Shown here: positions 1 through 64,000 of the stretch, piece by piece
Position numbering within the stretch: position 1 is the stretch's first letter
Layout: each line of letters opens with the position of its first letter
Assembly (NCBI GenBank): GCA_050950825.1
Contig: JBMNIH010000011.1
Coordinates: forward strand, 64,001-128,000
From: Clostridia bacterium
GTDB taxonomy: Bacteria; Bacillota; Clostridia; JAAYHZ01
Reading direction: 5' to 3'
DNA: 64,000 nt
Position numbers and translations under genes: made by a program
The notes under the pieces: model-generated
The model's database searches: none
What the model was told of the DNA's origin: nothing
What the model saw: only the letters and a program-made list of their open reading frames with translations

Positions 1-596
1 CCCCAAGGACTGTTTTGGTACATTTTGTCATAGTAAAAGGGAAAATGCTCGCTGATGATACTCAAAGGTACGGTACGGATGTATCCTTCGTCATGGAGCT
101 CCTTCGGGGTCAAGGGACATCCCGGCAGCAAGCCTACGTCCGGGTACTCTCCCGCCGCCAGCATTTTGGTAAGGCCGATTTCATCGTTGTTGTTGATGTT
201 CCACACCTTTAAATCCACGTTGTACTTTTCTTCAATGAGAAGTTCGTCCCAAGCTCCTTCGAAATAGCGGGCGCCTAATCCGGTCAGCAAACGAATTTCA
301 AAAAACTCAGGGTACGGATGCTCTTCCTCTTCTTCTTGTTCTTCCTCCGTTGCTTCCTCTTCCTCCTCTTCGAAGGGCTCTTCTTGCGTTTCACCGTCGA
401 TTCCGGACTCTTCCGGAACGTCACCGTAATTCTCGGTGTTTTCCGTTTCCGTCGATTCCGTCGCGGATTCCTCCTCCGAGGTTTGGGCGATTGTTTCGCT
501 TCCTTTAGGGCCACAGGAGCACAAGAAAAACATAAGAAGGATCATGGCCAAAATCACGGTAAATATTTCGCCGTATTTCTTCAACATGAACGTCAT
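1..596 (-). CDS. ABC transporter extracellular solute-binding lipoprotein (runs off the left edge)
   Basis: Not in the ORF track; translated by hand. AGGAGG precedes ATG at 596. MTFMLKKYGEIFTVILAMILLMFFLCSCG (lipobox), acidic linker, then EGAWDELLIEEKYNVDLKVW...KMLAAGEYPD, which aligns with EGRWDKVELEEKFNVKFNFW...MMLAAGDVPD of the SBP at 34689-36515. Confidence 0.8.
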   Translation of the reverse strand, partial: MTFMLKKYGEIFTVILAMILLMFFLCSCGPKGSETIAQTSEEESATESTETENTENYGDVPEESGIDGETQEEPFEEEEEEATEEEQEEEEEHPYPEFFEIRLLTGLGARYFEGAWDELLIEEKYNVDLKVWNINNNDEIGLTKMLAAGEYPDVGLLPGCPLTPKELHDEGYIRTVPLSIISEHFPFYYDKMYQNSPW

Positions 597-626
597 CCCT
601 CCTTGCTTTGTTTCTTTTCCTGCCGA

Positions 627-3600
627 TTACATAGGCTCATAGGTCTTAGAATTTGCATATACGGGTTTCGCATTCCTTGCTTTCGGAATCATGACCGTAA
701 TCGTCAAAGGTTCCGACCGTAGAACCTCGTTGTTTCTTCTCAGCTTCACATAGATTTCGGTTTTGCCGTTTCGTAAAGCCGTAATCATTCCGTTTTCGAT
801 GACGACGGCGGAAGGATTACGACTTATAATCTCAATATGTCCGTCCGTTTCGGTAAAGGGCGCTCCGGTTTCGTAGAAGGCATTCAAATATATGGGCGTC
901 TTTTGCGATACCAACAGCCGCTTATCGAAAACCTTCGCCTCCGGCTCCCCTACTTTATATATATTCTCATTCTCCAAGGGAATTGTAAACTCCTGCCCTT
1001 CTTCCATGTAATATATATAGCCTTTGGAAAAGTCATTGACATCCGCCAAGCGTTCCACCGTCGTCACGTCTCCGATATCCAATTGGACATAGGCTCCTTT
1101 TCTTACGGCACCGTAGATTTTGTAGACGGCGTTGGTCGGCCTCGTGTTTTTAATCCGGATATATCGTCCCGTAAGCTCGGCAAGGTCCACATTTTGGTCA
1201 AAGGCCACGGTAATTCGGTTCTCTACGGAGATCTCCCTTGTAAAGTCCATAATTTTCCCGGTATACCGTACGGGCTTTTCTTCTCCGAAGCCCTTGAAGG
1301 ACCCTTCATGGGTGTAGGTATAAAAGGGAATGCCGTCTCTTTCGGAGTACACCCCGAAGAAGCCTTTAAAGGTGATTTTGCCGTCCACCGTAATTTCCAA
1401 ATCCGGGTTCGTGCAGTAGACGATGTAATCGATTCGTCCGTCCGGAAAGACCGTTTTCACGCATGCGGCGTCATTTCCTTCGTATACCTTTCCGTTTACA
1501 ACAATCTCCGCTCTTTCGATTTTTTCAACGTTTCTTTCCCCCTTGTAGGGCTCGATAACGGAAACAAACAAGCTGTCCAAATCGTTTCCGCTCCTTCTTG
1601 CGATCAAGTATTCCAATTCCTTCGGGTTACCCGGCTTGTTTCTCGGAGGTATCCCGGTTGCAACGGTTGCATCGTCGACTTTCGACAGCATGGTCAAGCG
1701 GATATGGATATCGGTTTTCTTTCCCTTCCCCAAGGCATTCCATGTGTCCTTAACATGCCAATCCACGCTGAAAACGTCTTCGGGCTCTTCGTCCTTTCTT
1801 ACGTTGATCAGCCAGTGAAATCCGCTGTTTGTCGTATCCTGCGGCGGCCGGATGCCGAATTCCGTGTTCTCTCCTCCATAGGTTCCGATATATTTTCCGG
1901 CAAAATCCGTCTGAGGCGTTAAATTCAAGCCTTCCGTTTCCACGGTCCCTTCGGCGCCGTGGAAGCTGTAATGATGCTCGGATCCTCCTTTTACTCGGAA
2001 AAAGTCCGCCACATAAAAATCCTCGTCGTTAAGCTTGATCATGGCAACGGTGCGGCGGTAATCAACGCCTTTGGTGCCGTAAGCATAGGGAGCGTCCACG
2101 TCGGTCAGCTTTACATAGGCACCGTCCCCGAAATGTAGGGGTACCTCCGTCTTGTTTTTTCGATCTTGGATCGTGCGATCCACCGTTACCGTGTTGTGGC
2201 TTATGGTGTTGCTGACCCATTCCATTCGGTGAGGAGAATTGTCCGCGTATTCCGGATAGCCTAATTCCGGAGTCAAATCCAAGCCGAAGGCATTGATCCC
2301 GATATTCAAGGTATCCGCATGACCGTGGCCGCTCGTTACGCCGTAGTACATCCATAACGCTTTTTGGGTGTCTCCCAAATCGGCGATATCCTTCATGGTC
2401 TGCATATCCGGATCGTAAAGAACCAGCTTGTTTACGGCCATATTCAAGCCTTTGGCTTCGGGGTTTTGGCCCGTACAAACAAATTCTATGGTATGAGTGC
2501 CCTTCTCCAGGAAAAGCTCTTCCAAGTCTTTCGTTTCGGTTCCGTTCCCGTAAAAGTCGATACGGTCGATTTTCTTCCCGTCTAAATATACGTTGTAAAT
2601 GCCGGAAAAACCCGTCCTTTGGAATATCAGCTCTAACAAATACGTACCGGATTCAAGCACGGTAAAGTCGAAGCTTATGGAGTCATTTATCTCTTTTGCT
2701 TCAAATTCCACCCTTTTGCCCATGAAATCTCGGGCTTCTCTCGTTGCGGTATAGCTTAATTTCGGGAAAAGATACGGAATTCCGATTTCGTAGGTGATGT
2801 TGTATCCGTCCCTTAACACCGACAAGCCGTATCCGGTTAAATTGTCGCTCGTTAAATGCAAAGGCCCGATTTCCTCAATGACCTTTCGGATATCCTCCGC
2901 CACTTGGTCCGGATTTTCGGAAAAGATATTGCCGTGGATTCCTTCCGTGGAATTGTTGTTCAAAAAATAGATGACCTGAGCCAAAAGCGGGTCCTTGTAC
3001 CTTTCGTAAGCCAATACGGTTTGGTCCAAATTGATGTATTTCGTAGGATTTCCCGTGGACCCGGAATCCCCGATAAGAGCGCTGTAGCGGTCCGTCAGCA
3101 TCAAGGGAATCATGGCAAAAAACATCTTTCGGAATTTGGGGTTTTCGTACAGGTCCGCAGCGGGATACAATTCGTAGCCGTCCAAGACATTGGCAACGTC
3201 GATGTATTGGCCGAGCCACAGCATATTGTAGCCGGGCGCCGATTCGTTGCCGTGCCCGTCCCGATTCACGTCGTTAACAAAGGTGGCAAGAATATTGCCT
3301 CCCGTGAGCACGTCCCCCGTATAGGAGCCGGACTTGAAATTAAAATCCAGCCATTCTTTGGTCTCCGGCAGGGAATCCAACACCACCGCCGCCGTAGCCA
3401 GGGTGCTTTGGTGCATGCCGTTGTTCCCGAGGATTTGTCCGTTTTTCACGGCGGGATAAATTTGCCGTACAATACCGTCTTCGATGTTTCTTCGAATTCC
3501 CGCTCCGTTTTTGGTACCCAAATTGTACTGCTGCGCTTTTTCGGAAAGAAAACCGACGATTTCCGGATCGTCAAGCACCGGGAAAAACGCATCGTACGCC

Positions 3601-5885
3601 GTCAAAAAGATCTCCGCCAATCCGGTTTCCCAAATGCTGCCGATGATCTTGCCTTTTCCGGTATGGCCGTGGCTGTTTAAAAACCCGTCGCTGACCTTAT
3701 ACGGCCAAATATCCATCTCGGGGTAAACGTCGGCAACCCGGTCCAGCAAAATCGCTCCGGCTCTTGCGTATTTTAAATCCCCGGAATAGATATAGGCGTC
3801 TCTTAGGCTGCTTAGGGCTTGGGATACCACCCCTCCGTGCCATATATGCCAGTGGTTGTAATAGGCTACAAAGGTGTAGCGGTTTCCGTTTTCGTCGATG
3901 TACCCGTATCCGTCGTCCACTCCCCATTTTTCTCCTTTTTCCGGGTACAAGGTATTGACCAAGAGGCTTTTGTCCGCCAAATCCGGATTAAACTTACGGT
4001 TTTCATCCAAGCCGCTTTTGTAGTAGGCGGCAAAGTCGTTGGTGGGAAAGCGCATCTTGCAGTTGGGACACTCCAATTTCCAGGGAGCGGTAAAGTGATT
4101 GGCATTGTAGGGGTAGTTGCCGTATTTATCAATGGCATTGCCGCAGTTTAAACAACCTAGGGTTTGGTTGACGGCATAGCTTCGAGGAATGCTTTGATCC
4201 GTAACAAAGCTCCATAAGGCCTCATAGCCTAAGTTCACGTAATAGCTTGCGGAGTTTAAGGTCGAATTTTTAATGTCCTTTGCCCATTGGTATTTTTCCA
4301 CGTTCCTTCTTGCGTTTGCTACCTTTTCTTCCGTATAGATCGTGCTTTTTCTTTTGGAATATGAAAGCTCTTCGGAGGTGACGGTGACGGTTTTGCGAAA
4401 GACCTTTTCTCCCAAAGCACAAGTTATCGTAATCGACGCTTCCCCGACCCCGGTTGCTTCGTAATAGGGAACACCGTCTTTTAGGGATACCGATAGGACG
4501 TCGGGATCGGAGCTTTTTAACTCCATACGGGAAAACACGGAAGAGTCCGTTTTTTGACCGTTGGAAAGAAGAGCGTAGACGAAAAAGCTGCCCGAATCAC
4601 CCTTAAAGACCGAATCCTTTCCGAATGCCGTTTCCGTATCAATTAAAGAAAGAACGGTAACGGAAGCGGAAGCCTTCAATTGCTTACCGTCTTTTATATA
4701 CTCCGCCGTAAGAAGGGCTACGCCTTCGCCCGTCCCCGTTGCATAGAGGCTGCCGTCCCTTTCTTCCGTGCGAAGGACGGAAGAATCGCCGCTTTTTACG
4801 ACCGCTTCATTCGTAAGGTCCTCCTCGGACCCGTCGGTAAATTTTCCCGTAACCTTCACCTTCGTGCTTTCGCCGGGGACGATTTCGGGTTTATCGATCC
4901 GAAATTCGATTTCATAAAGAACGGGGTCCTCGGATACAAAAAGCTCCTCCGAGGCGGTCAATTCCTTCCCGTCATAGACGGCCTTCAATGTTATGACGCA
5001 AGAGCCTTCTTTAAGCCCTTCCGCAAAATACGCGCCCTCTTCTTCAACGATCCTCACCGTTTCGGGATCGCCACTTTCCACGGACAAGAAGGATGCGAAG
5101 GACAAAACGGCTTCGGTTTGGTCGTTCAGATAAACAACCGGGAAAAGGTTTACTTTCTCTCCCGGGGAAAAGCCTCTTTTTTCCGCTCGGATTGCCGCAT
5201 CGACAGGCTCCGGCAAAGGAATGCTTACGGGAGGGTCCGCCAAAAATGCGGTAGTGTAGAAGGTCCAATCGGAAAGCTCTTTGTTAAAGTCCTCCGTCAC
5301 AAGGATTCGATCCTTGGTAAAGACCCGAATATTGTCGATATATCCCATGCCGTTATGGCTTGCGGTGCTTAAATCCCCGATATAACCTAAAGCGGTCATT
5401 CTCCCGGTACCGATTTGGGGATAATCGTACAAACCGCCGATTTTCGCCCGGCGGCCGTTAATGTATAAAGAAACGGTGTTATCTTCCTTTACATGAATTA
5501 AAATATTGTGCCACACGTCAGGCTCGATGCGAATGTCCGCCTCGTCTCGTCTGCTTCCTACGGCGGCGAAAAGCTTGTCGCCGGTTTGGTACAGCATCAA
5601 ATCGTCGTACTCTTCTCCGTCGTAAGAACCCCACACGACAAAATCCGCTAAATAGTCTTCCTTCGGATATCGGTAGTGGAAGTTGATAAAGTACTCGTCG
5701 GAAGGAGGAGAGTCTATGGGTTTTCGTATAAAGCCCTTCGTCGATTCCAAGGTGCCGCACTGCATGGCATTTCCTTCCGCCGATTTATCCGCGGATACGG
5801 CTGTAAGGTTAAATGAGGTCGGAAGCAAAAGCGATAAAGCAAGGACCGCCGACAAGTACCTTACGGTTTTCTTATGTATATACAT
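627..5885 (-). CDS. Secreted multidomain heparinase II/III-family polysaccharide lyase-like protein (LamG-like, Ig-like Big_2 repeats, CBM-like insert)
   Basis: Signal peptide; repeated S(S/G)D(P/S)x(V/T)(V/L) Ig-like motifs; DGHGNESAPGYN; GHGHADTLN...LTPELGYP...TISHNTVTVD Hepar_II_III motifs; GGAGG RBS. Confidence 0.8.
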   Translation of the reverse strand: MYIHKKTVRYLSAVLALSLLLPTSFNLTAVSADKSAEGNAMQCGTLESTKGFIRKPIDSPPSDEYFINFHYRYPKEDYLADFVVWGSYDGEEYDDLMLYQTGDKLFAAVGSRRDEADIRIEPDVWHNILIHVKEDNTVSLYINGRRAKIGGLYDYPQIGTGRMTALGYIGDLSTASHNGMGYIDNIRVFTKDRILVTEDFNKELSDWTFYTTAFLADPPVSIPLPEPVDAAIRAEKRGFSPGEKVNLFPVVYLNDQTEAVLSFASFLSVESGDPETVRIVEEEGAYFAEGLKEGSCVITLKAVYDGKELTASEELFVSEDPVLYEIEFRIDKPEIVPGESTKVKVTGKFTDGSEEDLTNEAVVKSGDSSVLRTEERDGSLYATGTGEGVALLTAEYIKDGKQLKASASVTVLSLIDTETAFGKDSVFKGDSGSFFVYALLSNGQKTDSSVFSRMELKSSDPDVLSVSLKDGVPYYEATGVGEASITITCALGEKVFRKTVTVTSEELSYSKRKSTIYTEEKVANARRNVEKYQWAKDIKNSTLNSASYYVNLGYEALWSFVTDQSIPRSYAVNQTLGCLNCGNAIDKYGNYPYNANHFTAPWKLECPNCKMRFPTNDFAAYYKSGLDENRKFNPDLADKSLLVNTLYPEKGEKWGVDDGYGYIDENGNRYTFVAYYNHWHIWHGGVVSQALSSLRDAYIYSGDLKYARAGAILLDRVADVYPEMDIWPYKVSDGFLNSHGHTGKGKIIGSIWETGLAEIFLTAYDAFFPVLDDPEIVGFLSEKAQQYNLGTKNGAGIRRNIEDGIVRQIYPAVKNGQILGNNGMHQSTLATAAVVLDSLPETKEWLDFNFKSGSYTGDVLTGGNILATFVNDVNRDGHGNESAPGYNMLWLGQYIDVANVLDGYELYPAADLYENPKFRKMFFAMIPLMLTDRYSALIGDSGSTGNPTKYINLDQTVLAYERYKDPLLAQVIYFLNNNSTEGIHGNIFSENPDQVAEDIRKVIEEIGPLHLTSDNLTGYGLSVLRDGYNITYEIGIPYLFPKLSYTATREARDFMGKRVEFEAKEINDSISFDFTVLESGTYLLELIFQRTGFSGIYNVYLDGKKIDRIDFYGNGTETKDLEELFLEKGTHTIEFVCTGQNPEAKGLNMAVNKLVLYDPDMQTMKDIADLGDTQKALWMYYGVTSGHGHADTLNIGINAFGLDLTPELGYPEYADNSPHRMEWVSNTISHNTVTVDRTIQDRKNKTEVPLHFGDGAYVKLTDVDAPYAYGTKGVDYRRTVAMIKLNDEDFYVADFFRVKGGSEHHYSFHGAEGTVETEGLNLTPQTDFAGKYIGTYGGENTEFGIRPPQDTTNSGFHWLINVRKDEEPEDVFSVDWHVKDTWNALGKGKKTDIHIRLTMLSKVDDATVATGIPPRNKPGNPKELEYLIARRSGNDLDSLFVSVIEPYKGERNVEKIERAEIVVNGKVYEGNDAACVKTVFPDGRIDYIVYCTNPDLEITVDGKITFKGFFGVYSERDGIPFYTYTHEGSFKGFGEEKPVRYTGKIMDFTREISVENRITVAFDQNVDLAELTGRYIRIKNTRPTNAVYKIYGAVRKGAYVQLDIGDVTTVERLADVNDFSKGYIYYMEEGQEFTIPLENENIYKVGEPEAKVFDKRLLVSQKTPIYLNAFYETGAPFTETDGHIEIISRNPSAVVIENGMITALRNGKTEIYVKLRRNNEVLRSEPLTITVMIPKARNAKPVYANSKTYEPM

Positions 5886-5951
5886 GATGTCTTACCTCCC
5901 GGAAATGTTACCGTACCCTTCTATTATACAACAAAACGAGTATGTAAGGAC

Positions 5952-5996
5952 AAAAAAAGAGAAGGGGTTCCCAAAGTGCGGGTCCAAAACCCCTTC
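5952..5996 (-). terminator. Rho-independent terminator after PIG-L gene
   Basis: Stem GAAGGGGTT (5961-5969) / AACCCCTTC (5988-5996); the A-tract at 5952-5958 is a U-tract on the minus strand. Confidence 0.55.
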
Positions 5997-6015
5997 CCTC
6001 GGAGGCTTTCACGCT

Positions 6016-6924
6016 TTATAAATCCACATAAGGCGCTACCATGTAGCCCCGTCTTTCCAACTGCTCTTTTTCCGTTTCATTGGCCCACTTTTGCATCCTT
6101 TCGGGCAACGGCAGGTAATAGACCGGCTCCGGCCGGTAGCGGATAAAGGGTTCCGCATATCCGGTATTCATCCGGTTTCCGTTGGTGCCAAAGGAGGTCT
6201 CCACGGACTTTTTGGCATAATTTCCGTTGTACTGTTGGCTTGCCATGCAGTGCCTTGCTCGGGTGATTTCCTCGGCTACGTCCGATACGTCCACAAACAA
6301 ATCGCAGTAGCAGGGGATATCCGCATCCAAGGCCGTCGCCTTGAAGTTGTAATTGTCCGGAAACGTAAACAACAGCTGCGGCGTACGGAAGGCCGGATTC
6401 GGGTCCTCAAAATCCACGCTTCCTGCAAAATTCATGGCATGAACCACCATGGCCCCTACTTGGGGATGCTGCCCGATTCCTCCGTTGATTTTCGGGTAAT
6501 GGGTGATCAAAATATCCGGACGTACTTCCCTTATCAAGCGGGCGATTCTCAATATATTCGGCTCGTTCACCAAATTAATCTTGTCCTCTATGTTCAAAAA
6601 CCGTACGTCTTCGATGCCCAATATCTTGCAAGCCTTTACGACCTCCCGGTATTTTATGGCCACCCGTTCGTCTACGATGACCTTTTCCTCATCCTTGCTC
6701 TGCCCGCCTCCCGTAAAGCGCAGCATGTCCGATACCACCGCGTCGTGAATGCGGACGCCTTGCAATACGGCGGCCACCGTTACCTTATCTCCTCTTCTTG
6801 CGTGATGGCACAAGGTCCCTCCGCAGTGGTCAAAGGTGTCGGCAGGATGGGCCATGATGACCAATATTTGTAACGGACCTTTTGCATACCCTTCCATCTT
6901 GTCCGAAAAATCCATGGGTTTCAC
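6016..6924 (-). CDS. PIG-L/LmbE family N-acetyl-sugar deacetylase
   Basis: ILVIMAHPAD...CGGTL, ACKILG, IREVRPDILITH, HxSQ-like CMASQ, YAEPF. Confidence 0.8.
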   Translation of the reverse strand: MKPMDFSDKMEGYAKGPLQILVIMAHPADTFDHCGGTLCHHARRGDKVTVAAVLQGVRIHDAVVSDMLRFTGGGQSKDEEKVIVDERVAIKYREVVKACKILGIEDVRFLNIEDKINLVNEPNILRIARLIREVRPDILITHYPKINGGIGQHPQVGAMVVHAMNFAGSVDFEDPNPAFRTPQLLFTFPDNYNFKATALDADIPCYCDLFVDVSDVAEEITRARHCMASQQYNGNYAKKSVETSFGTNGNRMNTGYAEPFIRYRPEPVYYLPLPERMQKWANETEKEQLERRGYMVAPYVDL

Positions 6925-6947
6925 CTGTACCTTTCCTTATGTATTTT

Positions 6948-8456
6948 TTATGAATAGCGAACGGATATTTTCATATCCAATATTGCCATCTTCGACGGGG
7001 CTTTAATCGTGATAAGATTTTTTCCCTTGATCAAATAGGAAGGGTCGATTTCATGAACGGTATACAGGCCTTCCTCGTACCCCGGAGCCGTCAAAAATCC
7101 GTTGACATACGCCTTTTCCCCTTCCGCTTTGTCCTTCTTGCGGATGCAAAGATAGGCTTTCCCGCCCTTTTCCTTCACCGAATCTCCGACGTAAATATAC
7201 AGGGAGACAGCCTTTTGTTCGTCCGCCTCCAAGGGGTTGGCAGGGTTCAATACGGGTACGTTGAGAAACTCGTCGTAAGGGTAGTTTCCTCCCGCCGCCT
7301 TTCCCATGCCTCGGATGCTGATAAAATAGTCTTTGTCCAATTTTTCAAGCCTGCTCTCCTCCGAAATTTCTCCGGGAAGGGTAAAGCCGGCATCGACATA
7401 GCCTTTTACGTCTTTTCCGGTATAGTTGAAAAGAAAAACCCCGTCCGCTCCTTGGGAAAAAGCGTTCATTGCCCGGGCTCGGTAGCAAAGGAGAGAATCC
7501 CTTTCTCTTCTCGCCTCTTCGTCGGGTATTCGGTTTTCATCCAAGGAAGCGACGTATTTTACTCCGTATTTTTTCGCCAACAAGGCGCTGTAGAGAGGAT
7601 CGTTCATGGTGAAATACCCGCCGGTGAACAAAATGTCAACAAAGCCTTTTTTAAGCCACGCCTCGATGTCCAGTCCGATGGTTTTCGCATACTCTAAAGA
7701 ATCCGGCACTCGTACCGACAGCAGGATGGCTTTTTGCCTTTCTACGCTTCTTTCTACAATGCGTTTTTTGATCCGCTCCATCAAGGCGGTCATCCATTGG
7801 ATTTCTTCCTCGGTGGCGGGAAGACCCTGCGCCGTAGTAGAGAAAAAGACGGGATGCCGGAAAAAGTCCAAATGGACGCCGTCGATATCGTAGTTGTCGC
7901 ATACTTCCTCTACGAATTTATAGGCCAAATCGCGGATTTCCTCCACGGCATAGTCCACCGCCGTCCAAGCGCCGTAAAGCCGTTTTTTCACCCGGTTACC
8001 GATAAGCCGGTCCGGATGCTCCCTCTTGATTTTGTTATTCTCAAAGCAAGCGATGCTTCCGGGGTCGTTCCCCGCATCGTGGGTGTCGTTCATCCGCATA
8101 CCCCAAAACACTTCGATGCCGTGGCGATGACAAAAATCCGATATGATCTTCAAACAATCGGTCCCCTGCTCCACAAGCTTTTGGGTAATATTGTTTTTAT
8201 ATCGGTCGGCGGTTACGGTAAACAGCTGCCCGTGCTTGGTATTGAAGGTGAACTGGCCGAAGCCGGAGCTTCGCGTCACGTAAATTAAGGTATCCGTACC
8301 GCTGTTTACAAGCTTTGTCGTCCGCTGCTCAAGCAGCGCCTCCGCCGTGGCCTCCTTGCAATAGATGATATCGCCGCCGTCATTGTCGAAGATGACTCTC
8401 CGCCTTTTGTCCAAGGCTTCTTTTAAAAGCTCCTTGTAATCCTTCACAAATACCAC
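6948..8456 (-). CDS. Glycoside hydrolase-like TIM-barrel protein (GHL10/DUF187-like)
   Basis: VIFDNDG, RMNDTH, VDYAVEEIRD...NYDIDGVHLDFFR, GLDIEAWLKKGFVD, GADGVFLFN. Confidence 0.65.
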   Translation of the reverse strand: MVFVKDYKELLKEALDKRRRVIFDNDGGDIIYCKEATAEALLEQRTTKLVNSGTDTLIYVTRSSGFGQFTFNTKHGQLFTVTADRYKNNITQKLVEQGTDCLKIISDFCHRHGIEVFWGMRMNDTHDAGNDPGSIACFENNKIKREHPDRLIGNRVKKRLYGAWTAVDYAVEEIRDLAYKFVEEVCDNYDIDGVHLDFFRHPVFFSTTAQGLPATEEEIQWMTALMERIKKRIVERSVERQKAILLSVRVPDSLEYAKTIGLDIEAWLKKGFVDILFTGGYFTMNDPLYSALLAKKYGVKYVASLDENRIPDEEARRERDSLLCYRARAMNAFSQGADGVFLFNYTGKDVKGYVDAGFTLPGEISEESRLEKLDKDYFISIRGMGKAAGGNYPYDEFLNVPVLNPANPLEADEQKAVSLYIYVGDSVKEKGGKAYLCIRKKDKAEGEKAYVNGFLTAPGYEEGLYTVHEIDPSYLIKGKNLITIKAPSKMAILDMKISVRYS

Positions 8457-8475
8457 CCCCTTTTATTTGAAAACA

Positions 8476-8515
8476 GAAAACCGCCCGGGAAGGACTTTCC
8501 CAAAAAGCGGTTTTC
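8476..8515 (-). terminator. Intergenic stem-loop (terminator or mRNA stabiliser)
   Basis: GAAAACCGC / GCGGTTTTC outer stem with an inner GGGAA / TTCCC stem. Confidence 0.45.
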
Positions 8516-8527
8516 CTTGTTTATCCT

Positions 8528-9346
8528 TTATTCCGCAAGGTATTTTTCCAAAAGCGCCTTTGCTTTTTTAATGTCTTCGATTTGCTTTTCACCGGAGATT
8601 TCTCTTTCGATGGTGATGGCTCCGGTATAACCGATGCTTTTCAATTTCTTTATGAAAAGATCGTATCGAACCGAGCCTTCTCCTAAAGGCTTTTCTTTCC
8701 CCAACCGGTATCCGTCCGTAGGATATTCGCCGTCTTTTCCGTGGACGCCCAAAACGTAAGGACCTAAGATGTCCAATGCATCCACCGGATTGGCCTTCCC
8801 GTACATCAACAGGTTGGCGGGATCCAAATTGACGCCTACGTTGGGAAGCCCGATATCGTCGATGGTGCGCTTTAATGTAATCGGAGTTTCTTGCCCGGTT
8901 TCGAATAGGAAGTTTTGGTTTCTGCCCTTGTAATGCCGGACGATGTACTGCAGGGTGGCGATTAAGCTTCTGTAGTTTTCATCCGACGGGTTTTCGGGTA
9001 TATACCCTACGTGGGTGGCGATATCCTTCACCCCCAGCTTTAAGGCAAAATCCGAATGAGCCAGCATGGCATCCATTCTTTGATTTCGATACTCTTTCGG
9101 AACCAGCCCTAAGGTGATCGGTCCTTGGACAAAGTCCCATACCTTCGGACCCGGCCAACCGCCCCATAAAGCGGTAATCTCGATTTCGAATTCCTCCGAT
9201 GCTTTGGAAACCTCCCGTAAAGCATCATCGTCGATCACATTCAAATTCCAGATGGACAGCTGGCAGGTAGGAATGCCCAGTTCCTTGAGAGTTTTGAACT
9301 TCTCTCGGATATTCTTCTCGTAACCGATAATAACGCCAAGTTTCAT
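8528..9346 (-). CDS. Sugar phosphate isomerase/epimerase (AP_endonuc_2 TIM barrel)
   Basis: FETGQE, NLDPANL, VHGKDG, LGEG.V, ITIERE. Start moved to ATG 9346 behind AAGGAG. Confidence 0.85.
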   Translation of the reverse strand: MKLGVIIGYEKNIREKFKTLKELGIPTCQLSIWNLNVIDDDALREVSKASEEFEIEITALWGGWPGPKVWDFVQGPITLGLVPKEYRNQRMDAMLAHSDFALKLGVKDIATHVGYIPENPSDENYRSLIATLQYIVRHYKGRNQNFLFETGQETPITLKRTIDDIGLPNVGVNLDPANLLMYGKANPVDALDILGPYVLGVHGKDGEYPTDGYRLGKEKPLGEGSVRYDLFIKKLKSIGYTGAITIEREISGEKQIEDIKKAKALLEKYLAE

Positions 9347-9434
9347 GATCATGACTCCTTGTCCTGTTTGTATTCCCTTTTCTTCCATTATACCGGTTGC
9401 TTATCCGGGTGTGTAGCATTCTTTTCATCCTTTG

Positions 9435-10151
9435 TCATATTGTCCATTGGTTATTGATAATGCCCGTTAAATACCATCCTCCCCGGTACTCTTGGAACAC
9501 CAAGCGTAAGCTTCTCCAATCCATACCGTCGTAGCCCGGATCGAAGCCGGAGAAATAGTATTCCACGATGATGGGATTTTCATAAACCTCGAATTGGTTT
9601 TCCATGGCGTTGCCGAAGCTTAGGACCGTATTGTAGCCGATCTTTTCGGCATTTAGAAAGTCGTGGGTGTATATGAACTTTTCATAATACTCCGAAGGGG
9701 TCAAAAGGATATCGTCTCCGGACCCGTCGTAATAGCCCCACAGGTAGGTCTTCTCGTCGTCAAAAAAGCTTTCGATTTGATCCTTGGTAAAAATAATATC
9801 TTTATCCTTCTCCACGTAGGTATACGGGGTGAAGCGGACTCCTTTTTCCGGGTGGACATAAGCCGCCCAGGTTTTTACGTCCTTTTCGGCAATGGCCTTT
9901 AAAACGGTATCGGATATTTCTTTTATGATTTCTTCCGCTTGCTCCGGAACGATATATCCTTCCTCGGTGTAGCGGTACTCTATAGCCTCGCTCTCTATAT
10001 TTTCGGTATTTTCCGGGCTTTCCGGGACGGTTTCTTGTTCTTCTTCTTTTTCCGTTTGAAGATTGGGGTCTTCAACGAAGCTTTCGGAGCATGCGGTAAA
10101 AAGCATTCCGATTACCACCGCCATTATCAAAAGCGTCATTTTCTTTCTCAT
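9435..10151 (-). CDS. Hypothetical lipoprotein
   Basis: Lipobox LFTAC; conserved-looking VHPEKGVRFTPY, WGYYDGSG, GMDWRSLRLVF. Start at 10151 behind GGAGG. Confidence 0.7.
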   Translation of the reverse strand: MRKKMTLLIMAVVIGMLFTACSESFVEDPNLQTEKEEEQETVPESPENTENIESEAIEYRYTEEGYIVPEQAEEIIKEISDTVLKAIAEKDVKTWAAYVHPEKGVRFTPYTYVEKDKDIIFTKDQIESFFDDEKTYLWGYYDGSGDDILLTPSEYYEKFIYTHDFLNAEKIGYNTVLSFGNAMENQFEVYENPIIVEYYFSGFDPGYDGMDWRSLRLVFQEYRGGWYLTGIINNQWTI

Positions 10152-10273
10152 CGTATTCCCTCCCTTTTGAAAAAATGAAAAGCGCTTGGATTTTTTATCG
10201 CTTTTCATTTTCTATTCTTTCATATTTAGACCGAAAAATCCCAAAAAGTGTTCCGGTAAGAGCAAGGAGGTGC

Positions 10274-12934
10274 TTACGATACGATTTTTAAGAATACCTC
10301 GGCAATTTCGGGATCGAATCGCGTTCCTCTGCCCTCCCGAATGACGCGAAGGGCTTTTTCTCGGCCTTCCGCGTTCCCTTTGTTTCGGTTGGCGATTCGG
10401 TCGTAGGTTTCCACTATGGATATGATTCGGGAGATCAGCGGTATGGCAAAGCCCTTAATTCCTTCGGGATAGCCTTTTCCGTCCCATCTTTCGTGGTGGT
10501 AATAGACGGCTTCCGCCAAATCCACCGTTTCGTCGAACAAATTGAGGATACGGTATCCCACAATGGAATGCCGCGTCATTTCCTCCGAATCCTCCGACTT
10601 TGCCTTCCAATCGGATAGGATGCTGCCGTCCATCGTGATCTTCCCGATATCATGAAGATACCCGGCTCGAGACAGCCTTCCGATTTCCGTATCCGACAAC
10701 TCCAGTGCTTCTCCCACTTTTTCGCAAAGCCGGCTTACGTTTTCGGAGTGTTCTTTTTCCTTCTTGCTTTTGGCATGGAGGGTTTCGATGATGGTATTGA
10801 TCATAACGGTGCCGGTCTCTTTCCGGTTCATGGATTTGTCCTTGTACATGGCGTTTTCCGCAGATGCGATGATTTCCTCGACGGACTGCTTTTCATCGGT
10901 TTTCGTTTCCACTCCCAAGGAGATGCTGCACTTTACGGCTTCAATACGGGCGGTTTTAAACCTTTCCCGAATTCTTCCCACCACCGTTTGGGCGTTTTCA
11001 TATCGGGTGTTAGGCAGCAAAATGATAAACTCGTCTCCGCCTACACGGGCGATAACGTCTCGTTTTCGGCAGGAGTGTATAAGGATTTCGGAGGACTTTC
11101 GAATCAAAGCGTCTCCCGCCGTGTGGCCGAAAATGTCGTTGGTCATTTTCAATCCGTTAATGTCGGCAAAAATCACCGACAACGGCAGATTGTCCTTATG
11201 GTCCAATGCCTTCAGGTGTTCTTGCAGGCTGTTGCGGTTGTACAATCCGGTCAGGGTATCGTGCTTGATCAAATATTCGATTTCCGCTTCTTTTTCTTTT
11301 CTTTGCGTAATATCGGAGAAGGTGATAACGGCCCCTACAACCTTCCCGTCCTTGATTTGAGGATGGGATCGGTATTCCACCTTCACCGGGGTACCGTCGG
11401 CTCGGATGAAGACCTCGTCGTCGGAGTAGGTGCCCGCTTTGTACTTCATGGAAGCCATGATCTTGCATTCCTCGATGGGGTAAGGGGTTCCGTCCGGTTT
11501 TTTGTAATGGATCAAAAGGTGCATATTCTTACCCAAAAGGTCTTCCTGGCTTCGGTATCCTAAAATTCGCAAACAGCTGACGTTGCAAAAGGTGCAGTTT
11601 CCTTCCAAGTCGTTTCCGTATATTCCTTCCTCCGTTGAGTCCAAGATCAGCTGCAGCCTTTCCTTGTTCTCCTTCATGGATTCGGCAATTTCGTTTAATT
11701 CTTTTGTTCTTACTTCCACCGTTGCTTCCAGGTTGTCAATGATGTTTTGCATGGTATCCGCCACCCGGTTAAAGCTTTGGGATATTCTGCCGATCTCGTC
11801 GTTCCGTATAATCGACACGCGTTTGGTCAAATCTCCCTTCGCAAAGGATTCGGAAACGTGGAGAAGGTGGCTGATGGATTTTAAGAACCGATCGGAAATC
11901 AAGGAGCTGACGACAATGGCCAGCAGCAGGGCAGCGGCGGCAAGAAGCAGCGTTATACGAACGTTTTTGGCCAAGGGACCCATCAAATGGGTTTCCGGAA
12001 TAGCCGTTAAGACCACCCATGTGGATTTTCCAATGGGCAATTCTTTCACGTTTACAAACAGATTTCCGCTGTCGATCAAATATTGAAAATTCGGTTTTCC
12101 CCCGGATATGTACTTTTCATAGACATTAACGACATCAAAATCGGTACCTTCGGACTTGGCGATGATCCCCATGGTATCCTTATCAAGCAAGACGGCATAT
12201 CCTTTGTATTCCATGGCGGATTCGTCAAGGAAGGTGTCGATGGAAGATAAAAGAACATGAACGCTCAAAACGCCTTCGAAGGATCCGTCTTCGCGGCGAA
12301 CGGGCTGAACGTAAGGCAGGCAAAGCTCCTTCATAAGGGAGTGTGTGTACACGGAGGCAAAAACGGGACCGTCGGCGTTTTTGCCGGTTATATACCATTC
12401 TTGTTTTCGGGGATCGTTGCGTTTAACTCGACGAGCAACCTCTTTTACCGTTAAATCCTCGTTGACGGAATAGTACCAGGCTTCGTCTTTTGTTTCCGCA
12501 TCGGCAATGATTACCTCCGTTCCTCCGCTTTCGCTTCTTCGAGCTCCGTAATAGTCGCCGTTTTCATTGCTGTAGACAAAGCTGTAGACTTCTTCGCTGT
12601 GGGCGTTTAAGGAACCGGCAAAGAAACGGTTCCTCTCCTGCGGAACGGAAAGATCAATAATATGATTCATGATGACATGCCGGTACATGTCGTTCATATG
12701 CTCCGGCGTATGTAGGAAAGAATGAACTTGGTTATATATATGTTCATTCATGTGTACCGCCATAAATTCCGTCATCTCTTGGACGGAACCGAACCAATTG
12801 GTAAAAATGATAATTCCAATCCCGCCAACAGCCACCAGTATGGAAGAGATGAACAGAATTAAAATCATGTTTCTTATGGATAAGTTTTTCTTAAGGTCTT
12901 TTGCTTCCATGCCATAAACCTTTCTATTCACCAA
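10274..12934 (-). CDS. Membrane Cache-HAMP-PAS-GGDEF-HD-GYP c-di-GMP enzyme
   Basis: Two TM segments, HAMP (NDEIGRISQSFN), PAS, RVGGDEF with RxxD, LHDIGK and HHERWDGKGYP. Real start may be ATG 12910. Confidence 0.9.
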   Translation of the reverse strand: MVNRKVYGMEAKDLKKNLSIRNMILILFISSILVAVGGIGIIIFTNWFGSVQEMTEFMAVHMNEHIYNQVHSFLHTPEHMNDMYRHVIMNHIIDLSVPQERNRFFAGSLNAHSEEVYSFVYSNENGDYYGARRSESGGTEVIIADAETKDEAWYYSVNEDLTVKEVARRVKRNDPRKQEWYITGKNADGPVFASVYTHSLMKELCLPYVQPVRREDGSFEGVLSVHVLLSSIDTFLDESAMEYKGYAVLLDKDTMGIIAKSEGTDFDVVNVYEKYISGGKPNFQYLIDSGNLFVNVKELPIGKSTWVVLTAIPETHLMGPLAKNVRITLLLAAAALLLAIVVSSLISDRFLKSISHLLHVSESFAKGDLTKRVSIIRNDEIGRISQSFNRVADTMQNIIDNLEATVEVRTKELNEIAESMKENKERLQLILDSTEEGIYGNDLEGNCTFCNVSCLRILGYRSQEDLLGKNMHLLIHYKKPDGTPYPIEECKIMASMKYKAGTYSDDEVFIRADGTPVKVEYRSHPQIKDGKVVGAVITFSDITQRKEKEAEIEYLIKHDTLTGLYNRNSLQEHLKALDHKDNLPLSVIFADINGLKMTNDIFGHTAGDALIRKSSEILIHSCRKRDVIARVGGDEFIILLPNTRYENAQTVVGRIRERFKTARIEAVKCSISLGVETKTDEKQSVEEIIASAENAMYKDKSMNRKETGTVMINTIIETLHAKSKKEKEHSENVSRLCEKVGEALELSDTEIGRLSRAGYLHDIGKITMDGSILSDWKAKSEDSEEMTRHSIVGYRILNLFDETVDLAEAVYYHHERWDGKGYPEGIKGFAIPLISRIISIVETYDRIANRNKGNAEGREKALRVIREGRGTRFDPEIAEVFLKIVS

Positions 12935-12935
12935 T

Positions 12936-15431
12936 TTAAACGCTGCATTCCGGCTGTTGTCTATGCCAATTTTTCATAAATTCGATTGCCTCTTGTTCGT
13001 ATAAAGGCTTGCTTATGAGGTAGCCTTGTATCATATCGCAGTGATTTTCATAAAGATATTGCTTTTGCTTTTCCACTTCCACGCCCTCCGCTACGACAAA
13101 GCAGTCCAGCTTGTGGGTCATGGATACAATATCTCCCGTAATGACTTTTTTCGGGTCCAGGTAGGAGATCTTATGTATGATGGACTTATCGATCTTTAAG
13201 CAGTCCACCTGCAATTCTCGGACTCGAATTAAGGAAGAGTATCCGGTGCCGAAATCGTCTACGGCCACCTTCATTCCCAAACTCTTCAGAGCTTTGATTT
13301 TTTTGTTGATTTCTCGGTAATTGTCCATATAGGTGGATTCGGTAATTTCGATCATGAGACGTGAAGGAGGAATGCTCGTTTGCTCCAGAAGCTCTATCAA
13401 GCTCGGGATGAATTCGTCTCTCAAAAGCTGAATGGCCGAAACGTTTACGGTTATTCCCGTCAAATCTCCTCCCGCTTCGTTGATTTTATTCAGAAAATGA
13501 AACGCCTTTGTGAAGATCAACTTCCCGATAGGCACGATCAATTTGGTTTCCTCCGCTACGGGGATGAACTCGTTAGGCGATACGGTGCCTAACTCGGGAC
13601 AAAAGATTCGCATCAACGCTTCAAAGAAAGCGATGCGTCCCGTTTTCACATCGATGATAGGCTGGTACACCAGAAAGAATCTTTCTTCGTCTCCTTGTGC
13701 AATGACATCCAAAACGTCCTTTATGGCCTCACGGCGTATCAAGGTCATTTCCATGTCTTCATCGAAGAATGCGTAGGAATAGCCTTGGTTGGAGCGATTT
13801 AGCGCTTCTTCCGAGGCAAACAGCACATTCTTTAACGCCGAATCATTATCTTGGTAAGGATCGACGATTTCCAAAATCCCCACCCCGATGTCCACACCTT
13901 CAATGAGCAATATGGGGCTTAAGGTTTTGAAAATGCGATCGCATAAATTCATCAAATCCTGCTTGCCTCTGTAGTCCTTCACGTAAAACAAAAACCGGCT
14001 GGAATGGGTTGAAAAAAGCATGCATTCTTCCGAACAAAGGGACGATAGCGCCTTTGCCACCTTCTGGGTAAGCTCCGTGCTGTAATTGTATCCGTAGGTA
14101 ATGGTAAGAAGATGGATTTTGCTTAAATTGATTTTGACCAAAGCTCTTTTGCCGGACCGCCCTTTGTCCGCCGTCAGCAATTCCTCCAAACGGTTTCGAT
14201 TGTACAAGCCGGTTACGTTATCGTGCTCGATGAGGTATTGGACCCGAAGCTCTTGTTCCTTTCGGTCGGAAATGTCAACCACAATTCCTTCTAAGGCTTC
14301 CACTTTGCCGTCCTGTCCGAAAATGCCTTGGCCCATTTCCCAGACCCATTTACGTTCTCCGTTTTTTGTAATGATTTCGTACTCCTGCTTAAAAGGGGTT
14401 TTGTTTTTGATCGCCTTGAGCCATTCGTTCCAGATTCTAACCCGGTATTCCGGGACGATCAGGTCGCTGAAGGACAGGTCCTTATTATTAATTAAATTTT
14501 CGCTTTTGTACCCGGTCACGTCATAGACTCCTTCGGAAACAAAGGTCATTGTGTATTCCGGGACGAACAAGCAGCGGTACGCCATCCCCGGCAGGTTCTT
14601 TAACAAAACGGATTTGCTGCGTTCGCTTTCGTAAAGCTCCGCCTCAAAGGCTTTTTGTTTCGTTATGTCTTGGACAATGCATATGTGGCTGTAGTCGGAA
14701 TGGTTATTTAGGTCCAAGCGAGCCGTCACCAGTTGAACCCACACAATGGATCCGTCCGGCTTGATATATCGTTTTTCCATGGTATAGCTGTCAACGAGAC
14801 CGGATTGCAATTGCTCCAGATGCAGGCCCTCCTGTACCACATCCTCCGGGTGGGTAATGCTTGTGATGGTGTTTTTTAAAAGCTCCCCCCTCGATCTTCC
14901 GGTAATTTTCTCGTAAACCGGATTCACCATGCTTAAGTAATAGCGATCCACGGTAATGGGAACATCGCTTTTCACGATGGCAATGCCTACGGGAGCCTGG
15001 TTTAAAATGGCTTCCAACGTCATATCGTGGGTCTTCATTAAATGGTCAAAATTACGCTGAATTTCCTGCAGCTGAAGAAGCATTCTCACTCTTAGCTTTA
15101 AGTTTTCCAAGCAATAGGGTCGGATGACGTATTCTACCGATTTTTTAAGACAGGGATCCTCTTCCTTGTAGTCTTCGTCAACAATGATAATGAATCGTAA
15201 GTGTTTATACTCTTCCATGTGCCTTACGGTGTATATAAACTGTCGTTCTTCTTCGGCAGGCACGGTAGGATGAAGGATCAAAAGATCGATATCGTGTCTT
15301 TCTTGTATTTTATTGAGTGCTTCCCGAGTGTTATGCGCTGTCAGAATAACGTAGTCACTTAACGCATATTGGATAGTCAAACGGTCCGCTGTCGTATTTC
15401 CCACCAATAGGATTGTATCCGGCATATGCAC
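12936..15431 (-). CDS. REC-like/PAS/PAS/degenerate GGDEF/EAL phosphodiesterase
   Basis: YQPI...FEALMR, IEITES, DDFGTGYSS, KIDKS, VAEGVE. The GGDEF position reads HSSRF. Confidence 0.9.
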   Translation of the reverse strand: MHMPDTILLVGNTTADRLTIQYALSDYVILTAHNTREALNKIQERHDIDLLILHPTVPAEEERQFIYTVRHMEEYKHLRFIIIVDEDYKEEDPCLKKSVEYVIRPYCLENLKLRVRMLLQLQEIQRNFDHLMKTHDMTLEAILNQAPVGIAIVKSDVPITVDRYYLSMVNPVYEKITGRSRGELLKNTITSITHPEDVVQEGLHLEQLQSGLVDSYTMEKRYIKPDGSIVWVQLVTARLDLNNHSDYSHICIVQDITKQKAFEAELYESERSKSVLLKNLPGMAYRCLFVPEYTMTFVSEGVYDVTGYKSENLINNKDLSFSDLIVPEYRVRIWNEWLKAIKNKTPFKQEYEIITKNGERKWVWEMGQGIFGQDGKVEALEGIVVDISDRKEQELRVQYLIEHDNVTGLYNRNRLEELLTADKGRSGKRALVKINLSKIHLLTITYGYNYSTELTQKVAKALSSLCSEECMLFSTHSSRFLFYVKDYRGKQDLMNLCDRIFKTLSPILLIEGVDIGVGILEIVDPYQDNDSALKNVLFASEEALNRSNQGYSYAFFDEDMEMTLIRREAIKDVLDVIAQGDEERFFLVYQPIIDVKTGRIAFFEALMRIFCPELGTVSPNEFIPVAEETKLIVPIGKLIFTKAFHFLNKINEAGGDLTGITVNVSAIQLLRDEFIPSLIELLEQTSIPPSRLMIEITESTYMDNYREINKKIKALKSLGMKVAVDDFGTGYSSLIRVRELQVDCLKIDKSIIHKISYLDPKKVITGDIVSMTHKLDCFVVAEGVEVEKQKQYLYENHCDMIQGYLISKPLYEQEAIEFMKNWHRQQPECSV

Positions 15432-15622
15432 GTCTCCTGTTGCGAATCGAAGTTATGTAGCTTCCAAATAAACATTAACTTAATTTTACACGAACCGCAA
15501 TTGCTAGTAAATACCTAAAGCAAATTCTAACAATTATATTTACTTATTCCAATGTTTATCAAAATTTTTCAACTTTTTTCCCGATTCATCATCTTCCCTC
15601 TATTATATTATATTACCAACCC

Positions 15623-16234
15623 TCATATCCGGTTCCGGTCAAAATCCGTTCTCCTTTTCATCCCTCCTTTGCTTTTAAGCCTACAAATCAGCTGCGTCAT
15701 GGTTCCCATGGGGCAGTAGACGCACCAGCTGCGCGGTTTGAAAAAAATCATGGTGATAAGGCCTAAAACGGTAGATGTCAGCATGATGCTATAAAAACCG
15801 AATGCAAATTGGACGGCCCAATCGGGAAAAATCGACCCGCGATATGCCCAATGCCAAGGAACCTTAAATGTCCATAAAACGGTTACGACTTCTTTTAGGG
15901 AACGAGCATCCGAAAAAACAAGCCAAGTGTTCCACAGCATCAAGAAAAACATGGTCAAAAAAAAGATCAAAAACCCGTAGCGAAACCAAGGCTTTCTTAC
16001 GAATGGCGGAATGTCCTTTTTACGGGATAACCCCAATTTCCCGCCTATAAGGGAAAAAAGCCTGCCTCTTCCGCAGTAGCGATTGCAGTAGAGCTTCGTA
16101 CCGGTTACGATTGATAGGAAGAGGGGTATAAAGAAGCATAAAAGGCCGATCCAAGCAAACAAAATATTGAAAAAGCCGAGAATCAAATAGACAAGAGAAA
16201 AGATCCAAAGATAATCGTACCGGTGCTTTTTCAT
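15623..16234 (-). CDS. Membrane 4Fe-4S binding protein (Fer4_5 type)
   Basis: YCNRYCGRG and RSWCVYCPMG motifs, several TM helices; ATGA overlap with the upstream ferredoxin stop. Confidence 0.8.
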   Translation of the reverse strand: MKKHRYDYLWIFSLVYLILGFFNILFAWIGLLCFFIPLFLSIVTGTKLYCNRYCGRGRLFSLIGGKLGLSRKKDIPPFVRKPWFRYGFLIFFLTMFFLMLWNTWLVFSDARSLKEVVTVLWTFKVPWHWAYRGSIFPDWAVQFAFGFYSIMLTSTVLGLITMIFFKPRSWCVYCPMGTMTQLICRLKSKGGMKRRTDFDRNRI

Positions 16235-16443
16235 GCCGTCACCTCCGAGAGGGTAATGACGGATGCCGGGCATTCCTTTACACATTTCCCGCAGCCCATG
16301 CAAAAAGATTCGTCAACGGCGGCATAAAGGCCTTTGTATACGGTAATCGCATCATGAGGACAAACAAGGACACAGCAGCCGCATGCGGCGCATTCTTCCT
16401 TGTATACCTTCGCTTGCCGTTTTCGTTTTTTCACTTGCTTCAT
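16231..16443 (-). CDS. 2x[4Fe-4S] ferredoxin
   Basis: CAACGCCVLVCP and CMGCGKCVKECP. Confidence 0.9.
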   Translation of the reverse strand: MKQVKKRKRQAKVYKEECAACGCCVLVCPHDAITVYKGLYAAVDESFCMGCGKCVKECPASVITLSEVTA

Positions 16444-16515
16444 TATTCGACTCCTTTTTCGTAATGTTTTTCAAAGCAAGTGTAACGAAAAGGCGTCGTT
16501 TTTACCGTGACTTTG

Positions 16516-19008
16516 TTACAAAATCAAAAGAAATCCTGTTTCTTCGAAGAAATCCTTTTGTACGGCCATTTTAACCTCTTCCGGAGCCGACACGTTTTTT
16601 ACCTTCACTCCGCCTTCGCTTTTGTGGAAAGAGATTTTTCCGTAGTCCTTTACGCCGTGATCTTCCAAAATCTTTCTTGCAAGCATCGTCAGCTCGAAAT
16701 CGTTGGTAGAAGGGTTTACCGACAAAGGCCATCCGATGGCACGGGACAATTCTTTCATCTCTTTTTCATAACGTTCGCCGATCTTCGGGGTAATGAAGGA
16801 CAGTTCGATGGTTTTTCCCTCTTTGCTTATCTTAACGCTTTTTTTGTAAGGCTTATGCTTTTTGTCCTGAAAAAACAGATCGATAGCCGTCATGGCTCTG
16901 TTTTGCTCCAGGGGTTCTTCGGCCTTTGCTCCGTTCAATACGTTTATGGGAACGGATAAGCCTTTTTCTTCCTCCAGCTTCAAAGGCAATCCGGTTAACT
17001 CGAAAAATCGGTTTTCGATTTCTTCTTTTTTCTCCGTTTTGCTTGTTTTCACGGCAAAGGTATCCGTTTCTTGGTAGTGGGATATCTTCCCCGGAGCCAA
17101 ACCGTACCGCTCCAAAAGCACGGTGATTAATTTTTTCGCCGCATTGGTGTTGCACTGTTCGTTAACTTCCACGGACCAGCCGGTTTTTTCTTCGAATTCC
17201 TTTATCAAATGCCCGTACCTTTCCTTGGCCATTTTAGGATAATCAAAGCTTAAAAGGGCGATTTTCTCTTCGTACCTTGCTCCTTTTTTCGACAGCCCCG
17301 CTTCCTTCGGGAAAAACTCATCGGCAAAGCGAAGCATTTCGTTGATTTCCATGATGCCGTCGTTAACGCTCTCCATAAGCTCGTCCTCCGTTGCCGGAAG
17401 GAAGATGTAGGTTCTTTTAAAGTCGTGTTTGAAATATCGGGTACCGTTCAAAAGCCGGTTCAGCTCTTCCGCTTGTTCTTCCTTCGGGTCTTCCCCGTAC
17501 CAAAGGTAATGAATTTCTTCCACGGTGAATCCTTTATATGGATTCGGAAGAGAAAGAATGTATTCTCGCAATATCGGTATGTTTTCTTCCGTTAAGGGAT
17601 CCGGTCTTCCCATGGAGGCCGGTTTTTCTTTTTGTATTTGCTTTCGGGGATTCCGAATATTCATATCGAATACTTCCCCGTTGGAAGGAACGATGATTTG
17701 GGCATAGATATTCTTGGCTACGTCGCCTGCCAATTCCCGGATCACGCTTGCTTCTCCGTGGTTAAAGAAAATTCTTCTCGGCGCCAATCTTTCTACCAAG
17801 GCGGTGATTTGGGACTTGTCGGCATGGGCGGACAACCCGTATTTCCCTACGCCGCATTTGACCTCGTAATGGACGCCGTCGATGGTAATGACCTTTTCTT
17901 CTTGGTCCTTGGCCTCCGCCAAAGCCAAAAGGCTTCTTCCGGGCGCTTCCTCGTCTTGGTATCCGGTAATGGCGATAAAATTGTTTTCCTTTGTGAACAA
18001 GGCCTTGGCGTAATCTTGGCTGGGTCCACCTGTTAACATCCCGGAGCTGGATACAATACAGCAAGGCTCGGAGGACTCCAAGATTTGCTTTCGCATTTCA
18101 TGGTCCGTAACCTTTCGAAAATTGTCGTCGGTAAAGATACGGCTTCCTCTTAATACTTTTTTAGCATGGATGCTTCGCAGGTAGTTGGGATTGTTTTCGT
18201 AAATGGTGCAGACATCCTTCACCATTCCGTCTATGTACACCGGGATTTCGGGAAGCTCGTTTTTATTCATGGCTCTTTTCAAGATAAGGATCACTTCTTG
18301 GGCTCTTCCTAAGGCAAAGGCGGGAATCAATATTTTGCCCTTATCTTCGATTGTTTTTCTTACGGTTTCCACAAGCCTCTTCTCTTCGTTTTGCCTGTTG
18401 GAATGAAGGCGATCCCCGTAAGTGGATTCGAAAACGGCAACATCCGGCCGAAGCTTCGGGATGGCGGCTCCCTCCACCGTCAATTGGGGCGTTACGGAAA
18501 AGTCCCCGCTGTAAAAGAAGGAGCCTTCCTTGGAGGTTATGTAAACGGATGCGGCTCCGAGAATATGACCGGCATTAAAAAACATCGCCTTGATATCGTC
18601 GGTTATCCGGATTTCATTGCCGGGATTATAGCAAAGGATTCGGTTCAGCATGCTTACCACGTGGCCTTCGGAAAAGACCGGTATTTCCGCTTCTTGCTTT
18701 TCCATGATCTTTAAGCTGTCGTAAAGCAAAACCCGTATCAAATCCTTTGTGGCAAAGGTACAGAAAATGGGTGCATCCGGATACTCGCGGCTTATAACGG
18801 GCAGCGCACCGATATGGTCCATATGGGCATGGCTTACAAAGATCCCGTTGATACCTCCGTTTTCTTGGATAATACGAAAATCCGGTAAATTGTCCTTTGC
18901 CTTGGTCATTCTCATACCGCAATCAAAAAGAAAATTTTTGCCGTCGATTTGAAAAAACAAACAGCTTGCGCCGACTTCTTCGGCTCCGCCGCAAAAAATG
19001 AGCTTCAT
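16516..19008 (-). CDS. MBL-fold beta-CASP nuclease (CPSF73/Ysh1-like) with long C-terminal extension
   Basis: GGAEEVGAS, SHAHMDH, AGHILG, YSGD, ESTYG, PAFALGRAQE, SGMLTGG, LSAHAD, HGE. Start ATG 19008 behind GGGAGG. Confidence 0.9.
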   Translation of the reverse strand: MKLIFCGGAEEVGASCLFFQIDGKNFLFDCGMRMTKAKDNLPDFRIIQENGGINGIFVSHAHMDHIGALPVISREYPDAPIFCTFATKDLIRVLLYDSLKIMEKQEAEIPVFSEGHVVSMLNRILCYNPGNEIRITDDIKAMFFNAGHILGAASVYITSKEGSFFYSGDFSVTPQLTVEGAAIPKLRPDVAVFESTYGDRLHSNRQNEEKRLVETVRKTIEDKGKILIPAFALGRAQEVILILKRAMNKNELPEIPVYIDGMVKDVCTIYENNPNYLRSIHAKKVLRGSRIFTDDNFRKVTDHEMRKQILESSEPCCIVSSSGMLTGGPSQDYAKALFTKENNFIAITGYQDEEAPGRSLLALAEAKDQEEKVITIDGVHYEVKCGVGKYGLSAHADKSQITALVERLAPRRIFFNHGEASVIRELAGDVAKNIYAQIIVPSNGEVFDMNIRNPRKQIQKEKPASMGRPDPLTEENIPILREYILSLPNPYKGFTVEEIHYLWYGEDPKEEQAEELNRLLNGTRYFKHDFKRTYIFLPATEDELMESVNDGIMEINEMLRFADEFFPKEAGLSKKGARYEEKIALLSFDYPKMAKERYGHLIKEFEEKTGWSVEVNEQCNTNAAKKLITVLLERYGLAPGKISHYQETDTFAVKTSKTEKKEEIENRFFELTGLPLKLEEEKGLSVPINVLNGAKAEEPLEQNRAMTAIDLFFQDKKHKPYKKSVKISKEGKTIELSFITPKIGERYEKEMKELSRAIGWPLSVNPSTNDFELTMLARKILEDHGVKDYGKISFHKSEGGVKVKNVSAPEEVKMAVQKDFFEETGFLLIL

Positions 19009-19108
19009 CCGTATCCTCCCGTTTCCGTTTTGTCTGTTAATAAAATCGTTTTTCGTTTTAATTAGTATATCATAAAAAAGGGATATCTCGCTGCAGGCAT
19101 ACAAAAAC

Positions 19109-21105
19109 GATAGCGTCAATATACATTCGGAAATAAAAAGAGAGAGTTCACCCTTATGATAAGATTAAATCTTGTCTGTATCATATATCATTTCCATCAA
19201 TTTTTCCACATTTGTTTTTTTAATTGATTATTACACATCACCCTATTTAAGAATTCATGAAGACAATAGCAAATGCACAAGTAAAGTACTCATTTATTCC
19301 ACGGTTCGCTTTACGACGAGCCTCTGCCGGCATGTTTAGTGGCCTCTGCGGCATCTTCCTACAGGGTGAAGCCGGATACGGCTTTGTGTGTTTGATGCCA
19401 GGCAGACAAGCCTAACATGCCGTCTACTCATCGTAAAGCGACTTTCGCGGCATAAAGCCTACCGTCACACGGTTACAAAGTCATAGCGGTTCAAGCTGCT
19501 TATGCGTCCCAAGCCAGTGTGGTCATATTCTTTAGCCACTTCATACTGCTCCTTTCCAAACCATGTATGTGACGTCTGGTATCTTCCGCATACGTCCATT
19601 TTGAATGTCTTCTTCTCAGATCTCTTATCAATTCTTCTTGTGCTTCACGCCTTTCCTTTTGCTTTTTTCGTTGTTTTTGATATTTTAGCAAGTCAAGAAT
19701 CTTACCGCCGTTTCTTTTGTACGCTCTGAGCCTTGCCATGCGGTCGCAACCCAATTCGCTCCATCCCATTGGTCTGCTGCTCATTCTTGCCGACAATACA
19801 TGGCTTATTTGCCCTTCTATGCAATATGTCCAGCCGCTTGTTTCTTCCACTCGGGTTTTTATCCCTTGCCAATGATTTAGAAAATATCTTAACGCATCTT
19901 CCACTTCTTGCTTCTTGTTTTCACTTTCCGTAACCTTCAGGATCTGCTCATAGATATTCTTCAATTCCTTTTTGTCCAAACGATTCAAGGCTCCCCAAAT
20001 CCAGTCTTTCACCTCGTCCGCGCTATCGTAAAGATGCGCCACTGACCTGTTTATATATTTCATCATATGGTATTTATCAAGGACATATTTGCTGTTCTCC
20101 AAATATTCGCATCCTTTTTTTATCCACGAAGCTCCGTCTCCGACTACGTATATTCTCTCAAGATAGTCCGTATCGTATGTTTTTTCTATGTATTCGGCAA
20201 CCTCCATCCAAAGCTTTTCGTTGCCTTTGCCACCCTCGTAAATACCGCAAAAGTATTTTTTTCCGATCAGCTTATATCTGGGATTCTTGGATGCTTCCCC
20301 CGATTCATTGATAATATCCTCGAATACACAAACAAGCTTAGGCATCAGGGTATTAATCTTATGGCCCCTCGCATCTCGCTTCAAATCGCCCTTTTCATTC
20401 CAAAACTGTGCCGCCACATGATCTTCATCGGCTATGACATGAAGCCTTTTTATCTTCTTCTTTCCTTCCGGTTCCGGCATCGGCATGTCCGCCTCAATCT
20501 CATGTACCAGATCCATCACGGCTTGTTTGCTAATGCCTTCTTCCGCTTTTATGCTTGCATTCTCTCCGCCTTTGCGGTAACTGCTGTCTATACTTTCTTC
20601 CAAGGCTCTCGCAGCTGCGCCTAGCGTTACCTTCTGGTGCGGTTCAAATCCGAGCACCTGATCCAAAAGATATACATACTCACCCGTTCCTTTCGCACAA
20701 TATCCGGTTCGGCAGAATTCAACCTTACCCATGACATCTACGATGGTTTTCTTTTTGTTCCTGTGCTCGACATTCCAATACTTTTTTCTCACGCTGCTTT
20801 CTCGTATATCGTTATCAGCTTTCTCGTACAAATCCGCTATAAGGCTGACCGCTAACGTTGACGTAACTTTATTAACGAGTGCAGTCAAATCATCGGCATC
20901 TTTTTTACCTGCCAGAATATCACCCATCATTTTTTCAATTTCGACTAACCCATTTTCAATAAAATGTAGTATACTTTTATACATAGAGGACACCTTCCTT
21001 TGTGATTTTTTGTTTTGGAAATTTAATCATATCACAATCGGGGTCCTCTTTCTATTTGTTATATTCCTCCATTGATTATTATCCGAAACTTACTTTACGC
21101 TAATC
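19109..21105 (-). mobile_element. ISLre2-family insertion sequence
   Basis: Transposase flanked by imperfect terminal IRs: GATAGCGTCAATATACATTCGGA from 19109, versus GATTAGCGTAAAGTAAGTTTCGGA (reverse complement of 21082-21105). No target duplication seen. Confidence 0.75.
19500..20993 (-). CDS. ISLre2-family (UPF0236) DDE transposase
   Basis: IADEDHV, VGDGASWI, LDKYH, IEGQISHVLSARMSSRPMGWS. Confidence 0.9.
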   Translation of the reverse strand: MSSMYKSILHFIENGLVEIEKMMGDILAGKKDADDLTALVNKVTSTLAVSLIADLYEKADNDIRESSVRKKYWNVEHRNKKKTIVDVMGKVEFCRTGYCAKGTGEYVYLLDQVLGFEPHQKVTLGAAARALEESIDSSYRKGGENASIKAEEGISKQAVMDLVHEIEADMPMPEPEGKKKIKRLHVIADEDHVAAQFWNEKGDLKRDARGHKINTLMPKLVCVFEDIINESGEASKNPRYKLIGKKYFCGIYEGGKGNEKLWMEVAEYIEKTYDTDYLERIYVVGDGASWIKKGCEYLENSKYVLDKYHMMKYINRSVAHLYDSADEVKDWIWGALNRLDKKELKNIYEQILKVTESENKKQEVEDALRYFLNHWQGIKTRVEETSGWTYCIEGQISHVLSARMSSRPMGWSELGCDRMARLRAYKRNGGKILDLLKYQKQRKKQKERREAQEELIRDLRRRHSKWTYAEDTRRHIHGLERSSMKWLKNMTTLAWDA

Positions 21106-22352
21106 GGCCTGCGTGAAAATTTATCCTTTGGGGAGATTGCAAAACGACTCGGCAAAGACCGTTCCACCATTTCCAGAGAATTCAGGAAGTATGCTGATAT
21201 CGAAAAGTCCGGCTACGGAGCAGCCGGTTACAACGCCTGTTTTCATCGTCCGAATTGCACGAAAAGCCACGTTTGCAAAGGTGATTGCGGGCGGCAGTCG
21301 GTTAAATACTGCAAGCTGTGCGGCCGATGTAATGATTTTTGTTCGGATTTTGAGGAACAAACCTGTATCATCCGCATGAAACCGCCCTATGTCTGCAACG
21401 GTTGTGAGGAGCGAAACCGCTGTACTCTTGAAAAAACTTTGTACAGCGCAATATCGACACAGAAAGCAGCAGCCAGGAATATTTCTGAGTCTCGCCGTGG
21501 AGTGCTGTCCACTGAGCAGGAATTGACTGTGCTTAACGAATTGGTAACACCGTTGATTTTGCAAGGTCTTTCGGTTCATCAAATATATGCCAACAATGTG
21601 GACAGTATGATGTGCAGTGAAAAGACACTGTATAACTATATGACTGTGGATTCTTTGATGCCCGGAACATTGATTTACCACGAAAAGTCAGGTATCGTCC
21701 ACGCAAGAAAAAGAAAGAGTTCAAAGTGGACAAGGGCTGTTACATAGGGCGTAACTATCCGGATTACCAGTTATTTATGGTAAAAAATCCGGAATACCAC
21801 ACCGTGCAAATGGATTCCGTTATCGGTGCAGTCGGAGGGAAAGTCTTGCTGACGATTCATTTTCCGGATACCGGTTTTATTCTTGCATTCCTGCGAATCT
21901 CCAATACATCCCAATCGGTCATTGATGTTTTCGATAGGCTGTACATTACGCTCGGGAGAAAACTGTTTGAAAGATTATTTCCGGTGCTACTCACCGACAG
22001 AGGTTCTGAGTTTTCTAATCCGGCTGCTTTGGAACGGTCGCCAGACGGAATCCTGCGAGCCCATGTCTTCTACTGCGACCCGAACGCACCATTTCAAAAG
22101 GGTTCGCTTGAGGTCAATCACGAGTTGATTCGCCGGATTTTGCCGAAAGGCACGAGCTTTGACAACTTGGAACAGGCTGACATTGACCGGATGATGAACC
22201 ATATTAATTCCTACAAGCGTAAAAAGTTGAACAACAAAACTCCCTTTGAAGCCTTTGAATTTTATTATGGGAAAGAGCTTTTTGGAAAACTCTGTTATGA
22301 GCAAATTCCGTCTAACAATATTATTTTAACGCCAAAACTGTTAAAACGATAA
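21106..22352 (+). pseudogene. IS30-family transposase, 5'-truncated with two frameshifts
   Basis: HTH (EIAKRLGKDRSTISRE), Cys-rich region, KPPYVCNGC, SEKTLYNY, DLPRKVRYRPR, QMDSVIG, LTDRGSEF, QKGSLEVNHELIRRILPKG. Frameshifts near 21130 and 21640. Confidence 0.85.
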
Positions 22353-22495
22353 TCAAAAAAACATTTGAATTTATGGGCCGGGATATTTGAAACATCTTGT
22401 GGTTTTGGGGTTGCGTTTTGTATTGCCAAAATTTTGCTGTAGTCGTTACCTCTATTTTAACATGCTCATTTCTTACGATTGATTAACAAAATCTA

Positions 22496-22635
22496 TTGCA
22501 TTACGTTTGCAAATCGTGCGTTTCGATTACATATGTTGCATTTCATTTACGAATTGGGTTTTTGACTTTGCAAATTTGCGTTTCGTTTGCAATTGTTGCG
22601 ATTCGTCTTTTAAATGTGACATTATGTTTTACAAT
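22496..22635. repeat. Seven degenerate 20-bp tandem repeats at the presumed IS30 right end
   Basis: Units at 22496, 22516, 22536, 22556, 22576, 22596, 22616; consensus about TTGCGTTTCGTTTGCAAATG. An isolated copy lies at 22411. Confidence 0.65.
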
Positions 22636-22858
22636 TAAGCAATATATTCGATGAGGTAAGGCGTGCAATTTTCGTCATCCAACCGAAAAACGACATGAAA
22701 GGTATATAATCGATTCCAAAAATCATGAGACATGGGATAATAGCCCGCTTTAACCGTGGCAACCATGAACAATTGCTTAGGAGTGACCGCAACTTTCAGC
22801 CCGGTGCAAAAAGGGCTTTATGCAACCATGTATGAAAAACAAAGCAAAGCATACACAT

Positions 22859-22896
22859 AAAAACAGTGTAAGAGACGGATCCCCTACACTGTTTTT
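22859..22896 (-). terminator. Rho-independent terminator after AGE epimerase (possibly bidirectional)
   Basis: AAAAACAGTGTA / TACACTGTTTTT perfect 12-bp stem. Confidence 0.7.
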
Positions 22897-22917
22897 CTAC
22901 GGTTACCGCTATATATT

Positions 22918-24105
22918 TTATTCATCCTTCATTTTTTTCAAAATCTTCGAGCAAAGAAGCAGGGCTCTCGGTAAATGGAAGGGTCCTTTCCATAAGGAGC
23001 CTTTCAATGTGTTGGACACGGTTCCGTCGCGGTGAAGATATCCGAACCATTCCCCGTATTCCTTGTCCGCAAACCGGTCGAAGGAGTATTCGTGGATTTT
23101 GTTAAACCAATCCGCATATTTCGGATCCTTCGTAATATCGTATGCAAGAAGGAGGGCATATAGAGCTTCCGTATGAGGCCACCACAGCTTCATATCCCAT
23201 TCCAATTGCTCCGCAGGCTTTCCTTCGATGTCCACAAAGTACAAAATACCGCCGTACACCTTGTCCCAACCGATATCCAAGGACCAATCCAAAATTTCAA
23301 TAGCGCGGTCAATTAAGCTTTGATCGTTCCGGTACAGGCCTTCATGGATCAAAAACCACACGGTTTCAATGGAGTGTCCCGGATTGATGCATCTTCCTTG
23401 GGGCGAATCCAGTCTTTCTCCGTTTTCCCCTACGGTTTCGAAGAGGGCTTTTTCACCGGGCTTCACAAAATCACGAAAAATGGTATCGGTCATCTCTTTT
23501 GCAAGCTCGTCCAACAAGGGATCCTTGTCAACTTCCCTCAACACCTGAATGGTGGATAGCAAAATCATCGGTAAAGACAAGCCCTTGGTTCTTCTTGTTT
23601 TCGGATTGATTTTCGGAACGGTCTTCGAAGGATCCTTGTAAAGGTCCACGACTCTTAAGAAAGTATCCTTTGCCAATTTCAGCGCTTCCTCGTCGCCGGT
23701 GGCTTTATAGTATTCGGCGCAAGCGATAATGGCGAAGGTTTCGCTGAACATGTACCGTCTTTTTTGAAGAGGACGCCCGTCTCGGGTGACGGTGAAAAAC
23801 ATACGCTTGTCCTCGTCGTAGCAGTACTTTACAAGAAAATCGTACCCGAGCTGTGCCGCATCGAGCCATTCTTCTTTTTTCTCAACGTCGTTGTAAAGCT
23901 TGGAAAACATCCACGTGCCTCTTCCCTGAAACCATACGGACTTATCCGTGTTGTACACGTTCCCTTTCCTGTCCAAGCAGGTAAGGTATCCGCCGTACTC
24001 GCGGTCCAAAGCATGATTCATCCAAAAGGGGATGCAATTGTCGAGCAAAAAGGATTCGTAATGCTCGTACAAGTTCGTTAAGGTTTTCTTATCGATATGT
24101 ACCAC
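22918..24105 (-). CDS. N-acylglucosamine 2-epimerase (AGE family)
   Basis: DREYGGYLTCLDR, KSVWFQGR, NPGHSIE, KLWWPHTE, GEWFGYLHRDG, KGPFHLPR. Confidence 0.92.
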   Translation of the reverse strand: MVHIDKKTLTNLYEHYESFLLDNCIPFWMNHALDREYGGYLTCLDRKGNVYNTDKSVWFQGRGTWMFSKLYNDVEKKEEWLDAAQLGYDFLVKYCYDEDKRMFFTVTRDGRPLQKRRYMFSETFAIIACAEYYKATGDEEALKLAKDTFLRVVDLYKDPSKTVPKINPKTRRTKGLSLPMILLSTIQVLREVDKDPLLDELAKEMTDTIFRDFVKPGEKALFETVGENGERLDSPQGRCINPGHSIETVWFLIHEGLYRNDQSLIDRAIEILDWSLDIGWDKVYGGILYFVDIEGKPAEQLEWDMKLWWPHTEALYALLLAYDITKDPKYADWFNKIHEYSFDRFADKEYGEWFGYLHRDGTVSNTLKGSLWKGPFHLPRALLLCSKILKKMKDE

Positions 24106-24305
24106 CTCTTTACTATACTTTTAATAACTTGGAATCAATACCTATCATACCGGATATATGAAAATAAGAAAATACGTTAATGTCACCGGGGAAAGAGAAT
24201 CCGGCTTGATCTTATATAAAAAAATAAAATAACCGACCGTTGTATGTGATAATATCGTTAAGTAAGAAAGCATTTGAAGACGTATTATGAAAAGGATGAA
24301 CCGTC

Positions 24306-24657
24306 ATGATAATCAAATTTCTCGGCATGAACATATCTTTAAAGGATCCGAAAAGGCTCGCTTTATTTTATCGGGATGTGTCGGGACTTCCCATGTTGAA
24401 TGAAAGCCCCGACTACGACGGTGTGACCTTTGGCAACAGTAACAAGGAGCCGGTTTTATGGATTTGGGATGAAAGCAAACGGGGCAGAGCAAACGAAGGT
24501 GCCGTATGCCGTGTATTTCATTGCGATGATCATGACAAAACCTACGAGGAGCTAAAGCAAAAGGGTGTTGACCTTGATTCCCCTAAAACAGCCGTATGGG
24601 GCGGAAAAAGAGCTTTATGTGAAGGATCCGGACGGAAATACCGTTTTGATTCTGTAG
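24306..24657 (+). pseudogene. VOC/glyoxalase-family protein with a frameshift near the C-terminus
   Basis: LALFYRDVSGL...DDHDKTYEELKQKGV...WGG. Removing one A from the A5 run (24605-24609) restores KELYVKDPDGNTVLIL* ending at 24657. Confidence 0.7.
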
Positions 24658-24737
24658 GCTTCACAAAGAGCCTCATGGGATACATATAAAAATCTTAGGG
24701 AAAGGATGCATGGATTTTAAAAACATGCGAGGAACTT

Positions 24738-27700
24738 ATGAAAAACAAGAAGCGCAACCGAAGGGAAGTTTTTAAAAGCTTAAAAAATCCGGGAGACGTT
24801 ATCCGCATAGCGGATCGAAACGAACAAATACCGACGGGGGCAGATGACCTTTTCTGCTTTGTTCTGCCGAAACCCGTCGAAAAAGAAGAAGCGAAGGCTC
24901 TTTTTCAAAGCCTTCCGGAATACCCTGTCAACAAACGATTTTACACGGGTGAAAGCCTCGATATCCAAGATACTTTTCGAATCTTTGCGGATCCTATAAG
25001 GATCCATATCCAAACCAAGTTCGTAAACAAAAAAGGCTTCGGAAAATCCTTATGCAAAAAGCATATCCTGCTTTTTGCCGTCGGTCAAAGCAGCGATGAA
25101 ATCTACAGCACGGAATTCGATTTTATGTCCGAGCAAAAAGTTCATATTACTTACGGACCTATCAGCGGTATCGGGTTTTCCCATTACCCTTTGCAAATCG
25201 ACGATGCGGACATTCAAGAAACGGATTACGGGTATGTAGGATACGTTTCTTTTCCTTGGAATCGTCTTTCCGTCGATCTTTCCGAAATCCGGTTTAACGT
25301 ATTGAGGGTCGATTGGGGTGCCCATCCCATGACCTCCTTTATCCCCGTGGCTCATTCTTCATTTGTCCACACTCCGAAATCTCCCGTCCGGGTTATGATT
25401 CTTATGCAAAACCAAGGCCGTATGGCGCCTCTACGCCCGACGGAAAACCTGACCAAGCAAAGGAGCGGCTCTTTTGTAACCATGCACCGGGTTCGCGACA
25501 GGCTTTTTCAAATATCCGGACTTGATGAAAGACAAAAAAAGAAGCTGACCCTCCTATCCCCGAAGGGTATCGAAACGGAGCTTTTAGCCGATTATACTTT
25601 TTCTGAAGGAAAAGTCGTCGCAAGCTTTCTTCTTCCCTACTTGTCCGAGGAGGGCTTGTACCGAATACGATATAATGACGAATCCGTCCTGTATTTTGAC
25701 AAACGAGACGCCGTCGAATCGATTTACAGCCGTATCGATGAGACGGATGAGCAAAGCCTTGAAAAAATATCCGTTGACATTGAAAACATAAGCGAAAAGG
25801 CGAAAAAAATGCTTCAAATCGTACCTCCCTACTCCGGGCTGGAAAACGTCCCGGATCCTAAGGATACGAGCCTTCGCCCCTATATGCTCTTTCGATACGA
25901 TTTGGATAATCCCCAAAAAATCATTTCCATTAAAACCGGGGACGCTTATCCCGACGACAATTATCCGGAGGATCATGCAACCGTTATCGACAACGGGACG
26001 GGAAAGCGGATCGAATACCCCTATTATGTATCCGAGGACGGTTTTGATTTGTACCTTACGCCCGGCCTTTGGGCAAACCAAAAAGTCTATATCTGCCGCC
26101 ATGTATCGGAGCTTGCGGACGAAGACCCGGCAGGTGCCGCCCTCGTCCTTTACAAGCTTGCATCCTGCTACAAGGACTATGCTCCCGCCGTAGACTACTA
26201 CTACATCAATTACCCGATATCAAAAGCGGCGGGTCCTCCCTACCCGTATTTCGGCGGCTTGTGGTCACGGTGGTTCTACCACGAGCCGGTTTACATGGCG
26301 GGGATTGCGGAAGCTTACGCCAAAATCAAAAAAACGGATGCCTTTGAAAAGCTCAAAGAAAAATACAACGAGGATATGGAAAACCTTATCCTCTATATGA
26401 TTAAGGACACGGTTAGCTTTATCGAATCCTACGGTATGTGTAACGGGAACATGGACCCTGCCGAATGGATCGGCCTTATACGGATCGGACAGGCCTTAAA
26501 CCGCTGCGACTATATACTGGACGTTTTGGATCGCATCCGTGAATTCATACAAGTCAACTTCATGTTCGACGGCTTTTGGAAAGAAACCACCCTGTCCTAC
26601 CACGACAACGTGGTGAAGGGACTCTTGCAAGCCTTTTCCCGGATCAACAAAGACTCGGAAAATATTTTAAAAGGGTTTCCCGTGCTGCAAAAAGCGATGG
26701 ATATAACGAGGAGGCTGGTGTATCCTAACGGGAAATTTATCCCCGTTCAAGATACCCACTTGTCCGAGATTCATGAGGTTTCGGACATCGTCTTTGAAAA
26801 CTTTCTTCTGCCTTGCTCCAAGATTGTCCGTTTAGCGGGACCCAAAGGAGAAAACCACACGCAAATCGTTTTCCTTGCGGAACCCAAATACGGTCACAAC
26901 CACTTGGATGCTCTGAGCTTCAATCTGTTTTCCCGAGGCGTGGAAATGATCCCGGACTACGGTTACACCCATACAAGCTACCGCTACTGGACCCTCAGCA
27001 CGTTAGGCCATAACACGACGGTTGTAGACGAGAAAGATTCCAAAAACCAAAGCGGCGGCAATCTTTTACAGTACGTACCGGCATCCTTCGGAACCGTAGG
27101 TCTGGTAAGAGGCGCCGACCCCTTCTGCTACGAAGAGGCTTCGGTCTACGACAGGCAAATCGTAACGGTGCCCGGCGAAAACGGGGATATCGGATATACG
27201 GTCGATATTTTCCGTGTAGAAGGCGGAAAAAGACACGAATACACGTTAAACCTTTGCTTGGATTATGACATCGTAACCTCTTGTTCCTTAAATTTGGACG
27301 GCTACAGCGAAACCCTGCTTCCGGAAGACGTCCGCTATGAAAAGCCCATGGAAGAATTATCGAAGGGCTATGCGGAAGGCCGGTACACGGCATACATGTT
27401 CGTAAAGGACGTAAAATACGGTAGTATCGAAAACCGACCTTATCTTGTCTCTTACGTCATCAAGGATAAGGAACACGAAGGAAAAGGCATTCATATCCAC
27501 GGAGTACCTTCGGAGGGTGTCCTCATGATAGGGAAAGCCCCCTCCATGAGGGATACGAGAATTTCCTTCGCTTACGATTTAAACGACCGAAAAGATAACC
27601 ATTGGTCGGATAAATTGGTCATCCGAAAGGAAGGCGACAATTTAAAATCCTCCTTTGTCCATGTGTTTGAGCCCTTCGGCAATAACGAAAAAACGGTTGT

Positions 27701-28259
27701 GAGAAAGGTTGAAAAGCTCTTAAAGGATCCGGCCGACGAAAAGGACGTATTGATAAAAATAACCTGCGAAGGTTATACGGACTACCTGTTCAGTGCATAC
27801 GATACCATGGAAATGACCTATGACGGAATCGTTTTTACCGGCTCTTTCGGATTCGTACGGATGAAAAACGAAAAAGCGGTTTTCATGCAAGTCCTCAAAG
27901 GAAGCGTAAAAACAAAGAATGCGCTGCTTTCCAAAGAAGCCTCCTACTCCGGTATCGTTGAAGAATGCCGATCTCGTAAAGAAGGCCATGGCGCAAACGG
28001 CTTTATCGTAAACGAGCCCATACCGGAAGAAAAGGACTTAAAAACCGTCATCATCCGGCACCCGGACGGTTCCGTTCACGCATACACCGTCGAAGGCATT
28101 AAAAAGCTCCAAGGAAAAACACTCGTTGATATCGGCGATACGGACCCCGGCTTTACCGTAATAAACGAAAAGCGGTCAAAAATGCAGAGCTTTCCTTTCT
28201 ATCAATGGGAAGGCGAAACGAAATATGTCATTGACGAAACAGGGTTTTTAAGGCCGTAA
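24738..28259 (+). CDS. Heparinase II/III-family protein (no signal peptide)
   Basis: FDGFWKETTLSYH, GHNHLDALSFNL, MIPDYGYTH, TLGHNTTVVD, YTVDIFRVEGG. Confidence 0.8.
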   Translation: MKNKKRNRREVFKSLKNPGDVIRIADRNEQIPTGADDLFCFVLPKPVEKEEAKALFQSLPEYPVNKRFYTGESLDIQDTFRIFADPIRIHIQTKFVNKKGFGKSLCKKHILLFAVGQSSDEIYSTEFDFMSEQKVHITYGPISGIGFSHYPLQIDDADIQETDYGYVGYVSFPWNRLSVDLSEIRFNVLRVDWGAHPMTSFIPVAHSSFVHTPKSPVRVMILMQNQGRMAPLRPTENLTKQRSGSFVTMHRVRDRLFQISGLDERQKKKLTLLSPKGIETELLADYTFSEGKVVASFLLPYLSEEGLYRIRYNDESVLYFDKRDAVESIYSRIDETDEQSLEKISVDIENISEKAKKMLQIVPPYSGLENVPDPKDTSLRPYMLFRYDLDNPQKIISIKTGDAYPDDNYPEDHATVIDNGTGKRIEYPYYVSEDGFDLYLTPGLWANQKVYICRHVSELADEDPAGAALVLYKLASCYKDYAPAVDYYYINYPISKAAGPPYPYFGGLWSRWFYHEPVYMAGIAEAYAKIKKTDAFEKLKEKYNEDMENLILYMIKDTVSFIESYGMCNGNMDPAEWIGLIRIGQALNRCDYILDVLDRIREFIQVNFMFDGFWKETTLSYHDNVVKGLLQAFSRINKDSENILKGFPVLQKAMDITRRLVYPNGKFIPVQDTHLSEIHEVSDIVFENFLLPCSKIVRLAGPKGENHTQIVFLAEPKYGHNHLDALSFNLFSRGVEMIPDYGYTHTSYRYWTLSTLGHNTTVVDEKDSKNQSGGNLLQYVPASFGTVGLVRGADPFCYEEASVYDRQIVTVPGENGDIGYTVDIFRVEGGKRHEYTLNLCLDYDIVTSCSLNLDGYSETLLPEDVRYEKPMEELSKGYAEGRYTAYMFVKDVKYGSIENRPYLVSYVIKDKEHEGKGIHIHGVPSEGVLMIGKAPSMRDTRISFAYDLNDRKDNHWSDKLVIRKEGDNLKSSFVHVFEPFGNNEKTVVRKVEKLLKDPADEKDVLIKITCEGYTDYLFSAYDTMEMTYDGIVFTGSFGFVRMKNEKAVFMQVLKGSVKTKNALLSKEASYSGIVEECRSRKEGHGANGFIVNEPIPEEKDLKTVIIRHPDGSVHAYTVEGIKKLQGKTLVDIGDTDPGFTVINEKRSKMQSFPFYQWEGETKYVIDETGFLRP

Positions 28260-28276
28260 AGAGGCCAAAAGGCTTG

Positions 28277-28310
28277 AAACGCCGTGTCTTACAAAGCACG
28301 GCGTTTTTTT
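28277..28310 (+). terminator. Rho-independent terminator
   Basis: AAACGCCGTG / CACGGCGTTT stem ending in a T7 tract. Confidence 0.8.
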
Positions 28311-28439
28311 GCTTGATTTTTTCTAAAGGATCATAAGATATTGCAAAGAAACGGATTGATAAATATTTAACTATATTGTATAATGAGATTGTTAAATTAT
28401 TATCATATAGATATATATAACTATCGGGAGGTCTTGATT

Positions 28440-29198
28440 ATGAAACTGAAAGGAAAAGTAGCCGTTGTTACCGGTGCCAGTGCGGGTATCGGAAAAGATA
28501 TCGCGTATCAATATGCCAAAGAAGGCGCAAAGGTTTTGGCCGTGGCAAGACGAGCCGAAAGGCTCCGGGAGCTTGCGGAAAGCGCAAAAGGCTTAGAAGG
28601 CGAAATCATTCCCTTTGCCGCCGATATGACGGATAAAAACCAAGTCGTTGCCATGATTGATGAAGCGATAAAAAGATTCGGAACCATCGATATTCTCGTA
28701 AACAACGCGGGAATCATGGACGATTTCAGCCCTGCAGGCGATGCGGAGGACGATATGTGGGACAAAGTGATCAAGGTGAACTTAAGCGCTCCTTTTTATT
28801 CCACCAAGCATGCCGTCCGTCACTTTTTGCAAAACGGCGGAGGCGTGATCATTAACGTAGCCTCCATCGGCGGGCTTTGCGGTTCGAGAGCCGGCGCCGC
28901 CTATACCGCTTCGAAGCACGGTTTGGTAGGGTTAACGAAGAACACCGCTTCCATGTACGCTAACAAGGGTATCCGCTGCAACGCCATTTGCCCCGGCGGA
29001 GTCGAAACGGAAATTTTTACACAAGACTATATGCAGAACATTAACAAAGAAGGAATGAATATCGCCGTACAAGGTCCTCCCGTTCGAATGGGCAAAGGTC
29101 ATGAGATTGCATCCGTTGCGGTGTTTCTCGCAAGCGAAGATGCAAGCTATGTCAACGGACTGTGCATGGCCGTTGACGGCGGCTTGACGGCCCACTGA
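28440..29198 (+). CDS. SDR family oxidoreductase
   Basis: TGASAGIG, LVNNAG, YTASK, NAICPG. Start at 28440 behind GGAGG. Confidence 0.92.
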   Translation: MKLKGKVAVVTGASAGIGKDIAYQYAKEGAKVLAVARRAERLRELAESAKGLEGEIIPFAADMTDKNQVVAMIDEAIKRFGTIDILVNNAGIMDDFSPAGDAEDDMWDKVIKVNLSAPFYSTKHAVRHFLQNGGGVIINVASIGGLCGSRAGAAYTASKHGLVGLTKNTASMYANKGIRCNAICPGGVETEIFTQDYMQNINKEGMNIAVQGPPVRMGKGHEIASVAVFLASEDASYVNGLCMAVDGGLTAH

Positions 29199-29235
29199 TC
29201 TATTTGATAACTAAAATTTTATTACCCCCTTCAGA

Positions 29236-29266
29236 AAACAGGAGTCATTCTCCTGTTTCTTTATTT
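29236..29266 (+). terminator. Rho-independent terminator
   Basis: AAACAGGAG / CTCCTGTTT stem followed by a T-rich tail. Confidence 0.6.
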
Positions 29267-29368
29267 TAAGAAATTCACCATTTATCCCTTTACCGGACGA
29301 AGACTCTTTTGGGGGTGGTATAATGAACCGGAACGGAAAAGATTTTTTTAAAAAAAATGAAATTTAAA

Positions 29369-29395
29369 TGAACCTTTCCTTTGCTTCGATTGTAT
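29369..29395 (+). promoter_or_regulatory. Putative autoregulated ECF sigma promoter
   Basis: TGAACC-N16-TGTA directly upstream of the ECF sigma gene; resembles the SigW-type TGAAAC-N16-CGTA. Confidence 0.5.
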
Positions 29396-29422
29396 ATGTA
29401 TGCGAGAGGAGGCTTTAAAAGG

Positions 29423-29920
29423 TTGGTTGACGAGTACATAAAAAAATACGGGAAGCGGTTATACGGACTGTGCTTGACTCTTTGTGCTTTTTCCGACGAA
29501 GCGGATGATTTATACCAAGACACATGGTTAAAGGTATTGAAGAATATTTCTCAGTACGACGAAACCAAAGAGTTTGAGCCTTGGCTGACCAAAATTTGCG
29601 TCAATACCTACCGCAACAAATTACGAAGAATCGCCAAAGCACCCTTTTACAACCGATTTTCTGACGGGGATGAGAAGGATAGGGTTTTAGAATCCGTATC
29701 GGCGGAACATCCGAAGGACTACGGCGATTTACACAAAGCCATCGACAAGCTTCCCGAAAAGTACCGAATCACCGTTATCCTCTTCTATTTCAACGATTTG
29801 GATTTAAAATCAGTCGCTTCAACCCTTGGAATTCCCGTAGGAACGGTAAAATCCAGGTTGAACAAAGCCAAAAAACTGATAAAGGAGGAGTTGAATCGTG
29901 AACCGGATCTACAATTTTGA
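29423..29920 (+). CDS. ECF RNA polymerase sigma factor
   Basis: ADDLYQDTWLK, FEPWLTKICVN, LPEKYR, GIPVGTVKSRLNKAK. TTG 29423 lies behind AGGAGG. Confidence 0.9.
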   Translation: MVDEYIKKYGKRLYGLCLTLCAFSDEADDLYQDTWLKVLKNISQYDETKEFEPWLTKICVNTYRNKLRRIAKAPFYNRFSDGDEKDRVLESVSAEHPKDYGDLHKAIDKLPEKYRITVILFYFNDLDLKSVASTLGIPVGTVKSRLNKAKKLIKEELNREPDLQF

Positions 29921-30173
29921 AGCAAAAGAGCCGCCCTTTTTAAATGAAAAAATGCTGCGGGAGAAAATGAAACGGCGTAAAACCCGTATCATGTCCGTTC
30001 TTTTGGCATGTGCCGGATTTCTTTCCCAATTATGCATATTGATCATCGGCTTGATTACGCTGGAGAATTTCCCGATTCTGTCCTTCTTTTGCTTTGTATA
30101 CCTCGTTGTGGCTCTTAGCGGCGGCTGCGCCGTCCTTATCGTATTTAATCGTGAAAGGAGTAAATTTGTGTAA
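29898..30173 (+). CDS. Small membrane protein, putative anti-sigma factor
   Basis: Overlaps the sigma gene; two hydrophobic helices. Confidence 0.55.
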   Translation: MNRIYNFEAKEPPFLNEKMLREKMKRRKTRIMSVLLACAGFLSQLCILIIGLITLENFPILSFFCFVYLVVALSGGCAVLIVFNRERSKFV

Positions 30174-31084
30174 TGAATCTGTCCATCCTTGTATCCGTTA
30201 TACCTTTATCTCTTCTTTTCGCCATCCCCATACTCATAGGCGTTTACGTATACAAAGACGCCGTACAACGGGGGATGAACGGCGCTTTATGGGCTTTGGT
30301 TGTCATTTTGACTCCGGGCTTTATCGGCCTTATCATCTACCTTCTGGTTCGAAACGGGTATTCCCGCCTGCAGTGCCCTAACTGCGGCACGAAGGTTACC
30401 GAAGAGTATACCCTTTGTCCGAAATGCGGAACTACACTGAAAGCCTACTGCCCAAGCTGCCGTTTTCCCGTAGAGAGGGACTGGACGGTTTGCCCGAAAT
30501 GCGCCCAAAGCTTATCCGGATACCAAACCTCTTATACGCCTCCGGTCGAAAACAAGGATAATTCCTTAGGAAAAATCCTTTTGATTGTGATCATAACCCC
30601 CGTTTTGCTGTTCACGACGCTAATCCTGTTCTCCGTAAACTACAACCGGTCTTCCGTTCGCGTAGGCTATACCAACACGGCGTATTTGAACGAATCCCAT
30701 TATGCCGAACGTCCGGAGGTTTTAGAATGGATCGAGCAATGTAAAAAAGATCCTTCCAAAATCTACGCCCTTTATTACGAAGCTCCGGACGGAGATCAAA
30801 CGCTCACCACGTACCTGATCTATCGGCCTTTCAATGACCAATATACAGGCGTTCAAACAAAAACCGTTGAAAAACTCTTCGGCCGAAAGAAGGTGACGGT
30901 TGATTTTAATCAAAATCTATCTCATTTCCGTTACGAGAACCAATTGGTCTGTATAACGGTTTTATCAAAAAGAAGCGTGATATTCAATGTGAGAGTAGAC
31001 GGAAAGCCTGCGGATTTCGAAATCACTCCGGTCGATTACAACCCTGCATTGTTTATGATTCGTGAAAGCGCGGCGGCTGCATAA
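30173..31084 (+). CDS. Membrane protein with PLDc_N-like and double zinc-ribbon domains
   Basis: VYKDA..RGMN..LW; four CPxC motifs; a further TM helix and an extracellular C-terminus. Confidence 0.75.
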   Translation: MNLSILVSVIPLSLLFAIPILIGVYVYKDAVQRGMNGALWALVVILTPGFIGLIIYLLVRNGYSRLQCPNCGTKVTEEYTLCPKCGTTLKAYCPSCRFPVERDWTVCPKCAQSLSGYQTSYTPPVENKDNSLGKILLIVIITPVLLFTTLILFSVNYNRSSVRVGYTNTAYLNESHYAERPEVLEWIEQCKKDPSKIYALYYEAPDGDQTLTTYLIYRPFNDQYTGVQTKTVEKLFGRKKVTVDFNQNLSHFRYENQLVCITVLSKRSVIFNVRVDGKPADFEITPVDYNPALFMIRESAAAA

Positions 31085-31605
31085 AGCCGCCTTTTCACCT
31101 ATTATGAATATTTTTTATCCCTTAGATTCACTACTATTTCCGACCCTAATAAACTTATCACCATTTATATATGGTGTTTCCTTGAGCGCTGATACAGTGA
31201 GGATTCTATCCATTACCGGAATGGATAGGATTCGCTTAATTGACTTTATTATCTACAGAATATAAATTATCAAGTAAATATCAACCTATTGTTTATTCGC
31301 AGAATTTATTGAAGCATCCCGCAAATTATTGATAAACTATATTTTATGGTGTAGTATAATATTAACAAATCCCACAGGCCTCTGTCGTTGACAAGCACAC
31401 TTAGTGGGCTTTTTGCATTTAAGGAGAAAAATGCGGATATTCTTTAACGTTACGTCAAATCGATACTTTCTTTGACAGTGCTTCATTAGAAACTTTGATG
31501 CAAATATATAAAGCTTTTCAATTTTTCGTCAAGTTGATTTTGCATATTGTTCGTTATACAATGGAAAAACAATGACAGTATACATTATATAACCGGGTTG
31601 ATGAT

Positions 31606-32556
31606 ATGCTTTGCCAATTTACCATCGGAAAATTCAAATCCTTTAAAAATGAATCCGTATTGGACCTTTTTGCCGAGAATATCCGTGAGCATGAAAAAGG
31701 CTTGATTACGGATCCTTACGACGGCGAAGCTTTCTTGCCCGTCTTATCCGTTTACGGCCCCGATAAGGGAGGAAAATACGAGGTTTTCGAAGCATTCGAT
31801 TTTCTTTCCCAAAGAGTCCTGTTTCCGGATAATGAAGTCCGGTCGGATTCTCCGGTGCATTTGGAGGTCCTTTTTCGTGTGAAAGAGAGGGAGTACAAAT
31901 ATATATTTGATTACAGGCAAGCCGTTATTTCGGAAGAATGCCTGTATATGCGAGATCTTGTATCAAAAAAACCGGATATATTGTTTGAACGGATAGGAAC
32001 CGAATATTACCTTGGTCCTGGTTTGGGAAGCTTTGAATTACAAGACCTAAACCCATCCCTTTCGCTTTTGTCCTGTCTTTCAAAAAGCGACAAAAGCAAT
32101 ATTCTAAACGATGCCGCGGCTTGGTTTCAAAGCATCCGATACGTTCGTTATGACGATACCTTATCCTTATCCTATGAAAACCCTTTTCCTATTCTTTCGG
32201 ATTCCTTGGAAAAGGGCGGACTTCTCCTTCTGGATGACCGCGGTTTTCAGCCGGACTCGAATTTCTTTTTGCGTATCATCGAAATGTTTAAAGACCCGAT
32301 ATTGAATAAAAAAGGAGCCCAATTGATTTTCACCTCCGGTGATCCTACGATTATGAATTCCGCCGTATTCCGAAGAGACGAAATTTGGTTTTCGGCTGTA
32401 AACAAGAACAACGAATCGATGCTGTATCCTCTTGTCCTTTTCAAATTAAACAAAGAAAATTCCGTATACATTGATTACGGAAAAGAGTACACGGAAGGAA
32501 GGTACGGTGCGGATCCCGATTTTAAAGGCTTTCGCTCGAAGGAGGAAGACCCATGA
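31606..32556 (+). CDS. RloA/AAA_21-like ATPase, degenerate
   Basis: MLCQFT..FKSFK, YGPDKGGK, AQLIFTS, FRRDEIWF, EGRYGADP. Walker motifs are altered and the ABC signature region is missing. Confidence 0.75.
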   Translation: MLCQFTIGKFKSFKNESVLDLFAENIREHEKGLITDPYDGEAFLPVLSVYGPDKGGKYEVFEAFDFLSQRVLFPDNEVRSDSPVHLEVLFRVKEREYKYIFDYRQAVISEECLYMRDLVSKKPDILFERIGTEYYLGPGLGSFELQDLNPSLSLLSCLSKSDKSNILNDAAAWFQSIRYVRYDDTLSLSYENPFPILSDSLEKGGLLLLDDRGFQPDSNFFLRIIEMFKDPILNKKGAQLIFTSGDPTIMNSAVFRRDEIWFSAVNKNNESMLYPLVLFKLNKENSVYIDYGKEYTEGRYGADPDFKGFRSKEEDP

Positions 32557-33224
32557 AAAGCGAGCCTTTAAAAGCCGATACAAAAGAAAAATTGGAAGCC
32601 TTAATGCAAAAGAAAACAAAAGAAACTCAGGTCCTTCACCCCTTGCCGCCTTATACGGTCATTTTTTGCGAAGGTACCAAAACGGAGCCCTTATATATCC
32701 GAGGCTTTACCGAACGAATCAACAAAAAGTACGAAGATATGACGCCGAAAGAACGAATTACGGTTATCGGAACGGGGAGAAGCGGAAAAAGTCTTTTGGA
32801 TTACGCAAGAAAAAAAGTTAAAACGGAATTTCCCGAATGCCAAGTCGTGTGGCTTATGTACGATAAGGACGACTCCTCCGATGACGATTTTGACAACACC
32901 CAATTCAGTGCACAGGATCGGGCCTCGAAGCAAGAATATCGTGTGGCATGGTCCAACGAATGTATCGAGCTTTGGTTCCTGCTTCACTTTCGGCCTCTTT
33001 TCTCGCAAATAGGCAGAAAGCGGTACAAAGAAATATTAAGAGAATACTTTCCCTACAGGAAAAACGCATTGCAAATCTACGACATACTCAAAGACAAAAC
33101 CGATATCGCCATCGCTCGAGCAAAAACGCTATACGAAAGCTACGAAAAGAACACGCCTCCCTCCAAAAGGATTCCGGCCACAAGAATGCACGAATTAATA
33201 GCTTTCTTACGGGAATATCTATAG
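32553..33224 (+). CDS. RloB-family protein
   Basis: IFCEGTKTEPLY, VWLMYDKD, AWSNECIELWFLLHF, AIARAK, PATRMHELI; coupled to the ATPase gene by ATGA. Confidence 0.85.
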   Translation: MKSEPLKADTKEKLEALMQKKTKETQVLHPLPPYTVIFCEGTKTEPLYIRGFTERINKKYEDMTPKERITVIGTGRSGKSLLDYARKKVKTEFPECQVVWLMYDKDDSSDDDFDNTQFSAQDRASKQEYRVAWSNECIELWFLLHFRPLFSQIGRKRYKEILREYFPYRKNALQIYDILKDKTDIAIARAKTLYESYEKNTPPSKRIPATRMHELIAFLREYL

Positions 33225-33237
33225 CCCATCAATACAA

Positions 33238-33705
33238 TCAAACAATATCCGCAATATCGAAGGATAAAACCTTCTTTAAATCCTCAAGGCCGACTTCCAC
33301 TTGGCATCCGATTTTACCCGCGCTGAAGAATATGGTTTCAAAATTCTCCGCGGTTTTATGGATGACGGTTTGAAAAGGCTTTTTCATTCCTATGGGCGAA
33401 CAACCGCCGTGAACATAACCGGTCAAAGGGAATAGCTCCTTTAATTTAATCATTTCCACGGATTTTTCCCCTACGCATTCGGCGGCCTTCTTTAAGTTCA
33501 GTTCCTCCGCCACGGGAACCAAAAACACGTAATGCTTTTTGGATTTGCCCACCGTCACCAACGTTTTAAAAACCCGATTCGGATCTTGGTTCAAAACCCT
33601 CGCCACCTCAAGCCCGGCTACGGCATCTGTTTTTTCGTAATCATGGCTTTTGTATGCGATTTTTGCTTTATCCAGTATTCTCATCACGTTTGTCTTTGTA
33701 GTCAC
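33238..33705 (-). CDS. ybaK: Cys-tRNA(Pro) deacylase, YbaK/EbsC family
   Basis: KTNVMRILD, VFKTLV, TGYVHGGCSPIG, SAGKIG. Confidence 0.9.
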   Translation of the reverse strand: MTTKTNVMRILDKAKIAYKSHDYEKTDAVAGLEVARVLNQDPNRVFKTLVTVGKSKKHYVFLVPVAEELNLKKAAECVGEKSVEMIKLKELFPLTGYVHGGCSPIGMKKPFQTVIHKTAENFETIFFSAGKIGCQVEVGLEDLKKVLSFDIADIV

Positions 33706-33800
33706 TTGGTCTCCCCTTTTCCTCGCATCTTTTTGATTTCTTTAAAACGGTTCTATTATATCACCTTATGACCCTCGACTTAAAGACAACCTAAGAAACT

Positions 33801-34541
33801 TCAATTCATAGAATATAGCTTTTCGTATTCTTCATCTAAAGACAATATGATTTTTTCCGTCAGCTCAAACAAGCGGTTCAAGTCTTCCTGGATATCTTTA
33901 CGGTCTTTTATGAGCTCCGTATGCCAAAAATACGGCCACATCCCGGCGGAGCCTCCCCCTTCCGAATAGATGATAAAGGCCAATCGGGAGTCGCTGCATA
34001 AAAGCTCGGTGCTGTTTTTGTACAAAGACAAGTCCGTGATCACTTCCACGTACTCTCGGACATCCTCGGGTATCTTGCGGTAGTCCGGTGCAAACAGGGA
34101 CCCGTCGGGATTCCGAGGAAGCTCAAACAAAGCAATCATGTTTTTAACGGCCAGATCCGAAAAAAAGCCCTTCAGATTCCTTACCAACCCGTTGTATTCC
34201 GAAATGTCCTCCAAAAGCTCGGCGCTTAAAGGAACACCGATCAATAAATCGTCAAAGACGATTTCTCGGTTCATAATCTTTTCATAGATCCCGTCCATTC
34301 TTTTGGCTACGGGATTCGTCCGAAGAATATACTCCTTTTCTTGGCCAACGGATTCTACTTCCCTGTTTTCTTGGGTTTCATTTAAGCTTTCGGAATACAA
34401 AGAAAGTATCTTCGAAACCTTATCAAGGGTTAATGCTTGTACCGCAACGATGAGAATTACGGAAAAGATAAAAAGGACGACCAAAATTCGGCTCAGGTCG
34501 GACATTTTATTAAATCCGTTATCTTTACTTGTTTTTTGCAA
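33801..34541 (-). CDS. Hypothetical membrane-anchored protein
   Basis: GGAGGTG RBS before TTG; N-terminal TM helix; 246-aa ORF. Confidence 0.6.
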   Translation of the reverse strand: MQKTSKDNGFNKMSDLSRILVVLFIFSVILIVAVQALTLDKVSKILSLYSESLNETQENREVESVGQEKEYILRTNPVAKRMDGIYEKIMNREIVFDDLLIGVPLSAELLEDISEYNGLVRNLKGFFSDLAVKNMIALFELPRNPDGSLFAPDYRKIPEDVREYVEVITDLSLYKNSTELLCSDSRLAFIIYSEGGGSAGMWPYFWHTELIKDRKDIQEDLNRLFELTEKIILSLDEEYEKLYSMN

Positions 34542-34688
34542 CGGTTACACCTCCGTCTTGTTTCATTCCCAATATGTCGATTATACTATACTTTGTATAG
34601 AATTTACCATCGGATCGTCTTTTCTATGTATTTCGGAGGCAAAATAAAAGCCGTTAATATAACGGCCTTTATTGGAAACACGGATTTT

Positions 34689-36515
34689 TTATTTATTCTC
34701 TACATAAGTACGATAGTACTCAAAGGTTTTAATTTCATCACGGTTCCAAATTTCCACCCATTTATCCAAGCCTGCAGCGTATATTTGCTCGATATATTGC
34801 TCCCATTCATTGTCGATATTGGCTATCTGCCCTTGATTGAATCGGGTGATAAAATCTTTATGAACCGCATTGATTTGGGCAGAGGTTTCTTCTTGTAACG
34901 TCTTAAATTCCTTGTACATTTCCATGGGCATTGTGAAGGCGGAATAGTACTTATCCGGTCGAATCCACAAGCTGTCATCATAGAAGCCGCCGGGGTGATA
35001 TTTATTCCAGAACTCAACCCATTGGACGGTGCAGGCATCAAAATTCATATAGATTTTGTAATCGTTGATAAAATGCTGATTACCGAACTGCCCGAAGGTA
35101 GCCCCTTCTCCCCTGCCTTTGTATTGGGGCGGTATTTTTTCAGGGTCGGTAAATATCAAAGGACTGTTGAATGGTTCTCCGGCCCATTTATAGTGAATAT
35201 GCTCGATACCCCACTTGTAGCGTATCCAATCTTCTCCGAAATAGGTGTAGTCCAAAATTTGGAACAAACGAATCAGTTTTTCGTCGGATACATGAGCCGC
35301 TATGGGATAGGTTACGCTCGGATCCCAGTTGAATGTAGCATAAGGACGATACTTTCCGTTTTCACCGGGTACGGGAGTAATGACAAAACGAGCATCCGGA
35401 TCCTGAAGCAGTATGGAAGCCGGCGGCCACTGTTCCATATCCGCATAGGTACCCAATATTCGGTAACCGCTTCTTGTGTTCATATAACCTACTTTACCGG
35501 TCGCCCATATGGACTGCAAATCGGCGGCATTTACGCTTCTTAAAAATCCTTTGTCCAGCATTTCTCTTACATACTGCAAGTAATCACGGTAAGGAGTATA
35601 GGCGTAATACGGAACAAAATCTCCAGTGACAGGGTCTTTATAGAAGTGAGAATCGTCCTTGTCATATCCGAACATATTGTATGTAATGTAGCTGTCGTTG
35701 ATGGAGCCGGTAAAGGTCGATCCGTAGGTATCGTCTACGCCGTTGTCGTCCGGATCATCCTCGGTAAAAGCTCTTAATATTTCTTTTACATCGTCCAAAG
35801 AAAATTTCGTGGTACTGAAATATACCGTATCGTCCCATTCCGGTTTTACCACGCTTTTCATGGGAGTTAAGTTTTCCGGTTCATAACCGATATTCTCCAG
35901 CCAATCCAAGCGCCACAAAGGTACATATCCGGTATGCGTTGCACGAGGAGTCAAAGCCGTTAATCCGTAGTACAAATCTTCCGTCCCCTCTACCCTGTTC
36001 ATATGAAAGCCGACGGCATCCTCTAACATTTTCTTGTAATAGCCGGGGTAGTATTGCTTAATCAAATTCAAAGGTACGGTTCTTCCTAAGCCTTGTTCCA
36101 CCATATACACGCCGGATTTGTAATAAAAGCCGTAGTCCGGTACGTCTCCCGCCGCCAACATCATATCCACTTGCTCATTGGCACCGGATTTTACAAGGAT
36201 ATCCCAGAAGTTAAATTTCACATTGAACTTTTCCTCCAGCTCGACTTTATCCCAGCGTCCTTCCACGAACTCCGGATTGCCGAGAAAATTAAACTCAAAT
36301 TTCTCCGCAAAGGGGTTCTCTATAACCGTTGTCGTCTCCGACGTTGTCGTTTTTGGTTCCGGTGCCTTCGTTGTTGTCACGGCTTTTGTTGTTTGCACCG
36401 AGCTTACAGACGATTCGCTGCTTTCGGAAGGATTTTTTTCGCTGCTTGTGTTACAAGCCGCAAAGTTAAGAATAACAGCCGTTACCATTAATAATATGAA
36501 CGCTTTTTTCATCAT
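34689..36515 (-). CDS. ABC transporter extracellular solute-binding lipoprotein (carbohydrate type)
   Basis: Lipobox NFAAC, S/T linker, MLAAGDVPD, RLDWLENIG, LRAFTEDDPDDNGVDDTYG. True start is ATG 36515; the ORF-track extension runs into the inserted element. Confidence 0.85.
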   Translation of the reverse strand: MMKKAFILLMVTAVILNFAACNTSSEKNPSESSESSVSSVQTTKAVTTTKAPEPKTTTSETTTVIENPFAEKFEFNFLGNPEFVEGRWDKVELEEKFNVKFNFWDILVKSGANEQVDMMLAAGDVPDYGFYYKSGVYMVEQGLGRTVPLNLIKQYYPGYYKKMLEDAVGFHMNRVEGTEDLYYGLTALTPRATHTGYVPLWRLDWLENIGYEPENLTPMKSVVKPEWDDTVYFSTTKFSLDDVKEILRAFTEDDPDDNGVDDTYGSTFTGSINDSYITYNMFGYDKDDSHFYKDPVTGDFVPYYAYTPYRDYLQYVREMLDKGFLRSVNAADLQSIWATGKVGYMNTRSGYRILGTYADMEQWPPASILLQDPDARFVITPVPGENGKYRPYATFNWDPSVTYPIAAHVSDEKLIRLFQILDYTYFGEDWIRYKWGIEHIHYKWAGEPFNSPLIFTDPEKIPPQYKGRGEGATFGQFGNQHFINDYKIYMNFDACTVQWVEFWNKYHPGGFYDDSLWIRPDKYYSAFTMPMEMYKEFKTLQEETSAQINAVHKDFITRFNQGQIANIDNEWEQYIEQIYAAGLDKWVEIWNRDEIKTFEYYRTYVENK

Positions 36516-36525
36516 TTTCACCTCC

Positions 36526-37015
36526 CTAATAATACTTTGATTTTCTTTGAATATCTCACTCATTCTTAGATTTTCTCATTTTTCAAGATGAGCCACATGG
36601 ACAGACAATACATTGTTGCATAATTATGGATTCCATAGTGCATACTAATTAAACCTGCGTCGTTTTGCTGTTTTACGGCCATTAGTATCCACACATTCTC
36701 CGGTGGCAACCCTCCCATGTCTAACGGGGTCATAGCCCTTAATTCCTTCGTTCTGCCTGCCCATGGAGGTGGATGTCAGTCAAGCTCCTTCACGGGGTCA
36801 TTGCCCTTATGGTGAAAATTCATCCCGACTATCCGGCTCTTCTTGTCAATGTTCAATCTATAATGAATGAATAGTGAAAACTTGAGTTTTACTCTGTCCC
36901 CTTGCACCGCTTAGTTACTTCCGTCATTGCTCGAGGAAGACTGTCAAGGGTCGGCGCAAGCCGAACGCAGTCTTGCCCTTGACCGTCTTACGAGAGCAAT
37001 GTATCCTTCCATAAG
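36526..37015 (-). mobile_element. Non-autonomous IS110-family-like element (no transposase) inserted in a Shine-Dalgarno sequence
   Basis: GGAGG (plus-strand CCTCC) at 36521-36525 and 37016-37020; deleting the insert restores AAAAGGAGGTGAAAATG. Long hairpin at 36925-37001; duplicated 18-nt motif; no ORF of transposase size. Confidence 0.7.
36700..36830 (-). ncRNA. Putative IS110 bridge/seek RNA (boundaries approximate)
   Basis: Repeated motif TAAGGGCWATGACCCCGT (36724-36741, 36792-36809); guide-like AAGGAG and CACCTCC segments match the insertion site. Confidence 0.5.
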
Positions 37016-37251
37016 CCTCCTTTTCTTTACACGTAAAATCCGCAATGACGATGTTCTCTATGTTCTCTATCTTTTCGTCATCGACCGGTCGAATTGATAT
37101 CTTTTACAACATTTTACCTAATTTTCGATAATGAAAAAAAAGGAACGAAAATGACATGTTTTTTTAAACAATGACTATAAATTACACAAAGGAAAGAGAT
37201 TTATTAAATTATGAGAATGGAAGGAAATAATCGACATCAAAAGTAAGGATT

Positions 37252-38139
37252 TTATTCCGTATGTTGTTTTCGGTATTCTTTGGGCGTTAATCCGGTGATT
37301 TGTTTAAATTTTCGAAAGAAATAGTTGGAATTATTAAATCCCACCATATCCGATATTTCCGCTACCGTATACGGTTTATTTTTCAATAAATAGCAGGCAT
37401 GATGGATTCGGTGCTGTGTAAGCTTTTTTGAAAAAGTGACGCCGTAGGATTCTTGTAGAATTCGTGTCAATTGGCGAACACTCAAATGCATGATTCGAGC
37501 CAAATCCTCCACTTTTATATCCTGCATATAGAAAGAATTAAAAAATCCGTCAATAAAGGCTTCCCTGTTTTCCTGGGTATATTTGAAAAACGGCTTGCTT
37601 TCTTCTCCGGTTGTACTGAAGACCTCTCTTAGTATACTAATGATCAGCTGTATAAAACCGCTTCGAATCACGGCGGTATAACCTAGCTTCGGATTTTCGA
37701 ATTCTTTTATGATACGCTCAACCATATGAATTTGCTCGGTATTGTCACGGAAGATATAGTATTTGTCAATTTGATCGGCGTAATTAAATATCTCGGAATA
37801 AATCCCGCTTTTCGGCTCAATGCTGAATCGAAAACTGCATCGGGATGTGCTTTCTTGGGAAATGTTCATGATGGAATGGTATACACGAGGGCAAATAATT
37901 AAGCAACTTCCGGCATGCAATAGGATTTCCTTGTGGTCCACGTTAAATTGATGCTCTCCGCTCTTTATGAAATGTACCTCATACACGGGATGATTGTGAA
38001 AGGATACGGTCCACGACCCGGATCCGAAAAAGCTTTTGTTTAAATATACTCGCAAAAGAGCATCCTGAATATCCGCTTCGAAGTTGTATGTCTTCGTATC
38101 GTTCATTTTTTCTATTGGAAGGCTTTCCGAACAATTCAT
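37252..38139 (-). CDS. AraC-family transcriptional regulator (cupin + HTH)
   Basis: FHNHPVYEVHFIKSG; LSVRQLTR; EISDMVGFNNSNYFFRKFKQITGLTPKEYR. Confidence 0.92.
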   Translation of the reverse strand: MNCSESLPIEKMNDTKTYNFEADIQDALLRVYLNKSFFGSGSWTVSFHNHPVYEVHFIKSGEHQFNVDHKEILLHAGSCLIICPRVYHSIMNISQESTSRCSFRFSIEPKSGIYSEIFNYADQIDKYYIFRDNTEQIHMVERIIKEFENPKLGYTAVIRSGFIQLIISILREVFSTTGEESKPFFKYTQENREAFIDGFFNSFYMQDIKVEDLARIMHLSVRQLTRILQESYGVTFSKKLTQHRIHHACYLLKNKPYTVAEISDMVGFNNSNYFFRKFKQITGLTPKEYRKQHTE

Positions 38140-38531
38140 CTTATCACCCGTGAATTATGGCAGAATAAATAAATTTCCTATACTTTCATTTTACTACCAA
38201 ACCTTTTTCACTACAAGGCGTACCGCTTTGGAAATATATATTGCGCGAAGACATCGGGTTTTATGATTCCGAGCGATTTTAGACAGCCGAAAAAACATCC
38301 GTACCAAGATACCCTTGTCCTGTTTTCATTTGTTTGTTTGGTTTATTCACATCTTTGCTTATAAAACGTTTATCGGTATTTTGATTTTGGCTCCTGTCCG
38401 GGTACAGGCGCATTGGTTTCGGTCGATACATACATGGGATATATGGGAAATCAAGTGATGAGTGGGGTCAAAGCGGATCGCAATGGAATCACAGTTTGCA
38501 ATAAAGGTAGTCAAACAGGAGGGTTGAGTCC

Positions 38532-40175
38532 ATGAAGTTATTTAAAAAATGGTGGTTCCTGGTCGTTACTGTTGTTATTGTTTTTATAATTATCATTCCC
38601 AAGGATGGAAATGTTCAGCAATCATCGACAGATCGAATATCAACATCCTCTGTTGCCACGACAACCGGCATCACAACTCAAGCAATAAAAGAGGAAACAA
38701 CCGAGAATAAAACAACGATATCTTCATCTATAACCGAAGTAACAACACAGAAAACAGAGAAACAAGAAACTATAAAATCCGAAACTTCAGTAACAGCTGA
38801 CACATCGACTGCCGATACAGCCGTCACAACAACCGCAGAAACTGCCGTTAAGCCGGTGACAGAATCCACAACAAAGCCCATATCCGAAACAACATCGAAG
38901 CAAACAACCGAAGCATCAACCAAGCCGATAACCGAGACGACAACCAAGGCAGTCACGGAAACTACAACAACGGCTGTAACCGGACCTGCCGTATCACCGG
39001 TAGCGGATAATCCGTTGGATGAAATACAAGTTTACTTTTTCGATGTCGGTTAAGCCGATTGCATATTAATTAAAACCGATGAAGCGGCAATGCTAATAGA
39101 CGCAGGAAATGACAACGACGGCATCGGTCTTGTATCGTATTTAACCGATCCGGGCATCGATCATTTCGATGTTTTGGTAGCGACACACCCGCACGAGGAT
39201 CATATCGGCGGTATGGATGAAATTATTAATGCTTTTGGAGCTTCCGTAATTTTTATGCCAGACGTGCAGTACGACTCTAAAAATTATAATGATATGCTTT
39301 ACGCAATTGAAAAAAATCATGTAGAAATCGTATACCCGAACGTTATGGACACGTTTTCACTTGACGGCATTTTATTCACGGTTTTATCTCCTGCAAGTGA
39401 CTATTATGACGATTTAAACGATTACAGCATTGTCCTTCGGATGGATTATAATGATATCTCATTTCTTTTCACCGGTGATGCGGAAACAAAGGCCGAAACG
39501 GAAATGCGAACAAATGACAATTTGAATCTTGATGTTGACGTTCTTAAAGCAAGCCTTCATGGGTCCGGTACAAGCAGCACTGCACAGTTCGTATATAAAG
39601 CCGGCCCTCGGTATGTAGTCATATCCGTCGGTGCCAATAATTCTTACGGACACCCGGATAACATTGTTTTAAATCGCTTTATAACTTACGGTGTCGAGGA
39701 AATTTACAGAAGCGACAAGGACGGTACGATTATAGCTGTGACGAACGGGTCTTCTATTGCATTTTCTACGATTGACACCGATATAGACGGTAGAGGATCA
39801 ACAGGTGCACCCGCTGTTACGACACCGGCCGTAACGACTCCGGTCGTAACTACATCGGCAACAACGGCACCGATAACAAGCACAAAGACTGTAGAAATAG
39901 TGAAAGTGGATAAAAAAGCAGAGATAGTAACCATTAGGAACAATACCTCGAATGATATCAATATGACCGGTTGGAGATTGGTTTCCGTAAAGGGAAATCA
40001 AGTTTTCAACTTTCCTGCAAATTATATTTTAAAAGCAAATAGTACGGTAACGATATCTTCGGGCGATTCGGCAGGAGATTTGCAATGGACGAAGGCCAAC
40101 GTTTGGAATAATAGCGAATCCGATCCGGCAGAATTATACAACGGAACCGTTTTAATTGACAGGTGGGATGATTAG
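38532..40175 (+). pseudogene. ComEC/Rec2-like MBL-fold hydrolase with Thr-rich linker and C-terminal lamin-tail domain, interrupted by in-frame TAA
   Basis: FFDVG*ADCILIK (canonical DVGQ.D); THPHEDHIGG, LNDYSIV, FTGDAE, SVGANNSYGHP, NMTGWRL. Stop at 39051-39053; both ORFs are in the same frame. Confidence 0.85.
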
Positions 40176-40457
40176 TTTAAAAGAGTGTAAATATTTCCGT
40201 TGCGGCGGAGGTTCTTCCGCAAATTCGGGCATTTAGTTGGGGGAAAGTCAAGAACAAAGAGCCGGAAAGTGTCTTCCGCCGTCTTTCCTTAAGCCTTTTT
40301 TCATCAAAAAAAATTGCCGAATGTTGCAAATGAATTTTGTAGAACCCTCGTTAATTGCTATTGAAGGGCAAAGGCGTTAACGATATGATGTATGTATGCT
40401 CGAAATTCCTTGATAAATCGATAAATTCTAAGGATCAATCCATGGGAGGATCTCAAC

Positions 40458-41732
40458 ATGATTTTTGGAGTGGCAAAAGAACTGATAACCCCGTATTTTA
40501 AAACCAATATTTCTTGTACCGGTGCTTTCGGATACCCCTTTGAAGGCATTCATGACGACGTTTACGTCAAAGCGGTGGTTCTGCAAGACGACAAAACAAA
40601 AGGCCTGATCATTGCTACCGATTTGTTGTTTCACAACCGAACCTTTTTCCTTTGGGCAAAAGAATACGCAAACAAGAAATACAATGTGCCGAAGGAACAA
40701 GTTGTGGTGAATCATTCTCACAACCATAACGCGCCTTCTTGCTTCGGATACGATGATGACCACGTATCCCAAGAATACGAAGACTTCTTAAAGGAAAGAT
40801 TGGAAAGGTGCATCGACAGAGCCTTTGCCAATACCTTTGAAGGCGAAATGTCCTATACCGCCGTAGAAGAATATTTCTTGAACATCAATAGGCGTCGGCT
40901 TATGGATGACGGTACCATCCAAAACCGTCCGAATCCGTTAGGACCGAAAGACAGCATGGTGGATATTCTAAAAGTATGCGATAAAAAGGGGAGAATACGC
41001 ATCCTTATGGTATGCTACTCTTGCCATCCCGCCACATACCCGGATCTGTTGGAAATCAGCTCCGAATACCCGGGCAGGCTGTGCCATAAGCTGGAAGATA
41101 CATTCTACGGATGTACCGCCGTATTCTTACAAGGCTCCGGCGGAAATGTAAAGACCAACATATCTTCAAGAGGAGATCGATATGTACGGACGACATACGA
41201 TGAAATCGACGAAATGGCAATGATATTGCAAAGCAAGATAACAAAAGCCATATTAAATCAACCGTTTTCCAAAGTGGACTTGGACCTTGGCGGAGTCGAG
41301 TTTGAGATTCCTTTGGAAGTCGAGCCGGCACCGAGAGAATATTTCCAAAACGCTATCGGCAAAAGGCCTTCAAAGCCTTTATTGGATCGTAACGCCATAA
41401 GAATTCTTGAAAACTACGATACCATGGAAAGCACCGTGATCCTGCACGGCGGAATATTGAAGCTTTCATCGGATCTGTGCATTGCCCATACGGGAGGAGA
41501 ACCCTGCTACGAAGTGGAAGAAATCGTAACAAAAGCGCTGGAAAACATAAAAGTAATATTCTCCGGATATTCCGATGCCATCGCCTACATTCCTACGGAC
41601 AAGCTGATACCCGAGGGCGGGTACGAGGTGGACAGCTTCTTGGAATACGGAAACAAAGGGCCCTTTAAAATCGGAATCGATCAAAAAGTATACGACGCCT
41701 TCAACAGCGGAAAAAAGAAGTTGTTTGGATAA
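40458..41732 (+). CDS. Neutral/alkaline ceramidase N-terminal-like amidohydrolase
   Basis: GIHDDVYVKA, SHNHNAP, NINRR, YSCHP, ISSEYPG, FLQGSGGN, YIPT...EGGYE. Confidence 0.7.
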   Translation: MIFGVAKELITPYFKTNISCTGAFGYPFEGIHDDVYVKAVVLQDDKTKGLIIATDLLFHNRTFFLWAKEYANKKYNVPKEQVVVNHSHNHNAPSCFGYDDDHVSQEYEDFLKERLERCIDRAFANTFEGEMSYTAVEEYFLNINRRRLMDDGTIQNRPNPLGPKDSMVDILKVCDKKGRIRILMVCYSCHPATYPDLLEISSEYPGRLCHKLEDTFYGCTAVFLQGSGGNVKTNISSRGDRYVRTTYDEIDEMAMILQSKITKAILNQPFSKVDLDLGGVEFEIPLEVEPAPREYFQNAIGKRPSKPLLDRNAIRILENYDTMESTVILHGGILKLSSDLCIAHTGGEPCYEVEEIVTKALENIKVIFSGYSDAIAYIPTDKLIPEGGYEVDSFLEYGNKGPFKIGIDQKVYDAFNSGKKKLFG

Positions 41733-41812
41733 TAAAGAATTTAAGAAAAACAAGATACGAACAGCCGGGCCGAACTTATCCTCGGCTGTTCCGTTTTGTT
41801 GCAAGTAAAAAT

Positions 41813-42118
41813 CTATTGTATAATATGATTTGCAAAAGGCTTAAAAATTTCAATTTTAATTGCGGTAAAGCCCGTGATTGCAAGAATCGTTCGTCCATAC
41901 GGATTGGCGTATATGATATTGAAAAAAGGCATCGCATCCTGTCGGTACATTTGAAAATAATGAATGGCGAAGTACATGGATACGATAAAAAATACGAAGG
42001 TAACAATTTTTTCGGCTTTCTTCCAAACCGAATAAAGAGGAAGTCTTTTGGCTTTCGGAAATTCTTTTACTTTTGCTTTTACAAAAGCCGTGCTTTCCTT
42101 CATGGAGACGATCTTCAT
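41813..42118 (-). CDS. Hypothetical small membrane protein
   Basis: GGAGG RBS before ATG 42118; two hydrophobic segments; follows the phosphatase gene. Confidence 0.45.
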   Translation of the reverse strand: MKIVSMKESTAFVKAKVKEFPKAKRLPLYSVWKKAEKIVTFVFFIVSMYFAIHYFQMYRQDAMPFFNIIYANPYGRTILAITGFTAIKIEIFKPFANHIIQ

Positions 42119-42146
42119 GTTCCCTTTTCCTCCCGGGACGGCCTCT

Positions 42147-42770
42147 TTAGGAATTGGCATCGGACTTTAAGTGGCTATGATCGTTTATGTAAAGCACCTT
42201 GCACTGATCGTTTTCAATGCGAAAACCGTTTAAACACGTATTGTGCTGAGCAAAGCGGATACCGCTTGCAGGATCAAGCCCCAGCAGGGCGGAGATGAAA
42301 AGACCGTTAAAGGTTCCGTGAGCAACAATCAAAATCCTTTCGCTTTCTTGGAATCTGTCCTTGATATACTCGACCATGTATTTTGCCCGTATGTATCCGG
42401 TTTCTCTTGTTTCATTCCCGGGATCGACCCAGCCTTGGTCCGAGTCCAAGATCTCATCCATCAGCCGTATGCCCGGGAAACGCTCTTTCAGCACTTTTCC
42501 GGGAATGCCCGTATGCTTATCCAAGCCTCGCACCTCTCGTAAGTGAAAATGAACCTCCGGCTTGGTTTCACGATTGGAGCATACGATCCATGCGGTCTCC
42601 AGGGCACGGACTAAGGGACTGCACAAAATATGATCAAAATGCTCGTTTTCCAACCGCTTCGCCAAAAGCCGGGCTTGCCGTAATCCCTGCTCCGTCAATT
42701 CCGGATCCGGGCAATCGTAGTCCACAATATTTCCTAAGGATTCTCCGTGTCTTACAAGTACGATTTCCAT
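42147..42770 (-). CDS. Histidine phosphatase (phosphoglycerate mutase-like)
   Basis: LVRHGES, SPLVRALET, LREV, IVAHG. Confidence 0.9.
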   Translation of the reverse strand: MEIVLVRHGESLGNIVDYDCPDPELTEQGLRQARLLAKRLENEHFDHILCSPLVRALETAWIVCSNRETKPEVHFHLREVRGLDKHTGIPGKVLKERFPGIRLMDEILDSDQGWVDPGNETRETGYIRAKYMVEYIKDRFQESERILIVAHGTFNGLFISALLGLDPASGIRFAQHNTCLNGFRIENDQCKVLYINDHSHLKSDANS

Positions 42771-42940
42771 TTTTACTTTTAACTCCCGTATTACGTTTTT
42801 TCTTTATTTCATTCGTCTTTGTTTCCCATTATACCGGCGGACGGGAATAGGAAGAATAAATATTTTTTAAACGTTCGAGAAAATCGACAAAAGAAAACCC
42901 CCTCCATGCTTTTCCGTCGCACTTCGGGGGTATACACTCT

Positions 42941-43786
42941 TTAGATTTTTTCTACCGGCAGCCAAATCTCGCAATATTGATCGTCCGGGTTATCCGTAGG
43001 CGGAGTGTACATTTCCACGATATATTTTCCTCCAAGCTTATACTCCTTGCAGCTCGGAAGCCATTCGCTCCAAATCCTCGTGTTTACATCCTGCAAGGAT
43101 TTCGGAAGCCTTCCTCTGCAGGGGAACACCGCCCATGTTCCCGCGGGGATCACTCTCGTTTCGAAGCCTTCGGGGACCTCGTTCCACGGAAGATAATTGT
43201 CGGCAATCATATAGTCGAATTTTGTCCCGTCGCCGTCCGCCCATATGCCGTACATTCCGCAAACAAATTTACCGTCTTCGCTATTGAAATGTTCATTCCA
43301 ATATTTCGGGATCATTTCGTATGCCGTTTCGGGGTAAAAGGTTTTCTACTTCCCCATCACCGTAAACTGCGCCTTTTCTACGATCTTGTACTCCAACATG
43401 GTACCGCCCTCCAACGTTACTTTGATTTTGAGACGTGCAAAGGATTTTAAACTTGCACCCTTTGCTTTTGCAGCCGAAGGAGAAATCCCGTGGAACCTTG
43501 TGAATGCTCGGGTAAAGCTGTCGGGAGAATCGTAACCGTATTTAAGAGCAACATCGATAATCTTTGCATCGGTACTCGATAATTCCTCTGCCGCCATGCT
43601 GAGCCTTCGATTTCGAATATACTCTCCTACGGAAAAACCGCACAGGACGCCGAATATTCTTTGAAAATAGAACGGGGAAATGTACGCTTTTTCGGCAATA
43701 TCCCGGATATCAAGCTCTTCCGTCAGATGATCCTCCATATACTCAATGGCATTTTGGATACCCTCAATCCATTCGATCATGTTCAA
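42941..43786 (-). pseudogene. AraC HTH + GyrI-like effector-binding regulator, interrupted by in-frame TAG
   Basis: N-terminal AraC HTH; VMGK*KTFYPETAYEMIPKYW continues in frame (stop 43346-43348) to IPAGTWAVF...IWSEWLP...EIWLPV. Confidence 0.85.
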
Positions 43787-43865
43787 TCCCTCTTCGACTT
43801 TATTTACATGATACCGGTTCGGTACTCCCTAATCCCGACTTTTTATGCTATCTGCTGCAGGAACT

Positions 43866-45434
43866 TTACGCTTCGGCGTATTCAATCCTGTTTCTTCCGG
43901 ACAGCTTCGCTTTGTACATCAAACGGTCGGCGATGGCCACAATCTCTTCTACGGACCTGTCCCTCTCGTACCGGACGGTAGCCACTCCCAAGCTTGCGGT
44001 AACGTATTCGCAAACGGGAGATTTTTTATGCTCTATTTTAAGGTCCCGAATCGTCTTTCGAATTTTATCCGCTATCTTCACGGCGGCATGAACGTCCGTA
44101 TCCGGCAATATGCAGGCAAACTCTTCTCCTCCGTAGCGAGCCGCCAAATCCACGGACCGGCTGATGCAGTCCGCCAACACTTTGCCGATTTGGCGCAAAC
44201 ATTCGTCTCCCGCAATATGGCCGTAATGGTCGTTGTATTCCTTAAAATGGTCGATATCCAGCATGATGACGGATAAGTAAGAGTTCGTACGGCTGAGTCT
44301 GGAATACTCCCGTTCCAACGTCATATCGAAGTTTCTTCGGTTTGCGATTCCCGTAAGGCCGTCCGTGTTGCTTAATTCCGTCAATAGGCGATTGGATTCG
44401 GCTAAAAGAAGCTCCATTTCCTTTCTGTCGTTAATGTCCGTCAGCATGGCAAAAGAGCCCTCGAATCTTCCGTATTCGTCAATCAAAGCCTTTGCGGAAA
44501 CCAAAAACCAATGTCTTTCCTTGTTCTTTGTTAACAAGCAAACCTCATACACCGAATCGTCGCCTTTTTTCCGAAGCGATTCCTGTTGCCTGTATATATC
44601 AAGCAGGTCCTCGGGAAACAAGGAGACGTAGGACATGCCGATCATTTCTTCTACGGTGTGTCCTAAGCTTGAAGCCATGTTTTGATTGGCAAAAGTTATT
44701 TCTTAATTTTCATTGAAGATGAGAATACCTTCGATAGAGGTCTCCACGATTCGTTGGAATCGAACTTCGCTTTCGATTAAGCTTTGCTGCATCTCCAATA
44801 CCTTCAAATCGCTTCTTTCCTTCGATATCATCAAAAGTAAAAAGGCGCTCATCAAGAACATGCAAAAGCTTAACCCGGGTATGACGGCGGATATGATGCC
44901 GCCTTCCAATCCCATGGCAATATCCGGCAGTATAAAGCAAACCACAGAGCCGATCAGAAAAACCGATCCCGTCACGAAGTAGCATACACCTAAAATCATT
45001 CGCATCGGAAATTTCAGATCGGATTTACCGAGCAAGAAAAAACCGGGCAGAAAGTAGAAAACGCTTTGGAGAAGAAAAAAGACGCCTACTCCATAGGGGG
45101 CAACGAGAAAGTAAGCGAGGTTGCATGCGAATATTATCACGATGAGGGTTGCAAGATGTACTTTTCTTTTTATGGATTGCCCCAATAAAATTCGTACGGC
45201 CCACGCTTCATAGGCACAGCCCGCTAGAAGAGACAAATTGGCCGGCACGGTTAAAAAGTCAAACCGATCGGTTCGAAGATAAAGCAACAAAAAACCTATA
45301 CCTTGCAGTATTTTAGCCAGTATCCAATAAGGCACCTTTTGGGGGTTGTTTTTGTTGTGTTTAAAGGCTACCAATAAAAGACCGAATAAAAAAGATCCGA
45401 TCGCCAACATGAGCATTACAGTATTTACGTCCAC
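43866..45434 (-). pseudogene. Membrane PAS-GGDEF diguanylate cyclase, interrupted by in-frame TAA
   Basis: TM region, then EGILIFNEN*EITFANQNMAS (stop 44703-44705, same frame); RSVD and RYGGEEF are intact. Confidence 0.85.
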
Positions 45435-45622
45435 GCTATTACCCTCACAAAAAAGCAGTCAATATACAAGCGGTTTGAAATAACGAATGAATATATATTC
45501 CTTTCACCGAGTATAATCATTGATATTATTAGTCAATTTTTCGGGATATGCAAGAAAAAATGAAACACACCGTAAAGGAATTCCGATTCCATTCGTCGTA
45601 TTTCAAAAAACAAATCTTCCTG

Positions 45623-46411
45623 CTATATCAATCTCCCTTTCCGAAAAGGCGCCGTCATAAAACGCCAAGCGGCTTTCCCTCCGTTAAGCCAACGGATTTG
45701 AACGCCGTTTTTTGCGTTCTGCAGAATTTTCGGTACGAAGTATCGGGCTACCGTTTCCGGTCGGTCCGCCAGTATGTTAAAGATCTTTTTAAACCGTTCA
45801 TCCGATATGACCTCCGACGGCTCCCCGTCGGGCGTCTTGGTTATGAAATCCGTCAGCATCATGCCCGGGGACAACCTTCCCGCAATGACGCCGGTACCCT
45901 TTAACTCCTTCGAGAGTCCCCTCATAAAGTAGGTTAATGCGCATTTTCCGGTTCCGTAAAGGATGGTCTTTTCTTGTATTCGGTTATCCGAGCCTAAGCC
46001 CTCCATGCTGTATATGGCACCGTAGCCTTGCTTGATCATGGCCTTCGCCGCGATTTGGGATCCGAAGATCATGCCTAAAACATTGGTGTTGATTACGCTT
46101 TTCGTATAGGCTTCTTCCGTTTCCCAAGAAAATGTATACGGCGTATTTTGCCCCGCGTTGTTGATCCATATATCGATACTTCCCCAACGCTTGCAGGATT
46201 CGTCCCAAAGATTTTGAATGCTTTTTTTGTCCTGAACGTTGCAGGGGACATAAAGGTATTTTCCTTCATAAGGGGAAAGCTCGGCTTGAGCATTCTCGGA
46301 AAGGGCCTCGCCCCTTCCCGAAAGGGTTACGTTGCACCCGTTTTTTAAGAATTCTTTTGCCATTGAAAAACCGATACCGCGGGTGCTGCCGGTGATTACC
46401 ACATTTTTCAC
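45623..46411 (-). CDS. SDR family oxidoreductase
   Basis: TGSTRGIG, WINNAG, YGTGK, LSPGM. Confidence 0.9.
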   Translation of the reverse strand: MKNVVITGSTRGIGFSMAKEFLKNGCNVTLSGRGEALSENAQAELSPYEGKYLYVPCNVQDKKSIQNLWDESCKRWGSIDIWINNAGQNTPYTFSWETEEAYTKSVINTNVLGMIFGSQIAAKAMIKQGYGAIYSMEGLGSDNRIQEKTILYGTGKCALTYFMRGLSKELKGTGVIAGRLSPGMMLTDFITKTPDGEPSEVISDERFKKIFNILADRPETVARYFVPKILQNAKNGVQIRWLNGGKAAWRFMTAPFRKGRLI

Positions 46412-46437
46412 GTTGCATCCTCCTTTGGCTATGAAAA

Positions 46438-47217
46438 TTACACAATCATGCTTTTTATTCTCTCATAAGCGATATTTAAAAACCTCGATGCCGACAGGCC
46501 TTCATACAGATCGGTAAACTCCGTATTCACTTCTAACGTTAGAGGACCCGGATAATGACATGCCTTTATCTTTTTCATGACGGATTCCCAATGGACGGTA
46601 CCGTCTCCCGGTAACAGGTGAAGATCTCCCGTTTCGTCGTTGTCGTGCAAATGAAGCGCAAAAAGCCTGTCACCGAAAAGGTCTAACAAATTCGCTCCTT
46701 TGGTAAAGCAATTCTCGTGGCCGCTGTCGTAGCAAAAGCCCAATCGATCCGATTGAATACGATCAAATACGAATTGTATGTGCTCAAACCTTCTTACATT
46801 CTCCATCGCGATATTGACGTTCTTTTGCTCCGCAAGCTCCGTCAAAGCCTTGATTCTTTGAAGGCCTAGCTCCGACGGCGGCGGCGGGGTGTCTCCGCCG
46901 GTAAGATGGAGGACCGTCGTAGGGATTTGATGTACCGAGCAATAAAGGATACACTGTTTATACCGGTTCATAATTTCCTCGGCCTGAAGGTCGTCCGTCC
47001 AAAGGAGGTTGGCATTGTCAAAGGGGGCATGGATGTTCTCCACCTCCAAGCCCAATGCCCTCGCTGCATCCGGCAAGGATTGCTTGTCCTTTTCATCGCC
47101 TTCCGGCTCATCGCCCCACCAAAGAAGCACGCTGTCAAAACCCGCTTCTTTTATCAATCGCAATCTTTCCTTATGTTCGATCCGATATCCGAACCAATTG
47201 TGTATACCTATTTTCAC
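46438..47217 (-). CDS. Sugar phosphate isomerase/epimerase family TIM-barrel protein
   Basis: IHAPF, IAMEN, CYDSGH, LHLHDN, DLHLLPGDG, LTLE. Likely GTG start at 47217. Confidence 0.85.
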   Translation of the reverse strand: MKIGIHNWFGYRIEHKERLRLIKEAGFDSVLLWWGDEPEGDEKDKQSLPDAARALGLEVENIHAPFDNANLLWTDDLQAEEIMNRYKQCILYCSVHQIPTTVLHLTGGDTPPPPSELGLQRIKALTELAEQKNVNIAMENVRRFEHIQFVFDRIQSDRLGFCYDSGHENCFTKGANLLDLFGDRLFALHLHDNDETGDLHLLPGDGTVHWESVMKKIKACHYPGPLTLEVNTEFTDLYEGLSASRFLNIAYERIKSMIV

Positions 47218-47246
47218 CGTATCCTTCCCTTTCCTTCGTCGTCGTT

Positions 47247-47858
47247 TTAAAAATAGAGTCGAATTACGTCTTTCGATGATAGCATATCCCACTTTATATT
47301 CCCTAAAAGAAAATATTGCCCGTATGGAATGTATGTTTCCTTGTCTATCCGGGTTTGGTCGTCGAAGGTCAAGCCGTGCCGCTTTAGAATGGTTTCGTAA
47401 GTACCGTTATTGTATATATGGGCGTGATATACTTCGGCATAAGGAACCAGCTCGGGCTTGCTTCGCATCGTATCGGGAGATAAATCGATAAGAGAGTGGG
47501 CGATATGCCTCGGTGTATTCGGATCAAAAAACAAAGCAAAAGCCGATTTTTTCGGAAGCTCCGAAAGGACGTCTTTCGGGAAAGTGTCGTACAGAGCTTG
47601 AAATTCCGGCGGCAGTCGGTCCTTCAAAATGGCATCCTCAATGGGTCCGACCTGCAAGTGGGCGAAGGACAGATAAGACCTTACCGCCAAATCCTGATAT
47701 TTCAGCAAATGAGCCACCTTGCCGAGCCCCAAATAGACGGACATTTCCTCGGGGTCGACCTTTAAGGCTTGAATGTAGCAATCCATCGCCTCTTTCAAAT
47801 ACCCTTGCCGCTTTAGGTCGGCACCTCGGTCCAAAAACTGCGCCAATTTATAACTCAT
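47247..47858 (-). CDS. TPR-containing hypothetical protein
   Basis: RGADLKRQGYLKEAMDCYIQALKVDP TPR pattern; GAGGTG RBS before 47858. Confidence 0.65.
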   Translation of the reverse strand: MSYKLAQFLDRGADLKRQGYLKEAMDCYIQALKVDPEEMSVYLGLGKVAHLLKYQDLAVRSYLSFAHLQVGPIEDAILKDRLPPEFQALYDTFPKDVLSELPKKSAFALFFDPNTPRHIAHSLIDLSPDTMRSKPELVPYAEVYHAHIYNNGTYETILKRHGLTFDDQTRIDKETYIPYGQYFLLGNIKWDMLSSKDVIRLYF

Positions 47859-48416
47859 CAAAAACACCTCTTTTTTTGCTCCGTCTGTCCCACCGAATAC
47901 ATAGCATGTTTTCTTTCCATATCCGAAAAAACAGCGGAAATCATCATTATTTGCCGAATACAAATGAAGCGAATCGTTTTTCTCGTCTTGCCTCCCTTTA
48001 AAAAAATCCTTTGACCGATTGTCGAATCCCTTTGTTTTTTTATGATTTTTCTCCGTCGTGTTAATGGCATTGGGATAACCCCGGTATAACCGAAAGAAAT
48101 AACGAAAAACCGAGGCGATGAAAAACAAAACCTCGTGTACGGGGCTTTGATATACTTGCCAAAAAACTGTAATATCTATATTCATCTTACACCAAGGGAA
48201 TATAATAAGTAAACAAAAGTTTTTCCGGGTTGATGCTTTCTTTGGTATGCCGGTATTGTATGAAAAATCCCGTGCCTTTCCCTATCGTTTTTTCATACAC
48301 ACGTAAAATATCCTTCCTTTTAAAATTTCCCGATTAACCGCGTCCGCTTTTTTCATCCGAACCAAAAATAACGGTAGAATATGATGGGTTTACGTGCAAA
48401 TATTGAAAAATGATTG

Positions 48417-48446
48417 TTGACAAAAAGAATCAAAGAGGAATATATT
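48417..48446 (+). promoter_or_regulatory. Sigma-A-type promoter of atp operon
   Basis: TTGACA-N18-TATATT. Confidence 0.55.
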
Positions 48447-48593
48447 AATTAACATGAAAATATACGGGTTGCTTTCGTAACGAAAAATGTACATATGCAT
48501 AAGTTAACGCTAAAAAGGAAAAAATGGCGGTAATATTAAAAAAGTTGTCCGCCTTTCCTTCGCTATGAAAGAAAACGCAAGGAGGACAAAGAA

Positions 48594-49403
48594 ATGACAA
48601 AAAAGATAAACAAAACGGTTATAATCCTATGGATCTGCGTCATATTGGTTTTGTTAGCAGCGTCTTTTTTTGTTGCTCCTCCCGATAGAAGCGGCGAATC
48701 CATTAAAGAACAGATGCGGGATGCGGTACTGCATGACGTCAACAAGATTAACTTTTTGGGAATCAAGGACGTAAACCCCGCCTTCATATCCGCCGTTGTC
48801 GTTACATCCTTTTTGCTGTTGGCCGGTGTATGTATACGCCTATTTGTCATACCGAAGTTTCAAATCATTCCCTCTAAGTTTCAGCTTTTGCTGGAGCAAT
48901 TGGTAGGGTTTTTTGCAAGCTTTGCGAAGGAGAAAAGCCCTCACCGATATCGTTTTTTAAGCGCCTATATCTTCGGAGCAGGCATGTACATCTTCTTCGG
49001 GACCTTGTTCGAACTGTTCGGAATCCAAGCCGTAACCGTAAACGGCCGCTCCATTGCTCTCCCCGCTCCCTTGGCGGACATTAACGGGGCCATTGCATTG
49101 GGGTGCTTATCCTACCTCATAGTTTTATTCGGAGGATTTTTTGGAAACGGGTTCAAGGGCGTAGGCTCAGCGCTGAAGGATTTTACGATGCCTCTTTCCA
49201 TGAGCTTTCGTCTGTTCGGAGCCCTTTTAAGCGGCGTATTGGTGACCGAGCTTTTGTACCATTATATATCTTTAAGCTTCGGACTGCCCGTGGTTGCGGG
49301 CGTGCTGTTCACCCTGCTGCATGCTTTGGTTCAGACGTACGTTTTGATTATGCTGACCGCTACTTCTTACGGAGAAGCATCCCATAAAAAAGAGAGAAAA
49401 TAA
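48594..49403 (+). CDS. atpB: F1Fo ATP synthase subunit a
   Basis: IPSKFQLLLEQ, PLSMSFRLFG, LVQTYV; first gene of the operon. Confidence 0.9.
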   Translation: MTKKINKTVIILWICVILVLLAASFFVAPPDRSGESIKEQMRDAVLHDVNKINFLGIKDVNPAFISAVVVTSFLLLAGVCIRLFVIPKFQIIPSKFQLLLEQLVGFFASFAKEKSPHRYRFLSAYIFGAGMYIFFGTLFELFGIQAVTVNGRSIALPAPLADINGAIALGCLSYLIVLFGGFFGNGFKGVGSALKDFTMPLSMSFRLFGALLSGVLVTELLYHYISLSFGLPVVAGVLFTLLHALVQTYVLIMLTATSYGEASHKKERK

Positions 49404-49437
49404 CGAGCAGGTATATGCCTGTAAGGAGGTTGTTACC

Positions 49438-49773
49438 ATGAAGATGCATAGATTTTTGCTGTTTGTTTTGGTTTTAATTTTAACGATTGGTTTTTGTACA
49501 TCGGTATATGCCGCGGCGGCGGAAGATAACCCTGCCGATGCGACGGATTCTACCGGCTCGAAAGCCATTGCCGCCGCGATCGTGACCGGTATCGCCGCCG
49601 GTGCAGGCGCCATTGGCATGGGCATTTCCACGGGCAAAGCATACGAAAGCATTGCCCGCCAGCCGGACGCAGAGGACAAGATTCGCGGAAGCATGTTCCT
49701 AGGTCTCATATTCATCGAAACGGCCATTATCTACGCTTTGGTCGTAGCCATTTTGGTCATATTCGTATTGTAA
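49438..49773 (+). CDS. atpE: F1Fo ATP synthase subunit c with N-terminal extension
   Basis: GAIGMG, IARQP, FIETAIIY. Confidence 0.92.
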   Translation: MKMHRFLLFVLVLILTIGFCTSVYAAAAEDNPADATDSTGSKAIAAAIVTGIAAGAGAIGMGISTGKAYESIARQPDAEDKIRGSMFLGLIFIETAIIYALVVAILVIFVL

Positions 49774-49787
49774 GTGGGTGATGAAGA

Positions 49788-50267
49788 GTGAACATACCTT
49801 TGAATATCGATTTTCAGCAAATTCTTTTGCACTTATTCAACTTCTCCATACTGTCTTTCGGTTTGTATCTTTTGCTTTTCAAGCCCGTTCAAAGCTTTAT
49901 GGAAAAAAGAGAGCATACCTATTTGGATATGCATCATAAGGCGGAAACGGAATTAAAAGAAGCGGAAGAATTAAAAGCGGCTTACGAAAAGCATTTGGAG
50001 ACTGTGGAAGCCGAAGTCGAAGAATACAAGAAAAAAGCCATGGAGGAAGCGGAAAGAGAGGCGGACGAGCTTTTGCAAAGCACGAAGCAGCAAGCCGCCC
50101 AAATTATTATGGAAGCCAAAAAAGCGGCTCAAAAAGAGCGGGAAAAGATTTTGGAATCCGCCCAAAAGGAGATCGCATCCATGGTTATGGATGCTGCGGA
50201 AAAATTGCTTTCCTCGTCCACATCGGAAGCCTTGGATCGTTTCTTGTATTCCGTAAAGAAGGAGTAG
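49788..50267 (+). CDS. atpF: F1Fo ATP synthase subunit b
   Basis: N-terminal TM (LFNF...LLFKPV..FMEKR) then a charged coiled coil. Confidence 0.9.
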   Translation: MNIPLNIDFQQILLHLFNFSILSFGLYLLLFKPVQSFMEKREHTYLDMHHKAETELKEAEELKAAYEKHLETVEAEVEEYKKKAMEEAEREADELLQSTKQQAAQIIMEAKKAAQKEREKILESAQKEIASMVMDAAEKLLSSSTSEALDRFLYSVKKE

Positions 50268-50276
50268 AAGCAAGCC

Positions 50277-52040
50277 GTGACTGAAAAAGATTTGATAACC
50301 CGAGCCCTGTTGTTTTGCGCCGACCCGCCGTCGGAGCGGCATAAAAGGCAGATCATCGACTTTTTAAAGGATAAATACCAAAGCGATATCCCTCTTTCTT
50401 GGGTTGAGGATAAAAGCATTAAAAACGGGTTTCGCTTGGAAGTGGAAAAGGACGGGCAAAAGTCGGTTTACGATTGGAGCCTAGAAGCAAGACTAAACCA
50501 GCTGAAGGAAGACCTTCGCCGTCTGTCTCCCTCCGTCGACAATATCATCCCTTTGATCAAGGAAACCATCCGAAATTGGACTCCGAAGGCGATGGAGCAG
50601 GAAATCGGAACGGTCCTTACGGTAGGAGACGGTATTGCAACGGTGAAAGGACTGCCCAATGCCTCTTACCAAGAAATCCTTCTTTTTTCTTCCGGTATAC
50701 GGGGAATGGTGCAAGAGCTTAAAAATGATGAAGTAGGCTGCATTTTGTTTGACGACGGCTCAAGCATCGCCGCGGGAAGTCCCGTGAAAAGAACGGGAAG
50801 AACCGCAGGGATCCCGGTAGGGCGAGACTTTATCGGACGCGTCGTGGACGCCTTGGGAAACCCCATTGACAAAGAGGAACCCATTACGGCGGACGAGTAC
50901 CGCAGCCTTGAATCCCCCGCTCCTTCCATCACCGACCGTAAACCGGTTTATCGGCCTATGGAAACCGGGATTTTGGCCATCGACTCCATGTTCCCTATCG
51001 GTCACGGACAAAGGGAGCTAATCATCGGGGACCGCCAAACCGGGAAAACGTCCCTTGCCGTGGATACCATCTTGAATCAAAAGGGAAAGGACGTCATTTG
51101 CATCTACGTGGCCATCGGGCAAAAGGCAAGCACCGTTGCCCAAACGGTCCATACCCTTCGAAGGTTCGGCGCCATGGAATATACGACGGTTATCAGCGCA
51201 TCGGCAAGCGACCCCGCTCCCCTTCAATACATCGCCCCTTATTCGGGCTGTACCTTAGGGGAATATTTTATGAACAAAGGAAGGTCGGTATTGATCATAT
51301 ACGACGACTTGACCAAGCATGCCGTTGCTTACCGATCCTTAAGCCTGCTTTTGGAACGATCTCCGGGTCGTGAAGCCTACCCCGGCGATATATTCTTTCT
51401 CCACTCTCGACTTTTGGAGAGGTCGGCACAGCTTTCCGACGAAAAGGGCGGCGGAAGCATGACGGCTCTTCCCATTGTGGAAACAAAGGCGGGAGACATC
51501 TCCGCCTATATCCCCACCAACATCATTTCCATCACGGACGGCCAGATCTATTTGGAAAAGGACTTGTTTTTCTCCGGGCAGCGCCCCGCCATCAACATCG
51601 GGCTTTCCGTATCCCGTGTAGGAAGCAACGCCCAAACCAAAGCCATGAAAGCGGCCGTTGGATCCCTTCGCTTGGACTTAGCCCAGTTCCAAGAGATGGA
51701 GGTTTTCATGCAGTTTGCAGGGGATTTGGACGAGATGACACAAAAACAGCTTTCCTACGGCCAAGGGCTGATGTACTTATTAAGGCAGGAAAAACACGAG
51801 ATTCTCACCCTTTATGAGCAGGTGATTCTTCTTACCGCCGCTTTAAACCGAGTGATGCAGGATGTATCCCCCGAGGATGTTCCCGATTTTAAGCACGGCT
51901 TGTTGGAATATTTCGAAAAGCAAGCCTCCTATATACCCCGAGAAATCGAGAAAACCCGGGAGCTGAAGCCCGAACTAAAAGAAGAAATCGTGAACATCGC
52001 GCGAAAATATGCGAACACGGTTTGGCATAAGGCGAGGTGA
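50277..52040 (+). CDS. atpA: F1Fo ATP synthase subunit alpha with N-terminal delta-like domain
   Basis: GTVLTVGDGIA, GDRQTGKT, PGREAYPGD, SVSRVG; about 85 extra N-terminal residues. Confidence 0.95.
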   Translation: MTEKDLITRALLFCADPPSERHKRQIIDFLKDKYQSDIPLSWVEDKSIKNGFRLEVEKDGQKSVYDWSLEARLNQLKEDLRRLSPSVDNIIPLIKETIRNWTPKAMEQEIGTVLTVGDGIATVKGLPNASYQEILLFSSGIRGMVQELKNDEVGCILFDDGSSIAAGSPVKRTGRTAGIPVGRDFIGRVVDALGNPIDKEEPITADEYRSLESPAPSITDRKPVYRPMETGILAIDSMFPIGHGQRELIIGDRQTGKTSLAVDTILNQKGKDVICIYVAIGQKASTVAQTVHTLRRFGAMEYTTVISASASDPAPLQYIAPYSGCTLGEYFMNKGRSVLIIYDDLTKHAVAYRSLSLLLERSPGREAYPGDIFFLHSRLLERSAQLSDEKGGGSMTALPIVETKAGDISAYIPTNIISITDGQIYLEKDLFFSGQRPAINIGLSVSRVGSNAQTKAMKAAVGSLRLDLAQFQEMEVFMQFAGDLDEMTQKQLSYGQGLMYLLRQEKHEILTLYEQVILLTAALNRVMQDVSPEDVPDFKHGLLEYFEKQASYIPREIEKTRELKPELKEEIVNIARKYANTVWHKAR

Positions 52041-52046
52041 CGGCTT

Positions 52047-54792
<2,746 letters not shown>

Positions 54793-54796
54793 AGGG

Positions 54797-55243
54797 CTAC
54801 TTGTTTACGACGGCGATGCAAAAACCGTCCCAACCCTTGAGCCCCACCGTTTGGACGGCCGTTGCCGACAGGATCGGGTTTTGCGCCATATCGGATATGA
54901 ATTGTCTTACTCCCTGAACTCTTTCATCCGTACTGTCCGCATTGCAAATTTCGCCGTTTCTTACCGTATTGTCACCGATTCCGTGGCAGGCCCTTCCATG
55001 ACTTCGACGATCGCATCCACGCTTGCCCGCTTGAAATTTTCTCGGGCGATTTGTGCATACCTTTTATTCGCCTCCAAAGTAATGACACGGCCTTTAGGAC
55101 CTGCGGCACGGGCAAACCATAGGGTGCTGTATCCGGCCAAGGTCCCGAATTCCAATATTCTTTTTGCATTCATTAATCGGGCAATGAGGTAAAGAAGCTT
55201 CCCCTGATTGGGGGCAACTTCGTGATGAGGAAGTCCGTTAAAA
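54797..55243 (-). pseudogene. O-methyltransferase (Methyltransf_3), 5'-truncated with internal deletion
   Basis: EVAPNQGKLL...ILEFGTLAGYST...EGPATES, then in another frame IGDNTVRNGEI...TAVQTVGLKGWDGFCIAVVNK*. The FIDADK region is absent. Confidence 0.8.
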
Positions 55244-55345
55244 CAGGCCGTTTAAACCGAATTCCCGTATAAATTTGTCAGCTAAACGTCAAATGCACAG
55301 GAGGATCGAATCGGATTAAAACGGCCTGATTTATTGAAAAATGAT

Positions 55346-56338
55346 TTAATTGCCTTTTTTCCCGCAGCAGTTTTTGTACTTCTTTCCGCTTCCGCAGGGG
55401 CAAGGATCGTTTCTTCCTACTAAGAATTCTCGATTAAACGGAATTACGTTGGAGACTTTGCCGAAAGGTTCTTCATCATCCTCAAAGTCTTCATCGAACT
55501 CATCGTCGAATTCTTCATCCCAATATTCATCGTCTTCACCGTCCGAATCCTCGCCGAAGAAGCTAAAGAAGTCGTCGTCCAAATCGTACTCATCGTCTTC
55601 GACTCCGACCCAATCCTCCAAGCCGTAGATATCGTACTCGGAAATTACGGTAAGATCCTCGTTGTCCTTCAATTCCTCCAAGACTTCCTCTACGGGCCGC
55701 TCCAGCTGCTCTTCCACGAAGTCCAATTCGGCCAGTACTTCCATTACCTTTCCGTCATCGACGGCTTTGACAATGTCGTTTTCCAATCCTTTCGGGTGTA
55801 TTAAGCAGCAAACACTCGGAAGCTCATCCCATACGGCGCTGTAGTCCGCTTTCAGCTTTCCGTTGAAAAGGGACTTAAAGTAGAATACAAGATGTTCCCT
55901 TGTAACCTTGCCTTCGTTGAGAAGAATAAGGAGGGAATACAGCGCTTCGTCTCTTACGTATTCATCCAACGAAGAATCTTCAATAATGTTTTTTATCGGA
56001 TCAAGATTGCCGTCGCAAACGGAAGCCAATATTCTTGCGTAATCGTCTGCAATGGCACTTCCAAATAATTCGATGCTTTGGTTATCCGGAAGGTAAGCAA
56101 GCTTCACCACGTATTCATACGCCTTAGACTCACGAAAGTAAGCAAGCAAATATACCGCCGGAATTTGGATGAGACGGTCCTTCTCCTTGGCAAGCTTTTT
56201 CGCGTTGCTCAATGTATATTCCATGATTTCAAGCAGCTCCGGAATGGCTTCTTCCCTATGCTCCATGGCATACTTGACCGCCTTTGTCGGGAAATTACCG
56301 TCAAATCGTTCGAACCCCTTAAATATTTTTAAATTCAT
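55346..56338 (-). CDS. DUF1186-like protein with acidic linker and C-terminal SEC-C motif
   Basis: [24 protein letters not shown]; [19 protein letters not shown]. Confidence 0.8.
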
Positions 56339-56495
56339 TTTCGTTCTCCATTCTTTATCATAAAAAATACCGCAGGGCTTATTATACCTTATAGTCGCCG
56401 TTAAAAAAACACTTTTCGGCTATATGTTTACGGTTATCAAACATAACCGATTTTTTTGTCGGTTTTTGTCTAAATCTGTTTGCCGAATGAAGCCG

Positions 56496-56945
56496 TTAGA
56501 AAAACGCAAAGGGATTGGGTTCATTCGGGTCGTTATAAATTTTACAGTCTAACATCCAATCATCAAGTTTTTCTTTTATGGTTTCATCCAATTCGAGATA
56601 GTCGTCTTCCGTTATGTGCCCTCGTTTCAACATGCATTTGTAGAACTTCTTGATGCTTGTCGCCGTACTTTTGATGGAAGCGGGGGTGGACCACACGCAT
56701 TTACGTATAAAGAATTCTCCCAAATAGCCGGATATGTTCATCCAATCGGTTCCTTCCGCCATTTCCAAAGCTTCCCATTGCAAAAGGTAGACATTGAGGT
56801 AGAACTTCACGTTTTGGTAATGCCTTCGAATCGTATTCTCCTTTAAGCCTTCCTTCGTTAAGTCCTCAATGAATTCTTTCAAGTAAACGTCGTTTTTCTT
56901 TTTAATTTCTTTCATTTTTTCATCATAATCGTCGTATTCTTCCAT
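56496..56945 (-). CDS. Stand-alone integrase N-terminal SAM-like domain protein
   Basis: LTKEGLKENTIRRHYQNV.FYL, YLGEFFIRK, SIKKFYK; no catalytic domain. Confidence 0.6.
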   Translation of the reverse strand: MEEYDDYDEKMKEIKKKNDVYLKEFIEDLTKEGLKENTIRRHYQNVKFYLNVYLLQWEALEMAEGTDWMNISGYLGEFFIRKCVWSTPASIKSTATSIKKFYKCMLKRGHITEDDYLELDETIKEKLDDWMLDCKIYNDPNEPNPFAFF

Positions 56946-56965
56946 ACAAAAAACTCTCCGTTCTT

Positions 56966-57718
56966 TTACTTATACTTTTTATTCGGCTCCGCCTTTATCG
57001 TCACTTTGCAGCCTTCGTCAAGGCGATACAAGAGTCTGCCGATATGCTCCATCGTATATCTTTTCTTCACCGATATTATGAAGATTTCGTTCCATCCGTA
57101 ACTAATGGTCCCGTTGAGGTCGTCCCCGAATAACAATTCTCTTGCATGCTCGGCATCGTCTTCCAATGCATATTCAAGCCTTCGGTTGGTTTCCTTGATA
57201 TCGAAATATTCGGGGTCAAAAATGCGTCCGTTTGTATCCTTTTCAGCCCACGCCAACATCTCTTTTCTTTCGGGGTGATCTTTATCCATGATAATGCGAA
57301 GGAAATCTTCATAACCTCCGACCCCTCCCGCATCCTCCGAAGGTCTGTGCCTTGCGCCGGCAAGGCATACCGGTATCGCGTTATTCTTCGTATCCTTTAT
57401 TCGCTTTTCAATAACAATATCATGACACCAAGAGTCGCCGTAATCATATACGTATTCGCACTTGTCATGTAGCTTAAACAGTTCGTCAACGGTTGTTGCT
57501 CCGGAATCCATTTCCTTTATGTCTTCTCCGTACAGCTCTTCGGGAGGACAATCCTCATCGGGAACGGTAACAACGATCCGATCAAATTCGAACCTGTACC
57601 AATGATAATCAAACCAATTGAAAGCTGCTTGTATCACTTGATGCAATTGCTGAAACGTAATATTCCCCGGAATTCTTAGCCTTCTCCAAATAAGCGGTTT
57701 TATGTCCTTAATATACAC
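56966..57718 (-). CDS. Plasmid pRiA4b ORF-3 family protein (possibly 5'-truncated)
   Basis: IKPLIWRRL.IP, LHQVIQAAFNW.DYH, YVYDYGDSW.H, EDAGGVGGY; no clear RBS. Confidence 0.8.
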   Translation of the reverse strand: MYIKDIKPLIWRRLRIPGNITFQQLHQVIQAAFNWFDYHWYRFEFDRIVVTVPDEDCPPEELYGEDIKEMDSGATTVDELFKLHDKCEYVYDYGDSWCHDIVIEKRIKDTKNNAIPVCLAGARHRPSEDAGGVGGYEDFLRIIMDKDHPERKEMLAWAEKDTNGRIFDPEYFDIKETNRRLEYALEDDAEHARELLFGDDLNGTISYGWNEIFIISVKKRYTMEHIGRLLYRLDEGCKVTIKAEPNKKYK

Positions 57719-57854
57719 CTTGATATCATAAAAAACTTGTGAAAAATGAAGGCAAGCTAATATTTTTAAACGTTTAGTATAATAGCAGCAGAGGAAATGT
57801 TTTTAAAAACCCGATACGATATACTAAATACCGGTGAAGGAAAGGAGGCATACC

Positions 57855-59156
57855 GTGCAGTACCCGAAAAACCTTAAAACCGTATTGGAATATATCGAAC
57901 GAAATCTTAAAACCGATATTACGGCCGAAGAGTTGGCAAGGATGGCGAACTACTCAACGTTTCACTTTTGCCGTTTGTTTTCTTCGATAATGGGCTCATC
58001 CGTCTCGGGCTACATCTTAAAGCGGAGGTTGGACCATGCTCTTTCGGAAATCGCCTGCGGCCGAAAAGCCATGGACGTTGTCCTCGAGTACGGCTTTGAT
58101 ACGTACGCAGGGTTTTACAAGGCTTTTGTAAGGATGTACGGCTGTTCTCCGAAAAAATATCTTCGTATTTACAAAGAACATAAAGTCAATAAACCGGAGG
58201 TGGTATCCGTGTATTCGGAAAAAGACATACGAAGCATTTTGGAGCATTGGGATATTGAAAAAAACCTTCCCGTCAAAGACATCTATATTATGGACGGAGC
58301 AAAGGTATCGGGTAACGTTTGGACGGTAGGAAACGATTACATCTTAAAAACCGGAAAACGAGAAGCATTGATTAAAAATCTTCGCATAGCAAAGGAGCTT
58401 CATAAATTAGGCTTTTCTTCTTCCCTGCCCGTATTAACAAAGGACGGAAAAGAATATGTAGACAATGAAGAAATCTTTGTTCTGACACACGGGATCAAGG
58501 GAAGCCCTCTTCCGAAATCCGAAAGATTCGGTGAAAATCGTTATGCATTCGGTTTGGAATACGGAAAAAGTATTGCCAAGCTTCATAAAGCTTTAAAGGC
58601 CGTACAAAAGGAGGTATCTCTTGACGAAACGGATTTGTATCGCCATGTGACAAATTGGGCGCTTCCCAATGTAAAAAAGCAAAACATTCAATGGAGCATG
58701 GGAATCGATGAAAGCTTTTTTGACGATTATGTAAATCGCTTCGGCGTATTGTTTGAAAAATTACCGAAGCAGCTGATTCACCGAGATCCGAATCCCGGCA
58801 ACATCCTGTTTGACAAAGATAGGGTAAGCGGATTCATTGATTTTGATTTAAGCGAAATCAATATCCGTTTATGGGATGTTTGCTATTGCGCAACCGGTAT
58901 CTTAAGCGAAGGAAGCGATGAAGCTTATGAAAAATGGCCGGAAATACTGAAGGGAATTCTCCACGGTTATGACCAAGAAGGAAAGCTTACCAAAGAAGAA
59001 AAGCAGTCGGTCTTCTATGTCATATGCTCTATCCAAATGATTTGTGTCGCTTACTTTGAAAGCAAAGACATATACAAGGAGCTGGCAAAAACCAATCGGA
59101 AAATGCTGATGTACATTATCAACAAAAAGGATGAAATATCAAGCATGTTGAATTAA
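57855..59156 (+). CDS. AraC HTH fused to APH/homoserine-kinase-like phosphotransferase
   Basis: AraC HTH in the first ~110 aa; QLIHRDPNPGNILF, GFIDFD. GTG 57855 lies behind AAGGAGG. Confidence 0.85.
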   Translation: MQYPKNLKTVLEYIERNLKTDITAEELARMANYSTFHFCRLFSSIMGSSVSGYILKRRLDHALSEIACGRKAMDVVLEYGFDTYAGFYKAFVRMYGCSPKKYLRIYKEHKVNKPEVVSVYSEKDIRSILEHWDIEKNLPVKDIYIMDGAKVSGNVWTVGNDYILKTGKREALIKNLRIAKELHKLGFSSSLPVLTKDGKEYVDNEEIFVLTHGIKGSPLPKSERFGENRYAFGLEYGKSIAKLHKALKAVQKEVSLDETDLYRHVTNWALPNVKKQNIQWSMGIDESFFDDYVNRFGVLFEKLPKQLIHRDPNPGNILFDKDRVSGFIDFDLSEINIRLWDVCYCATGILSEGSDEAYEKWPEILKGILHGYDQEGKLTKEEKQSVFYVICSIQMICVAYFESKDIYKELAKTNRKMLMYIINKKDEISSMLN

Positions 59157-59179
59157 ATCATTGTAACCGTAACGAGTCC

Positions 59180-59218
59180 AAAACCCGCTTGGTCCAAGCC
59201 GTTTACCAAGCGGGTTTT
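59180..59218 (+). terminator. Rho-independent terminator (possibly bidirectional)
   Basis: AAAACCCGCTTGGT / ACCAAGCGGGTTTT 14-bp stem. Confidence 0.75.
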
Positions 59219-59382
59219 ATCGAAATCTAGGTTTTTCAACTATAATGTATTACAATGGTAGCAAACGGACTGATTCTATAAATCATTCCTAACCGTCGAT
59301 AACCGTTTCATCATATAATCAAGCAAATTTATTATCTTTTCCGATAATCGTCGGAATCATTAATGACCGGAGGATGATAGCT

Positions 59383-59589
59383 ATGAGTACGACCTTTTGT
59401 GAAACGTGTAGAAAAGAGGTTACATTTTCATCGGAGACCGCCTCCATAAAGGCAAAGCTTAAAGGTCAAGAATATATCTTCACCGGGAAGAAAGCGATTT
59501 GCATTGAATGCGGAAATGAGGTCTATGCAGCGGATATAACGGATGAAAACTTAAAATCATTGTACAATGCGTACCGTCGAAATAAATGA
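59383..59589 (+). pseudogene. MqsA/YgiT-type zinc-finger fragment (truncated antitoxin-like gene)
   Basis: FCETC...CIECGNEVY...DENL..LYNAYR, then a stop where an HTH normally begins. Confidence 0.6.
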
Positions 59590-59641
59590 CTTTCAACTAT
59601 ATCCTCTTTTTATAAAGCCGATTTTCGGCATCACTTCGGCT

Positions 59642-60379
59642 TTATGCTTCGGCAACAACAATTAAACGCCGGCTTTGATCGTTATACTCATTCATATCAT
59701 AATCCCCGTATATATGAACCTTTGAGAATCCTGCTTGCGGAAGCAGCCGGTTATAATCCTCGTCAAGAAGAATTCTGTAGACGATATCGTACAGGTTGCT
59801 TTCCAATCGCTCTGCGCTATGGAAAAGGTCCAATATATGTATGGTATGAAGCCTATCCTTACGTTCTTTGACGAAAATCCGTGAAAAATCCGGACGATTC
59901 ACCACCACCTCAATAGACGGTAGCGTTAACGTATAATGGGTTGTCCCTTGCGTTAAGATCAATATTCCGTTTTTATTCAACCGGTTTTTCATAGAGCGAA
60001 GAGCCGTCAATAAATCCTCATCCGTCTGCATATGGGTCAATGAGTTCGTAAGGCATACGATCGCATCAAAGGTTTTGTCAAATACCCGCTCCAGATACCG
60101 AAAATCGCATTGGTATAACGGGATGCTGTAATTTCTATTATTCAGATTCTTTTGCGCCACATCCAGCATCGATTTGGAATAGTCCGAGCCCCATACCTTG
60201 TATCCGGACTGTGCCAGCATCAGCAGATGCTGACCCGTTCCGCATGCACAGTCCAATACGCGCTCGACTCCGTATTTTAAGAAAATCTTGTTAAAAAACG
60301 TTTTCTCATCACCCAAATATTCGTCAATCGGACCGAATTCGTCATAGTCATAAGCAAATTTTTCATACGGATCCTTCAC
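59642..60379 (-). CDS. Class I SAM-dependent methyltransferase
   Basis: VLDCACGTG, GSDYS, CDFR, FDAIVCLTNSL. Confidence 0.88.
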   Translation of the reverse strand: MKDPYEKFAYDYDEFGPIDEYLGDEKTFFNKIFLKYGVERVLDCACGTGQHLLMLAQSGYKVWGSDYSKSMLDVAQKNLNNRNYSIPLYQCDFRYLERVFDKTFDAIVCLTNSLTHMQTDEDLLTALRSMKNRLNKNGILILTQGTTHYTLTLPSIEVVVNRPDFSRIFVKERKDRLHTIHILDLFHSAERLESNLYDIVYRILLDEDYNRLLPQAGFSKVHIYGDYDMNEYNDQSRRLIVVAEA

Positions 60380-60421
60380 GGATCATCACCTCCGGAATAT
60401 TTATACTTGTTTACACCCTTT

Positions 60422-61207
60422 TCATTTGCCCGATATTTTTTCTTTATCCTTCTCTATTTCAGAAAGCATGTATTCTGCAAACTCTTCTGCCTGTTCCTCA
60501 TCCGTCGAGACCTTTGCATCGTTTTGGTATTCTTCCAAAGCAGCGGTAATGAGAGTTCGATATTTTTCCGGGACATTCATAAGCCCCCACTCCCCTCCTT
60601 CTTTTTTTGAAAGAACAAGACAGACTTTAACATATGCCAGCACCCGACATAAATTAAGAATGATATATGTGGGATTATTTAAAATATCCGTTTTTGCATT
60701 ATGAATGTCATGCCAAAGGCTGTCGAAATATTCTTTTTTGCCCACAGGTGAAAAGACCTCTTTGATCTCTTTCCCGTAGAGTGTTTTTCCTCTGTGGTAT
60801 ATAACCGTAACATGAGCGGCCAGGTCTTTATCCGTTCCCTTCATCTTTTCTATATATTCGTTCGGGTTTGATCGGTACCAATCCAAATGCATCAAAGAAA
60901 AATGAAGCTCATACGGTGTCGGATAAGCAAAAGGCTTTAAGAATTCCTCTTTTACGATACTAAGCTCCATCCCCTTTGGCGGAGCTTCTTTATTAAATTC
61001 AATCGTCATGTCCATATACATTTTCTTGGTTTCATAGGAAAGATCGTTTTCCACAACCGTCAAAAGGTCGATATCGCTTTTCTCGGCATTAAAACAACCC
61101 GTCACGGCAGAACCGTGTAAATATATGCCGATCAAATTATCGCCTAAAAGGTCGATATTCTTTTGTACAAAACGATCCAACAAATTTTGATACTTCTTTA
61201 TACCCAT
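60422..61207 (-). CDS. Nucleotidyltransferase + DUF4111 (AadA/ANT-like)
   Basis: GIYLHGS...SDIDLL, DKDLAAH, YIILNLCR, LSKKEGGEW. Confidence 0.8.
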   Translation of the reverse strand: MGIKKYQNLLDRFVQKNIDLLGDNLIGIYLHGSAVTGCFNAEKSDIDLLTVVENDLSYETKKMYMDMTIEFNKEAPPKGMELSIVKEEFLKPFAYPTPYELHFSLMHLDWYRSNPNEYIEKMKGTDKDLAAHVTVIYHRGKTLYGKEIKEVFSPVGKKEYFDSLWHDIHNAKTDILNNPTYIILNLCRVLAYVKVCLVLSKKEGGEWGLMNVPEKYRTLITAALEEYQNDAKVSTDEEQAEEFAEYMLSEIEKDKEKISGK

Positions 61208-61467
61208 ATACCCATACCCGGCTGAAAAATATCCGAAAGCATAATATCGTATAAAGCTATTCTACTACAAAAATCCGATATTTCATAAAAAACAGGCGAC
61301 CTTCTTCATCTATTCTTCGTCAATATGAATCCGTATGTCTGTCCCGAATACATCGAAAGCATGCTCTATACCGAAACCGAATCATGACGAATTTGTTTGG
61401 ATTTTCTATTGACGTCCAAATATTCAAATACTAATATATAATTGTAAATTATTCTCGGAGGTTCGCT

Positions 61468-61842
61468 ATGTTTGATTATGAAAAACACAAAAAGCATTAT
61501 TCCGAAGCCAAGTTTTGGGACAAGGTATTGAAGTTTGCGAAGAAAGCAGGTATCAAGGTTGTTTACAACGCGTTATTGCTGTTCTATACCCTCCAAAAGC
61601 CCGACGTTCCTCCGCATGTAAAGGGGATTATTATCGGGGCTCTTGGATATTTCATATTCCCTGTCGACATTGTTCCCGATATCGTACCGGTTGTAGGTTA
61701 TGCCGATGATTTAAGTGCACTTTTAGGTGCTCTCGGGTTAACCGCTCTTCATATTGACAGTACAACAAAAGACATGGCAAAGCAAAAATTGAGGGATTGG
61801 TTCGGTGATTATGACCAATCCGAAGTGGAAAATGACAATTAA
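61468..61842 (+). CDS. YkvA/DUF1232 family protein
   Basis: ALGYFIFPVDIVPDIVPVVGYADD. Confidence 0.88.
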   Translation: MFDYEKHKKHYSEAKFWDKVLKFAKKAGIKVVYNALLLFYTLQKPDVPPHVKGIIIGALGYFIFPVDIVPDIVPVVGYADDLSALLGALGLTALHIDSTTKDMAKQKLRDWFGDYDQSEVENDN

Positions 61843-61997
61843 CAGATTTCACATGCATTGGCTTCGTAACGATAATGCCGGATTAGCATAAGGCTTTAAG
61901 AAGGACAACCGTAAATAATTGTTCTTTGATTTGATGAAACTCTTGCTTGACAATAGCATAGTCAAGATGCAATAATGAAGCAGAGGCGAAGTCAAAT

Positions 61998-62558
61998 ATG
62001 AATAATGTAGAAGAAAAAACGTTTTTTTCATCCGTGTGTAAAGCTATCATCGGTGAAGACAAAGAATTACGAAGGCTATTTTCCGATAACAATCCTTTGT
62101 ATTCACGGCAGCATAACGGCATTTGTTGTCTTTATGAAACAACAATGGTGTACTTGGTATTTAAGCAATTGTTGAAGGACGGATTTCCATACATCGTATC
62201 ATGGGAGCATCCGTATCCGGGAAACAGCAGTCTAAAAGCGGACATGGGTATATTGAATGCCGATCATAGCGTTAATTCCCTTGTGGAATTTAAAATATGG
62301 GTTTCGGAAAAAGGCGAAGAAGTAAGAGCCGATGTTGAAAAATACAATAAATGCGGATTTTCGGGAGACAAATACTTGTGCGTCATCGAATACGGCGGAC
62401 CGAATATGTTTGATAACTGTAAATACTTAACGGATAATAATCCGGAAATGGACATTATCGGCATGGAGACATTCGACACCCGCTATTTTGACTCATGGAG
62501 AACCCAACAACTTATAGAGAACCCCGTTAACCTCTACTTTTTCAAAATGAAAAAATAA
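61998..62558 (+). CDS. Hypothetical protein, possible PD-(D/E)XK nuclease fold
   Basis: YETT...WEHPYP...KADM...LVEFK...DVEK pattern. Confidence 0.5.
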   Translation: MNNVEEKTFFSSVCKAIIGEDKELRRLFSDNNPLYSRQHNGICCLYETTMVYLVFKQLLKDGFPYIVSWEHPYPGNSSLKADMGILNADHSVNSLVEFKIWVSEKGEEVRADVEKYNKCGFSGDKYLCVIEYGGPNMFDNCKYLTDNNPEMDIIGMETFDTRYFDSWRTQQLIENPVNLYFFKMKK

Positions 62559-63492
62559 AAAGACAAGCCCTAAGATTAAGAAAGAGACTAAAGCAAAAAT
62601 GCCGTCTTTTATACCTTTACCGAACATTCTTACAGACGCTCGGCATCACTATCCCTTGTGCCTTCCTTTTCTTCCTTTTTAAAGCGTATTTGAAAAGGCT
62701 CTTGAGCGCAGCTAAATTCAATCTTTTTGTAAATCTCCGTCTCGTTGTGCAATTCGCTTCTTGCTACGTTAATGTTCATATAGGAGACCGGAATATACCC
62801 TTTCGGCAAGGATACGACGATTTGCACCGCATCTCCCCTTTGCCGTCTCCTCCTGTAAATTCGATTTTGCCCAACGTAAGGATGAAAAACCGCAATTCTT
62901 AATAGAAACGTTTATGGACAAATGACCGTCGTTGTAGAATTTAAATATGCAGGTCGATAAAAAATCCCGAAACCGTTTTGTGCTTTTATATTGAGTAAAA
63001 TCACCCTCGCACTCTGTATATGCTGAACCTCAATGTCGCCTATAAGGGAATACGGTATATCGTTAACCGTTGCGCATATGACTGCATTTTCAATACGGAA
63101 AAGCTGATTTTCGGCAATCAATCTCCGGCCTTTGTTCTCAATCACTTGAAAAAACGTATTTGTTTTCCTATTCGCTTTGCTCCTTTTGTTCGTCAACAGA
63201 TATCGGGAGACCTCCAACCAAGATTAAGTTAAGTATACCGGTTTTTACCACATAGTGAAGTCTCGTATTTTGTTTTATTACCTATATAAATGAATTCACA
63301 GACGGTGTTTCGACTCTTTCCGTTGGCGAATACCGAAAATATCTAGAAAAAAGCTATTACAGGAGAATTGAACCGCATGTGATGGAATTGTTACCGGGAT
63401 TAACGAGAAAAAGATAATCATACAAACAAAAAAATGGTAAACTTATAATTAAATAATCAAATTAAAATTTAATACGGAAGGCGGAAAACGCA

Positions 63493-64000
63493 ATGCAAAA
63501 CCATGATGTAAATCTCGGTGTTATCGGTCTTGGATCAAGAGGTCGCGGCCTGATCAGAACCATGTTGAATATAGAGGGGATACGGATTCTAGCCATATGC
63601 GACTCCAATCCCGGCTTCTTTGAGCAGATACTTCCTGTCTTCGATAATGCCTTGGTACCGAAACCGGATACCTATACGGATTACAAAGCGCTTTTGGCCA
63701 GGGATGATATACAAGGCGTTGTTATTGCCACCAACTGGATCACTCATATTCCTTTGGCCATTTCCACCATGAAAGCCGGTAAATATGCCGGAGTAGAAGT
63801 GGGCGGTGCGGCATCCACGGAAGAGTGTTGGCAACTGATCAAGACGTACGAAGAAACCGGTGTTCCTTGCATGATGTTGGAAAACTGTTGCTACGGTAAA
63901 TATGAAATGATGATGTACAACATGATCAAACAAGGAGTTTTCGGAGAATTGGTTCATTGCGAATGCGGATACGGACACGATATACGCAAGATGGCGGGAA
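63493..64000 (+). CDS. Gfo/Idh/MocA oxidoreductase, GH109-like (runs off the right edge)
   Basis: Not in the ORF track; translated by hand: MQNHDVNLGVIGLGSRG...IATNWITH...GVEVGG...MMLENCCY...CGYGHD. Confidence 0.85.
   Translation, partial: MQNHDVNLGVIGLGSRGRGLIRTMLNIEGIRILAICDSNPGFFEQILPVFDNALVPKPDTYTDYKALLARDDIQGVVIATNWITHIPLAISTMKAGKYAGVEVGGAASTEECWQLIKTYEETGVPCMMLENCCYGKYEMMMYNMIKQGVFGELVHCECGYGHDIRKMAG

Follow-up and report, generated by a model that had tools for sequence, protein, structure and literature searches.

How did the right end of a mobile element come to lie in the ribosome-binding site of a gene for a solute-binding lipoprotein, with neither its left end nor a transposase gene? 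The question is raised by an insert on the minus strand of the window, by which we mean the whole stretch of 64,000 nucleotides analyzed here. The insert (36522..37016) is flanked by two GGAGG motifs and lies upstream of the downstream gene, 6 nt from its start codon (ATG, 36515-36513); across its two junctions the minus strand reads ...GTAAAGAAAAGGAGG|CTTATGGAAGG ... TATTATTAG|GGAGGTGAAAATGATG. With the cut placed after GAG, as in full-length copies of the element, the insert is 495 bp long (37016 down to 36522). The left half of the original Shine-Dalgarno sequence, GGAG (37017..37020, minus strand), is now 495 bp away from the gene. In its place, the element tail GGGAG and the G of the flank have rebuilt a ribosome-binding site, so that GGGAGG, a spacer, and the ATG follow one another at 36513..36526 on the minus strand.

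What was inserted is the right (3') non-coding end of an IS110-family element, in full. Its open reading frames encode only 55 and 43 aa, and none matches a transposase. An inverted-repeat search of the insert found four inverted pairs, none of them terminal, and no repeat that connects the two termini. At 36925..37001 (minus strand) there is a 77-nt hairpin, with arms of 26 nt (36925-36950 and 36976-37001) that are 85% complementary; the predicted folding energy of the RNA is -37.8 kcal/mol (z = -4.06), and none of 200 shuffles folded as well. In the parent elements the hairpin follows the transposase stop codon and belongs to a longer imperfect palindrome, whose outer 13-nt stem, in a full-length copy (L002:1493-1505 with 1604-1616, 92% complementary), spans the starting point of the insert. 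A preliminary description of the locus, made from its letters, had thus correctly recognized the hairpin, the precise placement within a Shine-Dalgarno sequence, the preserved ribosome-binding site, and the lack of both a transposase and terminal inverted repeats. A scan for consensus matches to promoters returned six promoter-like sites against 2.6 +/- 1.4 expected, one of which is on the element's strand, inside loop 2 of the RNA described below; the corresponding consensus scan for terminators returned no terminator-like site.

The parent of the insert is present in the same genome. The insert is identical, at 495 of 495 nt, to the last 495 nt of a 1902-bp copy located at G000:C9:203171-205072. 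A search of the genome found three places: the window (100%), the C9 copy (100% over query positions 5-500), and a C10 copy, which matched in two pieces. The C9 and C10 copies are both full-length and transposase-bearing, have their left end in common, and show the junctions ...AAGGAG|...|GT and ...AATGAG|...|GT. Both were resolved mid-contig, on contigs of ~265 kb in the same assembly. Their transposases are both intact and differ by five residues; the C10 copy has a 68-nt deletion, and its own target loop is deleted.

The 1902-bp parent comprises a 115-nt left end, a gene for a 427-aa DEDD/Tnp recombinase, and the 495-nt right end. The recombinase matches PF01548 (4.7e-25, residues 19-180), PF02371 (2.7e-24, residues 289-372), and NF033542, 'IS110 family RNA-guided transposase' (215.5 bits, with a cut-off of 140). 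At the full-length junctions (C9, C10, and L010), only GAG is common to both sides, and there are no terminal inverted repeats. With a DEDD and Tnp recombinase, a short shared core, and a two-loop RNA, the parent is an IS110-family RNA-guided insertion sequence, with its bridge-RNA gene downstream of the transposase in an IS1111-like layout. The IS110 derivation suggested for the insert is thereby borne out. It had also been suggested that full-length parents would have a DEDD recombinase between the same ends as the insert: the right end is indeed common and the parents do encode a DEDD recombinase, but the left end of the insert is an internal point of the parent, position 1408, 9 nt past the transposase stop codon. 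Because it starts there, the insert has neither left end nor gene, and the parental left end (CATTCCTGTAG...) is missing, whereas a MITE retains both ends. In L058 and other relatives, the joined ends would, by inspection, form TTGACA, 17 nt, and TATAAT.

In its general features the parent resembles IS110/IS1111 elements with a bridge RNA or seekRNA, such as IS621 and ISEc11. It has in common with these a DEDD and Tnp recombinase, no terminal inverted repeats, a short donor/target core instead of a target duplication, and a two-loop RNA matching target and donor halves. In the IS1111 type, the transposase is followed by a long stretch without coding sequence, as it is here by the 495-nt region, and there are subterminal inverted repeats of 7 bp on the left and 3 bp on the right (PMC11187229), lengths for which our inverted-repeat search is too coarse. 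Unlike those elements, the window insert is the RNA-encoding end only, without enzyme or left end, and the present clade targets Shine-Dalgarno sequences and has an RNA that no model in Rfam 15 finds: a search of window positions 35500-38500 gave no match at E values up to 1, and hence no curated family covers this bridge RNA.

The insert keeps the whole two-loop bridge-RNA gene. The core of the bridge (seek) RNA gene (36670..36850, minus strand), an outer stem enclosing two guide loops, forms a conserved nucleotide island shared by the right ends of relatives that have only ~65% identity in their transposase DNA. The predicted structure has 19 pairs, nine of them with compensatory changes. 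Over 42 sequences, 93.6% of cells are paired, versus 27-49% when the partners are slid, and 10 pairs have changed on both sides, a level that none of 500 shuffles reached; the cells changed on both sides number 42, against at most 10 when slid, and again no shuffle of 500 was as high. The single-sequence fold of the whole insert (z = -3.42) was set aside because its structure disagrees with the one supported by covariation.

The guides, all on the minus strand, can be read from the two loops. The left-target guide, GAAGGAG (36785..36791, loop 1 3' strand), has the same sense as the left flank and matches it here at 6 of 7 nt. Across 37 relatives, the mean contiguous match between this guide and the element's own left flank is 5.78, versus 4.69 +/- 0.14 for shuffled pairs (0 of 5000 as high), and a few uncommon versions of the guide recur in the flank: GGAAAG (L014), ATGAAG (L022), and GAAAG (L068). 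In loop 2, the right-donor guide AGGAAU (36742..36747, 5' strand) pairs with the left end of the parent, which is absent from the insert. Of 50 relatives, 49 have a left end compatible with this pairing: CATTCC occurs with GGAAU (10/10), CTTCCT with GGAAG (34/34), and CTTCTT with an A at the pairing position (5/6). The left-donor guide GGGAG (36712..36716, loop 2 3' strand) reads in the same direction as the final 5 nt of the element, and guide and tail change together, being GGGAG in most relatives and AGGAG in both for the L019 group.

A candidate for the right-target guide, AUUUUCACC (36811..36819, loop 1 5' strand), is complementary at 9 of 9 positions to 36514-36522, that is, to the last G of the core plus 8 nt of the right flank, reaching into the start codon. 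Across the clade, the match of this guide to the right flanks has a mean of 2.62 at register 0, compared to 2.42 +/- 0.16 (381 of 3000 shuffles as high); at register +1, 79 of 3000 shuffles were as high. There is no clear clade-wide covariation of this guide at the register seen in the window, and since it co-varies only weakly, the 9/9 match here may overstate its deciding role. When the GAGG sites of the genome (n = 19,693) were scored against a 15-nt guide model, the maximum was 13, reached by 11 sites; the empty site of the window would score 14 from its flanks. The window site is the genome's best match to the element's guides, and the full-length copies occupy sites with a poorer match.

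The preference is not peculiar to this locus. At least 586 relatives were confirmed in the genome scan, with many of the records named Lachnospiraceae or Blautia. Their target guides spell a Shine-Dalgarno sequence and spacer, and the clade therefore lands between GGAG and G, co-oriented with the gene. Right junctions have G at +1 in 46 of 49 distinct cases, and in 32 of the 49 a start codon that opens at least 60 codons lies 3-14 nt downstream; the Shine-Dalgarno sequence is restored at each clade insertion from the element tail GGGAG and the flanking G. Ribosome-binding sites, proposed as targets in the preliminary description, are thus hit systematically by the whole clade. Such sites are abundant, define an orientation, and are largely harmless. 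A literature search found no paper on clostridial IS110 bridge RNAs aimed at Shine-Dalgarno sequences. The IS900 group of mycobacterial IS110 elements, described by Doran et al. in 1997 and in reviews, reportedly inserts between ribosome-binding site and start codon in one orientation, which is reported to serve an antisense ORF; that group belongs to another phylum and has another target consensus. IS110 targeting of translation-initiation signals would therefore not be new in principle.

An empty allele of the locus, predicted from the sequence, was found in contigs from three of four public runs, which run from 36520 straight into 37016 and skip exactly 495 bp, with five letters at the join that fit either side. 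These contigs come from X2 DNA (a 614-nt contig, with 238 + 376 nt on the two sides), X5 DNA, and X15 RNA (a 233-nt contig). The stretch is present in 20 of the 24 public runs listed. The insert's own junctions were in no public run examined, the best share of sampled words being 0.91, in 11 of the 24 runs listed; consequently, the occupied allele is known from the present assembly alone. In the four runs mapped, no contig bridges 37016-37021, where uncovered parts are not evidence of absence, and no contig contains a circle junction or back-joint, rare forms that contigs cannot show. In run X5, a gene-side contig (depth 13.1) stops exactly at the allele branch point, 36525, and the empty-allele contig has a depth of 6.5; the contig end and the difference in depth hint at a second, unresolved allele there.

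The gene that received the insert (34689..36515, minus strand) encodes a 608-aa lipoprotein of the solute-binding-protein kind. This label comes from a protein-atlas lead, which places the protein among SBP_bac_1/SBP_bac_8 clusters (feature score 0.97, structure TM 0.63); no Pfam or NCBIfam match reached thresholds, and no PDB relative was found. The family is hugely expanded, with 41 and 27 matching loci in two relatives, and upstream of the gene in the best relative (73% amino-acid identity) the sequence is unrelated; no empty site can therefore be read at the orthologous loci of relatives. Upstream of the insert is a gene for an AraC-family regulator (37252..38139, minus strand; PF12833, PF00165, and Cupin_2). 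Pairing in cis between the leader and the ribosome-binding site was considered and rejected, being absent from the minimum-energy and centroid folds of the segment from the bridge RNA to gene position +20; this segment folds with z = -1.15, and 15 of 100 shuffles fold as well.

The most likely origin of the insert, and in our judgment a probable one, is the recent RNA-guided insertion of a partial transposition product in which the right donor boundary alone was retained. Because the insert is identical to the right end of the parent, the event is recent and RNA-guided. A recombinase supplied in trans by the C9 or C10 copy would have moved a partial product only, either as a partial circle or by direct strand transfer. 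The canonical right (left-donor) boundary would have been kept, and the other boundary would be an internal point of the parent. At that point, only 2 of 6 positions agree between the left end of the insert and the canonical right-donor site, so that normal donor recognition would be poor. The point may have been chosen by pairing in loop 1: the non-canonical terminus CTTATGG (37009..37015, minus strand; +2 to +8 from the cut) is the perfect complement of CCAUAAG on the 5' strand of that loop, in the register of normal left-end reading (+2 onward). This match was found after the fact. Among 1563 possible internal start points, 19 would give a 7-mer complementary to the RNA anywhere and six to one within that loop-1 segment; CCAUAAG lies partly within a conserved hairpin stem; and CTTATGG is absent from most relatives, occurring after the stop codon in ours and L012 only among 77 distinct downstream sequences listed. 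It also counts against the proposed origin that a single such copy exists.

Partial transposition products that retain one donor boundary have already been described in papers from 2025-2026, and the window insert would add one to them. Hu et al. (bioRxiv 10.64898/2026.08.14.744561) describe partial IS110 circles keeping one canonical donor boundary, as well as re-inserted partial fragments, >99% identical, with matching empty sites. Like those fragments, the window insert reuses a canonical terminus, has an internal, non-canonical point as its other boundary, is near-identical to its parent, and has an empty target locus; for some junctions those authors propose, as we do here, an alternative guide of 6-7 nt in the same loop. 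Their cases are mainly large, expanded loci, whereas here the parent is a compact 1.9 kb, the fragment is exactly the RNA module, and a circle was not observed. Half-match recombination (10.64898/2026.08.31.748434) and a direct top-strand transfer pathway (10.1101/2025.10.25.684509) have also been described.

The same product could have arisen in place by two steps, in which a full-length copy inserted and then lost its left end and transposase gene (1407 bp), either by recombinase-mediated joining of the left junction to an internal point or spontaneously, helped by the palindrome after the stop codon. We regard this as the less likely course, though one with real weight. A normal insertion is to be expected at a site that is the best guide match in the genome, the insert starts within the 13-nt outer stem of the long palindrome, and deleted or 5'-truncated derivatives are common in relatives (L116, L110, L123, L119, and L043, whose deletion is of the same type as the 68-nt deletion of the C10 copy); the hint of a second allele in run X5 can be added. 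Nevertheless, the empty allele shows that the left flank of the host is intact to the base, the ends of the deletion lack microhomology, and chance would place the start of a spontaneous deletion at precisely the element's first base about once in 1000 cases or less often. Two recent events would be required, yet insert and C9 copy have not diverged at any position, and a full-length allele at the site was not seen in the four runs mapped. An artefact, by which the assembler joined the right end of the repeat to an empty or occupied locus, is very improbable. It would account for the junction words found in no public run and for a left junction that no contig crosses in the four runs mapped. 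Against it, the right junction has the structure that recombination chemistry predicts, not a base of either host flank is disturbed, the left join overlaps internal parental sequence by only 1 nt, much less than a k-mer or overlap mis-join would need, and the same assembly resolved both full-length copies mid-contig.

It is improbable, too, that the insert belongs to an established, MITE-like mini-element that is repeatedly mobilized in trans and spreads among ribosome-binding sites, as had been proposed for it. Sub-modules that can be mobilized in trans do exist in the family. ISPpu9 of Pseudomonas putida forms minicircles of sub-modules, and MITEPpu9 is registered (PMC12288879); like the window insert, MITEPpu9/ssr9 is a small-RNA module from downstream of an IS110-family transposase gene, found also alone in the chromosome and needing transposase in trans. 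As described there, MITEPpu9 differs in having its own end boxes A' and B', AG at each boundary, and eight copies, and its RNA is dispensable and not a bridge RNA, whereas the window insert is a right end only, in one copy, and encodes the bridge RNA itself (PMC12288879). Among relatives, the genome that holds L079 also contains a ~250-bp derivative (L114) in a Shine-Dalgarno sequence, in which the right end's loop-2 half is fused to the first 17 nt of the left end; L114 keeps both ends, whereas the insert lacks the left end read by the donor loop. The copy number also argues against such a family, since a MITE is expected in several copies at different sites. One of the three copies in the genome itself is transposase-less, and a second transposase-less copy like the insert was not found. 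A search with the insert DNA matched 5 of 61 genomes, the window's own included, and the other four match over only 48-175 nt at 70-81% identity, which corresponds to the conserved RNA core. Related derivatives do occur in relatives: the RNA model gave 28 matches in five genomes, of which 23 have a full transposase, three a partial one, and two none. An exact 25-nt pattern had no match in genome contigs of 185,579 species (one genome per species), and the one metagenome match to an exact 20-nt pattern is a full-length copy. The further copies at GGAGG sites that had been expected were therefore not found in the genome itself or in genome contigs, and without a further copy of this kind a multi-copy mini-element family is not supported; the findings are better accounted for by one aberrant transposition product.

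A more far-reaching reading, which we consider doubtful, is that the right end is a self-sufficient guide-RNA-only module: one strand of its target loop, in a shifted register (CCAUAAG on CTTATGG), would set an alternative left boundary immediately behind the transposase stop codon, the RNA gene alone would be copied and then transcribed by the host, and it would serve the C10 copy and tune translation. If this were true, the recombinase could place a copy of just the RNA gene in the ribosome-binding site with the best match, a host promoter would drive synthesis of the bridge RNA as part of the leader of a transporter mRNA, and intact guides would be supplied in trans to C10-like copies with a deleted target loop. 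Since its right-target guide is antisense to the part of that mRNA where ribosomes bind, the bridge RNA might also tune translation of the gene that the module has entered.

Returning to a partial transposition product as the probable origin, the consequences for the host would be that the gene keeps a ribosome-binding site and acquires a structured leader of 495 nt in which no terminator is predicted, and that an intact bridge-RNA gene now stands under host transcription. The leader is added to a transporter gene, and the insertion is polymorphic in anaerobic-digester and landfill populations. The locus would offer a natural example of an RNA-guided IS110 recombinase off its canonical path, for which parent, product, and empty site are known and the guides can be read, and would indicate that a partial product can be exactly the bridge-RNA gene and still land on its cognate target. 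The analysis also uncovers a large clostridial clade whose bridge RNAs are aimed at Shine-Dalgarno sequences and whose tail rebuilds them. The covariation of guide and flank over ~40-50 natural copies provides data on the number of guide positions that matter, and these data are relevant to how specific bridge recombinases are when used for editing.

On the minus strand the locus reads ...GTAAAGAAAAGGAGG|CTTATGGAAGG...TATTATTAG|GGAGGTGAAAATGATG. The 495-bp insert (36522..37016) has an AraC-family regulator gene upstream (37252-38139) and is followed by the minus-strand gene of a 608-aa lipoprotein (34689-36515), whose start codon lies 6 nt past the second GGAGG. The only lead to the function of this protein comes from the protein atlas and suggests the solute-binding kind. 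It falls below the Pfam and NCBIfam thresholds and belongs to a very large paralogous family, for which the related genomes G001 and G002 have 41 and 27 matching loci, respectively. The preliminary description had proposed a hairpin and an absence of terminal inverted repeats. The hairpin is genuine, with arms at 36925-36950 and 36976-37001 (as RNA, -37.8 kcal/mol, z = -4.06), and a repeat search likewise found no inverted repeats at the insert termini. An ORF search of the insert returned no meaningful ORF.

The insert sequence occurs three times in the genome: in the window and at the end of two full elements on other contigs, C9 (C9:203171-205072, 1902 bp) and C10 (C10:170866-172699, L003/L004, 1834 bp). 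Both full copies have a 115-nt left end beginning CATTCCTGTAG and an intact 427-aa ORF, and in both the insert sequence begins 9 nt past the stop codon. The ORF encodes an IS110-family recombinase (PF01548 and PF02371; NF033542 at 215.5 bits, cut-off 140). Because the last 495 nt of the C9 element match the insert at every base, the insert is only the right end of the element, and its left terminus falls at a position internal to the parent.

A one-genome-per-species scan yielded at least 586 confirmed recombinase relatives. The best 80 of these at least 586 are 51-77% identical to ours, come almost entirely from records named as Clostridia, and have transposase DNA that is only ~65% identical; nearly all of them carry in the right end an island of ~110-180 nt that is 70-82% identical. 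We aligned 42 non-redundant copies (<93% identity) from 64 unique sequences, leaving out L090, whose 3' part diverges. The consensus structure consists of an outer stem plus two further stems, each closing a large loop that contains a hairpin. With one hairpin added, this structure was tested on the 42 copies against a control in which partners were slid by 1-3 columns. Paired cells made up 93.6%, versus 27-49% when slid; 10 pairs were altered on both sides, as were 42 cells (at most 10 when slid), and none of 500 shuffles matched these values. The predicted architecture is that described for IS110 bridge RNAs. PMC11187229 gives a position downstream of the gene, as found here, for the RNA of the IS1111 type. 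A search of Rfam 15 gave no match to this RNA.

The guides could be read from natural variation at those of the 64 loci where a pattern found the element end with enough flank. In loop 2, the 5' strand carries the right-donor guide, AGGAAU, which pairs with the element left end and fits in 49 of 50 relatives: left ends CATTCC occur with GGAAU (10/10), CTTCCT with GGAAG (34/34), and CTTCTT with A opposite T (5/6). The left-donor guide on the 3' strand, GGGAG, matches the last five bases of the element in the same sense, and in the L019 group of relatives guide and tail both read AGGAG. In loop 1, the left-target guide on the 3' strand, GAAGGAG, matches the left flank of each copy in the same sense; over 37 loci the contiguous match averaged 5.78, compared to 4.69 +/- 0.14 after shuffling, with 0 of 5000 shuffles as high. 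Rare left-target guides lie beside the same rare flanks (GGAAAG at L014, ATGAAG at L022, GAAAG at L068). The right-target guide on the 5' strand of loop 1, AUUUUCACC, pairs with the right flank of the window site at 9/9 positions (pair I3), spanning the last core G and the next 8 bases into the ATG. Its weight in site choice is uncertain because the signal over 42 loci was weak: in that register 381 of 3000 shuffles scored at least equally well, and with a shift of one base 79 of 3000 did.

The C10 copy is without 68 nt, lost between two 18-nt direct repeats that are the two loop hairpins. As a result, the right-target guide strand of loop 1 (5') is fused to the left-donor guide strand of loop 2 (3'), and the single loop left would match the element's own right junction. 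Since its transposase is intact, the C10 copy would rely on the RNA of another copy. The same type of deletion is present in the relative L043, compared with L038. A full-length copy on a metagenome contig (L010), otherwise 99.9% identical, has the left-target guide GAAUGAG, not GAAGGAG, and the left flank of the C10 copy ends GAATGAG, suggestive of placement by a variant carrying that guide. Within the C9 transposase gene (L002:692-703), the 12-mer AAGGAGCTTTCC resembles a left junction in which the left half of the target adjoins a left end like those of Lachnospiraceae copies; an 11-mer, TGAAGGAGCTT, is common to this gene and the left-target guide region (repeats D17 and D18).

Pairs of near-identical copies defined the ends in about 20 relatives, all of which read ...AGGAG|C(A/T)TTCCTGTA on the left and ...AGGGAG|G on the right. 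Of the 49 distinct right junctions that had 200 nt or more of flank, 46 carried G at +1, and 32 had ATG, GTG or TTG 3-14 nt downstream opening at least 60 codons. Thus, the element tail rebuilds GGGAGG in front of the gene at each insertion. This junction rule holds at C9, C10 and L010, the three full-length copies close to ours. We conclude that the ribosome-binding site is the target across the clade. Ribosome-binding sites are likewise targets of the IS900 group of mycobacteria. When the 19,693 GAGG sites of the genome were scored with a 15-nt model of both target guides, the maximum was 13, reached by 11 sites, one of which is the insert's own right junction. Rebuilt from its two flanks, the empty site would score 14 (6/7 + 8/8). 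The insert therefore sits on the best cognate target in the genome, which argues that RNA-guided recombination placed it here.

At L032, TAAGGAG at the stop codon of one element is followed by the left end of a second (CATTCCTGTAAT...), which looks like a nested or tandem insertion in a Shine-Dalgarno-like site inside a sibling copy. At L058, L059, L063 and similar loci, the ends joined in a circle would form TTGACA, a 17-nt spacer and TATAAT, a junction promoter of a kind known for the IS110 family; the joined ends of the element in the window's genome gave no equally clear one.

Of 24 listed public runs, from anaerobic digesters, landfill, sludge and biogas reactors, 20 contain most of the stretch, at a sampled-word share never above 0.91. 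We compared contigs of four runs with window 36100-37400. The empty allele that had been predicted exists: contigs in three runs, X2 (DNA, 614 nt, 238 + 376 nt), X5 (DNA) and X15 (RNA, 233 nt), join 36520 directly to 37016 and omit 495 bases; 5 letters at the join can be assigned to either side. In the same runs, the repeated part is covered by contigs that extend past 37016 into the 3' end of a transposase gene, and no contig in the four runs bridged the host left flank to the insert. Thus, the empty allele is found widely, and this assembly is the only known source of the occupied allele. In X5, a gene-side contig (36100-36525, depth 13.1) stops exactly where the empty and occupied alleles would diverge, and the empty-allele contig has a depth of 6.5; a second allele may be present in that run. 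In X5 and X8, high-depth contigs (e.g., 1436 nt, depth 122) match only the 5' hairpin half (36959-37005) and diverge at 37005, 11 nt from the insert left terminus, into different sequence, indicating that other element variants in these communities have that hairpin half in common.

A family of mini-elements, as first proposed, was not borne out. Exact left-end patterns had 0 matches in a collection of contigs with one genome per species (185,579 species), and where other transposase-less copies had been expected, the sole metagenome match was a full-length copy; the insert does not look like a member of such a family. In five other genomes, a model of the bridge RNA (R1) gave 28 matches, of which 23 came with a complete transposase, 3 (L110, L116, L123) with a partial one and 2 (L114, L119) with none. 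L114 (L114:1555-1800, in the genome holding L079) is a ~250-bp miniature in which the 17 outermost nt of the left end are joined to the loop-2 half of the right end. It lies in a ribosome-binding site (GGAAGGAG|...|GATTATATG) ahead of a gene, and because it retains both ends, a recombinase acting in trans could mobilise it. L119, also ahead of a gene, is a remnant of the right end with 89% identity. Derivatives are thus common, each looking like a separate accident.

The next question is how the right end came to stand alone. The empty-allele contigs show the host flanks intact to the base, and sequence comparison found no microhomology at the ends of the missing 1407 bp, making a random deletion unlikely. 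A full insertion that afterwards lost its left 1407 bp is the less likely alternative. We favor, with moderate confidence, a one-off partial product, which the C9 or C10 recombinase would have moved in trans. The insert left terminus, which falls in the 5' arm of an outer 13-nt stem enclosing the hairpin, agrees with the canonical left end at only 2 of 6 guide positions. Yet CTTATGG, at its bases +2 to +8, is fully complementary to CCAUAAG, which adjoins the right-target guide in loop 1, and the pairing begins at +2, as it does where loop 2 reads the true left end. Such a 7-mer is found for only 19 of 1563 start points anywhere in the RNA and for 6 of 1563 in that loop segment; the match was noticed post hoc, and its motif occurs in the closest relatives only. 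The study 10.64898/2026.08.14.744561 describes partial IS110 circles that keep one canonical donor boundary only, proposes alternative guides within a loop for some junctions, and reports partial fragments, >99% identical, re-inserted with empty sites known; this behavior matches the window insert. Other sources describe minicircles of sub-modules of ISPpu9, which has MITEPpu9 (PMC12288879), half-match recombination (10.64898/2026.08.31.748434), and direct top-strand transfer, in which the two junctions move in separate steps (10.1101/2025.10.25.684509).

None of the mechanisms is new: partial products, trans-mobilised modules and RNA-guided recombination by IS110 elements have all been described. 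Full-text literature searches turned up no report of a clade of clostridial elements that targets Shine-Dalgarno sequences, and none of a fragment corresponding exactly to the bridge-RNA gene that had re-inserted. In the host gene, the insertion restores a ribosome-binding site, in agreement with the earlier claim that translation initiation is preserved, and the fold of the leader gave no sign that this site is masked. A promoter/terminator scan found no terminator-like site in the insert, and the empty-allele RNA contig places the start of leader transcription at least 90 nt upstream, with the caveat that these are contigs and that RNA libraries may contain DNA. Read-through transcription of the bridge-RNA gene together with the transporter gene is therefore plausible.

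Follow-up and report, generated by a model that had tools for sequence, protein, structure and literature searches.

The bridge RNA of IS621 carries left guides that have top-strand sense and right guides that are complementary to the top strand (Durrant et al. 2024, PMC11208160). Set beside the outline of IS621 given in that report, the element described here is alike in having a target and a donor internal loop with the same guide senses, a DEDD recombinase, and a core common to the target and the element ends. It differs from the same outline in several respects: the gene for the RNA sits on the 3′ and not the 5′ side of the recombinase gene, the right guide comes first within each loop, the same apical hairpin sits on both loops, the core is AG and not CT, the target is a Shine-Dalgarno site and not a REP sequence, and no Rfam model matches the RNA (PMC11208160 for the IS621 side). 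For the IS1111 elements ISEc11, ISPa11 and ISKpn4, the account of their seekRNAs (Siddiquee et al. 2024, PMC11187229) places the NCR downstream of the recombinase gene and the top-strand match 5′ of the bottom-strand match, and in both points our element agrees. However, IS1111 recombinases are there given as about 330–350 aa, against 427 aa here. Subterminal inverted repeats of 7–17 bp are a further mark of the IS1111 group, and among the 25 longest inverted pairs of our element there was no end-to-end or long subterminal inverted repeat. Some members of the IS110 branch have a 3′ NCR (PMC11187229), and the element fits that branch, with its long recombinases and occasional 3′ NCR, better than it fits IS1111.

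Two further systems can be compared. ISPpu9 is likewise of the IS110 family and has AG at the crossover, and its ssr9/MITEPpu9 modules are, like our copy, RNA-gene modules with no recombinase gene nearby (Pares-Guillen et al. 2025, PMC12288879). In ISPpu9, ssr9 is not the bridge RNA and is dispensable for transposition, whereas the solo copy here carries a bridge RNA; moreover, ssr9 is flanked by copies of both end boxes, and the solo copy has the right end only (PMC12288879). CazIS110-1 of Caloranaerobacter azorensis, as summarised by Sun et al. (2025, 10.1101/2025.10.25.684509), is another Clostridia IS110 element with a bridge RNA, and a shorter RNA with the target loop only takes part in its transposition.

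The solo tail that we describe is a fresh example of the already known IS110-family bridge/seek RNA, and the annotation label that fits the stretch is a partial IS with an ncRNA gene, not a new system. What it offers is a well-supported natural bridge-RNA architecture: a long IS110-type recombinase gene is followed on its 3′ side by the RNA gene, and the same cap sits on both loops. IS900 of mycobacteria, also of the IS110 family, has long been reported to insert at translation initiation signals, although the IS900 group has a distant host and a distant recombinase. A Shine-Dalgarno-programmed RNA, combined with an element end that rebuilds the site, would provide an RNA-level explanation for IS110 relatives landing on translation signals. 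In a full-text literature search, neither solo copies of a bridge RNA nor bridge RNAs directed to ribosome-binding sites were found described; predicted bridge RNAs or a target logo for members of this subfamily may be listed in the supplements to the IS621 and seekRNA papers.

Insertion borders, full copies and the empty site

On the minus strand of the 64-kb window (the whole stretch of DNA that was analysed), positions 36521–37015 form a 495-nt insertion. We read it as a 5′-truncated solo copy of an IS110-family element with an intact bridge/seek-type guide RNA gene, a reading to which we assign a probability of roughly 0.85. The features of the insertion site are as follows.

36521–37015, minus strand: solo copy of the 3′ non-coding part of an IS110-family element, with NCR and right end, 100% identical to the copy on contig C9
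36521–36531, minus strand: right end TATTAGGGAGG, the rebuilt Shine-Dalgarno for the downstream gene (copy comparison, empty-site contigs)
37016–37024, minus strand: left flank AAAAGGAGG, the original Shine-Dalgarno, now parted from its gene (copy comparison, empty-site contigs)
36925–37001, minus strand: long imperfect hairpin at the NCR start, with 26-nt arms that are 85% complementary; its basal stem is cut in the window copy
34689–36515, minus strand: gene for a predicted lipoprotein of 608 aa (MMKKAFILLMVTAVILNFAAC...), downstream of the insertion
37252–38139, minus strand: AraC-type regulator gene (PF12833, PF00165, PF07883, PF02311), upstream of the insertion

Positions 36500–37050, used as a query, matched three places in the host genome, namely the window itself and contigs C9 and C10. 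The C9 copy is 100% identical to the window copy over exactly 500 nt, and the C10 copy matches in two pieces, with an internal deletion of 68 nt that corresponds to one of two repeated 18-mers plus the 50 nt between them. Both C9 and C10 hold full copies, each with a 427-aa ORF that terminates 8 nt ahead of the common stretch. The ORF matches PF01548 (E 4.7e-25) and PF02371 (E 2.7e-24), and scores 215.5 bits against NF033542, ‘IS110 family RNA-guided transposase’, for which the cut-off is 140.

Comparison of the copies fixed the element ends. Alignment of C9 with C10 gives ...AAGGAG/CATTCCTGTAGTG (a slash marks each junction), the left junctions of the full copies read TTTAAGGAG/CATTCC and TTGAATGAG/CATTCC, and the true left end is CATTCCTG. 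At the other side, the three copies read TTAGGGAG/GTGAAG, TTAGGGAG/GTATAT and TTAGGGAG/GTGAAAAT, which places the right end at ...TATTAGGGAG/G. The window copy has neither the left end nor the recombinase gene, and starts at GCTTATGG. Relative to the full copies, its left break falls 8–9 nt past the stop codon of the recombinase gene. The break interrupts a conserved stem, the 13-nt basal stem CTTACACCGCTTA/TAAGCGGTGCAAG, which is intact in the full copy and cut by the left border of the window copy. CTTATGG, which the first-pass annotation of this DNA had taken for the start of the element, is internal to the full element. The left junction on the minus strand is ...AAAAGGAGG/CTTATGG... (37016–37024 / 37005–37015), the right junction is ...TATTAGGGAGG/TGAAAATGATG (36521–36531 / 36510–36520), and GGAGG stands at both borders (36521–36525 and 37016–37020).

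There is no recombinase gene adjoining the RNA gene at the window locus, and on this ground the copy counts as solo. The proposal that the guide gene was retained without its enzyme holds at this locus and fails for the genome as a whole, which has two intact 427-aa recombinase genes on other contigs (C9 and C10) alongside two intact RNA genes (C9 and the window). The RNA gene is an orphan at the window locus only.

The uninterrupted site was also seen. Contigs from two of four RNA-library runs join position 36520 directly to 37016, skipping the 495 nt, with five letters (GGAGG) in common. The site reads AAAAGGAGGTGAAAATG in those contigs and, taken together with the Shine-Dalgarno and start codon of the lipoprotein gene, AAAAGGAGGTGAAAATGATG. 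The spacing from GGAGG to ATG after insertion equals that of the empty site, and it is the element's own GGGAGG that now precedes the gene. Because the right end of the element finishes in GGGAG, the lipoprotein gene retains a GGAGG Shine-Dalgarno at unchanged spacing. Five other right flanks found in RNA-library contigs each have an ATG within about 12 nt. In the runs that yielded the empty site, the NCR contigs run on into the 3′ end of the recombinase gene. No contig in the four runs bridged the solo-copy junctions, a result that is uninformative on absence, and metagenome contigs scanned for exact occurrences of the left flank gave 0 matches, so that a full-length allele at the insertion site could not be sought there.

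As a separate observation on this material, the word depth of the NCR contigs is above that of the flanks (111 vs 4–7 in X15); such contigs reveal neither transcription, RNA ends nor strand.

The insert separates the likely promoter region from the rebuilt Shine-Dalgarno, and transcripts of the lipoprotein gene should presumably cross it. This would be compatible with an insert that the host has taken over as a 5′ leader or regulatory element of that gene, an idea to which we give almost no credence: the insert does not differ from the tail of the element itself, the empty allele lacks it, and no selection is visible on the window copy. The 608-aa lipoprotein itself had no family match in Pfam or NCBIfam.

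Structure and conservation of the RNA gene

The first-pass annotation had drawn attention to two 18-mers, 17/18 identical (94%), which are confirmed at 36724–36741 and 36792–36809. By our own estimate, two copies that agree at 17/18 positions inside about 900 nt lie far outside chance expectation, on the order of 1e-4. Both 18-mers fall within a candidate RNA gene, with the following parts.

36656–36846, minus strand: putative bridge/seek-type RNA gene with two modules, roughly 190 nt (covariance model R1, 142.9 bits, E 1.1e-35)
36825–36831, minus strand: closing stem of the target module, 5′ strand (TAGTCGG), pairing with 36774–36779 (helix 2, 97.3% of cells pair)
36774–36779, minus strand: closing stem of the target module, 3′ strand (CTGACA) (alignment, structure test)
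36792–36809, minus strand: apical hairpin of the target module, the first 18-mer (repeat search; helix 3)
36765–36773, minus strand: basal stems of the donor module, 5′ strand (TCCACCTCC, which includes CACCTCC) (helices 4–5)
36685–36709, minus strand: basal stems of the donor module, 3′ strands (TTGCC, GGAG, GTGGA) (structure test and model fit)
36724–36741, minus strand: apical hairpin of the donor module, the second 18-mer (helix 7, 94.1% of cells pair)

The stretch is well conserved. Of 80 loci of relatives, 72 have a core match of at least 100 nt (element positions 165–330) downstream of the recombinase gene; the 80 loci have a recombinase identity of 51–77% and were taken among the matches listed. 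Four of the remaining eight loci reach a contig end, three are truncated (with no NCR or with the first module only), and one is internally deleted. Two scans of the collection gave at least 586 and at least 587 confirmed relatives, and the bridge-RNA architecture is widespread in Clostridia.

The covariance model R1 was built from a MAFFT alignment of 68 distinct sequences. The structure comprises 37 pairs in 7 helices, arranged as an outer stem and two tandem modules, in each of which a closing stem leads to an internal loop topped by an apical hairpin. In the alignment 89.9% of cells pair, compared with 27.8–47.1% when partners are slid; the structure was drawn by eye from, and then tested on, one plain MAFFT alignment, and such a derivation alone tends to beat slid versions. 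Changes on both sides are seen in 20/37 pairs, and 0/500 shuffles reach any of five measures. Helix 2, the closing stem of the target module, has four of its seven pairs changing on both sides, and at pair 124/149 of helix 7 there are 12 sequences with changes on both sides. The apical hairpin has the same form in both modules, GGRC-loop-G[A]YCC, and it is these hairpins that the two 18-mers represent; in the target hairpin, GGGC/GACCC alternates with GGAC/GATCC within the alignment. Frequent G-U pairs fit only the recombinase-sense strand. Automated folding recovered less, with 18 pairs from RNAalifold alone and a single-sequence fold no better than shuffles (z +1.10), the latter method being uninformative for an RNA with large internal loops. 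Rfam gave 0 matches at E ≤ 1 in 36300–37400.

Two near-identical direct repeats near an element end could also be protein-binding repeats, with the conserved stretch acting as DNA. Yet both-side changes preserve pairing in 20/37 pairs, the common G-U pairs fit one strand only, and the loop segments track flanks and ends, all of which makes a purely DNA-level role very improbable. The alignment instead supports the view that the conserved stretch encodes an IS110-family bridge/seek-type RNA, in keeping with the original suggestion that an IS110-type bridge RNA is encoded here. The two tandem homologous modules with the same cap are what a tandem duplication would leave.

No junction promoter was found for this genome's element, and a promoter scan of the window region gave 6 matches, vs 2.7 ± 1.8 expected, none of them convincing. 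Separately, Lachnospiraceae-type relatives have a clear junction promoter, with TTGACW, 17 nt and TATAAT.

Target and donor guides

The short strings to which the first-pass annotation had given guide roles are all present on the minus strand: AAGGAG at 36785–36790, CACCTCC at 36765–36771, CCATAAG at 36806–36812, GGGAGG at 36711–36716 and ATTTTCACC at 36811–36819. Matches of 6–9 nt are not judgeable from one sequence and were judged by comparison across relatives, from which four guide segments are proposed.

36785–36793, minus strand: left target guide GTGAAGGAG, of the same sense as the left flank and ending on the AG core (flank covariation)
36811–36819, minus strand: right target guide ATTTTCACC, 9/9 complementary to the window's right flank
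36741–36749, minus strand: right donor guide segment GAAGGAATT, containing AGGAAT, the complement of ATTCCT in the true left end CATTCCTG
36711–36719, minus strand: left donor guide segment CATGGGAGG, in which GGGAG is identical to the right end and the G after it to the first base of the flank

The left target guide covaries with the left flank. Over 48 distinct left flanks, guides matched their own flank at 329/480 positions, while shuffled pairings gave 289.6 ± 6.2 (z 6.35; 0/10,000 shuffles as high). A new set of 15 metagenome loci reproduced this, with 103/150 matches vs 83.4 ± 3.8 (z 5.2). Rare left guides match rare flanks (GGAAAG, ATGAAG, AGAAAG), and in the replication set one guide matches at 10/10 positions (locus L183), CGCGGAG is matched in L130 and GATAG in L128. 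These data uphold the assignment of AAGGAG as the left target guide. A k-mer scan of flanks against the whole NCR, in which bins at or beyond +280 were ignored as flank self-matches, likewise picked out the left-guide position (12 vs 3.7 and 24 vs 14.8 expected), and the right-guide position was faint (4 vs 1.4).

For the right target guide, the window's own subfamily is informative. At 13 sites, pairs of a guide with its own flank score 5.92 vs 4.39 ± 0.34 (0/20,000 shuffles). A larger set of 31 distinct flanks, which includes new metagenome loci aligned with the covariance model, gave a score of 5.13 for own pairs vs 4.25 ± 0.19 (z 4.6, 0/20,000 shuffles), or z 3.45 when two constant letters are left out; the restriction to the subfamily was chosen after seeing the data. 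Over all 51 mixed flanks the pairing is weak (p 0.038). The register of the right guide varies by 1–2 nt between loci, and in the mixed set registers −1, 0, +1 and +2 gave z −0.15, 1.26, 2.41 and 1.01, with z 2.9 for the best of three. A column-by-position scan for the right flank had no standout, the largest excess being 0.20. The solo copy of a sister species has a different right guide, which matches its own flank 9/9. Together with the 9/9 match at the window locus and the z of 4.6 within the subfamily, the complementarity of ATTTTCACC to the flank is well explained by a right target guide. The two target guides support a target loop programmed for a Shine-Dalgarno site, as had been suggested when the guide was described as aimed at ribosome-binding sites.

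The donor loop can be compared with the element ends. On the 5′ side of loop 2, the guide and the left end agree at all 49 of 49 loci, as GGAAG/CTTCC (32 loci), GGAAT/ATTCC (12) or AGAAG/CTTCT (5), with no exception. On the 3′ side, 42/43 loci pair GGGAGG with a GGGAG right end (34 loci) or AGGAGG with GAGGAG (8), with one exception, and GGGAGG, earlier noted as equal to the element end plus core, thus tracks the right end as a left donor guide should. As the loci are related and the states follow clades, this donor-guide covariation amounts to only 2–3 independent changes. The right donor guide AGGAAT, at 36743–36748, was absent from the first-pass annotation; it does not cover the core.

That annotation had wired the loops differently, with CACCTCC as the antisense target guide and as an anti-SD tract that may affect translation, and CCATAAG as a donor guide for the element start. 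The complementarities behind this scheme are real, CACCTCC to GGAGGTG and CCATAAG to CTTATGG, but they do not withstand the comparison. CACCTCC lies within co-varying helices: by the covariance-model fit, the strand at 36765–36773 pairs with GGAG and GTGGA at 36685–36709, and CACCTCC is thus a stem strand of the donor module. Since another subfamily has CCCTGGT in its place, with matching partners, CACCTCC cannot be counted as the right target guide or as a conserved anti-SD tract, and that subfamily still inserts at AGGAG sites. CTTATGG is the point of truncation, internal to the full element, and CCATAAG links the right target guide to hairpin 1. We regard the earlier wiring as scarcely credible. 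The check that had been proposed, a covariance model combined with guide–target covariation, came out in favour of AAGGAG, ATTTTCACC and GGGAGG and against CACCTCC and CCATAAG.

Proposed action in trans and origin of the solo copy

In the mechanism that we propose, the 5′ sides of both loops would pair with the top strand right of the crossover, and the 3′ sides would share the top-strand sense left of it. Module 1 would read the target as AAGGAG, the AG core and then GGTGAAAAT, which amounts to an extended Shine-Dalgarno site. Module 2 would read the element's own joined ends, ...TTAGGGAG/CATTCCTG..., and the element would have inserted at the AG of AAAAGGAG/GTGAAAATG, ahead of the lipoprotein gene. 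We infer that the RNA is made, and that it is bound by the recombinase of the two full copies and acts in trans. The RNA of the C10 copy is reduced to one hybrid loop, in which the right target guide is combined with the left donor guide, and its score is 29.8 bits; a hybrid-loop deletion of this kind arose independently in locus L040.

The window copy has lost the left end together with the recombinase gene. To within 1 nt, this missing part begins at the first base of the element, and microhomology is absent. A loss with these borders points to a recombinase-made event, not a random deletion, and both in-place deletion and transfer of a partial element are possible. The target-loop-only RNA of CazIS110-1 bears on this case only as a potential route to partial transfers.

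Matches to the element were found in 9 of 150 sampled genomes of the class, and three of these nine hold a copy without an adjoining recombinase gene: this genome, the sister species and genome G148. In the sister species' assembly the only IS110 relative is 23% identical, and the G148 solo copy retains about 45 nt of the 3′ end of the recombinase gene. A left border common to the window and sister-species solo copies was considered and dropped, the common string being only about 7 nt.

Several of these observations would also suit a non-autonomous mobile module of 495 nt with CTTATGG as its left border, moved to GGAGG by a recombinase in trans in the manner of ssr9/MITEPpu9 on ISPpu9. Presence and absence are both seen, with an exact empty site and the 5-nt GGAGG at both borders; the 100% identity to the C9 copy suggests a recent event; the left break is within 1 nt of the full element's first base; solo copies occur in two other genomes among the nine with a match; modular circles are documented for ISPpu9, in its published description (PMC12288879); and CCATAAG, beside the right target guide, is complementary to CTTATGG. 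We nevertheless consider such a module distinctly unlikely. Measured against MITE-like elements, the copy has the right end only and is the one solo copy in this genome, its left border cuts a conserved stem, and the donor loop fits the left end of the full element, not CTTATGG. The solo copy of the sister species has no such CCATAAG match, and the third solo copy is cut elsewhere, inside the 3′ end of the recombinase gene. Other decayed forms are common: decay of these IS110-family elements has left 3′-truncated and internally deleted copies.

It is also unlikely that the solo tail, instead of being dead debris, still functions as a guide gene acting in trans, and perhaps as a mobile module that targets itself. 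It would then supply intact bridge RNA to the C10 copy, whose recombinase gene is intact and whose own RNA has collapsed. If that were true, the tail could also undergo excision and precise re-insertion at GGAGG, and recombinase and guide would be separable, independently evolving modules in nature. The natural variants seen among the relatives, namely solo guide genes, hybrid single-loop deletions that have arisen twice and copies with the target loop only, provide material for the question of whether guide and enzyme work in trans in nature. One relative is inserted in the Shine-Dalgarno of another copy's recombinase gene.

Guides in divergent copies

From two unrelated copies of the IS110-family element, the whole stretch between hairpin 1 and hairpin 2, the apical hairpins of the target and donor modules, has been lost:

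Contig C10 of the window's own genome (locus L003), ~1460-1560, minus strand: hybrid-loop copy
Locus L040, ~2960-3010: hybrid-loop copy

This loss is a repeat-mediated deletion. The RNAs of both copies are left with a single hybrid loop, in which the right target guide is joined by the left donor guide, and the two in combination give the element's own right junction. The recombinase gene of the C10 copy is intact.

A further guide variant is seen in the metagenome contig L113, which encodes a 100% identical recombinase and has AATGAG as its left target guide, compared to AAGGAG. As the left flank of L113 is itself AAGGAG, this single guide change does not follow that flank. We do see AATGAG, the guide variant of L113, as the left flank in the C10 copy.

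Insertion sites and element ends

Two further loci have insertions directly in front of genes:

L118, 1-960: related element
L107 (genome G148), 1150-1840: third solo copy

The right end of the L118 element, ATAGAGGGAGG, lies immediately 5' of the ATG of the recombinase gene of another copy, placing its insertion in the Shine-Dalgarno sequence of that gene. The L107 copy, which retains ~45 nt of the recombinase gene 3' end, is again immediately 5' of a gene, whose product has a signal peptide (MKKIICSLTVLALTF...).

In Lachnospiraceae-type relatives (L016-L087, e.g. L055 and L061), the right end carries TTGACA or TTGACT and the left end TATAAT. Connecting the right end to the left would create a sigma-70 promoter that fits the consensus and has a 17-nt spacer. 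A counterpart of this junction promoter was sought in the element of the window's own genome, and was not found.

Additional matches and a conserved hairpin

Other IS110-type sequences in the same genome, and a second covariance-model match, are as follows:

C3:44104-44238: 45-residue fragment, 76% identical to the 427-aa recombinase
C2:175641-176699 and C2:192457-193398: other IS110-family genes
C7, C10 and C3: three further equal-score places
Window 25332-25373, minus strand: weak covariance-model match (15 bits, E 0.017)

The genome holds several such other genes, with 27-28% identity to the recombinase. The covariance-model match covers model positions 100-143, in the donor hairpin region, and is probably due to chance.

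Beyond the recombinase stop codon there is a long hairpin with imperfect pairing:

Window 36925-37001; full copy L002, 1493-1616: hairpin 3' of the stop codon

No T-run is found 3' of the hairpin. The structure comprises 26-nt arms and, in the full copy, a 13-nt basal stem, and it is kept in the closest relatives, L009, L010 and L032.
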